From the NCBI RefSeq assembly GCF_028641065.1, contig NC_073388.1:46686001-46750000 (forward strand): a stretch of 64,000 nt of DNA, in the 5' to 3' direction. The stretch comes from Leucoraja erinacea (taxonomy: Eukaryota). Positions 1 through 64,000 of this stretch are shown here, piece after piece. Each line of letters begins with the position of its first letter. The first letter of the stretch is position 1. Position numbers and translations under genes: made by a program. Below the pieces are notes generated by a model that saw only the letters and a program-made list of their open reading frames with translations, was not told the origin of the DNA and did not search any database.

Positions 1-530
1 GTGGAATTCTGCATCCAGGAGTGAAAATCAAGTTATTAAATACAAACTTGATGGAGATAAATATATTTCTTAACACACAGAGATCAAGAGATATGGTAAG
101 AAAGCAGAATACTGAAGTGGACGTTTAGTCTTGATCATGTTGAATGGCAGAGCAGCATAAAGTGCTGAAAGGCCTCATCCTGCCCCAGTTATTTATTGTC
201 ATTGTAACATGGGCCATGTATAAAATGTCGAAATTTAAAATGTCGAAATATATAGATTTAGATGAGGGAATTAAATGTGACATCTCCATGTTTGCAGATG
301 ACAAAGCTGGGTGGCAGTGTGAGCTGCAATGAAGATGCTTTGAGGCTGCAGGGTGACTTGGATAGGTTGGGCGAGTGGGCAGATGCAGTATAACGATGCT
401 GTCAGATTAGGAAAAAGGGAGGTGCAACGAGACCTCGGTGTGCTTATACATTAGTTACTTAAAGTTAGCATGCAGGTACAGCAGGCAGTGAAGAAAGCCA
501 TTGGCCTTCATTGTTGAGGATTTGAGTTCA
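1..530 (+). mobile_element. CR1/HER1-type LINE fragments in UPF3B intron 1
   Basis: gtggaattct... 3' segment plus an RT remnant (DLDEGIKCDISMFADD). Confidence 0.75.
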
Positions 531-547
531 GGGGCCAAAGACTGGAC

Positions 548-644
548 AGTCTGAAGAAGGGTTTCGGCCCGAAACGTTACCTATCTCCTTCGCTCCATAG
601 CTGCTGCTGCACCCGCTGAGTTTCTCCAACATTTTTGTGTACCT
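548..644 (+). mobile_element. Penelope-derived mini-element with hammerhead-like motif
   Basis: cagtctgaagaagggtttcggcccgaaacgtt...tttgtgtacc, the same sequence as the 3' end of the GIY-YIG-coding copies. Confidence 0.75.
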
Positions 645-748
645 GTGCGTGTGTGGGTGGAGGGTGCCCGTGAAAGTAGCCCTCGGCAGTTGAATGGACT
701 TTGCAACCTGAACCCGTCTGTTGCACCGAGGCCTGTTGCTTCACAAAC

Positions 749-859
749 CTTGGTCAAAGCCTCTCTCTTTTCCTTCTTCTCGGTTCTCTCTGCCCGCTCC
801 TCGTACTTGACCTCGGCTTTCTTCTCCCTAGGTTTGGTGTTTTCCTTATCCTCCTTCAT
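749..859 (-). CDS. UPF3B: UPF3B (nonsense-mediated decay factor) coding exon 1; the gene continues off the left edge of the window
   Basis: ATG at 859 gives MKEDKENTKPREKKAEVKYEERAERTEKKEKREALTK, then a GT donor at 748-747. Resembles the UPF3B N-terminus (MKEEKE...KEKKEALSK|VVIRR) with the same exon end. Synteny with NDUFA1/AKAP14/NKAP agrees. Confidence 0.88.
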
Positions 860-1418
860 GTTGAGTGGCGGCGACGCCACCTGCCGCAGGCCTCTGCCCG
901 ACACTGAGCCCGCGGGGCTGGGCCTCCCGCACGTCGCTCAGCGCTGCCCGCTGCTCTGACGGTGGGCCCGGGGCCGGGACAGGGACCGGCTGGGCAAAGG
1001 GCCGTGAGGTTACACCTGGAGCTCCGAGACACTCCCACAGCGTTGAGGAAGGAAACCCGAGGTGAGATGATGGCGCTCGCACCAAGGAGCAACTTTCTGT
1101 CAGCTTCTAACAGCTCTGTCGCTTCTATCACTGCGCATGGGCAGCTGGCCGTCTCTGGGAGGCTCCCTACTGCGCATGCTCCGAATGGGCGGCCGTTGGG
1201 TGCGCTCGCGCGTCCAATACACTGAGCCTGCGCATGCTCAGTGTAGTGGGACCGTGACTGCTGGTGGCGTCCGCGCATGCTCAGAGTAGGGACGGCCGCG
1301 GGCCAGGGCGCCCGCGCATGCTCAGTGTGTGGAGGGCGAGTGGGACGAGGGCAGGTCGCGGCGCCCGCGCATGCTCAGTGTGTAGGTGAGCGGGTCCGGC
1401 CGCGGTGCTCGAGCAGCG
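860..1418. promoter_or_regulatory. CpG-island bidirectional promoter of UPF3B and NDUFA1 with six GCGCATG (NRF1-like) sites
   Basis: GC/CpG-rich 559 bp between divergent ATGs. GCGCATG(CTCAG) motifs near 1132, 1171, 1229, 1272, 1313 and 1366; CCAAT near 1214; YY1-like GATGGCG near 1068. Confidence 0.8.
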
Positions 1419-1520
1419 ATGTGGTACGAGATCCTCCCCGGCCTCAGCCTCATGGCCGTGTGCCTGACCATCCCCGGCCTCTCCACCATCTACCTCCATA
1501 GGTGGACGAACGGCGGCAAG
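1419..1520 (+). CDS. NDUFA1: NDUFA1 (complex I MWFE subunit) exon 1
   Basis: [34 protein letters not shown], 102 nt, donor GTGAGT at 1521. Confidence 0.97.
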
Positions 1521-2054
1521 GTGAGTGTGGTCGTGGCAGTGTATGGGCTCACGGACCCCGCTGCAATAGTGTTGTGCCTCTGGCCCTTGATTCAACACCT
1601 GTCGTCTGCCTCTGATGATCCACCTGGACTGGAGGCGATGGTGGACCCCAACAGTCTCTGAATATGGGCAGTTTAACTATGATAGACCGAGGTTAAGTTT
1701 CCAAGAGAGAGATTGTGCGACTGGGAGTGGAGGCTGCACATTTTCCCACGTAACTGCTGCCCTTGCCTTTCATGGATGGAGAGGTCAAGGATGGAGCTTG
1801 GTGAGTAACTGCAAATAAGGATGCAGAAGAGTTTTACTACAATGCTGCCTGGATTAGAGGGTATTAGCTACAGGAAGAGATCAATTTACCACACTGTCCG
1901 GTGGATGCAAGTGTACCTTTACTGGAAGGGGCAGCTGGTTCTGAGGCAGAAGGTCAGTGCTGCAAAAAGGAGATACCGTGCTTTACCAATTATATCCAGC
2001 GCTCCGGGTTCGTGGATCAAATTTAACTGTTTATATAAATACACTTTTAAGTTG

Positions 2055-2794
2055 TAGGGTGATTTCACCAAAGGTCAAATGAGCGTAGATCCCCCCTCAC
2101 GTGACCGAAAATTTTAACTGGAGGACATCTCTCAGTTTGGTACATGTAAGTGAATGGGGAAACACGCACTTTCCCACCCGTTAAAAACATGGAAAACGGC
2201 CGATGTTTGAGCTGAAATTTTCTGTGCTAGTCGGGGTGACCGTGAAGCACAGCGACCTAAATTTTCAGGCAAAAAAAAAGATAGAAAGTGAGGTAATTAC
2301 AAGAGGGAACTGAAGGTAGAAAGCGGCGGAAGTGAACAGCTGACATTTGCCGTGGTAATTTTAAGATCCAAAATATCGGGAATTAACGCGTTTGCTCGCT
2401 GAATTTCATCAAAAGTAAGGCATTATTAACTTACTTTTGATGAAATTCAGCGAGCAAACGCGATAATTCCCGATATTTTGGATCTTAAAATCTTCACGGC
2501 AAATGTCAGCTGTTCACTTCCGCCGCTTTCTACCTTCAGTTCCCTCTTGTAATTACCTCACTTTCTATCTTTTTTTTTGCCTGAAAATTTAGGTCGCTGT
2601 GCTTCACGGTCACCCCGACTAGCACAGAAAATTTCAGCTCAAAAATCGGCCGTTTTCCATGTTTTTAACGGGTGGGAAAGTGCGTGTTTCCCCATTCACT
2701 TACATGTACCAAACTGAGAGATGTCCTCCAGTTAAAATTTTCGGTCACGTGAGGGGGGATCTACGCTCATTTGACCTTTGGTGAAATCACCCTA
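2055..2794. mobile_element. Fold-back non-autonomous DNA transposon (two 365-bp inverted arms, 10-nt spacer), possibly Academ-like
   Basis: 2055-2419 is the reverse complement of 2430-2794 with about 5 mismatches. Termini are TAGGG...CCCTA, flanked by TTG on both sides. An alternative reading is GGG...CCC termini with a TA duplication. Confidence 0.8.
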
Positions 2795-2829
2795 TTGGCT
2801 GCAATCTTTCTTTGCCGAAGCTATTCTAA

Positions 2830-3650
2830 TGTATGGCAGATGTAGTATAATGTGGATAAATGTAACGTTATCCACTTTGGTGGCAAGAGCAGGAAGGCAG
2901 ATTATCATCTGAATGGTGTCAAATTGGGAAAAGGGGAAGTACAACGAGACCTGGGTGAGCTTGTACATCAGTCACTGAAAGTAAGCATGCAGGTTCAGCA
3001 GGCAGTGAAGAAAGCTAATGACATGTTGGCCTTCATAACGAGAGGAGTTGAGTATAGGAGTAAAGAGGCCTTTCTGCAGTTGTACAGGGCCCTGGTGGGA
3101 GTGCTGTGTGCATTTTTGGTGTCCTAATTTGAGGAAGGACCTTCTTGCTATTGAGGGCGTGCAGTGTAGATTCACAAGGTTAATTACAGGGATAGCAGGA
3201 CTGTCATAATATGAAAGAATGGAGTGACTGGACTTGTATTCATTGGAATTGAGAAGGATGAGAGGGATATAGAAACATATAATATTATTAAGGGATTGGA
3301 CACACTAGATGCAGGAGACATGTTCCCAATGTTGGGGAGTCCAGAAGCGGGGGGCACAGTTTAAGAATAAAGGGGTAGACCATTTAAAACTGAGGTGAGG
3401 AAAAATGTTTTCACACAGAGTTGTGAATTTGTGGAATTCTCTGCCTTGTGGCAGTGGTGGCCGATTCACTGGATGCATTTAAAAGAGAGTTAGATAGAAC
3501 TCTTGGGTTTCACGGAATCAAGGGATATGGGGAGAAGGCAGGGACGGGGAACTGATTGTGGATGATCAGCCATGATCACATTGAATGGCTGGCTCAAAGG
3601 ACAGAATGGCCTACTCCTGCACCTATTGTCTGTGTATCTATGTATGTATC
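2830..3650 (+). mobile_element. CR1/HER1 LINE 3' fragment
   Basis: RT C-terminus (KCNVIHFG...LQLYRALV) and the 3' UTR hairpin gaatggcctactcctgcacc with a (tatg)n tail. Confidence 0.85.
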
Positions 3651-4749
3651 AATGCAAAGCAAAAGGCAGTCAAGAAAATATCAAGATGACATTGATTTCT
3701 TAAGAAGGTATCATTACTAACGATGTAAAAAGGTTGTCAAATAATACAACATTATGCCGTCAAAGCTGAGAGAAAACACAAACACAAGGAGAATAAATAA
3801 AATAGATTAGATATTTGTATCTTGCATGAATAAAGCAATAAAGACTTGAATTGTTATGGGCTAGGTTTTCTTCAGGCTGTGCGCATTCATGCGTTGAGTT
3901 AAGAGGATGACTACGATAAAACAAACTGTTAAATGAGTGAGTAAGGAAATGATTAGGAGGACTCTGAATATTGATGGGTGAACTGGATGTATTTTCTCTG
4001 GCCAATCCATCTTTCTTGCATCAGCTTCTGAAGAGCAATCCATCTGGGCTCAGCCCCTGCCTAGAAGTTAGTTGGTTTTCCTTCTTGAAAGCTATTTATA
4101 GATAGATTTCAAGAAGTCCACCACCCTCCTTTATCTTTCAGTCTGAAGAAGGGTTCTGACTCAAAATGTCACTGATTCTTTTTCTCCAAAGATGCTGCTT
4201 GACCCGCTGAGTTACTCCAGCATTTTGTGTCTGTCTTCGGTGTCCACTTTGGTATTTCCTTCCTGCTACATAAGATGAAGCTTGGTTAACATTAGTTTTC
4301 ATGAATAACACACCGCTACTCCCTTTCTCTCTGTGGTAAAACTTTAGCACAATATCTTTCCATGAATAAACTGGGATTGGGAATGTCACGTTTGGTTAGT
4401 CTTGAATTAAATCCTTAGAATGAGGGCTATATGAAGTGCAACTTTTATTTATTTTTTAAATCATAAGAAATAGGATTTAATGAACATGATTCCCTGAGCA
4501 AGTTTTATCATTCAGAAGTACCATGGTTTATTTTCCTACCTGACCCCCCCAATTCCTTTCCAAAAAATAGTAGTAGTCCATTTTGTATATACTAATGACT
4601 GGATGTCCACAGCCCTCTGACTGGATGTCCACAGTAATTTTTCCTCATTTGCATGCTGATTGGCTGGTATCTTATTGGGTCATTTTTGACCCCCCAAATA
4701 TAAAACTACTGGTTACTATTATTTGAGAAATAAAAGCCTTTTAAATCAG

Positions 4750-5570
4750 AGAAAGACAATATGCTGGAGTAACTCAGCAGGTCAAGCAACATCGCTGGAG
4801 AACATGAATATGTGATGTTTCAACAAGGAATCATTCTTCAGGCTGATTGCTGGACAGTGGGAATGAAGCTGGATAAGAGAGGCAAAGTGGTTGCTGAGTC
4901 TATGCGATGTAACACCATTTCCCTTTACCTTCTCCACCGAGGAACCCCAGCAGTCCTTCCAGGCGAAACAAAGCTTCACATGTACCTCCTGTAGCCTCAT
5001 CTACTGCATCTGATGTTCTCAATGTGGCCTCCTACATAAGCGCAACCAAACGTAGACTCTGCGACTGCTTTGCCGAACACTTGCACTCAGTCTGCTAAAG
5101 CCTACTGGATCTCCTGGTTGCTAATCCCATTTCCATACTGACATTTCTGTCCCATGCCTCTTCTATCGTCAGACTGAGGCCACACAACCCAATGATATGA
5201 ATATTTGATTCTCCAATTTTAGATAATGACCCCACGGACAGCCCCCTTCCCCTCCCCTTTTTCTACGCAAGAACCCTCTCCCTTTCTTTCCCACTCTCCT
5301 CCCTTGAACCCTGGCTGAGCTTGCATTGGTTTCTCCCCCCCACGGCATCCAATTTGCAACTTTTCTATCCCCGACTTTAAAACCTTGCCCGTGTTCATCT
5401 ATTACTGGCCATACCTTGTCCTGACCCCCTCTTTTCCAGCGCACCCCCCCCCTCCTTCTTTTCCCCCATCACCATGCCATTGGGCTGAAGAAGGGTCCTA
5501 ACCTGTTGAGTTCCTCCAGCACTTTGTGTCTTTCTTTGATATAAACCAGCATCTGCAGTTCCTTGTGAAC
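4750..5570. mobile_element. Degenerate Penelope-like element with an inverted 5' piece
   Basis: GIY-YIG remnant (catctactgcatctgatg...gccgaacacttgcactcag) and terminal ctgaagaagggtcc...ccagcatctgcagttcc. Confidence 0.65.
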
Positions 5571-5680
5571 GCCTTTTAAATCAGATTTACCAAAGCATAG
5601 ATGTATATCATGAAAACTAAACGTTGCTTTTTAAGAAAACCAGATGCTGTTAACAGATTTCAATGGTTGTTCATACTCAG

Positions 5681-5770
5681 GAAAAACGGACTGCACGTTT
5701 ACCTTATCACTGGAGTCTGTTGGAAAGAGACAGGAGAGTGTCTGACTGCAAAACCTACTTCAAATCAAAG
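5681..5770 (+). CDS. NDUFA1: NDUFA1 exon 2
   Basis: ctcag acceptor, EKRTARLPYHWSLLERDRRVSDCKTYFKSK (90 nt, phase 0/0), donor GTAAAT. Confidence 0.96.
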
Positions 5771-5954
5771 GTAAATTCTTAAAGTGAATACTGAAATATT
5801 TTATTTTGATCTCTGGTTGGGTCCACTTAACGTTAATCTTGCAATGCAATTAAAAAGTAAAGAGCAGCAAGTTAATATAGATGTAAGCTTTTAATTTTAA
5901 TTTATTTATTGTGATTATGTAAAGTGAATATCCTGTTTTCTTTCATTTTAACAG

Positions 5955-5975
5955 GGATTGGAAAACATCGACTGA
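5955..5975 (+). CDS. NDUFA1: NDUFA1 exon 3 (terminal coding part)
   Basis: ttttaacag acceptor, GLENID-TGA. The spliced protein is 70 aa, the canonical length. Confidence 0.95.
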   Translation, partial: GLENID

Positions 5976-7391
5976 TGGGCTTTTCTTCTGAACATCCAGT
6001 TTGTGACCATAAAGGAGAAGCATTACTAAAACATGAAATGTAATCCATGTTTCATAATGTAAATTACATAGTTTAACATAAAATGGAAGATACAATTTCC
6101 TTGTATGTAGCTTGTGTTGTCTATTACAGATAAATTTGGGAAGGCAATAGAAAGTAGGGAGAAAGAAATTAGTGAGTTTGAAGTCAGGAAATGCTGATTC
6201 TGGGCTATCAATATAGTCATTGAAAAGGTTTCTGTGTTGTATCTCTCTCGTACCTATCTTGTCCTTTATAATTCTTTTGGAGCTTGCAAATTCTATTGGC
6301 ACATAGCCAAATAAAATTAAGCAAGCACAATAAGAGTAAGCACAGGGCAGTGAACCCCTGTATGGAGAAATTTCAGCAATAAATTTCAAACCATGTAATG
6401 ATATCAACAATGTCCATAATGCAATGACTGTAATCCTGATTTGTATGATCATGGTTTAGTAAACCAATGAAACTAGCTTGTCCTCTAGCTGGTATCTATA
6501 TTGATGGCTTCAGAAGTTGTTAAATAAATATGTTGAAGCGTTTCGAGAGAAAGTTCTGCTTGGATGCTAGTTTTTGCACTGGGTAAAGTAGTAAGATGTT
6601 GAAATGAAAGAAGGCATCCTGGCCATTGTTTTGATCAGGTATTCTGCAGGTGTAAATAGGGAAGTAAACAAGCCTCTGGAAAGGAGTAGAGAGAGCTGCT
6701 TCATATGGATTGTGACAATTGTTGTGTTCCAGTACAGTATTCAAGTATAAATACGGCACTTACACTCTACAAGCACTGCTTGTTAGACGGTCTTAAATGG
6801 AATGCTGGACGCTTCTCTTCAAAGCAGATGCAAGACTTTTCCAGTATTCTATTTATATAGTAGTTGCAGATATCCTTCCTGCCATTAATTAATATCCTAA
6901 GTTTTTTTTTTTAACTTTCCCATGCACAGGGCAAACAACCAGGCAGATTTATCAGGCCACCGATGAGCTACAAAGGCATGCTTTGTAGTCTGTACTGCAG
7001 CTTTGTTCCTATTTATATGATTATAGGTTCGGTGTTTTGCTGTGGCCTCCAAGTAATGCCCTAGCAGTTTCCCTGGTAACGCAGCTTGCGCTTTAATTGT
7101 GTGTGCATAATTCCTTCATCTATTCCCACGTGTGGTTATTGAACAAGGTCAAACATGCCAAAGATGGTTTCTCATTTCTAGTCAAGGTTGCACAGCAATT
7201 ATCTATAATTCCATATTTAAATCCTAAATAAGAATTGGTAAGATAAAAAAGTCATCTACCTCTTCATGGGAGAACAAGCAAGTGAAGTAGGAGTGGACCA
7301 TTTTGTGCCATTCAATTATATGGCCAGTACTATTGTAAATCTATCCTCCTGGCTGAACCCTGTATGCCTTGAATTCCTTAGTATTCATGTA

Positions 7392-8349
7392 CAGGTGCAC
7401 AACCTTTTATCCGGTGTTCCGGAAACCGAAAAACTCCGAAAACCGGCCATTTTTTCCAGGATGTCGTCTGCGCACCAAAGCTCGTGTTTAGCGCCAAACT
7501 TGACCCGAAACGACCCACGGTCAAACCAGGTCTGTACTACTGCAGCGGCTGCCTCCTCCCCGGAGACCGGGAGCCGTTTAAACATCTGTAATTCATTGCT
7601 TAAATGTTAGTCAGTTAGTTTGGAGGGCTTTTATGTGAAGGGGTAAACTTTAATTCTTTGTCCCCTACCTGGTCGGAGAGGCGGGGAGCGGTCAATGCCT
7701 TACCGGGTCGCCGTGTAGTAAGCTCCGCAGCGCTGTGGCCGGTGGGGCTGCGGGCGGCGCCGGTTGTAGCTCCGACCCCGGCAACTCTACCCCTGGCTGC
7801 GAGGCGCTCCAAATCCAGCGCGGCCCGCGGCCGGACGCCCCAGCTCCACGAATGTCGGGAGTCGGCGGCGTCGCAGCGCTGGGATACCAGCGGGGAGCGG
7901 GCAATGCCTTACCGGGTCGCCGTGCGGCAAGCTCCGGAGCGCTGTGGCCGCCGACTCCCAACGTTCGCGGAGCGTCGCTGGATTTGGAGCCGCGCAGCCA
8001 GGGGTAGAGTTGCCGGGGTCGGAGCTCCAACCGGCGCCGCCCGCGGCCGGACGGAGCCCCCAGCTCTGCGAGGTTGGGAGTCGCCGACCAGGTAGGGGAC
8101 TAAGAATTAAAGTTTCCCCCTTCACCCCTACTCCACCACCACCACATAAAATCCCTCCAAACTAACTGACTAACATTCATGCAATGATTCTCCCGGTCTC
8201 CGGGGAGGAGGCAGCTGCTCCAGACTTTTCAAGCCACCCGCGCTACCTACCTAATCTACGCTAAAAATCTTCCATTCGGAAATCCGAAAATGTCCGAAAT
8301 CCGACAAGTGTCTGGTCCCAAGGCTTTCGGATAAAAGGTTGTGCACCTG
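7392..8349. mobile_element. Tc1/mariner (pogo/Tigger-like) MITE with internal nested inverted repeats
   Basis: 22-bp perfect TIR CAGGTGCACAACCTTTTATCCG...CGGATAAAAGGTTGTGCACCTG; TA duplication at 7390-7391 and 8350-8351. Confidence 0.88.
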
Positions 8350-8833
8350 TACTGGTTACTTTCAGTCTTCAATAAACTCAAAAACTGAGCATGCACTGCA
8401 CTTTGGGTTTAGAATTCCAAAAGTTGACACCCCTCAAAATAAAGGGGCTTCGCATCTCAGTCTTGTAGCCAGCCCTCACCCTTGGATTCTGCTCCTGTGG
8501 AATATTCAACAAAACACAGTGCTGGAGGAACTTAGCAGGTCAGGCAGCATCTGTGGAGGGAATGGACAGACAAGATTTCTGGGTTATGACCCTTCTTCAG
8601 ACTTGCATGCAAGATCATCTCCAAGTTGATGCACAATCCACAGACCAGTAGGTGAGCACAATGGTTTTGTGAAAGGAAAATAAATCGGACATGAAAGATA
8701 AAATACCATGTCAAATCAGCAAGGCATATTTTTATTATTTCTTAAATTTTTATCACCATTATTACAGTAAACCATTAGGGTACATCTTCTGATGAATCCT
8801 ATAGTGTTGCATTTGTTTTATTTCTGCATGCCA

Positions 8834-8934
8834 TTAACTGTTGGATCCAATAACTAGGAAGGAAAATAAGAACAGTGCAGCAATGATGCCAATTGTAGAG
8901 AAGAACTTCACCCCACAGCATGTGATTCCTGGAG
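8834..8934 (-). CDS. Reeler-domain protein, coding exon 5 (hydrophobic C-terminus, GPI signal or TM helix)
   Basis: cttttccag acceptor, phase 1, (A)PGITCCGVKFFSTIGIIAALFLFSFLVIGSNS-TAA; minus-strand AATAAA near 8817-8822. Confidence 0.8.
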
Positions 8935-9019
8935 CTGGAAAAGAATGATATAATTAATATTTTCAAAATTTACATTGTTGGTTATGAGATTCAGCATGTC
9001 CACCAATGTCTCAATAAAA

Positions 9020-9375
9020 TACCAAAGAGTATTTTATTGTCATATGTCCCGGATGGGACGATGAAAGTCTTACTTGCTGCAGCACAACATAATACGTAAA
9101 CATAGTACATAATGGGGGAAGAGAAAAAAAAGAAAAAGTTCAATAAATAACAAATATAGGGCAATAATAATATTGTCTTTTGCAGCTCAGGGCTTATTCA
9201 TCGTTGTGTTTAATAGCCTGATGGTTGTAGGGAAGAAGCTGTTCCTGAACCTGGATGTTACAATTTTAAGGCTCCTGTAATCTTCTTCCTGATGAGAATG
9301 GTGAGATGAGTGTGTGGCCAGGATGGTGTGGGTCCTTGATGATTTTGGCTGCCTTTTTGAGGCATCGACTACGAT
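9020..9375 (-). mobile_element. Rex1/L2-like LINE 3' fragment
   Basis: YRSLKIVTSRFRNSFFPTTIRLLN and the catatgacaataaa tail. Confidence 0.75.
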
Positions 9376-9500
9376 ATTGGACAGATTTCCTGATGGATGT
9401 GCATATTCTGTAAGGAACACTGCGCAAAGTTGCCTCTGGTAGCTATTGGATTATAGTTTTATATTTAAATTCATAAAAAGAAGTCGCATTTTGTCCAAAA

Positions 9501-10113
9501 TCTATATACTATTAAAACTTGTTTGTCTGACTGTCTGTGATCTCAAGGAGCTATGCCAAAATGGTACACAATAGTGCAAAAAAATTTGCAGAACCTTACT
9601 CGGCTTTTTCCCGTCTTCGGTCTAATCAAGTTTCCTTCAGATTTGATGGTATATTTCACATTATTGATATTTCAAGCTTTAAAAAACCAACGAACAAGAT
9701 TTTTACTGTTAAAATCCTTGCTGCACCAACTTTCAACAGACTTTGATACAAAGTTGCAATACAGGAACGCTGTGCTTCCACCTAGCTTTCACCTGAATGG
9801 GATATCACAGTCCTCCACCTGACATTGCAACAATCTTGCGATATCATACAACACTACTCCAGCTATTGGCAGGACAAAAGGGGGAGGGTGAATTGGTATT
9901 GCAATTAGGGAAGTGCAATTGCAATTTTTTTTTAATCCAGTGTTGGGGGAGGCAGGGGAGTGCTGGAATCTTGCGTTCGGCAACGTGTTGAGTTGGGGGA
10001 CCACGCCACCAATGGGGGTTACGAGTTAGTGGTGCAATATTGCGTTGGGGAACGGGTTGGGTTGGGGGACCAGGCCTCCTCCTGTGTGACGGGGACCGTA
10101 CCAGTTGCTCTAG
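9501..10113 (+). mobile_element. Non-autonomous Helitron
   Basis: Starts A|TCTATATACTATTAAAAC and ends CTAG|T, i.e. insertion between A and T with no TSD; degenerate subterminal hairpin. Confidence 0.7.
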
Positions 10114-10129
10114 TATATTAAATTTGTAT

Positions 10130-11355
10130 TCAAGAAGGAACTGCAGATGCTGGAAGATCGAAGGAACTCAAAAATGCTGGAGAAACTCAGCGGGTGCAGC
10201 AGCATCTATGGAGCAAAGGAAATGGGCGACGTTTCGGGCCGAAACCCTTCTTCAGACTGATGGGGCGTGGGGGGGAGAAGGAAGGAAAAAGGGAGGAGGA
10301 GGAGCCCGAGGGCGGGGGGATGGGAGGAGACAACTCGAGGGTTAAGGAAGGGGAGGAGACAGCAAGGGCTAGCAAAACTGGGAGAATTCAACGTTCATGC
10401 CATCCGGACGCAGGCAACCCAGGCGGAATATGAGGTGTTGTTCCTCCAATTTCTGGTGTTGCTTACTCTGGCAATGGAGGAGACCCAGGACAGAGAGGTC
10501 GGATTGGGAATGGGAGGGGGAGTTGAAGTGCTGAGCCACCGGGAGTTTAGGTAGGTTATTGCGGACTGAGCGGAGGTGTTCGGCGAAACGATCGCCCAAC
10601 CTCCGCTTAGTCTCCCCGATGTAAATCAGCTGACATTTAGAGCAGCGGATGCAGTAGATGAGATTGGAGGAGATGCATGTGAACCTTTGTCGCACCTGGA
10701 ACGACTGCTTGGATCCTTGAATGGAGTCGAGGGGGGAGGCGAAGGGACAGGTGTTGCATTTCTTGCGGTTGCAACGGAAAGTGCCCTGGGAGGGGGTGGT
10801 ACGGGAGGGAAGGGAAGAATTGGCAAGGGAGTTGCGGAGGGAGCGGTCTTTGCGGAAGGGAGACGTAGGGGGAGATGGGAAGATGTGGTGAGTGGTGGGG
10901 TCACGTTGGAGGTGGCGGAAATGGTGGAGGATTATTTGTTGCAGGTAGGTTATTGCGGACTGAGCGGAGGTGTTCGGCGAAACGATCGCCCAACCTCTGC
11001 TTAGTCTCCCTGATGTAAATCTCTGTCCTGGGTCTCCACCATTGCCAGAGTGAGCAACACCGGAAATTGGAGGAACAGCACCTCATATTCCGCCTGAGTT
11101 GCTTGCGTCCGGATGGCATGAACGTTGAATTCTCCCAGTTTTGCTAGCCCTTGCTGTCTCCTCCCCTTCCTTAACCCTCGAGCTGTCTCCTCCCATCCCC
11201 CCCGCCCTCAGGCTCCTCCTCCTCCCTTTTTCCTTCCTTCTCCCCCCCCCCCCCCCATCAGTCTGAAGAAGGGTTTCGGCCCGAAACGTGACCTATTGCC
11301 TTCGCTCCATAGATGCTGCTGCACCCGCTGAGTTTCTCCAGCATTTTTGTGTACC
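10130..11355 (-). mobile_element. Penelope-like element: GIY-YIG endonuclease remnant (ORF 10369-10695) plus an inverted duplicate of its 3' end (about 11021-11355, +)
   Basis: NLIYCIRC..C.LIYIGETKRRL..RF.EH motif; TSD tattaaatttgtat at 10116-10129 and 11356-11369. Confidence 0.9.
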
Positions 11356-11758
11356 TATTAAATTTGTATAGTGTCTTTAATACCAATAGTGAGATTGGTG
11401 CAACACTATGATTCAGTTTTTGGTCCTGCTCCAGCCAGAGTGAGGGAAGCTTGAGGTAGTGAAATCAGCTCAGATCAGGTGCGAATCTTTGTGTTGGAAG
11501 GAAAGTCCTGTCTCACTGAAGGTTGGTCTTAGTTCCACCAAGTAGGAGAACCTAGATCGAAGAGCTTTATACTCCCCAATAATTTATTTTTGCCTCCAAC
11601 AAGAAGCCATGGCAAATAGATACTAAAGCTCTCAGTTGATAAAAAAAACATGCATATTAATTACTCAATTAGAAAATAATTTAAAAAAAAAACCACAATG
11701 TCCCCAAATAATCCTAATGATACTATTTAAAAACATTCAAAGTTGCATTATTGCTTAC

Positions 11759-11823
11759 CTTTAGTTAAAGGATGTGATTGTACATTAAGCCAATAGATTT
11801 GAAAGGATTGTGCTACAGTTGCG
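11759..11823 (-). CDS. Reeler-domain protein, coding exon 4
   Basis: catttcag acceptor, phase 2 to 1, ATVAQSFQIYWLNVQSHPLTK, donor GTAAGC; this is the Reeler C-terminal ATV...YW motif. Confidence 0.9.
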
Positions 11824-12918
11824 CTGAAATGGGACATAGAATGCAGTAAATAATTTTAATATCAAAAGCTATTGATTTATAAGAGACTTGTAAACGCACT
11901 CCCCACCATCTTGTTTCACTTGCTCCACCTGCCACTGAAGGCCTATTTATGAAACTAAGGACAGCGAAAACTATTCAATTGAAAAACCAACTGTGAATGA
12001 TCAGCTAGCATAGGAGCATAATCTAAGGATAGGTTTTGCCACTTAAGACTGAGATGCGAAGCTCCTTTATTGTGAGGGTTGTCGTTCTTTAGAATTCTAA
12101 ACACAGAGAGCTGTTCTTGCTCAGTTTTTGAGTTTATTCGACCGGGAGTGATCAATGCTTAAATACGAAGGAATTCAAGGCATGTTTGGTTCAGCCACGA
12201 ATATAGATTACAACCCAGCGGTATGAATATTGACTTCTCTAATTTCAAGTTTCACAGAAACTTGCTTTCCCTCTCTCCCCATCCCTCCCCCTTCCTAGTT
12301 CTCTGACCAGTCTGACTGTTCCCCTGATTACATTTTATCTGTTTGCTTTGTTGTCACCTTCTTATAGCTAACAAGGATCTATTCTACATTTTCCTTGAAC
12401 TGCATCACCTTTGATATCTCGTTTTCATACCCTACTCTTCCTTATCTCTGTGTCTCTCCCTCCTCGACTGTCAGTCTGAAGAAGGATCTCGACCTGAAAT
12501 GTCACCCATTCTTTCCATCCAGAGATGCTGCCGCTCCCGCTGAGTTACTCCAGTGTTTTGTGTCTACAATATAGATTTAATGAATAACTGGCCATATAAT
12601 TAACAGGCAATGCAGCATAAGGGTTTAAATAGCCCACTCTTACTTCATTTCTTTGTTCTCCTAAGTAGAGTACATAAAGAGGTAGGTTCTGTGACACAGC
12701 ATTAATACATCCAGTCATGCATAACTAAACCTGATTAATGAGGGTAGTGCCAAATTTTAACCAGTGTTCAAAGGAAACGATTCGCTCTCAACCCCGTTCT
12801 CCTGTCTTTGTTTCATAACCCCTGACACCCATAGTACATTTGAATTTTAAAAAAAATACAACCAACAAATAATTGTTATTGAATGACCAGTTTTAAATGA
12901 GTGATTTTGGATTTTACT

Positions 12919-13671
12919 GGGCGGCACAATTGCACACCTGGTGGAGCTGCTGTCTCACAGAACCAGTGACCCGGCTTTGATCCTACATGGAAACATAGAA
13001 ATTAGGTGCAGAAGTAGGCCATTCGGCCCTTTGAGCCTGCACCACCATTCAATATGATCATGGCTGATCATCCAACTCAGTATCCCGTACCTGCCTTCTC
13101 TCCATACCCTCTGATCCCCTTAGCCACAAGGGCCACATCTAACTCCCTCTTAAATATAGCCAATGAACTGGCCTCGACTACCCTCTGTGGCAGAGAGTTC
13201 CAGAGATTCACCACTCTCTGTGTGAAAAAAGTTCTTCTCATCTCAGTTTTAAAGGATTTCCCCCTTATCCTTAAGCTGTGACCCCTTGTCCTGGACTTCC
13301 CCAACATCGGGAGCAATCTTCCTGCATCTAGCCTGTCCAACCCCTTAAGAATTTTGTAAGTTTCTATAAGATCCCCCTCTCAATCTCCTAAATTCTAGAG
13401 AGTATAAACCAAGTCTATCCAGTCTTGACTGCTGTCTGTGTGGAGTTTGCACATTCTCTCTGTGACCACGTAGGTTTCCTCTGGGTGATCAAACTTCCTT
13501 CCACATCCTGAACATGTAGGTTTCTAGGTTAATTGGCCTCTAGTATGTAGGGAGTGGATGCCACTAGTGTGTAGAGAGTAGGTGCAAAATTGGGATAAAA
13601 TTGGCAGACTGTTGTGAACGGGTGATAAATGGGCCGAAAGACTTGTTTCCATGCTCTATCTCTAAAACTAA
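12919..13671 (+). mobile_element. HE1-like tRNA-derived V-SINE interrupted by a CR1/HER1 3' fragment (about 12985-13425, -)
   Basis: gggcggcac...gctgtctcacag head, V-domain gctgtctgtgtggagtttgcacattctc, LINE-like tail. The insert encodes FFTQRVVNLWNSLP. Confidence 0.8.
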
Positions 13672-13724
13672 GCTAGTAATGGTCACTTTTTTTTATTTTG
13701 ATATTTTTCCTGTATATTCACATT

Positions 13725-14715
13725 TATAGGTTCTAGGAGCACGATTAGAACATCTTTCTGATCAAGTCTACTCCTCAATTTAATCATGGGTGATCTATCT
13801 TTCCCTCTCAACCCCGTTCTCCTGTCTTTGCCTCATAACCCCTGACACCCTTACTAATCAAGAATCTGTCAATCTCCACCTTAAAAATATCCATTGACTT
13901 GGCCTCCACAGCTGTTTGTGGCAATGAATTCCACGGATTCACCACCCTCTGACTAAACAAATTCCTTCTTGCCTCCTTTCTAAATGTACGTCCTTTTCTT
14001 CTGAGCCTATGACCTCTGGTCCTAGACTCTCCCACTAGTGGAAACATCTTCTCCATAGTCACTCGATTCAGGCCTTTGACTATTCAGTAAGTTTTGATGA
14101 AGCCGTTCCTCATTTCTAAATTCCAGAGAGCACAGGCCCAGTGCCTTTCAAACACTCATCGTATGTTAACCCAATCATTCCAGGGATAATTCCCGTAAAC
14201 CTTCTGTGGACCATCTACAGAGCCAGCACATCCTTCTTCAGATATAGGGCCCAAAACTGCTCACAACACTCCAAATGCGGTATGACCAGCGCCTTTTAGA
14301 GCCTCTGCATTACATCCCTGTTTTTGTATTCTAGCCCTCTCAAAATAAATGCTAGCATTGCATTTGCCTTCCTCACTATCGATTCGACTCACAAATTAAC
14401 TTTTTGGGAGTTCTGCACCAGCACTCCCATGTCCCTTTGCACCTACGATTTCTGAATTCTTTCCCCATTTAGAAAATAGTCTGTACCTTTATTCCTTCTA
14501 CTAAAAATACATGACTCCTGTATTCCATTTGCTACTTCTCAGCCCACTCTCCCAACCTGTCCAAGTCTTTCTGCAGAGTCCCTGCTTTCCACTCTACATG
14601 CCCCCTCCACCTATCTTCGTATCATCTGCAAACATGGCCACAAAGTCTTCAATTCCCTCATCCAATTCATTGATATACACCGTGAAGAGTGACGAACCCT
14701 GTACTGACTCCTGTG
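13725..14715 (-). mobile_element. CR1/HER1 LINE 3' fragment
   Basis: RT remnant and LFSQRVVNPWNSLP C-terminus. Confidence 0.85.
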
Positions 14716-14854
14716 GAATATTCCCACCCCTTTTTGTTAAAATGGTTTCACATCTTTGTCAGAATGTCCTCCATTGGCTAATTGGTTGTGGTAGCAAGCG
14801 CAAAATTCATTTCATTTGATATGGACCCAAAGAAAAACTACTTCTCTGTCAGGT

Positions 14855-14855
<1 letters not shown>

Positions 14856-14885
<30 letters not shown>
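14856..14885. repeat. (CTG/CAG)n microsatellite, about 10 units
   Basis: tgctgctgctg... read directly. Confidence 0.95.
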
Positions 14886-15017
14886 GACGTAAGTTTGTTA
14901 CTAAACATGAAATAAGAATGCTCAGCACCAACAAGCAGTAATGGAGTTGAAGACTGATATTTAACCAGAGACATTTTCTGCATTGTTTTTCGGACTATTG
15001 TCACACGTAATACATAC

Positions 15018-15133
15018 ACAAATTTAACAGCAGTGGGACAGGCAGAGTCAGGAGGGACCCATGCAAAGGTGACGGAATTGTTCCGGGGCGATGTGTCCAG
15101 ATGGGTAACGGCAGACCTTGCGATTCCAAAGCA
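15018..15133 (-). CDS. Reeler-domain protein, coding exon 3
   Basis: ttttaattcag acceptor, CFGIARSAVTHLDTSPRNNSVTFAWVPPDSACPTAVKF(V), donor GTATGT; contains the Reeler C...AVTH...W.PP motif. Confidence 0.92.
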
Positions 15134-15235
15134 CTGAATTAAAAAAGAGATATCAAACGCTGGAATAGATTTGTGGATGACAAATTAAAAATTGTATGAA
15201 CTGAACAGTTTTGAGTTTGCCGTTTCAGACTCTAC

Positions 15236-15348
15236 CTGCAGCAGCTGGGTGTTTTCAGGTGGGATTTGCCATGATCCTAGTGGTGTGCTGCTTCCATCTC
15301 TTCGGGCTACGAGCAAGAAACCATTGTATTGTGGCCCCAGTATTTGAA
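15236..15348 (-). CDS. Reeler-domain protein, coding exon 2
   Basis: aacttcag acceptor, (V)QILGPQYNGFLLVARRDGSSTPLGSWQIPPENTQLLQ, donor GTAGAG; contains the Reeler GFLL.AR...G.W motif. Confidence 0.92.
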
Positions 15349-15569
15349 CTGAAGTTAAGAGTCAAGAGTGTTTTATTGTCATATGGCCCAGATAGAACAA
15401 TGACATTCTTACTTGCTGCAGCACAACAGAATATGTAAAGATAATACACTAAACAATATGATAAACGAGAGAGGAAAAAAACGTTCAGTGTGTACACACA
15501 CACACACACAAAAACAAACAATAGTAGTGCAATAATAATAACAGTTTATTGTAGTTCAGAGCTTAGTTA

Positions 15570-17630
15570 ACCATATAACAATTACAGCATGGAAACAGGC
15601 CATCTCGGCCCTTCTAGTCCGTGCCGAACACTTATTCTCCCCTAGTCCCATCTACCTGCACTCAGACCATAACCCTCCATTCCTTTCCCGGCCATATAAC
15701 TATCCAATTAATTTTTAAATTATAAAATCGAACCTGCCTCCACCACCTCCACTGGAAGCTAATTCCACACAGCTACCACTCTCTGAGTAAAGAAGTTCCC
15801 CCTCATGTTACCCCAAAACTTCTGTCCCTTAATTCTCAAGTCATGTCCTCTTGTTTGAATCTTCCCTACTCTCAGTGGGAAAAGCTTATCCACGTCAACT
15901 CTGTCTATCCCTCTCATCATTTTAAAGACCTCTATCAAGTCCCCCCTTAACCTTCTGCGCTCCAAAGAATAAAGACCTAACTTGTTCAACCACAAATTAG
16001 ATCAACCCAGCGGTCTGTAACTTAGTTGCTGAAACCCAGCCAACATTCTAGTAAATCTCCTCTGTACTCTCTCTATTTTGTTGACATCCTTCCTACAATT
16101 AGGCGACCAAAATTGTACACCACACTCCAGAATTGGCCTCACCAAAGCCTTGTACAATTTTAACATTACATCCCAACTTCTATACTCAATGCTCTGATTT
16201 ATAAAGGCCAGCACACCAAAAGCTTTCTTTACCACCCTATCTACATGAGATTCCACCTTCAGGAAACTGTGCACAGTTATTCCTAGATCCCTCTGTTCAA
16301 CTGCATTCCTCAATTCACTACCATTTAGCATGTACGTCCTATTTTGATTTGTCCTGCCAAGATGTAGCACCTCACACTTATCAGCATTAAACTCCATCTG
16401 CCATCTTTCAGCCCACTCTTCCAAATGGTCTAAATCTCTCTGTAGACTGTGAAAATCTACTTCATTATCCACAACACCACCTATCTTAGTATCATCTGCA
16501 TACTTACTAATCCAATTTACCACACCATCATCCAGATCATTGATGTACATGACAAACAACAGTGGACCCAACACAGATCCCTGTGGCACCCCACTAGTCA
16601 CCGGCCTCCAACCTGACAAACAGCCATCCACCATTGCTCTCTGGCATCTCCCATTCAGCCACTGTTGAATCCATCTTGCTACTCCACCATTAATACCCAC
16701 AATTGAACCTTCTTAACCAACCTTCCATGAGGAACCTTGCCAAAGGCCTTACTGAAGTCCATATAGACAACATCCACTGCTTTACCCTCATCAATTTCCC
16801 GAGTAACCTCTTCAAAAAATTCTAGAAGATTAGTCAAACATGACCTTCAAGGCACAAATCCATGTTGACTGTTCCTAATCAGACCCTGTTTATCCAGATG
16901 CTTATATATATTATCTCTAGTATCCTTTCCTTTAATTTGCCCACCACTGACGTCAAACTAACAGGTCTATAATTGCTAGGTTTACTCTTAGAATCCTTTT
17001 TAAACAATGGAACAACATGCGCAGTACGCCAATCCTCCGGCACTATTCCCGTTTCTAATGACAATTTAAATATTTCTGTCATAGCCCCTGCTATTTCTAC
17101 ACTAACTTCCCTCAATGTCCTAGGAAATATCCTGTCAGGACCTGGAGACTTATCCACTTTAATATTTTTCAAAAGTGTCAGTACTTCCTCTTCTTTCAAT
17201 CTCATAGTTTCCATAGCTACTCTACTTGTTTCCCTTACCTCACACAATTCAATATCCTTCTCCTTGGTGAATACCGAAGAAAATAAATTGTTCAATATCT
17301 CCCCCATCTCTTTTGGCTCTGCAGATAGCTGTCCACTCTGACTCTCTAATGGACCAATTTTATCCCTCGTTATCTTTTTGCTATTAATATAGCTGTAGAA
17401 ACCCTTTGGATTTACTTTCACCTTACTTGCCAAAGCTACCTCATATCTTTTAGCTTTTCCAATTTCTTTCTTAAGATTCTTTTTACATTCTTTATACTCA
17501 AGCACCTCATTTACTCCCTGCTGCCTATAATTATTGTAGATCTCTCTCTTTTTCCAAACCAAGTGTCCAATTTCCCTTGAAAACCATGGTTCTTTCAAAT
17601 TTTTACTATTTTCTTTCAACCGAATAGGGA
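15570..17630 (-). mobile_element. CR1/HER1 LINE, about 2 kb, 5'-truncated, frameshifted RT
   Basis: ORFs 16879-17646, 16002-16700 and 15759-15995 contain KSPGPD, NYRPVSLTS, GVPQGSVLGPLLF and YADD. Confidence 0.93.
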
Positions 17631-18759
17631 CAGCTGTAAACAGCAATAGCAGGAGATTACACTTTCATAATTCAATAGAACTTTATAATATGTACATAAT
17701 TGATATACAGAGCTGTGCATAAACCTGTGTCCTAACCGGTTTCCATATTTTTCTACCAATGGACTGATGCCATTTGGCCTATTGAGCTCACAGTAATCCC
17801 ATATCTCTACTATTTGTACCAGCTATGCTCGGCTGAAGCAAGGTTTATTTTTGGACTGGAGGACTGTGATTAGTGGTGTGCCTCAGAGATCGGTGCTGGG
17901 CCCATGGCTATTTGTGGTTTATGTCAGCGATGTGAAGGAGAATATACAAGGGATGTCTTTCGATGACCTAGGTGATATTGTAGACAGCATAGATGGTTGT
18001 CAACAATTGCAGCAGGATCTTGATTAGCTGGACAAGTGCTGGAATCCTGCACCTAGCCTGTCCAACCCATTAATAATTGTGAAGAAGGGTTCCCTTAATA
18101 ATTCTGAAGAAGGCTTTCGGCCCGAAACGTTGCCTATCTCCTTCGCTCCATAGATGCTGCTGCACCCGCTGAATTTTTCCTGCATTTTTGTGTACCTTCG
18201 ATTTTCCAGCACCTGCAGTTCCTTCCTAAACCCTTAATAATTGTATATGTTTCTATAAGATTCCCTCTCATCCTTCTAAATTCCAGGGAATATAAGCCCA
18301 GTCTATCCATTCATTCGTCATTTGTCAATCCCGCCATGGGGAATTTGGTGAACCTATGCTGCACTCCCTCAATAGCAAGAATGTCCATCCTCAAATTAGG
18401 AGATGTAAAAAAATAAATCTATTGAAATATTGGATGGCAGGATCTATCCTTGATCAATGTCATTAAAAATGCAAAATGTGGTTGTTGTTACATTACTTCC
18501 TGAGTGCACTTGTCGCTGCTCCTTTTCCTACATTACAACTCGTAACTTTGAAACCAGTTGTAAAGAAGTTTGGGATATTGTTAAATAGAGTGCAGTGCTA
18601 CATATATGCACGTTTTCCTTGTTTAAAGGAAACAACAAAGATCTACTGTAAATCCTAGGAATGTGAACTGGAGGATTACGTCCCCTTCTCCACAACTCTT
18701 CACCACTGCCGGGGCACATGGAGACGTGAGAAGAGGAGCATAATTCTTGTAATTTCTTT

Positions 18760-19160
18760 AAGAAGGAACTGCAGATGCTGGAAAATCGAAGGTACACAAA
18801 AATGCTGGAGAAACTCAGCGGGTGCAGCAGCATCTATGGAGCGAAGGAAATAGGCAATGTTTTGGGCCGAAACCCTTCGAAGGAAATGGGCAACGTTTCG
18901 GGCCGAAATCCTTCCGAAGTAAATAGACAACGTTTCAGGCCGAAACCCTTCCGAAGTAAATAGAAAGGAAATAGGCAATGTTTCGGGCCGAAACCCTTCC
19001 AAAGGAAATAGGCAACGTTTCAGGCCGAAACCCTTCCGAAGGAAATAGGCAGCGTTTCGGGTCGAAATCCTTGAAGGGTTTCGGCCCAAAACATTGCCCA
19101 TTTCCTTCGCTCCATAGATGCTGCTGCACCCACTGAGTTTCTCCAGCATTTTTGTGTACC
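18760..19160. mobile_element. Penelope-derived fold-back mini-element with an internal ~37-nt tandem array
   Basis: Inverted arms; six copies of aaggaaataggcaacgtttcgggccgaaacccttccg; TSD ttcttgtaatttcttt at 18744-18759 and 19161-19176. Confidence 0.85.
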
Positions 19161-20143
19161 TTCTTGTAATTTCTTTCTCTGATTGCTTTATATTTAGAAA
19201 TGTGAGAGTGAGATTGTATGGTGGTGATCTGTGAACTGAGTGGTTGGGTCATGGGAAATAAACAAATCTCACGTCTAAACAGTAAATAAGGAGAACTTGT
19301 TTCCTTTACAGGTGCAGCCCCAGAAGTTATGGGTTTAAAATACGTGACTAAAGAACCAAAAGTCACGTGAAAAAAATTGTCCAAGCAACGTATAGTTTTG
19401 ATCTGGATTACACTGCATACCAAAGAGTTTGTTCATTGGTCTGAAAGAAAATCGAATAAGTAATTGGAGGAAAAAAGCACAAAGAACATGAAATGTAACA
19501 AAGATAGACACAAAAAGCTGGAGTAACTCAGCGGGACAGGCAGTGTCGCTAGAGAAAAGGAATAGGTCACGTTTCGGGTCGAGACCCCTAGACCAAGTTT
19601 GAAGATGGGTCTCGACCCAAAATGTCATCCATTCCTTCTCTCCAGAGATGCTGCCTGTCCCGCTGAGTTACTCCAGCATTTTGTGTCTATGGTTTAAATC
19701 AGCACCTGCAGTTCCTTCCTACACATGAAATGTTACAAATTGGATCACTAAAAACACAGGCATGAGCTTCAAATGGACTGATTATGTTTTTCTAGACTGG
19801 ACAGTAGGTCTAAAACTTGATGTAAATTATGGTTCACTGAGTTTCAATCATTGGAAAGCTTCCCAACATACATTATTTTAATTTAATGATGTACTTGTAC
19901 ATGTATTGTAAATGCTCATTACACAAGTAATCTCAGTCTGAAGAAGGGTTTTGGCCCGAAACGTGGCCTATTTCCTTCGCTCCATTGATGCTGCCTCACC
20001 CACTGAGTTTCTCCAGCATTTTTGTCTACCAGTAAACTATATTTGTCTTAACAGGTAAGGCATTAACTGTAGCACGAGGAGATGTCAATGCAGAGTATTT
20101 TTAACTAGGCAGGGAGTATCTCCTGCGTTACACAGAAACTTAC

Positions 20144-20345
20144 CTCGTACTGGCTTGCCGGGGTGAAAGACGCTTGCTTCGGGTTCGACAGTATAGGGGG
20201 CCGCGTTAGACTGTGGCACAACTCCAGCATGCCTGGGCATCATGCTTTCACACGCTGATAAGGGAGCACCATTAGGGAAGCATCTGCTCAGGCTGGAAAA
20301 TGTCAGAAACACAACGCAATACACGACAAAATCTCTGCAGACCAT
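20144..20345 (-). CDS. Reeler-domain protein (putative defense-protein / FRRS1-N-like), coding exon 1 with signal peptide
   Basis: MVCRDFVVYCVVFLTFSSLSRC|FPNGAPLSACESMMPRH...PYTVE; donor GTAAGT at 20143. The five exons join in frame (202+113+116+65+101 = 597 nt, 198 aa). Confidence 0.92.
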
Positions 20346-22169
20346 TTCTGATGCTCTCTGCCTGATGCTTCCATGAGCAAGACCATCTGTGAAATAGGCT
20401 GGCTAAGTTTTTTAATTGGATACGAAAGGCAGTATTTTGCTGACTCATAGTAAAAAAAAAAAATATTTTTGAGTTTTCATCTCAATAGTTCCAAGCAGAG
20501 CTGCAATTATTCTCAGTCAGGTATTTCTTGAGTTACACCTGTGAAAACATTCTAATCGTTGGTTAGGTTTTCACAAAGGACCTTTTTTTCTAACAAACAG
20601 CTGTATTTGATGTCCTTTTATCATCCCTGACATTACTTCAAAGGAGAGAGGAATTCCTGCTTGAGTACCTCGGAATGAAATGAATGGCGGCATTTACTAA
20701 AAAGGGAACCTCACGAGAGGGAGGTGGATTCATGTCATCGCTTTGCTTTCAATACTGACAAAGAAATGGAGATACTATTGCCTCTCGTCTTTGTGCCAGA
20801 ACATTGTGGGATCAAGTCCAACTAAGGACAGGCAGCTTCTTCAATACAGTACTGTGTTTAATGCCATCAGAGGGCCAGCTCTCTGATTAGATACTAAATG
20901 AAGTCCTTCACTGCCTTCTTGATGAGTTTATAAGACCTTGTGCATTATTTTGAAGAGCATGGGTTTGATCCTGTGTCTTGACCAATATTTCTCCCTCGAT
21001 GTCAGTGTAACAGTTTTGTTTTGTTATTTCTCATTTGTGGGAATCTATTAGTGCAAGTTGACCACCATGCTCCTTTCATAACTACGTGAACTACACATCC
21101 AAGGTACGTTGTAAAGGGGTTTTAGAAGGTTCCTTTTAGAACACCTTTATTGCGCTGGTTCCCAATCTCCAGCCCTGTCCCAAAATTGGGCCGCAAAGGA
21201 TTGAAACTGGAACGTGAAGGGGAACTACAAAATCTTTATTTCATATAGCAGTCTGAGAAGGGTCCTGTCCCGAAACAACACCCATCCTTTTTCTCCAGAG
21301 ATGCTGCCTGACCCGCTGAGTTACTCCAGCACTTTGTGTCTATCTTTGGTATAAACCAACATCTGCAGTTCCTTTCTACAGTAAACCAACATCTGCAGTC
21401 CCACTGCGGCAACTTAATCTGCGAGTTTAGAAGAGTTTGCTGCTCGCATATCCTAAAGGTGTGGTGGCCTGTTGACTTCTGTTGACCTATTTGACCACTG
21501 GATTTCCCATGTCGCTCTTTTTTTTTGTTCCAGATTCCAGTGCCTCCAGCCTCTAGTGGTTGGAACCCCATTTGCCTGCATTAGGTCCTTACCCAGTCAA
21601 ATGCCAGTCCAAGAGTATTTTGAACATAGTGATTGTATCTGACCCTACCACCTCCTCTGCCAACCAGTTCTGGAATCAACCACGTCAGAATATACAAGGA
21701 GGAAAGACACAAAATGTTGGAGTAACTCAGTGGGTCAGGCAGCATCTCTGGAGAAAAGGAATAGGTGACTTTCCAGTCGAGACTCTTCTTCAGACTGAGA
21801 ATCAGGGAGGAGGGAAACTAGAGGTATGTAAAGGTACAGAACAAATCAGAGCCGGCACAAATGGTCAAGGAGCTAATGACTTGTTCCTCCTTTGTATCCA
21901 GTACAGAATTTCCCCTTAAATCCCCAACAAAATCTTTCCTGCTCACCTTAAGCCGTTCAATGGTTCTTTATTGTCACAGCAATGTCTGCACAGCATAGTG
22001 AGATTCTTTTGCACAACCCACAAACGCGCAGTCACCATATTTTGGCACCATTTACAAAGAAAAAGAAAAAAGTCCAATGTCCCTCATGTATTTGATACAC
22101 CCTTTAGCCCTTGCTCTCAAATAAAGGTAACAGCCCTTAAGGTGGGGAGATCAGACAACTGCTCAGTTA

Positions 22170-22610
22170 GCAAAGTTGCCAAACATGTCAACTCCCATTC
22201 CCACACTGACCTTTCTGTCCTGGGCCTCCTCCATTGACAGAGTGAGGCCCAGCACAAATTGGAAGAACAGCACCTCATATTTAGCTTGGGCATCTTATAC
22301 CCCAGCAGTATGAACATTGACTTCCCTAACTTCAAGTAACCCTTGCTTTCCTTCTCTCTCCATCCCCCCCCCCCCCCCTCCTCCCCCATCCTAGTTCTCC
22401 AACCAGTCTGACTGTCCCTCTGATTAAATTTTATCTTTGTATGCTTCGTTGTTAACTTCCCCAAGCTAACAATGAACTATTTTACATTATCCTTGAAACA
22501 TATCCCCTTTGATGTCTCGTTTTCACACCTTACCCTTCCTTATCTCTGTGTCTCCCTCTCCCCTGACTCTCAGTCTGAAGAAAGGTCTTGACCCGAAACA
22601 TCACCCATTC
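22170..22610 (+). mobile_element. Penelope-like element 3' fragment (second subfamily)
   Basis: HVNSHSHTDLSVLGLLH remnant, then ctgaagaaaggtcttgacccgaaacatc. Confidence 0.75.
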
Positions 22611-22955
22611 CTTAAACGCGTGGAGTTCCGCTCCACAGCTTCACTCCACAATGAAGCCGGTTCCGATCTCTCAGTAGGTCCAAGACTTCGGCATTCCTTG
22701 CAATGTCGGCGTTTAGCGGCTAAATCTAGACATTTTCCCGCAAGTTCCAGACCATTTTGTGGGGCAATAGCGGTCTGTGGGATATAATGGTGCATAGATT
22801 GTGGTTTGTAGATGGGAGCTGCTAAATGCGTTAATCTCAAAAGACATACTTTGGTCTGATGTAGCTGGCAGAGTTATGGAGCCGTACAGTACGGTAAGGG
22901 GCCCTTCGGCCCACCACATCGTGTCAAGCCGAGTTCATTGTGCGATACAGATACA

Positions 22956-23085
22956 GGGCGGCACGATGGCGCAGTGGTAGAGTTGCTGCCTTACAGATCC
23001 GGGTTTGATACTGACTACGGGTGCTGTCTGTACAGAGTTTGTATGTTCTCCCCGTGACCTGTGTGGGTTTTCTCTGGGATCTTCA
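22956..23085 (+). mobile_element. HE1-like SINE 5' part
   Basis: gggcggcacgatggcgcagtggtagagttgctgcc (box A), gggtttgatact (box B), V-domain. Confidence 0.8.
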
Positions 23086-23540
23086 ATTTTGAACATCTGC
23101 CTTACAGCCATTCATAACATGGTGCCTTCCACATAATACTTGGATCTGCATGAATGAAGGAATATAGAGAGAACAAGAGAAAGAAAAGAAAAGGAAAGTA
23201 AATTAGTTTTCTGTGGTCTCCAATAATAATTAAACACTGAAGAAAAATAATTCATAATTGTAAAAGTTAATTCAGAGAGAGAGATGGAATTTGACTGTAA
23301 CAGGACAAAAATACTGCAATTCTAACCTTTGTCGATGAAGTTAATTCATATCTATGATATTGATATAGAAATGTATTTTAAAGCTGAAATAATCCAAATA
23401 ATACAGCTTCTGGAGGAGCAGAGCATATTGAATAAGAACGTCCTGGTTTTTATACACAACCGATTGATGAGAGGTTTCTTCATCACATAGAAAACAAGAA
23501 AACACTGAATGGACTGAAAGGCCGAGAATAGTTCCAAGAT

Positions 23541-23948
23541 TCATTCATTCATTCATTCATCATCGTTGAAAACATAGGCGACGCAGTGATGCTGGTTTCA
23601 ATGGGAACAGTGACGGACGCACCACACATCTCTATCCTCCAGTTCCTGCGGACTTCTGCCGATGGAAGTATAGGATTTTGGTGTGTGTGTGTGCTTTATC
23701 ATCATTCCTTACAATGCTATGTACGACAGTGATCGCAACTTCTACTGAAGTGTGGATGGCTGTTGGCTTGCTAGGAGTTCATCCGCCCTTTGGCAGGTCT
23801 TGCTTTTGGTCCTGCTGCGGGTCCACAGCCCCCTCCTCACCTGGCAAACCAGGTGGGGGAGGCTGTTTAGTCGCCGACTATCCGACCATGGAGCAGGTAG
23901 CACGGGATTCCATGGTACCCTTGGTGGGGGGAACTCCCCCCGACCTGA
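23541..23948 (-). mobile_element. Short retroposon with a structured GC-rich 5' end and a (TGAA)n tail, possibly RTE-related
   Basis: TSD ccaagat at 23534-23540 and 23949-23955; (attc)n at the left end; internal hairpins. Confidence 0.65.
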
Positions 23949-24855
23949 CCAAGATCAACCAAGTTTACCCAACAAGAGATTTTAAAGGATCTTTCTGGGT
24001 GGATAAATTCAGACAGGATAAATAACTTTCTCACCCCCTGATTACTTTAGACTAATTTGAGCCTCTCTACAGGGTCAACAAACTGAGCTGATGGGCCAAG
24101 TTTCATAGCATCGAGTGCAATTCCCCGCATGTTCAACCCAGACATTATAAACATCAGGGATGTTACCACAGTTATCAAATCATTCTTCCATCTCTCCCTT
24201 TGGAAATTGAAAGGGGAAAACATTGAAGCAAAACCTTTTTATTTCTACAGCACCCTTCACAGCCTGAGGGGAACTTTGCAGTGAGTGAAGTACATTTGAA
24301 GTGTCGTCGCATTAGAAATGCCAAAAATGAAGCAATCAGTTTGCAGCCAGCACGCTGCCCCACAAGAGTATTGTGATAATTGCTAAGCCATCTGTGATGT
24401 TGTCGGAGAGACAAAAAATTGCCCGGGCAAAATTCCTCTGTGTTCCTTTGAATTATTGCCTGCGGATATATCTATCTCCACTTGAGAGGTCAGCTCAAGG
24501 TCTTGTTTGAAGGGCAGCATCTTCAACAGTGCTGTATTCCCTCAGGACCACGGTGAAGTGTCAGATCAGATCTTTGTGCTCGACGGAGGTCAGACATTCG
24601 ACCCGAAGACAAGAAAGCTACCATCTGAGCTACGCTGCATACCGTTAATCAGATGGGTGGGCGATCCTACCAGAGTATAAAATATAACTCTGATTCCTGT
24701 CGACAGTTACACAACTGAGAGATATCCATCATGGTCGAACTTGGAACAACACAGCACAGAAACAGGCCCTTCAGCCAAAAACGCGACATTTCAGTGAGAA
24801 TCATTGTTAAAGAACATCACACAAACCAAAAATAGATGCAAAAAGCTGGAGTTAA

Positions 24856-25210
24856 AGGGCCTGCCCCACGAGCATGCGACTCCATGCGGCAAGCGCGACC
24901 TAACGTGGTCGCTTGAGCCGTACGGCCTCGCGGGGGCCGGTCCCACTTCGATCGCCGGAGCCGTATGGAGTTGTGCGGAATTGGTCCCGACATCGCGCGG
25001 GGTTCCGAAAAACTGAGCGTTCAAAAATTCCGCGCGGCAACGGCCTGCCGGCCCTCAGCCACCTCAACGCTTTACGCACCGCCTCGACGCCGTACGTCAC
25101 GCGCGAACTTCCCGTGGACTTCGCTCGAACTTCATGTCACTCACTCGACCTCCGCGCGGCCCCCGCTTCTGGTTTGGTCGCATTTGTCACATGCTCGTGG
25201 GACAGGCCCT
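24856..25210. mobile_element. PIF/Harbinger-type MITE nested in a Penelope-derived mini-element
   Basis: TIR AGGGCCTGYCCCACGAGCATG; TAA duplication at 24853-24855 and 25211-25213. Confidence 0.85.
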
Positions 25211-25844
25211 TAATTCAGCCTGACAGGCAGCATCTCTAGTTAGAAGGAATGGGTGACGTTTTGGGTCGAGACCCTTCTTCAGAAAAAACACAAACCAACC
25301 TCCCTTCCATTGACTCCATCTACACTTTACACTGCCTCGATAAGGCCACCAGCATAATCAAGGACCCGTCCCACCCCAGTCACTCCCTCTTCTCCTCTCT
25401 CTCATCAGGCAAGGAATACAGAAGTGTGAAAACGCACACCCCCCAGATTCAGGGACAATTTCTTCCCAGCTCTATCGAGCAACTGAAGCATCCCATCAAT
25501 AACTAGAAAGCAGTCCTGAGCTACTATCTACCTCATTGGAGACCCTCGGACTATAATTAAACAGTATATGAGTATCATTGTACAGGCACCTGCCCATGAG
25601 CAAGGAGGGGACTTGAGAAGAATTCACCCCATGCTATTTGTTTACAGAGACGGATTTTGGAAGACAATCACAAAATAAAATATCCCCAGCTCTTGAAGGG
25701 AATGGAGATTATGGATAGGGTTAGTGTGGTACAGATTCCATACCTAAACTCAGAGAGAATTACAGGGAGAAATACAGCACAGTAACAAGCCCTTCGGCCC
25801 ATTGAGTCTACAACTAACATCCATCACCCACTTACATTCATCTT

Positions 25845-26030
25845 AGGTACACAAAATTGCTGGAGAAACTCAGCGGGTGCAGCAGCATCTATGGAGCGAA
25901 GGAAATAGGCGACGTTTCGGGCCGAAACGTCGCCTATTTCCTTCGCTCCATAGATGCTGCTGCACCCGCTGAGTTTCTCCAGCAATTTTGTGTACCTTCG
26001 ATCTTCCAGCATCTGCAGTTCCTTCTTGAA
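25845..26030. mobile_element. Penelope-derived perfect palindrome (76-bp arms, 1-nt spacer) plus a ~33-nt 3' tail
   Basis: 25845-25920 is the reverse complement of 25922-25997; TSD tacatt(c/a)atctt at 25833-25844 and 26031-26042; inserted in an HE1-like SINE. Confidence 0.88.
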
Positions 26031-26357
26031 TACATTAATCTTACTTTAAGTCTCCCTACTCCCTAGTCATCAACTCCTCTCCAATTCTCCCACTCCCCTA
26101 CACACTAGAGACAATTTACAGTGGCCAGGTGACCTAACATTCACACTTCATTTGGGAAGTGGGAGGAAACTGGAGCACCTCAAGGAACCCACAGAGAGCT
26201 GCTGCCGCACAATGCCAGAGACCTGGGTTTGATCCTGAAGAAGGGTTTCTATTTAAAATGTCACTCATTCCTTTCCTCCATAGATTCTGCATGTCCAGCT
26301 GAGTTACTCCAACATTTTGTGTCCATCATCAGCTGAAGTGTATGATTTTATAGAATA

Positions 26358-26926
26358 CTAGACCAAGTGCAGACCCGTTGGGTCTGCACCCCAATAGTGT
26401 GATCCCCCAACCCAATATTCCACCATGCACCCGTCTCCTCCATTGGAACTGAGCCCGTTCCCAAATGTAAGATTGCAGCCCTCCCCTGCCTGCTGCAGCA
26501 GTGAAAAGTTCAGTGTTCCTCTCTTGCAACTTTGTTTCGAAGTGTGTTGGAAGCTGACATGTAAATGGAGAAGCCTATTTATTTTTGAAATACATGGGGG
26601 GGGGTGGGGGGGGGAGAGAAGGATTTGATTAAATACATGTACTTCAACACGACGAAATGAAATGAGGAGCGGATACTTAGAAAGAAAAGGGAAATCTCTA
26701 GCGAAATGGAAAATATCTCGGAGATTGAGCGTCTGGATTGGGCGTGGCAATGAATCAAAGGAAGAAATGCAGCTGGCAGCCGTACATGCAAATGAATCCA
26801 TTCCGATTGCACATCTGCGAGCATCGGCCATTACGATTGGACATCTGCGAGTATCGGGCACGAATCGAAAGGCAGGAAGGGATCCGTACTGCAGGCGGAC
26901 TGATTTGAGTTTTATATATATATAGA
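26358..26926 (-). mobile_element. Non-autonomous Helitron
   Basis: Minus strand starts TCTATATATATATAAAACTC, next to a (TATC)n run, and ends GTGCAGACCC-AAC-GGGTCTGCAC-TTGGT-CTAG|T, a perfect 10-bp subterminal hairpin. Confidence 0.88.
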
Positions 26927-27039
26927 TAGATAGATAGATAGATGACATTTTTTCGGTCAGTTGGTTTTGCTGACAATCAAACAATGCAAGACTGTTAGAT
27001 CTTCAATCTCGCGGCAGTAACTACAGAAGCATCAGACAA

Positions 27040-27455
27040 TGTTCTGCCCTGTAGACTATAGTGCCTTTCATTTAAAATGGAGATGTATTTATTCTTTACC
27101 TTGGACGTTCCTTCCACGTTTAGCTGGTAGATGCGTAGAGATTTCCCTATGCTGCGGGTGTTTTGGCCCTGGTAAAGGCCGTATGGGTTACGAGTCACGA
27201 GTTACAGAGGAATACATGGTCAAATGTGACACCAAAACAGTACATCTATTTGTTTGTGCACATCGGGTTGATTGCATCGGTCGAAGCAGGGTGGACCACG
27301 TGAAAGTTGCACTCTCCCACGCAATCATACTGAGGCTTTTCCCTGGGGGCATCAACCCCATCCACCCAGTAACTGATGCTGTCCTGGCCTGGCATGGGTG
27401 TCTACCCTTGATCTACAACTTTAGGCTGTGCACGCCATACACAAGAAGAAGAAGA
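27040..27455. mobile_element. Ingi/Vingi-like LINE remnant: inverted 5' end (about 27040-27320, -) joined to the 3' end (27321-27455, +)
   Basis: Minus strand: ribozyme-like leader, then an APE endonuclease start (LRIYQLNVEG). Plus strand: FPGG...H...W C-terminus and a (GAA)n tail. Confidence 0.7.
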
Positions 27456-27460
27456 TTTAA

Positions 27461-28530
27461 AATGAATGAATGAATGAATGAATGAATGAAAACTTTATTG
27501 TCATTCAGATATACACCTAGACACAGTGCACCTTGAACGAAATTTCGTTGCATTTGACTCTCCAAAATCAGTTAAAAGTTAAAAGTTCCAGGTGCGTCCA
27601 TAAAAATGCGTCATGCGCATGGTTCTGTAAAATAAATATATATTAAAAAGTTTTTAAAAGTGACGATATTTAAAAAGTTCTAGCCTCGGTTTTTTGATTG
27701 TTCAGTAATCTTATGGCCTGGGGGATGAAGCTGTTGCAGAACCTGGTTGTCCCGCTCTTCATGCTGCGGTACCTCCTCCCAGAGTTAAGCAGTATGAACA
27801 GTCCAAATTGTGGGTGTGTGGGAGCTCTGATAATGCCCTTAGCTCTACTCAGACAGCGCTTGTACCCCATGTCCATGATGGAAGGAAGAGAAGTCCCAGT
27901 GATTTTTTCCGCTGTCCTCACCACTCTCTGAAGGCACTTCCAGTCCGCAGCTGTACAGCTGCCGCACCACGTGGAGATGCAGCTGGTCAGGACCGACTCA
28001 ATTGTGCTTCTGTAGAAAGTGGCGAGGATGGGAGGGTAGAGGTGTAAACTTCTCAACCTGCGGAGGAAGTACAACCGCTGCTGTGCCCGTTTTGCCAGAG
28101 ATGTAATGTTTGTGGACCAGTTTAAGGTGTCCGTTATATGCACCCCCAGGAACTTGATGCTTTTCACCTGCTCCACTGCTGAGTTGTTGATGCAAAGTGG
28201 AGTGTGACTGGGCTGAATTTTCCTTCTGAAGTCGACGACAATCTCCTTGGTTTTGTTCACATTTAGGAGAAGGTTGTTCCTGCTGCACCAATTCACCAGC
28301 TGTTCCACCTCCTCTCTATATGCCTGGTCGTCGTTATTGCGGATGAGGCCCACTACTGTTGTGTCATCCGCGTATTTGATGATATGGTTAGTAGTGGACC
28401 TGGCGACACAGTCATGTGTCATCAATGTAAAGAGCAGCGGACTCAGGACACAGCCCTGAGGGGAGCCGGTGCTCAATGTGATGACCGAGGAGGTGTTCTT
28501 CCCCACCCGCACAGACTGTGGTGTTTCCCA
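27461..28530 (-). mobile_element. Rex1/Babar-like LINE, 5'-truncated, with an open RT C-terminal frame (27670-28566)
   Basis: GSPQGCVLSPLLFTL, KYADDTTVVGLI, AQQRLYFLRRL, NSFIPQAIRLLN; (ATTC)n tail. Confidence 0.92.
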
Positions 28531-29329
28531 TGCAATGGACTCACAAAAATATTGCAGATTGAGCATTTACATTTAAAATAACTTCTCATTTTTGACAGGT
28601 GGACATTCTGAATTATTTATATTATGGTTCATGTTGACAGTTTGGATAAATCTACAGAAGATAGACTATTCAATTTTAAGTTATTTATCCAAAATGATGC
28701 CCATTAATTTCTCTTTACAGCATACAATTGTGAATAAAAGCGTCAAAGATTTGTTATTGTCATATGTTCCAGACAGAACAATGACAATCTGTTTGTTTTT
28801 ATTTCTGCGGAGATCTGGTCTATCACTTAGACATTGTGTAAAAAAGTACATTAATCCAAAATTCTCTTTATTACTTTGAAAATGTGTTCTCTCACGTGAC
28901 TCTTGCAATTTAGGTTAAAATCTTTCCTCTTTATTTAACCTTTGACTGTCATGTGCCCTCTGCCCATCTAAAACTCACCATCTCTGAGTCGATCTTAAAG
29001 CTAAAAAGATAAGTAATCCAGTGAAATTTATTTCATTCAGTCTTTGTGGCAGATTTCAATCTTTCTGAACAATCCCATTGCTTGACTACCAATATTTCAG
29101 TGAACTGTGAATAAGTAGTGATGAAGTCTATGTGATCAGAACAGTCTGCACTTTGAGTATGGTATCATCTGATTTGTATTCTGCCTTCTTGCTCACATCA
29201 TTTAGCATTGTTAATGAGTTTATTTGGACATGCCGTAATTTATTTTGTAACTTCACGACTCTCGATGGAGTAGGTTTAGGTTTATTATTGCCACATGTAC
29301 CGGATAGAGTGAAAAGCTTTTCTTTTAGA

Positions 29330-29586
29330 GACATATTAGATTTTATGCTCACCGAGTCTGCACCAACCACACTAACACTACCCTACACACACTAGGGACA
29401 ATCTTTTACATTTACACCAGGGCAATTAATTTACCAACCTGTACGTCTTTGGAGTGTGGGAGAAACCAAAGATATCGGAGAAAACCCACGCGGGTCACAG
29501 GGAGAACATACAAACTCCGTACAGACATAGTCAGGATCAAACCCGGGTCACTGGCGCTGTAAGGCAGTGGCACACCTTGCCGCCCC
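29330..29586 (-). mobile_element. HE1-like SINE
   Basis: Reverse complement of the tRNA-like head, V-domain and tail. Confidence 0.8.
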
Positions 29587-29648
29587 TAATCTGTTTGAAT
29601 AACATGCAAAACAAAGCTTTTCACTGTACCTCAGCACGTGACAATAAC

Positions 29649-29785
29649 CTTCTTCTTGCATATGGCGTGCACAGCCTAAAGTTGTAGGTCAACTTGTTCT
29701 ATTTGATCTATTTGTTTATGCACGTCGGGTTGATTGCATTAGTCGAAACAGGGTGGACCACGTGAAGGTTGCAATCCTCCACCCC
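29649..29785 (-). mobile_element. ~137-nt non-autonomous Ingi/Vingi-type retroposon
   Basis: TSD caataa at 29642-29647 and 29786-29791; (GAA)n tail; 5' and 3' parts match the two ends of the remnant at 27040-27455. Confidence 0.82.
29732..29785 (-). ncRNA. Predicted minimal HDV-like self-cleaving ribozyme
   Basis: GGGGUGG-AG-GAUUGCA-ACC-UUCACGU-GGU-CCACCCU-G-UUUCGA-C-UAA-UGCAAUC: 7-bp P1 with a G1.U wobble, 7-bp P2, 3-bp P3, 7-nt L3, J4/2 CUAA. Confidence 0.78.
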
Positions 29786-29814
29786 CAATAATGTAACTAA
29801 ATTTAAACCTACAA

Positions 29815-30680
29815 CAGGTATCAAAGGTATCAAAGGTATTTTATTGGTCACTTTCACATACACCTAGGTGTAGTGAAGTGAAATGCTTCTTGCCATTTTG
29901 CAGCACATAAAAAAGGAATACAGACATAACATTTATAAGAGTTTTAAACATAAAGAACATCTCCCCACAATGGTTCCCATTATGAGGGATGGCACAAAGT
30001 CCAGTCCCCAACCCCAGTTCACCCACAGTCGGGCCTATTGAGGCCTCCACAGTTGCCTCTACGGAGGCCCGATGTTCCAGGCCATTCTCGCCGGGTGATG
30101 TTGCTCCGTCGTCGGGAGAGTCCTCCCAGCGGCCTGGGAACCCTGGAACGGCCGCTTCCGTACTGGAGGCCGCGGCTTCCGAAACCAACAAGGCCGCGCC
30201 GGTTGGAGCTCCACAACTGGCGATCTCATCTAGAGATCCCAGGCTCCCGGTGTAAAGTCAGCGCCGCCGCCCGCAGCTGGTCGCTCCACAGTCCCGCAGC
30301 TCCGCGATGTTTTCCTCAGCGATCTTTAGCTCACCGGAGCTCCAGCGCGGCGACCCAGGCAAGGCATCGCCCGCTCCGCGATAGCGCTCCAGCGCTGTGC
30401 CGCCGCCGAAGCCGAGGTTCTGGGCGGTCCCCGACAGGAAACGCAGCTCCAGGCCCGCTGGTAGGCCGCGAGGACGGGTCGAAGCTGCAGCCCGGAGAAA
30501 AGCTGCCTCTCCGACCAGGTAGGGACCCTGAAAGGTAGTTTCCCAATCCCCCCACACCCTCACCCCCCACATAAAAAAACTGTAGACCTCCAAACAAAAC
30601 ACTTTAACTAACTAAAATAAAAATAAAAAGATGAAAAGACAGACAGCTGCTGGCTGGGCAGCCATGCACAGGACAGCGTG
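29815..30680 (-). mobile_element. GC-rich non-autonomous LINE derivative (Rex1/L2-like ends)
   Basis: (GATACCTTT)n tail with AATAAA on the minus strand, CpG-rich body, related to 40731-41560. Confidence 0.6.
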
Positions 30681-32280
30681 TAGAGTGAAGAGAAGAATAC
30701 AAGAGGGCAGAATATAGTTTCTCAGCATTGTAGTGTAAATGTCCGAGAAAAAAAAATCCATTGTCTGCAATGAGGTCATTTGGAAAATCGGTCTGCATCT
30801 ACCTTGCGGAAGGACCATCTAACGGTCCGATAACAGAGGGGTAAGAATCTGTTCCTGAGTTTGTCATGCACTTTCAATCGTTTGTATCTTCTGCCTGACC
30901 AGTCTAGGCTGGAAAAAGTAATTGATTATGTTGTCTGGTTTCCTGAGGCAGCGTGAAGTGTAGATGAAGTCAACGGCGAGGAGTCTGTGTGTAGCTTCTT
31001 CTTCTTCCTATGTGCTGTGCAGTACATTTATTCTGCATTTTATTTATTCCATTAAATTACATTTCCTGAGTTGCCTACACAATATCAACTGGCCACACAG
31101 TCTTATTCCCCAATTGGTAAAGTATACAAATATATGTAATGTCCATTGAGAGTTGGAATCTGACCCATTGATGTAAAGGAGCATCTTTTTTTAGTTTAGA
31201 GGTACATCATGGAAACAGGCTCTTTGGTCCACCAAGTTCGCATGGACTAACAATACAACCAGTACACTGGTTCTATCCTACACACTAGTCTAGCATTTTG
31301 CGTCGATCTTCAGAAATGATCACATCCGAATCGAACTTTACAACCAAAATTCAAGCCGAGATAAACTATTTGCTTTAATATTTTAATAAATCGTGAACAT
31401 GTCGTTGAAGCCAAAGGGGAAAATCAAAGGAAGCATGTTCCGCAGTTGCCACGGAGATTTAACCAAGCTACCTGAGCATCTAAGCTTTAGTTTCAATGTT
31501 CTCAGTGTAGAAAACAAAATCCATTTGCAGTTCTTTCAGGTACGATACAGCTACATCCAGAATAATCAAATGGATTCTTGTTCAATGGCGGTATTGTTCT
31601 TTCATCCTTTGAAGTTACTTAATTAATCGCGGGTTAATTACTAATAGAATTATTCTCCAGTTTCATTAAAACCAATTCAGCATTTGGTGTCACACTTATG
31701 CAACTTTCAGAAACATTTTCTATTAATCTGGAAATTTAAATAGTCTCTCCTTGGACTGGACCACGTACGCAATGGACAATCGTCCTCTTGTTATGTCAAG
31801 CATGAAGATATTTAATGGAGATATTAAATTGGTCTGAATTGTCTCGGCCCCATATTTCACACTCTCTTCTGAATCACCAAGACACAGATGCTCTCTTCTG
31901 ATTTGCATGAACTTGGTTCCTCTGTGCCCTTTCATTCAATGGGACGCTGGGCCTCATGATCCATATCACTCACTGGGTCCCAAGCTCCTGCCCATTCCCC
32001 TGGGCTCTGGGTGAGATTTTCCTTTGCAGCTTGCTTGCACCTCAGTTCCACGCTCTGCATAAGCTGACTAGTGTCCTGTTTCCCTTAGTTTACTGGGAGA
32101 AATGTATTAAAATTCTGTTTAACTTTGAGAAAAAGTGGATTAAAGAGTAGATACAAGGAACTGCAGATGCTGGTTACACGAAAAGACACCAAATTCTGGA
32201 GTAACTCAGCAGGTCAGACAACATCTCTGGAGTACAGATGACATTTAGGGTTGGGACTGAAAAGTCACCTTTCCATGTTC

Positions 32281-33100
32281 GGGACCCCTCTTTAAGGGAC
32301 AAATGTTTTGGGGTAACATGAGGGGGAACAAATGTTTTGGGGTAACAAATCTGAGGAAGGACATTATTGCCATAGAGGGAGTGCAGAGACGGTTCACCAG
32401 ACTGATTCCTGGGATGTCAGGACTGTCTTATGAAGAAAGACTGGATAGACTTGGTTTATACTCTCTAGAATTTAGAAGATTGAGAGGGGATCTTATAGAA
32501 ACTTACAAATTTTTAAGGGGTTGGACAGGCTAGATGCAGGAAGATTGTTCCTGATGTTAGGGAAGTCCAGGACAAGGGGTCACAGCTTAAGGATAAAGGG
32601 GAAATCCTTTAAAACCGAGATGAGAAGAACTTTTTTCACGTAGAGAGTGGTGAATCTCTGGAACTCTCTGCCACAGAGGGTAGTTGAGGCCAATTCATTG
32701 GCTATATTTAAGAGGGAGTTAGATGTGGCCCTTGTGGCTAAGGGGATCAGGGGGTATGGAGAGAAGGCAGGTACGGGATACTGAGTTGGATGATCAGCCA
32801 TGATCATGTTGAATGGCGGTGCAGGCTCGAAGGGCCGAATGGCCTACTCCTGCACCTAATTTCTATGTTTCTATGTTTCTAACTTCTTTACTCAGAGAGT
32901 GGTAGCTCTCTGAGTGGAAGTGGTGGAGGCAGGTTCGATTTTATCATTTAAAAATAAATTGGATAGGTATATGGATGGGAAAGGAATGGAGGGTTATGGT
33001 CTGAGTGCAGGTAGATGGGACTAGGTGAGAGTAAGTGTTCGGCAGAGAAGGGCCGAGATGGCCTGTTTCCGTGCTGTAATTGATATGTGGTTATCTGGTT
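32281..33100 (+). mobile_element. CR1/HER1 3' fragment (about 32345-32880) nested in another CR1 3' fragment
   Basis: RKDIIAIEGVQRRFTRLIPG... with a (tttctatg)n tail; the flanking element resumes at aacttctttactcagagagtgg. Confidence 0.8.
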
Positions 33101-36069
33101 TATCACTCTGAAAAAAGGGCCCAACCCAAAATATCACCTATCCAAGTTCTCCAGGGATGCTGCCTGACCCGCTGAGTTACTCCAACATAGTGTTGGGGTA
33201 TTAATATTAAATAACATTCAATACTCTAGAAAATCTGTGAGTCTATGATCACCAACAATCCAGAGCATTCCTTATTATGGGGTTGCAATAACAGTGGACG
33301 TTAACAAGTGTACGGTTCTTGTTAAGTTTGATTGTTCACGGTTGGTGTTGAGAAATATATAAGATAAGCTATGTTCATGATTATGTTCAGTTATAGAAAC
33401 ACTTCCGTACAGTATGTGATATCCAGTGGAGAAGAAATGAATTGGGTTTATCTGCTTCATGTCTCCATATTAAGCTTATATTTTGCATCATGGTTGAGAG
33501 ATTTGAAAATAAATTGATTTATTAAATTTGTAGTTATTGATTATGTAAACATGCATCTTCCAATAGAACATAGAACAGTACAGACAGGAACTGGCCCTTC
33601 GGCCCACACTGTTGGTGCCAAACATGATGCTAGGTTAAACTGATATCATCTGCCTGTACATGATCGATATCCCTCTATTCCCAACACTTCCATGTGCCTA
33701 TCTAAAAGCCTCTTCAACACCACTATCACAGCTGCTGCCACCACCACCCCTGGCAAAGCGTTCCAGGCCCCCACCCCTCTTGGTGTATTATAACTTGTCC
33801 TGTGTATCTCCATTAATTCTTTCCCCTCTCACCTTATAACTATGCCCTCTAGTGTTGGGCAATTTCACCCTGGGAACAATAATATTGTTACTGTTATTTT
33901 TTTGTTTAAATACATTAGCTTATTAAATGAGTCATTTAATACATGGAAATAATTATTCCAATGATTTTACAACTTTCTTTATAAAGGAAAACCTGCTGTT
34001 TGTCAGGTGCTTTGCACAATCTGTCTTGGCCGATGTGATCTCCCAGTTGCCACTTTAACTCCCCCTCCCATTCCCACACTGACCTTTCTGTCCTGGGCCT
34101 CCTCCATTGTCAGAGAGAGGCCCAATGCAAATTGGAGGAACAGCACCTCATATTCTGCTTTTCACCCAGAGAGTTGTGAATCTGTGGAATTCTCTGCCAC
34201 AGAAAGGCAGTGGAGGCTAATTCACTGGATGTTTTCAAGAGAGAGTTAGATTTAGCGCTAAAGGAATCAAGGGATAAAGCAGGAACGGGGTACTAATTTT
34301 AGATGATCAGCCATGATCATATTGTCTGGCGGTGCTGCCTCGGAGGGCCAAATGGTGTACTCCTGTATCTATTTTTTCTATGCTTGGGCAGTTTACAACG
34401 CAGCGGTATGAATATTAATTTCTTCAAGTAATGCTTGCTTTCCCTCTCTCCCCATCCCTCCCCCACACTAGTTCCAGTTTTCCTGTCCTCCTGATTAATG
34501 TTCCTGTTTGTATGCTGCATTGTCATCTTCCGCTCAGCCAACAATGAACCATTCTACATTGAGCATTGACTGCTATGATCTGTGCTTTTCACACCTTACA
34601 TGCTCTATGTACCCTTCCATATCCCTCGCTTCCCTCTCCCCTGACTCATCCTGAAGAAGGGTCTCGACCACTCCTCCTCTCCAGAGATGCTGCCTGTCCC
34701 ACTGAGTTACTCCAGCATTTTGTGTCTATCTTTGTTTGTTAGGTTAAGTTGGGTTTATCTTTAAGAATTGTGTCTCCCATGGCATGACATCTAATACATG
34801 GATGTGTCGGCCACCACAACACAATTGGTTGTGTTGTTCCCCATCGATAAACAATGTGTGTCAAAGCTACACCCGCTGTATATATTAGACCTCCTACCCA
34901 TGCAGCAGAAAGACAAAACATGATTACATTCGATCCATTTAGAATGTATAGATAGATACATGATAAGGGAATAACGTTTGGTGCAAGGTAAAGCCAGCCA
35001 AGTCCGAACAATGAGAGTCCGAGGGTCACCAAAGAGGTAGATAGTAGTTCAGCACTGCTCTCTGGTTGCGGTGGGATGGTTCAGCTGCCTGATAACAGCT
35101 GGATAGAAACTGTCCCTGAATCTGGAGGTGGGAGTTTTCCCGATGGGAAAGGGGTGCAGAGGGAGTAGCCGGGTGCGACTCATCCTTGATTATGTTACTG
35201 GCCTTGCCGAGAGCAGCTTGAGGTATAAATGGAGTCAATAGAAGGAAGGTTAGTTTGTGTGATGGTCTGGGCTGCGTCCACAATTCGCTGCAATTTCTTG
35301 TGGTCTTGGATGGAGCTGGTGCCAAACCAAGCAGTGATGCATCCCGATAAAATGTTTTCGATGATGCATCTGTAGAAATTGGTGACAGTTGTCGGGGACA
35401 TGCTGAACTTCCTAAGCTGAGGCTCCCTCCCATTCCACTCCTCTTCTCTCCTTGTCTGACACCCTTTTGTCTCCTTTTCATGTCTAGCCTCTGTATATCC
35501 ATCTGCCATTCCACCTATCACTTGCCAGGCTACAATGCCAGTTTGTGAATACAAGAAAATGCAGATGCAGGTTTACAAACAAAAGACAAAGTGGAAGAGT
35601 AACTCAGCTACAATTCCAGCTTTCTCCCCCAGTCAACATTCAGTCTGAAGAAGGGTCCCAACCCGAAACGTTGCCTGTCCATTCCCTCCACAGATGCTGC
35701 CTGACCCTCTGAGTTACTCCAGCACTTTGTGTTTTGCTCAAAATTCCAGCATCTGCAGTTCCTTGTGTCTCTAGATTCATCGACCTACAGTCCTACAGTT
35801 TACATTATATTAAGAAAGAACTGCAGATGCTGGAAAAGGCGAAGGAAAAGACCCTGTGTCTCGACCCGAAACGTCGCCCATTCCTTCGCTCCATGTATGC
35901 TGCCTCACCAGCTGAGTTCCTCCAGCTTTTTTAAAACATCTAGTCTACATTACACTTTAAAAAAAAAAAGATAGTTCGAATTGATTATTTAAACTTGCTA
36001 ACTCCCCATTGCCTAATCTTATCCGAACACTCACTGGTTGGTCAATGCCATTGGTTCCGATTCAACATT

Positions 36070-36136
36070 GTTACATTGGAGACGTGTAGACTGGCGTCGC
36101 CCTGGTGACTCTTGTGACTCTGTGTAACCGGGAGAC
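36070..36136. promoter_or_regulatory. Putative AKAP14 promoter with RFX X-box-like motifs
   Basis: GTCGCCCTGGTGAC at 36096-36109 plus weaker GTTACATTGGAGAC (36070) and GTAACCGGGAGAC (36124), in a small CpG cluster about 550 bp upstream of the ATG. Confidence 0.55.
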
Positions 36137-36659
36137 GCCGGGTCGCTGCAGTAGCCGGCCGGGGAATGGAGCGCTAACCGCGGCAGCGCCAACAAGCTAG
36201 CAATCGGCCGGGTAGCTCCGTGAAGCGGTAAACCAAAAAACATTCATCATATGCTTTCATATTAGCGTTTGCATTTAGTTTTTAATTTAACTTGAATATA
36301 TGCAACGTGTTAAAGTTTCGGGTTCGAAAATCTGTCATTATAACTGCAGGATCTGATTAAGTATAGGTAATCGATCTTGACTAATAATAATAAATAATAA
36401 CAAAATAATAATAAGAATCGACTATTAATCTCATCACAGCGTAAATGTTTTATCATTCTGATGCCAAGTATTAGCAGCATGTTGAGCATTGGTCCAACAT
36501 TTTTTATATATACTATATAATTTTATTTTGGATTTAAAATGTAACTAAACAGGTGGGATCTCTCGAGCATGACGATTTTTAGCAACAAAAACAAAACAAC
36601 CATGAACTCTCGTTTGGTTAAATGTAATCAAGTAAAGGGCTTTCTTTTAGCAGGGCACC

Positions 36660-36771
36660 ATGGACGACGATGAATATTACAACCTATTGTTGAAAAAGCA
36701 GGCTAAAGCTATAATAAAACAGGTATTGGAGAATGCCAAGAGATACGTTGAACAACTGCTGATAAAAGAGG
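36660..36771 (+). CDS. AKAP14: AKAP14 coding exon 1 (PKA-RII-binding amphipathic helix)
   Basis: Kozak caccATGG, MDDDEYYNLLLKKQAKAIIKQVLENAKRYVEQLLIKE, donor GTAAGG. The upstream acceptor ttttag at 36650 implies a non-coding first exon. Confidence 0.82.
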
Positions 36772-37814
36772 GTAAGGAGAAGGCTCTTGCAAGTTCGAAT
36801 CATTCAGCGGCTGCATTTCTATAGGTCCTTGTCGTATCTTGATAAATTGGCCCTAAATTCTCAGACCCGCGCATTTACTGACCTCTAGAAATGCTCACTA
36901 ACGTTTTGAGGAGTACCGGGGAGGTTTGACGACTCGGTGCGTTAATCTTTTGCAAAGGCCTTGGGAAGGTTGCGCTTCGCTGTGCACGGGTTTGCAAAGT
37001 GGAGCAGAGACAAGCATACACTCTCCTTCCCCATTTGACTTCTTCCTCACCCACTCTCCCTTTCCCACCCCACCCCCTTCTCCGTCTCCCCTTCTCTTCT
37101 CCCCCTTCCTCCCTCCCCGGCTCAAGTTCTACTTCACCCCCCACTCCTCCCCCTTTTTCCCCTCACCCCCTACCCAAACCCCCCCCCCTTCGCCCCCGTG
37201 TCCCCACCTAATAACCTGGTGCCAATACGTACAGGACTGCCTGGTAACATTCTGTGGAAGTGGGAGGACTGGTAGATCAGGGGATTAAAACAGCATATTT
37301 CTATCATTGTCTGTTATATGTCTGTCATATATATCTGTTATATCTGTCAAAGCTGCCACAGCCAGAAATAAAAACAGCTTTTTTTTTCCACGAGTAGTAG
37401 CTCTACTCAATAACCAAAGATCTGTCGCCTCCTTTTGCTCTGGTATTTTATATAATTCACATGTTTAATCAATAATGTTTCATTATTAATGTTTAATGTT
37501 TTATGTATCATTCTTAACTGTCACTGTATGTCATCTTGTCACTTGCAGGCAGAGCACCAAGGCAAATTCCTTGTATGTGAATACTTGGCCAATAAACTTA
37601 TTCATTCATTCATTCATTCATTATATGTAATACCAGCGCACAGCTGGAATACTCTCACAATTCAGATCACCACAATACAGGAAGTCTGCAGTAGCATTAG
37701 AGAGGTTGTAAGAGAGATTTAAAGGGGTATTTCTGAGGCTGTAGCATTTCAGTGTTGTGGCGCCCCCTAGCCTGTTGTTGCTGAATAGTTCTCATGTTTG
37801 GCATATACTTATTC

Positions 37815-37972
37815 CAATTTTAACCAAAATGTATAAAAATAGCCTTTATTAAAATCTGACAATGTGCATTTTAACCACATGTGATATTTTCAATTACAAA
37901 TCGCAAATTGTGGAGTACAGAGACAAATAAATAAATGATGGATCTTTGTCCCAAACATTATGGAGGGCACTG
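37815..37972. mobile_element. Solo Tc1-like terminal inverted repeat
   Basis: Ends ...cccaaacattatggagggcactg|TA (CAGTG terminus). Confidence 0.65.
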
Positions 37973-38099
37973 TATCTGGAAAATGGATCAATGTGATAAG
38001 CTTTGTATTTAAATGCAACCATTTAAATTTTAATAAATGAGCATTCTGTGTCACTCTTGTCGTCAGGCAATACTATATTATTTTTTATCTTTTTAACAG

Positions 38100-38194
38100 G
38101 GAAAGGTGAATATAGGATCCCTAACATCGAGTGGGTTCCAAGCAAGGACTTCACTGTTACCATTGGGGCAAAGCAAATAGAAGAATATGTCTCA
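38100..38194 (+). CDS. AKAP14: AKAP14 coding exon 2
   Basis: (G)KGEYRIPNIEWVPSKDFTVTIGAKQIEEYVS, similar to [30 protein letters not shown] boundaries. Confidence 0.92.
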
Positions 38195-38680
38195 GTAAGT
38201 TTATTCTATGTAGAGTATGGGTTTCTGGTTTCCTTTGTGCTGTGATTTTCTTTTGGCTTTCATCATCCAATCACTTTTTATCAGTGGTCCCTTGTCCCAA
38301 AAATACTTTGACGGCATTAAGATTTCAATGACTTGCATTGCTTTGTCATTCTGTGGTCAGTCTCTCAAAAGTACACCACCATCGTATCTGCCTCAACCAC
38401 TGCCCTCAGCAGCACATTCTAGGCACTCGCCATCTTGGTGCAAAATACACATCTCCTTTCAATTTTGCCCCTCTCACCGTAAAGCTACATCCTCTAGTAA
38501 TTGGTGTCTTTCTATCCTGGGAAAAAGGTTCTGAGTCTCTACCGTGTCTATGCCTCTCATAATTTTATATACTTTAAGCAGGCCTCCCTGCAACCTCTGA
38601 CATGTCAGGGAAAACAATCTAAGTGTCCAGCTTCTCCCCATTGCTAATATCCATAATCCAGGCATCATTCTGGTAAAGTG

Positions 38681-38817
38681 TTCAAGAAGGAACTGCAGAT
38701 GCTAGAAGATCAAAGGTACACCAGTCTGAAGAAGGGTTTCGGCCCCAAACGTCGCCTATTTCCTTCGCTCCATAGATGCTGCTGCACCCGCTGAGTTTCT
38801 CCAGCATTTTTGTGTAC
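38681..38817. mobile_element. Penelope-derived inverted mini-element
   Basis: TSD catcattctggtaaag at 38663-38678 and 38818-38833. Confidence 0.82.
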
Positions 38818-40247
38818 CATCATTCTGGTAAAGCTTGCTTTTAAATACTGAGGGGTAGCAGTAGGCAGGTATTAATCTCTGCTCTATTGTACATATGACT
38901 GAAGTCCAACATAAATAGAAACATAGCAAAATAAGGTGTAGGCGTAGGTCATTTGGCCCTTTGAGCCAGCACCGCCATTCAATATGATCATGGCTGATTA
39001 TCTAAAAGCAGTACCCCGTTCCTGCTTTTTTCCTTTATCCCTTGATTCCTTTAGGCTTAAGAGCTAAATCTAACTAATTGTATGTAAACTGAGATAACTT
39101 GCTCCACTTATCCCCCCCATCTATTCGAGATAGTACTGTACAGGGAGAGGGCAGCCTGGAGGAATATGGACAAAATATGTCGGAAGGAACTGCGATGCTA
39201 TTACACCGAAGATAGACACATAGAGCTGGAGTAACTCAGCGCGCCAGGCAGCATCTCTTTAGGGAACGGATGGGTGACATTTTAGGTCGAGACCCTTCTT
39301 CAGACTGAGAGTCAGGGGAGAGGGAGACATGGAGATATGGAAGGGTAAGGTGTGAAAATGAGAGCTCAAAAGGGATGCAGTCCAAGGAAAATGTAGAATG
39401 GATCATTGTTAGCTGAGGAGAAGGTGACAACGAGGCACACAATCAGTGAAATTTAACCAGGAGGACAGTCGGAGAACTAGGGTGGGGGAGGTGTGGATTT
39501 GTGTGTAAGTGCTGCCTAACCCTAACTGATGCGCAAGTTAATAGAATAGGAGGCACAAGGAATTTCAAATGCTGGAAACTTGTGCAGAACACAAAATGGG
39601 GTCAGGCATCATCTGTGGAAGGAATGGACTTCTTCCATTGCCAGAATGTGGCCATGTAAACTGCAGGAATAGCACCTCATATTCCACTTGGGTAGCTTAC
39701 AACCTCACGGGATGAACATTGAATTCTCCAATTTTAAATAACACCCCACCTTCCCTTTCACTCTTTCCTATGCATATACTCTGATAAAAAATGTTATTAT
39801 TTTTGCAATTTCAGTTTCTTTAGTGAATGATACTGAAGCTCCTGAAGCTTTGGGATTATTTCAGGAATAGGGACATCGGGTTTATTCTGTGCCAATGAAA
39901 GAATAAATGAAGAATTCTGAGTGCCCCACAGCTCGACTGGAAACTGCTCATTGATGGATAACATGAGGCACATCTAGGCTTGAATGTAATGCTTGATTGC
40001 TTTTGGAAACTCCTGCCGGTGGCATAGTGGGTCTGCGATGGGGTGCGTTTGGAGGGGCAACATGCTTGCTAATAAGATCAGAGGGAGCAGAATTAGGCCA
40101 TTCGGCCCATCAAGTTTACTCTGCCATTCAATCATGGTTGCTCTGTCTCTCCATCCTTACCCCATTCTCCTGCCTTCTCCCCATAACCTCTGACACCTAA
40201 TCCTGGCAATAATTATATCCTAATTTTAACAATTGCCCCGTATTCAG

Positions 40248-40430
40248 AAAACCTGGGAGTTTAAGGATTGCTGGCTTCACTGTCTGGATTACCTGAGTGA
40301 GGAAGAACTGGAATACCAAATCCATCACCATTATCGAGTTCGCTGGAGTATCCCAACACGAAGGAAGCCCATACCACGAGCAACAGCCTCGAGTTATTTT
40401 ATTATTGAAATCTCTAAAGTGAAACCACCT
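40248..40430 (+). CDS. AKAP14: AKAP14 coding exon 3
   Basis: KTWEFKDCWLHCLDYL...YRVRWSIPTRRKPIPRATASSYFIIEISKVKPP (183 nt), donor GTGAGT. Confidence 0.93.
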
Positions 40431-40730
40431 GTGAGTACAAGCGCCTGTGAGAACATCCGCAACCTTGTTGAGATGAGTTCACAGTTAGTTGTTCAGGGTT
40501 TGCGTTTAGCAACCTGCAATTGTCGTGGAAGGTTGCCTGTGGGACTGTGGGGGTGAACGGGCTTCAATTTAGTTTGCTGTCCGTTAAAGCAATGGACTCA
40601 ACAGAACTAGAGTTTGTCAGGAAGGGACAGGAGAGGACGTGTGCACCCCCCTTCTAGTGACTCCATTCATACATCACGCTGCCTCGGCAAATCCAGCAGC
40701 ATAATCAAGGACGAGTCGCACCCTGGCCAC

Positions 40731-41560
40731 TCAATCAATATCAATCAATCAATCAATCAATATTTATTACATGTCATTTGAACCTCGGTGAGGCTCAAAC
40801 GAAACTCCGTTTCCACAGCTATACAAACAAAGACAATTTCCTACAGACATACACACAATTCAATTTACAGAAATCTTTTCCCTCCCCTGTTCTCCATTTT
40901 TCTCCCAATGTTGAAGCCCCAGGCGGGCGATGGTGAGTCCCACGACTATTTTAGGCCGCGCCGGGCGATGTACGGCCCCACTCCCGGTCTAAAATTCACG
41001 AAGTTGGAGCCACGGCGGGCTCTGGAATGTCCCGCGGCCATTAAGCTGCGCCGGGCGATGTACGGCCCCGCTCCGGGTCGTTCCAACCCCGCGACACGGG
41101 CGGGAGAAGTCGCGTTGCGGGAGCTCCTGAAAGCGGTCTCTCCACCCAGACCCGCGAGCTCCCGATGTCCCGACAGTCCACCGGACCTGCGGCTGCAGCT
41201 GGAGCCTCCGAGCTACGTGGTCGGGCCGCAGCAGCGAGTCACCACCGCTCCCCACGCTCCGAGGCCGGCCAGCCCCACGATGGTAAGTCCGCAGCTCCGC
41301 AGGCTCCGTGACTGGAGCCCCCAGGTCGTTCCAGCTGGAGGCCGCTCCACGGTGCTAGGCCCCAACGACAACGGAGACCCAACAGGAAAAAGGTTTGGGG
41401 AAGAGAGTTTAAAAATGTTTCCCCTTCCCTCCCCCCGCCCCCCGCATATACACAGTTAAAAAAACTATTTAAAAAACACAAACAACTACATTTAACTAGA
41501 CAAAAAATAAAAAAAGACAGACAGGCTGTAGGGGCCGCTGCAACAGGTGAGTTGCACCGT
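40731..41560 (-). mobile_element. GC-rich non-autonomous LINE derivative inserted in a Rex1-like 3' fragment
   Basis: (TTGA)n tail; the host sequence ...ccctggccactc resumes as cactccctctcctcccc. Confidence 0.65.
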
Positions 41561-42599
41561 CACTCCCTCTCCTCCCCTCTCCCATCAGGCAAAAGGTATA
41601 GAAGTGTGGAATCTCACACCTCCAGATTCAGGAACAGTTTCTTCCCAGCTATTATCAGGCAACTGAATCATCCTACCACAACCAGAGAACTATTATCTAA
41701 CTTTGATGACACTCGGACTCTCCTTGATAAAGTCTTTGCTGGCTTTACCTTGCACTAAACGTTATTCCCTTATCATTTATCCATACACTGTAAATGGATT
41801 GATAGTAATCATGTATAGTCTTTCTGCTGACTGGTTAGCACACAACAAAAGCTTTCCACTGCACCTCGGTGCACGTGACAATAAACTAAGCGAATACTGA
41901 AACTGGAAACTGTTGATCTGTGATAGATACAACACCAAGTACAAAGCGGATTAACCAGAGACTTAGGAACAGTGCCTTGAGTCACAATACTATCGGATAC
42001 ACATTATAGACCTGGGATCAGTGCATAAACCATTGAGGATTCAATAGAGAGCTGGAATCAGTGGCAAAACCTTTGGGAATCCAGTACAAGTACGGGAGCA
42101 GAGTCTCAACTTTTGTGCAGAGATAGAGGCAAAATGCCTAGGAATCAGCATAGACCTGGGATCAGTGCTTTAACTGTTGAACTGTTTTAATAATAATATT
42201 AATAATAAACTTTGTTACGGACTCGAGGTCCAGGCAAGGGGCAACATTACATTTTAAAAAAATGCATTGCATAATAAAAAATATATCATAAAGCACATAT
42301 AAAATCTTAGTATGTCACATAAAAGCATCATAAATTATATATTTTAAAAAAATGTTTTAATTCTTGCCAAGTACCTTTCCAACGAAGGTAATGTCAGACG
42401 CTGAAAGTCTATGTTTGCTGCCTGTGAGATGAAAATGATGTGTCCCTAGATGACTATTCCCATGATGTGTAAGATGTCTTCATGTTTTGTCAGTGGACCA
42501 CTGGATGCTGTCTATTGAACATGATTAGGATTGGAAGGAGAGGGGGAAGTGTGGTTACAATTCAGCTGTTCACAAAGATATGACCTTTCAATGCTTAAC

Positions 42600-42890
42600 A
42601 CTGCAGCTGTTAGAGCCGCAGCCTCAGTGTCAGAGACCTGGGTTCGATCCTGATGGGTGGTTTGTGAGGAGTTAGCACATTTTCCCTGTAACCACGGGTT
42701 TCATCCGGGTGCTCTGGTTTCCTCCAACCTCAGAAAGGTTTGTAGGTTAATTGGCCTCTGTAATACTCCCCCAGTGTGTAGGGAGTGGGTGGAAAATTGG
42801 GATAACATAGAAATAATGTAAAAATAAGGGATTGAATGCTGGCATGGACTTGGTGGGCCGAAGGGCCTGTTTCCATGCTGTATCTTTCAA
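42600..42890 (+). mobile_element. HE1-like SINE
   Basis: cagagacctgggttcgatcctga (box B) and the gggccgaagggcctgtttccatgctgtatct tail. Confidence 0.8.
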
Positions 42891-43131
42891 TTAAAAAAAA
42901 ATCGTAACACTCCCGTCAATGCGTGATTGACTGTGTAGTGCAAGTGGCAATACTCTGAATTACCTGAAAGTCTACATCTCGGCATTAATTTGTGAAGTAT
43001 AAATATTACCACTGACCTGAGAGTAGTAACAAGCACACAAAAAATGTGAACCAGTTAAAAAGTGGTCCTTGTGTATATAAAATGGATACATCAGTCATTG
43101 CACTAACATGGATGTCTGAATATTTTTTTAG

Positions 43132-43184
43132 ACGTTTCCAGTTGAAGTTTACTTCTTTTTTGAATCAAACAGACTTCTGCACAG
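43132..43184 (+). CDS. AKAP14: AKAP14 coding exon 4
   Basis: tttttag acceptor, TFPVEVYFFFESNRLLH(R), 53 nt, donor GTAGAT. Confidence 0.9.
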
Positions 43185-44831
43185 GTAGATCATTTATTTA
43201 CAATGTTTCATTAATTTCATTTCCAGAATGTGATTGTTGGTGGTAAGCAAAAGCCCAGTATTTATCCTTGGTGGTGGGCTGCCTTTTGCTTGAAGTGGTT
43301 TATCCAAGTTGCTGGTCCATTTGTGGGCTATTTGATGAACACATGGGGATTGGATGCAGTACCTGACCAGGCAACAATTGCAGGTCAAATTCCATAAAGA
43401 ACATAGAGTCAGATAGCTCGAAAACAGGCCCCTTGGCCCAACGTGCAATGCCAACCGAGACACGCCATCCAGGTTGGTCCCACTTGTCCACATTTGGCCC
43501 ATTTCCCTCCAAACCGTTACTATCCATGTATCTGTTACTATCCATACTATCCACCCGTCCAAGTGTCTATTAAAGGGTGTTATTGGACCTGCCACAACCA
43601 CCCCCTCCGGCAGCTCGTTCCATACACCCAACAACATTCAGTTGCATTTTAATTACAATCAAACAATCTTCATACTGAAGAGTTATTTTAAAACTGATTT
43701 TGTGTTCTCAAATTGCTGAGACCAAATTGAATGCACAAGTGTCTGAATTCTTGGACTCATGGTGCAGCTCGCACAGAGGAACCTTTGTTTCAGGTGGTTC
43801 CTATGTTGCTGGGGACAGTGGTAAGTTAGTCATGGGTATGGGTCATGAAGCAATTTGTCTGCTTTGAGGGGATGAGGTGAAGCTTAGAGCAGCTGCAATC
43901 TTTGGGATCTGTCACTCTGATGTTCCTGCCATAATTCTATTTATTTCTTCTGTGAGTTTTTATTTATTTATTGCTGAATATCAAATCAGAGTACCAAACC
44001 TTTTTTTTTTAGCATCAGCAATAGTAAACCAATGATGGTGAATTAAACTGTAGATGGAAGATAGACACAAAGTGCTGGGAGATTGACTCAAAGTAACTCA
44101 GTGGGTCAGGCAGCATCCCCAGAGGAAAGGAATGGGTGATGTTTCGCATGCTATGCAAACAGATCAAATATATCACACACCAACACAATCAAGTCAAACT
44201 CGAGTACAATAGATAAAGCAAAGTGCAAGATACAGTGTGCAGTCAGTTGAGGGAAATTTGTATATATTTTAAAGACTGGCTAATGACGGCAGGTATCCCA
44301 TTTGTCTTCTTCATGTTAATTACCTGCGCTGACACCTTTAGGGATCTTTGGCCTTGTACCCGGTTCCTCAATATAGACACAAAATGCTGGAGTAACTCAA
44401 CGGGACAGGCAGCATCTCTGGAGAGAAGGAATGGGTGACGTTTTGGGTCGAGACCCTTCTTCAGATATCCCTGTTCCTCAATATTCTCTTGGGATGTAGC
44501 ATTTGTGGTCTTTATGTGCTTCTAATGTGCTGTAAAATAACCAAGATGTCTTGGAATATTTGAAGTTAAATTCCAGTGATAATATTGTAACACTTGAAAC
44601 CAATGGAGATGATTGCTTTGATTCTGGTTTAAAAAAAATCAATGTCTATTAGTACAAAATTTTCTTCACATCTGCCGATGCACGATATTAAAGGCGGATA
44701 AAATTGAATAATTTTGTTCCAGAGATATTTTGATTTGTTGGGTATGATAATACAGGGATGATGCTGAAACAGCTAGATTTTAAAAGCAAATAACTAATCA
44801 GTGCATTATTTTTTTTTATTTTTTTTAAAAG

Positions 44832-44916
44832 ACCTGGTCAATCAAGATTCAAAGAGAAGTGGCTAAAGGACATCATTGAAAGCAAAATTCTATTGATGGA
44901 GGAAGTTAATTTTTAG
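44832..44916 (+). CDS. AKAP14: AKAP14 coding exon 5 (terminal)
   Basis: PGQSRFKEKWLKDIIESKILLMEEVNF-TAG; spliced CDS 528 nt = 175 aa; AATAAA near 45115 and 45151. Confidence 0.92.
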
Positions 44917-46220
44917 GTTTAAGTGTATATATTTGGCAAAGCCAAACTATCCCTAATTGATTTATATTGTGTATCGATTTCAAACCCAGGGTTGGAAAAT
45001 CTGGGCATCTCTGGTTTTGTACAGTTAAGTAATGACCTGATAGTTTCTCTGATTGAGCCATCACGAACAAGTTTTTATAACAAATATACTGCATGATTTG
45101 CAAAATTAATGTTGAATAAAATAATTTACATTTACATATCTTTGTGTTTAAATAAACCAGTTTCATATGAATACAGACTTCAGTACTGTTATTTTAATCC
45201 ATGATAGTCATAGAACTCAAAAACAAGCCCTTCGGCCCAACTTGCCCATGTCAACCAAGATGGCCCATCTATGCTAGTCCCACCTGCCTGCGTTTGGCCT
45301 TTATACTTTTCCATCCACCTACCTGTCCAAATATCTTCTAAATTTTATAGTACCTGTGTCAACTGTCTCCTCTGACAGCTTGTTCCATATCCCACCACCC
45401 TTTGTGTGGAAAAAGGTGCCCTTCAGGTCCCTATTAAATATTTCCCCTCTCACCTTAACCCTATGTCCTCTGGTTCTTGATTCCTCTACTCTGGATAAAA
45501 CACTCTGTACACTCATCCTATCCATGATGTGACTGATGAAACTAATATCCACAGGAACAAATTAATTTCTAAATGAGCCTTTACTCAGGAAGTACTTTTG
45601 CTTTGGTTCAATCAGGTAGCATTAAATAATTCACTTATATGTCCTAAACCTTGAATACCAGCCATTTCTATACAGTCCTATGAAGAGATGGCAAAACTAA
45701 TCTTCCTCATTCAAAATTTACCTAGTTCTGAGCAGGCTTCCTTTTAATCAAAGGTGAACGTGAAGATTGTTTCGAAGTTGCCTAGGCATTTGATCCAGTA
45801 GAATCAAGCATTTGAAAATGACTTTTTTCTTTGCTTGACTAATGAATTTGATTGGAATACTAATGAAAAGTAACCCATCACACAGTAAACTATATTGGTA
45901 ATTTTAATAACACAATTTTACATCAAATTATCACTGAATAGTTTTATATAAAACTAGAAAGGTGATAGGAAATTGAGTTTACGCATTCAATATTAACATC
46001 CTATTTGACCAACTATAGTGAAAACAATCTTAGAACATCTAGATTATATTACGATTTTAAACAAAGAACATTTTAAATGCTGAAAATTAAGATTTTATAA
46101 AGTCTGAGAATGGCCAGCATTATAATTGCCCAGCTGAAAAACAAACTTTTATTTTAGATGTTCGACCTCCTGTACATTTCCAGGTCTAGGAAAGAAACTA
46201 TTTAAAATAAAATCAGATCT

Positions 46221-46460
<240 letters not shown>

Positions 46461-49400
46461 TCAAAAAATTGAATAATTTATTTAAGAAAGAACTGCAGAT
46501 GCTGGAAAAATCGAAGGTAGACAAAAAATGCTGGAGAAACTCAGCGGGTGAGGCAGCATCTATGGAGTAGGTGACATTTCGGGTTGAGACCCTTCTTCAG
46601 ACTGAAACGTCACCTACTCCTTCGCTACATAGATGCTGCCTCAAAAAAAGAATAAAGTTATTACAGTCAATGGCAATCACAGCTGGATGTACATTAGAAA
46701 CAAACTGATCATTTGAGGGAAAAAAAGTGCTGAGTAACTCAGTGAGCCAGACTGCATCTCTGCAGAACATGGTCCCAACCCAAAACGTTACCTCACCCAT
46801 TTGATTTTGTAAACCAGCATCTGCAGTTTTTTTCATTACGTATCCGAGAAGTTATTTTTATTTAAATTTTCACATTTCTACTCTTGTCTAATATTTATTT
46901 TTATGCTCAGCTGGTATTTTATGACTAAGTTGTTAAACAGACTTATGACAAGTTAATTCAGTGAAATTTTTTACAACATTGCACTCCACATATTTGTTCT
47001 CCATTTTAGAAAATACAAATAATAGACAAAGTTTTGAAAAAGACTACACAGCAGTATTTCTTTGTCCAAATTTATTGTCTAGGCTTCAAGAATAGATGTG
47101 TATTTGCAAAGTCCGTCACTTTCATAATGTTTTCTCTTAAAACAGAGACATACCACGCGCGCGGAAGTGATCCTTCAGCCCACCAAATGCACGCAATCAT
47201 CAACCACCCATTTATGCTAATCCTACACTAATATAATGCAGTTTAACCCTCCCCATATTCTCCTTACCCGCACCCCATTCCAGGTTTTCCTACCCGCTAA
47301 GGGGGCAAATAAAGGCCAATTAACGTACAAACCCACTTATGTTTGGGATGTGGGAAGAAACCAGAGCACCCAGAAGAAACCCACGCGGCCACAGGGAGAA
47401 CGTGCAAACTCCACACAATTAGCACACAAGGTTACGATTGAATCCAGGTGTCTGATGCTGAGGTAGCAGATATACTAGCTGCATCACTGTTACGCCCACA
47501 TGCAGTTTGCATGCATATCTGCAATGCAAGTAGTTGAGTAGTTCTGATTTTATTTAACGAAGGGCATTTAAACTTGCAGCTTAATTTAATCAAAGATTAC
47601 AATGACTCGAATAAATACAAGGTTGTGGACTGCGTATTTGGCAGGTGGGTAGTGATGGAAATAAGTCTATAAGTTATAGGAGCAGAAGTAGGCCATTCAA
47701 CCCATCAAGTCTACTCTGCCATTTAATCATGGCGGATTTATCTTTCCCACAACCCCATTCTCCTGCTTTCTCCCCGTAAACCTTGACACAATCTCTGCCT
47801 TAAAAATACCCAATGATTTGGCCTCCAAAGCCACCTGGGGTAATGAATTCCACAGATTCACCACCCACTCACTAAAGAAATTCCTCCTACCCTTTCCATA
47901 GGTACATCCTTTTATTCTGAGGCTTGGCCCTCTGCTCCTAGCCTCTCCCACCTGTGGAAATATCCTTTCCGCATCCACTCTATTCAGGCCTTTCAATATT
48001 CAGTAAATGTCAATGAGAAATCCATAAACAAATTTAAATACATTCAACAGAAAGCTCTTGGCAAATGAGTTAATCCCCGATGAGATTTACACAAAACCCA
48101 CAGAAAAGATAAAGTTGCATTCTGCTATTCTCTCCTGCACTGCGGTACAGTTCCCTGGGTACACAGCTGTTCCTGTCTCCTCCAACTGAGCATCAGAGCA
48201 GCAGCTGCAGCAGCAAGTCCCAACTGAGGGATGCCACAACCAACCCAATCCTCATCGCACCCTACAGTTACCAATGCAACTCTCTCGGTCAATTACAATC
48301 AAGAACCCTGGAACAAATTTGCTTTCTGATTGAGGAGACCATTAGGCATAGGAGCAGAATACGGCCATTCAGCCCATCGAGTCTGCTCCACCATTCAATC
48401 ATGGCTGATCTATCTTTCCCTCTCAACCCCATTCTCCTGCCTTCTCCCCATAGCCTTTTTCGCTCCTCCTAATCAAGAACCTATGAATCGCCGCCTTTAA
48501 AATACCCAATGCCTTGATCTCCACTGCTGGCTGTGGCAATAAATTCCACAGATTCACTACCCTCTGGCTAAAGAAATTGCTCCTCATCTCCATTTTGAAG
48601 GTACATCTTTTTATTCTGAGGCTGTGCCCTCTAGTTCTACTTTCTCCTATTACTGGAAGTATTCTTCAACTCTATCCAGGGCTTTCTACTCTATCCAGGG
48701 CTTTCATTATCTGGTAGGTTTGAACGAGTTCCCCTCTCAGCGAGTTGCAGCCCAGAGCCTTCAAACACTGCAAAGGCAACCAGAGTCCCTCTCCTATCAC
48801 CATCATGGCCGAGATCTCCACTCGGGACTAGAGATCCAACACAGGACTTGGCCACGCCAGATGGGGAAGAAAGTCTTTTCCACAACTGGCTGTGTCATTG
48901 GCTTCCATTTACCAACTTAGTTACTCCACCGTTGTTACGAAGCACTCTAAACTGATGCCTTAGTTATAGAACAATTTACACACCAGAGTAGATCTTAAAA
49001 TGTATATTTCTTTGCTGTGATTTCATCAAAATATTAAAGCTGAGCAATTGCCCCTCACCTGGAATACCATCAAGAAGAGCTTTATTCCTATTTTTTTTAA
49101 ATGAAAATACAAAGGGCTTATTGACATCCTTGCATTAGACACCATAAGACATAGGAATAGAATTAGGCTACTTGGCCCATCGAGTCTGCTCTGCCATTTG
49201 ATCATGACTGATCTATCTTTCCCTCTCAACCCCATTCTCCTATATTTGCCCCGCTCCTCCTCATGTTCATTCTAAAGGTACATATTTTTATTCTGAGGCT
49301 GTGTCCTCTGTCTTTTTAATTTAGAGATAACAGGCCCTTTGGCCCATAGAGTCCAGGCCGGCAAATGATCACCTGTTCACACTAGTTCTATCCTACACAC

Positions 49401-49748
49401 TAGGAACAATTTGCAGAAGCCAATTAACTGACAAACCTGCACGTCTTTGGATTGTGTGTGGATACTAGAGCACCCGGAAATAACCCATGCAGTCACAGGG
49501 AGAACGTACAAACTCTGTACAGACAGCATCTGTAGTCAGGATTAAACCTGGGTTTGTGAGGCAGCAAGTCTACCGCTGGGCCTCTGCATCCCTAGACTCT
49601 CCCTCTGCTGTCAACGTCCTTTCTAAGTCCACTCTAGGCCTTTCATTATTCGACACATTTCCTTTTCCATCCTTTCACCACGTTTAGATACAAATGACAT
49701 AGAATATATAGTTAAAACTCAAGCCACCGTGCGAGTGTAAGGTTCCTA

Positions 49749-49916
<168 letters not shown>

Positions 49917-51586
49917 TCAAGTACATGGACAATGACCTTGTTTTTATTCACTTTCAGATCTGGGCAGCAGCATTGACAAGTCCAGCATTTATCACCCACC
50001 CATAACCACTCTTGAAAAAGACACAAAAAGCTGGAGTTAAACCAGCATCTGCAGTTCCTCCATACACACCACTCTTGCGAAGGTGGACAACAAGGGCGAT
50101 ACCGTGGCACAGCGGTGGAATTGCCACCTTACAGCGCCAGAGACGCAGGTTCTAGTGTGCGGGGATTGCTGATCGGTAGGCTGAAGGCCCTGTTTCTGCA
50201 CTGTATCTCAAAACTAAATCTATACATATGGATTGGCTGGGAAATAGGCCCATGGGCCCACCGAATCCACACTGACCATCACAGTATTGAGTGTTTCAGT
50301 TATTGGGTGCCTGTTACCAGTGGTGTTCCTCAGGGATTGCTGCTGTGATACTTATGGTATATATTTGTGCGCTAGTTATTTTCCCAGTTTCAGAGATACA
50401 GCATGGAACTAGGCTCTTTGGCCCACCGAGTTCACGCTGACCATCGATCACCCATTCACACGAGTTCTATGCTACCCCACCTTTGCAATAATTCCTTGCA
50501 CACTCAGGGCAATTTAAAGGCCAATTAACTGCAAACCCGCATGTCTTTGGATCGTGAGAGGAAACCAGAGCACCTGGAGAAAACCCACATGATCACAGGG
50601 AGAACATGCACTCTCTCCAAACAGCAACGGAGAACAGCGCCAGAACCTGGGTCTCTGGCACTGTGAGGCAGTAGCTTCACCAGTTGAGTCACAGTGTCGA
50701 CTCAAATCTTCCACTGAAACCGCACAGATCTGGCAATTGGTAAACCAGCGACTAGGCTGTTCCACTCAGCAAACTCCAGGATATCTGGTGGATTCCCAAT
50801 ATGAACATGCAGATTTCCCAGCTCCTGTGTGGGGAAATCTGCCCAGATTCATTAATATAAATTGAAGAAGTTGGCTACAGGGAAAAGTAAAAGAGGCCTG
50901 GGATATAGAAACATAGACAATAGGTGCAAGAGTAGGCCATTTGGCCCTTCAAGCCATTCTACATGATCATCCAGAATTTGTACCCCATTCCTGCTTTCTC
51001 CCCATATCCTTTGATTCCGTTACCCCTAAGAGCTAAATCTAACTCTCACTTGAATACATCCAGTGAATTCGCCTCCACTGCCTTCTGTGGCAGATAATTC
51101 CAGAGATTCACAACTCTCTGGCTGAAAAAGTTTTTCCTCAACTCAGTCCTAAATGGCCTACCCCTTATTCTTAAACTGTGACTCCTGGTTCTGTTCTCCC
51201 CCAACATCAGGAACATTTTTCCTGCATCTAGCCCATCCAATCCCTTAAGAATATGATATATTTTTTAATATATATGTTTCTATGAGATCCAATAAATCAC
51301 ACTGCCTGTCAAAGGTGTTCTGGGCCACAGGAATAAGCGGGGAGGTAGAATCTCAGAGAAAGACTGCACCTGAATCATGCTGGAAGGTGCAAGATGACCA
51401 GCAATGCAGGAATTGGGAGATGATATGGTTTATACGAAGTGAGGATAACATGGACCCAGGGAAACTATCAGTATTATATATCACATTGGGAAAAGGATCT
51501 ATTCCAATACTAGGTACAATTTGAAAAACAGATCACGTGCTGAGATTTTATTTCAACTTTTTTCCAAAGGCAATATGATCACTTAC

Positions 51587-51665
51587 TTCAAAGGCTTGTC
51601 ATCGTCTTGAGCAGACTGCTCCATTGGAGCTTCCGGTCCATATGTGGTGTCATCCTCGCGTGCAC
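51587..51665 (-). CDS. NKAP: NKAP exon 7
   Basis: (G)AREDDTTYGPEAPMEQSAQDDDKPL(N), donor GTAAGT, phases consistent with neighbours. Confidence 0.92.
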
Positions 51666-51829
51666 CTTTAAAAGGGAAACGTTTACCAGTTCCTCAGGGA
51701 AGGTATAATTAAACTGCACGTTTAACAACGGCATAAAGTTATTGAAACAAATGCATTAATTCTTCATTCAACTCCCATTGTCCTCAGCGTCCTGCACTAC
51801 TCCAATGAACCCAAGCCCCTGGAATCACA

Positions 51830-52047
51830 GGTTACGCAAAAAAGCTGGAGAAACTCAGCGGGTGCAGCAGCATCTATGGAGCGAAGGAAATAGGTAACGT
51901 TTCGGGCCAAAACCCTTCTTCAGAAGGGTTTCGGCCCGAAACGTTACCTATTTCCTTCGCTCCATCGATGCTGCTGCACCCGCTGAGTTTCTCCAGCTTT
52001 TTTGTGTAACCTTCGATTCTCCAGCATCTGCAGTTCCCTCTTAAACA
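51830..52047. mobile_element. Penelope-derived fold-back mini-element
   Basis: ~90-bp inverted arms meeting at cttcttcagaag; TSD cccctgg(g)aatcaca at 51816 and 52049. Confidence 0.82.
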
Positions 52048-52061
52048 CCCCCTGGGAATCA

Positions 52062-52890
52062 CAGATGGGGACGAGTCAGAGTAGAGAAGTGAGATCGACC
52101 GACTGACCAAATGGTGCCAGCACAACAACCTGGCTCTCAACATCAGTAAGACCAAGGAACTGATTGTGGATTTTGGTAGGGGAAGGATGAGGACCCACAA
52201 TCCTGTTCACATCAGTGGGACGTTGGTGGAGAGGGTCAATAACTTCAAATGCCTGGGCATGCATATTTCCGAAGATCTTCCCTGGACCCAGCACACCAAT
52301 GCAATTATAAAGAAGGCACATCAGCGACTCTACTTCCTGACAAGATTACAGAGATTCGACACGTCAAAGAGGATTCTCCTAGATTTCTAGAGGTACTCGG
52401 TAGTGAGCATTCTGACTGGTTGCATCGTGGCCTGGTTCAGCAACTTGAACGTCCAGGAGCGAAAAAGACTACAAAAAGTTGTGACCACTGCCCAGTCCAT
52501 CACCGTCGAATGGATCTATCGTACTCGCTGCCCCAAAATGGCAGCCAAAATCATCAAAGACCCACACCATCCTGGCCACACACTCATCTCACCACTGCCA
52601 TCAGGAAGAAAGTACAGGAGCCTGAAAACTGCAACATCCAGGTTCAGGAACAGCTTCTTCCCTACAGCCATCAGGCTATTAAACACAACAACAAATAAGC
52701 TCTGAGCTGTGACCTGCAAAAGACTATTATTATTGCACCACATTTGTTATTTATTGAACTTTATCTTTTTTTTTCTCTTCTCCCGTTATGTAGTGTTTAC
52801 ATATTCACATATTTTGTTGTGCTACAGCAAATAAGAATTTAATTGTCCCATCCGGCTCGTATGACAATAAAACACTCTTGACTTGACTCT
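52062..52890 (+). mobile_element. Rex1-like LINE 3' fragment
   Basis: KKAHQRLYFL, SRFRNSFFPTAIRLLN, gacaataaaacactcttgacttga tail. Confidence 0.88.
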
Positions 52891-52923
52891 TATCTTTCTG
52901 AATTCAACAATCTTAGGTAAGCG

Positions 52924-53027
52924 TTCAAGAAGGAACTGCAGATGCTGGAAGATCGAAGGTACACAAAATTGCTGGAGAAACTCAGCGGGTGCTGCTGCAC
53001 CCGCTGAGTTTCTCCAGCAATTTTGTG
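52924..53027. mobile_element. Very short Penelope-derived fold-back insertion
   Basis: Perfect 15-bp TSD aatcttaggtaagcg at 52909-52923 and 53028-53042. Confidence 0.85.
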
Positions 53028-53812
53028 AATCTTAGGTAAGCGATTCTGTTATTCACATTTGTAGCTCCTCTAAGACTTTATCAAGGAAATGCAGATGCTG
53101 GAATCTTGAGCAAAACTCAAAAACACTTTACTGAACCGTATCTGAATAAAGAATTTCACGGTACATTTGCACTTGTGCCAATAAAGCACCATTGAAGCGC
53201 TGGAGGAACTCAGCAGACGGGCAGCATCTGTGGAGAGGCAGATAGGCAACATTTTGGGTCAGTATCCCACCCAAAATGTGGTCTATCCATTCCCTCCACA
53301 GATGCTGCACGACCTGCTGAGCTATTCCAACTATTCCAGCGCTTTGACTGGCTGATTGTCATTCCATTCTTCCTTCGACCATCGCTTTTGTAAGAGCGAA
53401 TGTTAATTGTATCTCAGATTTTTTTGGAAATCATTTGTGAATTCTGGAACGGTGAAGTTCCTGAACTGCTGTAACGCGAGGATCGCCTGTACAGACTAAA
53501 GACTGTCAAGACTAAAGACTTATCTATACTCCCAAGCCTTTCCTGACGTCCTCTGAGTGAGGGCTACATGTATATATGTATGTAGGTTACACAAAAAAGC
53601 TGGAGAAACTCAGCGGGTGCAGCAGCATCTATGGAGCGAAGGAAATAGGCAACGTTTCGGGCCGAAACCCTTCTTCAGACGGAACAAAATATATATGTAT
53701 GTAGTTTGTTTTGTTGTGCTATTCTTATAACAAATGTAACGCACTTTGGCCAACGAGAGTTGTTTTTTAAATGTGCTATATAAATAAATGTGACTCGACT
53801 TGACATGCTTAC

Positions 53813-53919
53813 CTGTTTTTTCTACCCAGACAGCTTCATGTGCATTTTCCTCCTCAGACTCTTCACTACTAGATTCAGTCACTTTCTTCTTGTTCTTTTT
53901 CATTTTCTTTGCCTTCTTC
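53813..53919 (-). CDS. NKAP: NKAP exon 6
   Basis: KKAKKMKKNKKKVTESSSEESEEENAHEAVWVEKT, donor GTAAGC. Confidence 0.9.
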
Positions 53920-54755
53920 CTGTTGAATAAGTCCAGAAAAAAGGTCATTCTATAGCATTTAATTACTAATTACAACTTCCATCTTACATCAACGCTAAAG
54001 CTGTCAAGAAAACAAGATAGCCTTATCAAGTTATCTGCAGCAATTTATTTAGTACTCTTTTGCCAATTATTTTATTACCTTGTAATTCATACATGTATAA
54101 TCCCTAGGCCTCTTAAAAAATTCAAACAGTCGATCTGTCCAAAAATGTGCTGTTAGTTCAGTTTATTGACATGTGTACCGAGGTACAGTGAAAAGCTTTT
54201 TTATTGCGTACGATCTAGTCAGCAGAAAGACTATTCACGATTACAATCAAGTCGTCCACAGTGTACAGATAGTCCGAGGGTCTCCAATGTAGTAGATGAT
54301 AGTGCAGGACTGTTCTCTAGTTGTTGATAAGATGATTCAGTTGCCTGACAACTGCTGGGAAGAAACTAAATCCATTCCAAACTGATAAGAAACTTATTCT
54401 ACCCGTTATTTTCAACCGTTTTTAATGACAGCTTTAACGTTCCTCCACGATCATGCTTCTCCTTGACTGTTACTTCAATCTGTCCAATCACAGAAGTAAA
54501 GCACAGTGGGAAATATAAACAAACAGTAAAAAAAAAAGTGGAGATTCAAGAGATCACAGATACGGGATTCTTGAGCAAAACACAAATTGCTGGAGAAACT
54601 CAGAAGGCCAAGCAGCATCTGTGGAGGGAAACAAACAGACGCTGTTCGGGTTGGGATCTTTCGCCAGAGTTCTTCAGTAAAAATAAGTGCCCACAAAATT
54701 AATTCGCATTAGATGAAGCAGATTAAGATACTCAGATACAACATGAATGTCTTAC

Positions 54756-54798
54756 TTTTTATGGGATTTCTTTTTCTTCTTTTTCTTTTTATCCTGAT
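54756..54798 (-). CDS. NKAP: NKAP exon 5
   Basis: catag acceptor, (D)QDKKKKKKKSHK(K), 43 nt, donor GTAAGA; restores frame between exons 4 and 6. Confidence 0.82.
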
Positions 54799-55630
54799 CT
54801 ATGAACATGAAATAAATAAATTCAGTATACAATTAATGTACTGTAAAACTAAAAAATGGGCAAGCTTGTGGCTCTGGTTGTGCTAAAATAACAGGATTTC
54901 AGACTCCAATTAATACGCAAACACACACATTATGAAAAACATGTTGCTTAGTAGCTAACTCAAGGAATTTTCCACTGGACCCAGCTGAGTTTAAAGGGAT
55001 TAGGATCTATACAAGCACTCTGAACGCCCCTCGTAAACTGACCAAGGCCGATACCGGATCCCTTGTGTTTTAGACCCCAACCTAGACTATGGATGTTCAC
55101 TCAGTGTACACTCCTGAACTCCTGCTCCTACTGCACTTCCTACTTTTACCCGGAATGCTAGTCCTGCATTCTAGAATGATGAACGAATCAGGTGTCAAAC
55201 CATCAGAATTGTATTTTAGACACAAGGAACTGCAGCTGCAGGTTTACAAAACCCCCCACAAATTACCAAAGTAACTCAGCATCTCTGGAGTCCATGAAGT
55301 CTTAAGGGTCATGACCCAAAATATCGCCCATCTATGTTCTCCTAAGTTACTACAGCTCTTTATGTCTATTAAAAAGATTTTATTTTACTGTGTTACAGGA
55401 TTTTGTGTAATTTGTTGTGTATTCATCCGAGTCGTTGAGCCTGTGATGCTGCTACAAACAAGATATTCATTGTATCTGCATACGACAATAATCTCGACTT
55501 GATTAGATTTCTGAATCTAACATAAAATAACCAGTTTTAAGTAACTACTTGCAAAAATAATGTTTAAGCAGCAGTCTTGCAATGATAACACTTCCCTTAC
55601 TACAAACAGAATAAGTATGATTAAGTATTA

Positions 55631-56413
55631 AGTCCTCACCTTTCACCCCACCAGCCGTCACATACAAGAAGTAATCCTCCGTCAGTTTCGCCACCTCCAA
55701 CGTAACCCCACCACTCGCCACATCTTCCCATCTCCCCCCATATCTGCCTTCCGCAAAGACTGCTCCCTCCATAACTCCCTTGTCAATTATTCCCTTCCCT
55801 CCCGTAATACCCCCTCCCCGGGCACTTTCCCTTGCAACCACAAGAGATGCTACACTTGTCACTTTACCTCCCCTCTCGACTCCATTCAAGGACCCAAGCA
55901 GTCATTCCAGGTGCGACAGAGGTTCACCTGCATCTCCTCATCTATTGCATCCGCTGCTCTTGATGTCAGCTGATCTACATCGGTGAGACCAAGCGGAGGT
56001 TGGGCGATCGTTTCGCCGAACACCTCCGCTCGGTCCGCATTAACCAACCTGACCTCCCTGTGGCTCAGAACTTCAACTCCCCCTCCCATTCCGTATCCGA
56101 CCTCTCTGTCCTGGGTCTCCTCCAGGGCCAGAGTGAGCAACACCGGAAATTGGAGGAACAGCACCTCATATTCCGCTTGGGGAGTCTGCATCCTGGGGGC
56201 ATGAACATCAAATTCTCCCAATTTTGTTAGCCCTTGCTGTCTCCTCCCCTTCCTATCTCTCCCTCAGCCCTCGGGCTCCTCCTCCTCCTTTTTCCTTTCT
56301 TCTCCCCACCCCCCATTAGTCTGAAGAAGGGTTTTGGCCCGAAACGTTGCCTATTTCCTTCGCTCCATAGATGCTGCTGCACCCGCTGAGTTTCTCCGGC
56401 ACTTTTGTGTACC
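55631..56413 (+). mobile_element. Penelope-like element 3' fragment with GIY-YIG remnant
   Basis: GDRFAEHLRSVRINQPDLPVAQNFNSPSH...; flanked by taagtatt. Confidence 0.88.
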
Positions 56414-57313
56414 TAAGTATTTATCCCACTTTGGAGTGCCAGAATTCAAATCCACCACCTATTTTGAAGATAGACACAAAACGTTGGATTAACTCAGCGC
56501 GTCAGGGGAAAATCTATGGAGAAAAGGAATAGGTGACACTTTGGGTCTGCAACTTCTGAAGAAGGGTTCGGTCCCAAAACATCCATATTCCTTTTCTCCA
56601 GAGCCTGACCCGCTGAGTTACACTGACCATATTTTGTGTCCATTTTCGGTATAAACCAGCATCTGCAGTTGCTTCCCAACCATTTCTAACAGTTATACCA
56701 CCTGACCGTACATCAGCCTCAGCTCTTCCCTTGCTGAAATCAAAAGTACATTCAAATTCCCTTTAGCGTCGACTGCTCCATCTCATTTCAGGCCAACCTC
56801 CCTGCTTCTACTTTCTGAAAATTTGAGAGCTTTCAAAATGCTGTGGCCTGTATTATAACTCGTATCAAATCCCAGTCACCCAGAAGGGCCCCGACCCAAA
56901 ATGCCGTCTGTCCATTCCCTCCACAGATGCTGCCCAACCCACTGAGTTCCTCCAGCACTTTGTATTTTACTCAAGATTGCAGTCCCGTGTGTCCGGAGTC
57001 TCCCATTAAACTGTATTGGTTGACAAACACTAGCTCCCAGCAAACTATGCAATTTAAAAAATATATACTTTTTGTTTCCAATTTTTTCCATGGTCTCCTC
57101 TCTAATTCTTGCCACGAGCAGCACTTCTGTGAATTTAATTGCTTGATCATCAGTGGCTGTGTGGCACTGCTCACAATGTACATTCCCTCCCTCTCTCCCA
57201 GACCAGTCACTCCCTCTCTGCAGCCGGTTTCATTCCTTTCCAATCTGTGTGGCCCAAACACAGAGCACGAGTGAGTGGGTGAATGCATGTACATAGGAGG
57301 GGCTGATTCTTAC

Positions 57314-57433
57314 CGGTTAAGTCACTTTCACTGCCAGAGTCAGATTCACTTTCTTCTGAATGTTTATGCTTTTTCTTTTTTGATTTTTTCTTTTTATTCT
57401 TTTTCTTTTTTTTCTTTTTCTTCTTTTTCTCCT
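57314..57433 (-). CDS. NKAP: NKAP exon 4 (lysine-rich basic domain)
   Basis: EKKKKKKKKKKNKKKKSKKKKHKHSEESESDSGSESDLT, AG/GTAAG boundaries. Confidence 0.92.
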
Positions 57434-58687
57434 CTGTAGGAGAGATCAACAGTAACATTTTGTCAGATAATGAGGGATATAGGTTCAAGCGCAGGCTAAT
57501 GGGACTGGTTTAAATGGACATCTTGGTTGGCTTGGATGAGTTGTGCCTCAGGGCCTTTTTCTGTGATGTACGAGCTTTCGAGATGTTGAAGACCATGCGA
57601 TATTGCAGGGTGCATACTATATGTACACATGCTAAATAAATCTTTGCTTCATACAAAAAGGTTAAGTAAGTATATTGGCCAAGTATTCGCATACAAGGTG
57701 CAGCTCCACCCACAAGTAACAACATGACATACTGTGGCAGTTACGAATGACTCAGAAAAAACTACACATTAATAATAATAAAACATTAATGATAAAACAC
57801 CATTGATCAAGCATGTGAACCAACAAATACCAGATCAAAGGGATGGTACAGATTTTTGGCTGTTGAGTAGAGCAACTACTCATGGTTGAAAACTGTTTTG
57901 AACTCCTTCTAAAGATGGTATGCACTGATTGATAATGGTTATGGTTTTACTCTGATCTCCTGAATTTTACTTCAGTGAGTAGATGTACCAAACTGGCCAA
58001 ACTGGTCTATTGTCGATTTCAGAGATGCACGTGGTAGCAGCAACACTACTGGTAATTCAGGAGGTCAGATAACAATGTGCATCCACTCCAGATAGCTGTT
58101 CTACTGAATGTATATGTTATAGGAGGGCAAAATCAGGCTCATGCAAGCTATGATCACACAGATCACACTTTTACCATCAAAACTCGTAAGCAATGTTGAA
58201 TGAAACTAAATATTAAAGAACTGTATCCTAGCAAGCAGTTAACACTTCTTGGCTGAGACAAATGCAAGAGGAGCAAGGCTGTGACAAAATCAATTTTAGA
58301 TATAGTTGAAACACTGTAAAAACAAAAATTGCATATAAAAAAAATTTTGAATATCATATAATGTTAAAACATTCTATTTAATTAAGGAAAGTCTGAGTTT
58401 CCATGACATTTGGATGAATCCAATTTCTCTCCTTGCTACCGCAGAATTAGAACGGATGCACCCAAACATGTTGATGTATATCTACAGAAACTGAAACTAA
58501 ACACTAAGAAAGGGCCTTAGTAAGCTTGCATTGTGATCTTGGATTTTTGGCACTATTAGTGGCACTAGTTTGCCAACAACCATGGGTGAATCTATACAAA
58601 AAAAGCTTCTGACTGACAATTTCCATTATCCACCACCAGGGCTCCGCTGTAAATTCTTTTTTGAAATATAATTTTATAGATAGTTAC

Positions 58688-58758
58688 CTTCTCCACTGGA
58701 ATCAGCACTGCTGCTCTTTCCCTCCTGCTCACCCTCCACTGGAGTATGCTCGTCCGAG
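58688..58758 (-). CDS. NKAP: NKAP exon 3
   Basis: SDEHTPVEGEQEGKSSSADSSGE, 71 nt. Confidence 0.93.
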
Positions 58759-58867
58759 CTAACAAACAGAAGAAGAGTTCCATGCTAAAATTTCCATTAA
58801 CATAAGAATGTTAAAACAAGACTTTTAGAATTTAAAATATTAAATCCAGAAATGATGTCCTAATGGT

Positions 58868-59619
58868 AGGTACACAAAAAAGCTGGAGAAACTCAGTGGG
58901 TGCAGCAGCATCTATGGAGCGAAGGAAATAGGCAGCGTTTCGGGCCGAAACCCTTCTTCAGACTGATCGGGGGTGGGGACAAGAAAGGAAAAAGGAGGAG
59001 GGGATGGGAGGAGACAGCAGGGGGACTGAGGAAGGGGAGGAGACAGCAAGGACTAACAAAATTGGGAGAATTCGATGTTCATGCCCCCAGGATGCAGACT
59101 CCCCAAGCGGAATACGAGGTGCTGTTCCTCCAATTTCCGGTGTTGCTCGCTGTGGCCATGGAGGAGACCCAGGACAGAGAAGTCGGAGACGGAGTGGGAG
59201 GGGGAGTTGAAGTGCTGAGCCGCCGGGAGGTCAGCTTGATTATTGCGGACCGAGCGGAGGTGTTCGGCGAAACGATCGCCCAACCTCCGCTTGGTCTTGC
59301 TGATATAGATCAGCTGACATCTAGAGCAGCGGATGCAATAGATGGGGTTGGAGGAGATGCAGGTAAACCTCTGTCGCACCTGGAACGACTGCTTGGGTCC
59401 TTAAACGTAGTCGAGGGGGAAGGTAAAGGGACAAGTGTTGCATCTCTTGCGGTTGCAAGGGAAAGTGCCCGGGAAGGGGGTGGACCGAGAGGGAAGGGAA
59501 GAATTGACAAGGGAGTTATAGAGGGAGCGGTCTTTGCGGAAGGCAGATATGGGGGGAGATGGGAAGATGTGGCGAGTGGTGGGGTCACGTTGGAGGTGGC
59601 GAAACTGACGGAGTCCAAC
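58868..59619 (-). mobile_element. Penelope-like element 3' fragment with GIY-YIG ORF (59053-59379)
   Basis: NPIYCIRCSRCQLIYISKTKRRLGDRFAEH; TSD gatgtcctaatg at 58854-58865 and 59620-59631. Confidence 0.9.
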
Positions 59620-60741
59620 GATGTCCTAATGTTGTGCAGCAATCAGCATGAACACAATTGGGATCCAAGAGCAAAGAACTGCAACTGCTGGAAATCTCCA
59701 ATAAAAATGCTTGATGGCACTGGGCCTGTATTTGGTGACGTTCAGAACGATGAGGGGGAACCTCATTGACACATACTGAATAGTGAAAGGCCTGGACAGA
59801 GTGGATGTGGAGGTCTGAAAAAGGGTCTCAATCCCGAAACTCCCTTGGTCCCTACAGCACTCATCTTCAATGCAAAGACTCCAACACTCTACTCTCGACC
59901 CGAAACGTCACCAATTCCTTCTCTCCAGAGATGCTGCCTGTCCCACTGAGTTACTCCAGCATTTTGTGTCTACTTTTGATTTAAACCAGCATCTGCAGTA
60001 CTTTCTTACACACATGGATGTGGAGAGGATGTTTCCACCAATGGGAGAGTCTAGGACTAGAGGGCACGGTCTCAGAATAAAAGGATGTACCTTTAGAAAG
60101 AAAATGAGGAGGAATTTATTTAGCCAGAGGGTGGTGAATCTGTGGAATTCATTGCCACAGGTGGATGTGGAGGCCATCATTGGGCATTTTTAAATGGAGA
60201 TTGACAGGTTCTTGATTAGCAAGAATGTCCAAGGTTACGAGGAGACGGCAGGAGAATGGGATTAAGAGGGAAAGACAGAGCGGCCATGATTGAATGGCGG
60301 AGTATACGTGATGGGCCGAATGGCCCAATTCTGCTCCTACGATTTATGACCTTATGAAAAACAAAATGGTAGAAATACTCAGTTCAGACAGCATCTCTGG
60401 AGATAGAAATGGATTAACATTTCAGATCAATTATTTTTTTTAATCAAATCTGGGTTCAGAGGACATTAATCTGAAATGTTAACGCTTGTTTCTTTCTCCA
60501 TACACATTGCCTCACCTGCTTTGGAATTTGTTGATCTGCTCTTCAAAATAGGGTAGAGATATTGCTTAATAAACATCAGTGGGCAAAGTTCACTTATGAA
60601 TTAAGTAATATTGGTTACTGTTGAGATTTCAATAAAAAGCTATACAAGAAAGATTATATAAAAAGGTGATATATAAATGAAAAGTTATTCTGCAAACTCT
60701 AAGCACAACTTTAAACTTGTTATATTGATAAAAATAACTTA

Positions 60742-60843
<102 letters not shown>

Positions 60844-62395
60844 TCAATCACTTGTTAAGTTTTGTGGAGTAGATTGCTTCAAGCGAATACTGAGAATTTG
60901 AATTCCTTTAGATCCTGTTATCCAGTAGCCATTGCTAACATCTTGAATGTGGCAAACTATGATTTCAGGCACAACACTTCATCAGAATGAATGAGTGTGA
61001 AATGTTAACTTACCACAGGTGCTGTTCACAAACAGCACAGCAAGATTTCCCTGCAGGTCTTGGATATTGTTTTAAAGTAGAACACATTTTTGCGCTGATA
61101 ATTTAGGTAATTAGAGAAAGTCATGCAAAATTGTACAGGGGTAAAAAACGTTAATAGTCTAGCATACCTGGCACTATGGATGTGTCAAACTACCTAATCT
61201 CCAGGCTGTATTCCCAAAGTGCTGGAATACGTCTGCGGGTCTGGCAGCATCTATGGAGAAAAAGGATGGGTGTGCCCTTCTTCAGATCCAAAAAGTCACC
61301 CATCTTTTCATTCCAGAGATGCTCTCTGACCCACTGAGGTACACCTGCACTTTGTGTCTATCTTCAGTACATCATCTGCAGTTCCGTTCTATACTAATTT
61401 TCCCAAATATTAAATAATATCCAATTAAAACACCAATACACTTTTCAGACACGTTTTCGATGTTATACAGTGCCCCAATACTTTCCAGATGTTTCAGTGG
61501 ATGTGGGAGTTGGCACTCTGGTGTGTTAAAGGGACTGGCGAGTCTCCGCGCACGTCCGGTGCACAAGAGGGAGCACGCGAGTCAGAAGTGGAATCATTGG
61601 TATTTCTGAACAATCAGATGGTAGATAATTGAACGGTTGATGACCATTGTTTCAAGTTGCACTGCAATGTCTCAAGTAAGCTGTTTTATTTTACCCATCT
61701 ACGCCACTCTATCAAACCTGATAATGCGGGAGATATCGGAGTCAATCCAGAGGATGAGAGGACCCTCACTACATCGCTTTGTAAATTGTATCACTTTGTA
61801 AACTTGGAATGCTTGTCATCAAAATAGAATAGAAAAAGATAAAAACAGAGAAATAGAGTGTTTCAAAGTTAGAGTTAAAGAGAGCAACAATTCTCAGAAC
61901 AATATAATTGAAGGGTCCTGCCCGACCTGTATGGATTCCCCCCACAGACGAGTTATTCCAGAACTTTGTCTTTTGAATTGAACAAGAAATGGACAAATAA
62001 GATGGGGACAATTGAGAACAATCATATGGAAGGCACAAGTTTTTCTTTCTTTTTCATAGAACAGTACAGCATAGGAAAAGGCTTTCGGCTTACGATGTCT
62101 GTGCAGACCAAGACATCAATTTAAACTAATCCCCTCTGCCTGCACAAGGTCCATGTCCTGTTCACATACCTGTTGAAATACCTCTTAAATGCTGCTATCA
62201 TTTCCTTTCATTTTTCTCTTTGGAGTTCACTTGTCAGAGTTTGATTTTCATGATGTTGTAGGAAAGAGATATTAGCTCTCAAACTGAACAATTTATGCAG
62301 TGCTTTATTTTAGAGAAGATATTCTGGACAGATCCTCACTCCACCATAATTCTGGCTGATAAAATTGAAAGACAAACAAACCCAAGTCTGTGGGC

Positions 62396-62565
62396 ACACA
62401 AAAATGCTGGAGAAACTCAGCGGGTGCAGCAGCATCTATGGAGCGAAGGAAATAGGTAACGTTTCGGACCGAAACCCTTCTTCAGACTCCTTCGGAAAAA
62501 CCTGAGTTTCTCCAGCATTTTTGTGTACCTTCGATTTTCCAGCATCTGCAGTTTCTTCTTGAACA
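62396..62565. mobile_element. Penelope-derived inverted mini-element
   Basis: TSD ccaagtctgtgggc at 62382-62395 and 62566-62579. Confidence 0.82.
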
Positions 62566-62829
62566 CCAAGTCTGTGGGCTACTTCTTGAATTCATCTAGG
62601 ATTCAGAGTGTTAGTAATCTGCTAAAACCGTGTTTGTTCTATAGACAAAACAATGCAGGTACACATATCGTTCTGTTGGGTATCTGCAGCATCTTCACCC
62701 TATGTTGCTTAAACCGTTTAACTGCTCAATTTAATTAATATATTTATTTTTTTCTAAACTTTAGTTATCCATTTGTAATATTTAAAAAAATTGAAAAACT
62801 AGTTTTTAACTTTTTAAGAGGTCTTTAAC

Positions 62830-63110
62830 TTTAGAGATACAGCACGGAAACAGGCCTTTCGGTCCAAGTCCACACTGACCAGCGATCACACTGTACACTA
62901 GTGCTATCCTACACGCCAGGAACAATTTACAAATCTACCAAAGCCAATTAACCTACAAATCTCTTTAGAGTGTAGGGGGAAACCAGAGCATCCGGAGAAA
63001 ACTCATGCGGTCACAGGGAGAACATACAAACTCCAAACAAACAGCATCTATAGTCAAGATCGAACCCGGGTCTTCGGCGATATAAGGCAGCGACTCTACC
63101 ACTGCACCAT
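62830..63110 (-). mobile_element. HE1-like SINE (further copies near 47140-47498, 49320-49580, 50095-50220 and 50390-50700)
   Basis: Reverse complement of the box A/B head, V-domain and gggccgaaggg/aggcctgtttccgtgctgtatctctaaa tail. Confidence 0.8.
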
Positions 63111-63589
63111 CACACAAAAAAAACCCACTGGCTATGAACAATGATATAGATTGGGATATGTCAAACACAGCAACTCCTGGGAAGATTTTCAAAAGTATCA
63201 GAATCAGCAGAGAGATTGTATCAAAAATCTATCCAAACTGTAACTCTCAAGGCAAACTAACTAGATATGACAGGTCCTGAAAAAGTTAACTTTGTTTCTG
63301 ATTTTGTTTACACAGAAATAACAATGTGACAACTCAAGCACATGGTTTAGCCTGGACGTTGTTTGATTCCAATTTGTGCAATCTTCTGGTTCATGACTGG
63401 AGCCATATTTATAATAAATCACTGTTTATCCTTGACAGAGAATAGGTTTAACTCAAAAGCTTCCACTTTGAATTTGTATCAAGGGCTGGGTGTAATGATA
63501 GTCTTTTATTGATTTGGATCACCACATTCACAGTCAGAGAAGGGTCGGTTAGCTAGTGGAGCCCAGCGACTCTTGCTGTTGGGGTGAAA

Positions 63590-64000
63590 GATAGAAACAT
63601 AGAAACATAGAAATTAGGTGCAGGAGTAGGCCATTCGGCCCTTCGAGCCTGCACCGCCATTCAATATGATCATGGCTGATCATCCAACTCAGTATCCCGT
63701 ACCTGCCTTCTCTCCATACCCCCTGATCCCCTTAGCCACAAGGGCCACATCTAACTCCCTCTTAAATATAGCCAATGAACTGGCCTCAACTACCCTCTGT
63801 GGCAGAGAGTTCCAGAGATTCACCACTCTCTGTGTGAAAAAAGTTCTTCTCTCATCTCGGTTTTTAAAGGATTTCCCCTTTATCCTTAACCTGTGACACA
63901 TTGTCCTGGACTTCCCTAACATCGGGAACAATCTTCGTGCATCTAGCCTGTCCAACCTCTTAAGAATTTTGTAAGTTTCTATAAGATCCCCTCTCAATCT
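63590..64000 (-). mobile_element. Young CR1/HER1 3' fragment, near-identical to 12985-13425 and 32345-32880
   Basis: RGDLIETYKIL...FFTQRVVNLWNSLPQ and a (tttctatg)n tail. Confidence 0.9.

Follow-up and report, generated by a model that had tools for sequence, protein, structure and literature searches.

A 137-nt derivative of a Vingi-like LINE that begins with a predicted P4-less HDV-like ribozyme

The 64-kb window, i.e., the whole stretch of DNA analyzed here, carries on its minus strand, at 29649 to 29785, a 137-nt segment made up of little more than an apparent HDV-like ribozyme and the 3' end of a LINE, and we asked what such an element is, where its two ends come from, and how it could be copied. 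The first-pass annotation, made from the sequence alone, had taken it for a SINE without a Pol III promoter that cuts itself out of host transcripts and is copied by a Vingi-like reverse transcriptase (RT). We consider it quite probable that the element arose from a Vingi-like LINE by internal deletion, that its 5' HDV-like fold likely cuts before the first nucleotide, G1, and that the LINE RT copies it via the 3' tail. The element has both ends of one autonomous LINE and no ORF. The lack of Pol III features was borne out, no box A/B pattern being present in the element and no tRNA gene in the window, while the name SINE was not: the element is an internal-deletion LINE derivative (SIDE), and the classical SINE classes (SINE1/2/3/U) were rejected because these take their heads from small RNAs that bear Pol III boxes, which is not the case here.

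The fold takes up the first 54 nt (29732 to 29785, minus strand), with the predicted cut 5' of G1 at 29785, and forms a double pseudoknot. The 5' strand of the 7-bp P1 (29779 to 29785) pairs with 29750 to 29756, starting with a G1·U36 wobble; that of P2 (29770 to 29776), seen as an inverted repeat, pairs with 29732 to 29738; and a descriptor search recovered both helices. P3 and L3 lie at 29757 to 29769, as placed by the descriptor and by relatives, the strands 29769 to 29767 and 29759 to 29757 forming the 3 bp of P3 around the 7-nt L3 (29766 to 29760), which has the conserved U, C, and G. P1.1 is the single pair C22-G37 (G37 at 29749), a C-G pair in 7/7 relatives. In place of P4 there are just six bases, U-UUCG-A, between G37 and C44 (29743 to 29748), where relatives have 14 to 33 nt. 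J4/2 (29739 to 29742), recognized by its conservation, starts with the putative catalytic C44 at 29742, followed by UAA, so that both the C and the A of an HDV-like core are present; the catalytic role of C44 is assigned by analogy with known HDV-like ribozymes. The helices, L3, P1.1, the P4 remnant, and the C at 29742 were all found where the first-pass annotation had put them.

The rest of the element could be traced as well. What had been described as a linker of about 40 nt is not anonymous, since nucleotides 55 to 80 (29706 to 29731) are, by comparison with the LINE, the remainder of its 5' segment, within the 5' untranslated region (UTR). The deletion joint follows, with a 13-nt filler (29693 to 29705) that is absent from both LINE ends and resembles a repeat of the bases preceding it. 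The remaining stretch (29649 to 29692) is the last 44 nt of the LINE, comprising the final codons and stop of its ORF (the ORF of locus L119 ends here), a short 3' UTR, and an (AAG)n tail; it is the likely recognition site of the RT. The boundaries of the whole, which belongs to subfamily A, the LINE-like type, were set by genome copies and the LINE match. A target-site duplication (TSD) indeed abuts G1, as annotated (29786 to 29791, with the downstream copy at 29642 to 29647), though in this copy it is only 6 bp exact versus 10 to 13 bp in most copies. In the adjoining segment (29400 to 29648), the focal element is preceded by the tail of another repeat, at whose end it sits, next to a presumable tRNA-type SINE head on the minus strand.

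We then determined whether the fold exceeds what chance would give. The HDV descriptor matched once in the window on both strands (128 kb), at the focal fold, and in 0/240 shuffles of other test regions. A covariance model built from seven Vingi-like 5' ends, with the focal family excluded, scored 29732 to 29785 at 29.3 bits (E 3.5e-6), the top of the window. No Rfam family matched the focal element at the gathering score; below it, HDV-F-prausnitzii covered exactly 29732 to 29785 with a weak score of 16.1 bits (cut-off, 44; E 3.1). The Rfam models include a P4 stem, which is lacking in the focal fold. In nested folding the segment was the same as its shuffles (z -0.05), which is uninformative and expected for a pseudoknot. 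The ensemble pair probability of P1 was 0.91 in the 54-mer alone; in the focal copy, under the nested model, it was 0.44 to 0.46 with the flank versus 0.89 to 0.91 without it. Competition with P1 comes from a 9-nt inverted match that links the tail (29681 to 29689) to the upstream flank (29807 to 29815) and that may be a chance occurrence.

The element belongs to a large mobile family, as had been claimed, with a common joint, TSDs, and a variable tail. A genome search with the 137-nt query gave 3202 first-look candidates, and the 40 of these that were scored had identities of 95 to 100%, almost all over the full length. An 18-base ribozyme core had 5685 exact occurrences in the genome (reversed control, 0) and was kept in 36/85 short-type loci of a sample picked by the tail alone (the first 90 of 3447 tail matches), from which we estimate some 13,400 copies, or roughly 13,000, the sample being from one contig. 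Those 90 loci comprised 79 short elements with a ribozyme head, 6 truncated or damaged ones, 4 LINE 3' ends, and 1 tail only. Copies were dispersed over all large contigs. To locate the 5' ends we scored TSD ends at any position from -8 to +70, which was feasible for 68 of the 79 short elements, and in 65/68 the TSD ended no more than 2 nt from G1, in agreement with the prediction of the first-pass annotation that family 5' ends coincide with G1. TSDs of at least 7 nt abutted G1 in 25/30 of the best copies versus 31/870 mismatched flank pairs, and TSD length was mostly 10 to 13 bp. The base before G1 was T in 47/74 cases (background, 31%; p 5e-9). Between TSD and G1 there were 18 extra bases in all (T9 A5 C3 G1). 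From L1, a cap-derived extra base is expected to be G, and the mostly non-G bases seen here argue against such an origin. We infer that the pattern at G1 arose when the RT ran off its template at a 5' end that was fixed and probably uncapped.

The LINE that supplied both ends was found with patterns that kept the ribozyme and excluded the short middle. These gave 604 matches, among which one alternative continuation recurred in 16 loci and in several of them led into an endonuclease frame. The parent is a decayed LINE of about 3 kb with endonuclease and RT and no RNase H, present as near-whole decayed copies at L107 (G000:C7) and L108 (G000:C1). L107 starts at G1 with a fold of the same design as the focal 54 nt (L107:489-542), has a 91% match to element nucleotides 1 to 80, and carries the same tail at its 3' end; the 3' match of the LINE covers element nucleotides 94/102 to 137. 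The element is thus LINE nucleotides 1 to 80, the 13-nt filler, and the last 44 nt, and the very small 54-nt fold, which had been presented as a feature of the short element, is real and inherited from the LINE. Open pieces of the parent score as Exo_endo_phos and RVT_1. Its nearest intact relative, P0001 (contig of 3344 nt), has a single ORF of 1019 amino acids and is 75% identical; among 37 aligned full-length relatives, 0 have an RNase H domain and 8 have zf-RVT. Vingi elements are defined in PMC13708176 as compact, with a single ORF encoding an APE endonuclease and an RT and no RNase H. The domains of the parent agree with this definition (its own copies being broken, the single ORF is taken from P0001), so that, with the clade name based on domain content, it fits a Vingi-like LINE. 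The Vingi-like partner postulated by the first-pass annotation therefore exists in the genome and has both ends in common with the element; that its RT does the copying would follow from the shared tail.

Another route to the partner, through Pfam PF14529, was set aside: the 30 loci that it gave belonged to other LINE families, 29 of them falling in one cluster; 0/30 started with the focal ribozyme, and one held an unrelated inserted copy. For the RT region there were 207 candidates; among the best 40 to 45, which were scored, the top ones were 85 to 86% identical to L108 over the full length, and no intact young parent was found among the best RT matches read. In the PDB the LINE protein had no close relative, the best match being L1 ORF2p (E 3e-22). 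A 5'-inverted fragment of the parent lies in the window itself (27080 to 27452), its 5' part at 27080 to 27320 on the minus strand and its 3' part at 27329 to 27452 on the plus strand; it is of the twin-priming type, and inspection by eye showed a 10-bp duplication. In several further LINE 5'-end loci, too, the tail lies upstream on the opposite strand.

Variation among copies was followed in 80 short copies, leaving out of the 90 the 4 LINE ends, 1 tail only, and 5 truncated or rearranged loci. They fell into type B (51 copies), type A, the focal type (5), and type C (5), with 19 unassigned. The LINE 5' ends carry type A bases (A32 in 11/12 readable and U45 in 12/13), which makes it likely that subfamily B arose from short copies acting as templates. 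The common variants inside the fold, at nucleotide 8 (J1/2), A32G (turning U-A into U·G), and nucleotide 45 (a free J4/2 base), break no pair, and C44 was kept in 77/80 copies. Covariation within the family, which the first-pass annotation had proposed as a check, was uninformative, the common variants in the 80 copies being single-sided with no double changes. The descriptor was still passed by only 37/80 copies, which we counted against cleavage. Copies diverged from the majority by about 4 to 5% outside CpG. Divergence was lower in the unpaired core (12/707) than in stems (97/2518), which we set aside as evidence, since base composition differs. With its copies decayed and no intact parent ORF found, the family is probably inactive now. 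In five loci (L063, L075, L088, L089, and L176) the ribozyme and the tail are the same and the middles different, which suggests more than one independent deletion event.

Covariation appeared only across related LINE families. In the same genome, HDV-like folds that differ in sequence stand at the 5' ends of other Vingi-like families (L214 and L226). Metagenomic relatives amounted to 75 loci, 21 of which had an ORF start and at least 100 upstream bases. The descriptor matched in 5/21 (reverse strands, 0; shuffles, 0/240), the covariance model added L232, L241, L250, L274, and L290, and reading L251 by eye brought the loci with a fold upstream of the ORF to 11/21; in none of the remaining 10 was it seen. 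Across P1, P3, and P1.1 in seven relatives, 98.7% of the cells were paired, with double changes at 6/11 pairs; this pairing score was reached by 0/500 shuffles, and slid controls gave 38 to 58%. The seven were picked for good alignment and pairing, so the test leans toward structure, and P2 stood outside the pair count. The catalytic C was invariant in 11/11 aligned relatives. A P4 stem was present in all of these relatives and absent only in the focal LINE family and its short derivative. Judged by these sequence comparisons, the HDV-like fold is a feature of the Vingi-like clade. In one metagenomic locus (L235:425-560) the ribozyme is apparently interrupted within L3 by about 70 inserted bases. 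A second Vingi-like family of the genome, 46 to 49% identical to P0001 (L212, at G000:C34:17697857-17700832, L214, and L215), shows almost uninterrupted frames and an end of the poly(A) type; it may be younger than the focal parent.

In the mechanism that we favor, a longer transcript spanning a copy, probably starting in host DNA, would fold at G1, and its upstream RNA would be cut off by Mg2+-dependent self-cleavage. The 137-nt product, with an uncapped 5' end, would be stable behind the pseudoknot, the LINE protein would be bound by its tail, and insertion would proceed in trans by target-primed reverse transcription. Given the short template and the 5' end set by the fold, most new copies would be full length and carry the ribozyme again, by which short copies could become templates, as in subfamily B. 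Self-cleavage is predicted by analogy with R2 SIDEs, L1TcRz, and the P4-less phage ribozymes. Counted against it were the one P1.1 pair, the missing P4, and the flank-tail pairing of the focal copy, as well as the fact that an internal promoter, if precise, would give precise 5' ends too. The single P1.1 pair and the absence of a P4 stem may mean slow cleavage, of the kind known for the CPEB3 ribozyme.

The main rival reading, which we regard as possible and clearly the less probable one, is that the first 80 nt form a dual 5' end, an internal Pol II promoter combined with a ribozyme that trims or protects the end. It is compatible with cleavage and not exclusive of it. The 5' 77 nt of L1Tc and NARTc are such a combination, Pr77 being promoter and ribozyme in one in the sister Ingi clade (PMC4035085, PMC3383444), and bipartite LINEs are expected to be Pol II transcribed (Kojima 2018, PMC5786205). 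The short element retains 26 nt of LINE 5' UTR past the fold, and the spread of copies over all large contigs shows no tie to one transcribed target, whereas G accounts for only 1/18 of the extra bases at the 5' joint. An improbable reading is that the fold is a noncleaving or barely cleaving relic, retained because a compact 5' structure serves RNA stability or second-strand synthesis. The R2 ribozyme fold does confer cap-like protection in engineered templates, and the loss of the P4 stem and the single-pair P1.1 would suit a relic; however, the parent LINE and distant relatives alike retain the catalytic C and the A of J4/2 as well as the L3 core and G1·U, and P4-less HDV-like ribozymes cleave in vitro (PMC10879173). 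An ordinary Pol III SINE with a chance-like pseudoknot at its head can be dismissed as very unlikely, since, for all the SINE-like size, TSD, and LINE-derived tail and the lack of an Rfam match at the cut-off, the head is identical in origin to the 5' end of the LINE and the independent model recovered the fold.

Cleavage of an internally deleted LINE at a 5' HDV-like ribozyme, the reading that we prefer, has close parallels. In Drosophila, R2 SIDEs and R2/R1 hybrid SIDEs (Eickbush and Eickbush 2012, PMC3414825) likewise join a 5' HDV-like ribozyme to a LINE 3' end through an internal deletion and are copied in trans, and in vitro cleavage is on record for R2 SIDE ribozymes built in this way (PMC3414825). 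According to the same source, they are rare, site specific in 28S rDNA, dependent on R2 or R1 protein, and equipped with P4, whereas the focal element is dispersed in about 13,000 copies, Vingi-like, and P4-less, with its cleavage predicted. NARTc/L1Tc and RIME/ingi of trypanosomes, from a sister clade, have about 77 to 80 nt of 5' and 30 to 44 nt of 3' sequence in common with their LINEs, a cut predicted at +1, and TSDs of about 11 to 12 bp (PMC3383444, PMC4035085). L1Tc differs in that it encodes RNase H, has a ribozyme with P4, and has shown promoter activity, and the focal element differs from NARTc and RIME in having almost no middle. Internal-deletion derivatives of Vingi-1_EE and bipartite LINEs are of the same clade type and origin (Kojima 2011, cited in PMC5786205). 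R2 SIDEs and NARTc/RIME are thus precedents for the design of ribozyme plus LINE 3' end, which limits the surprise.

The fold itself resembles the minimal P4-less HDV-like or theta ribozymes, which form the same double pseudoknot without P4 at about the same size (Kienbeck 2024, PMC10879173). Those belong in nearly 99% of cases to Caudoviricetes phages and often abut tRNA genes, whereas the focal fold heads an animal retroelement with no adjoining tRNA, which places it outside the phage-tRNA setting. The accessible part of Kojima 2018 (PMC5786205) names Vingi among the clades that make bipartite elements and not among the ribozyme-bearing ones, and HDV-like ribozymes of lamprey, lancelet, and sea urchin appear in the accessible part of PMC8256844 with no named element. 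In the literature searched we found no description of the focal family, of a P4-less HDV-type fold in an animal retroelement, or of ribozymes on Vingi-like LINEs, and these last two would be new; an earlier Repbase or Dfam entry for the family is possible.

A minimal HDV-like fold so far seen mainly in gut phages would thus have an animal job, that of marking the 5' end of a retroelement. The deletion also defines the smallest RNA that the Vingi protein likely needs, 80 plus 44 nt, which bears on Vingi-based gene-writing templates (PMC13708176); the accessible part of that paper mentions ribozymes for R2 only. If active, the thousands of sense intronic copies would cut host pre-mRNA, a selective load. 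It is an evenly balanced proposition that Vingi LINEs are an unrecognized source of animal HDV-like ribozymes, with the 13,000 P4-less copies as about the smallest self-processing retroelement and the CPEB3 ribozyme as a domesticated Vingi-like 5' end.

The link to the mammalian CPEB3 ribozyme (RF00622) starts from the 7-nt L3, which is identical in sequence in the focal fold, and from the single C-G pair of P1.1. CPEB3 differs in having a P4 stem and a single intronic locus, and the focal element has no RF00622 match. At L226, the 5' end of a sister LINE, the Rfam CPEB3 model scored 56 bits versus a cut-off of 35. Among the 55 CPEB3 matches listed for the genome, 48 were at or above the cut-off, and Vingi-like ORF sequence lay within 500 bases after 9 of the best 25. 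With such look-alikes at the 5' ends of sister LINEs, the origin of CPEB3 becomes testable, and their sequence likeness favors the view that the CPEB3 ribozyme descends from a LINE of this kind. Near-copies of CPEB3 begin the Vingi-like LINE families of L322, L325, L307, and L226. L322, a deleted LINE copy of about 260 nt (L322:1511-1770, G000:C19:8183463-8183712), has 43/46 first bases equal to the Rfam CPEB3 consensus, and in the family of its 3' end Vingi-like ORF sequence lies upstream in 11/19 loci.
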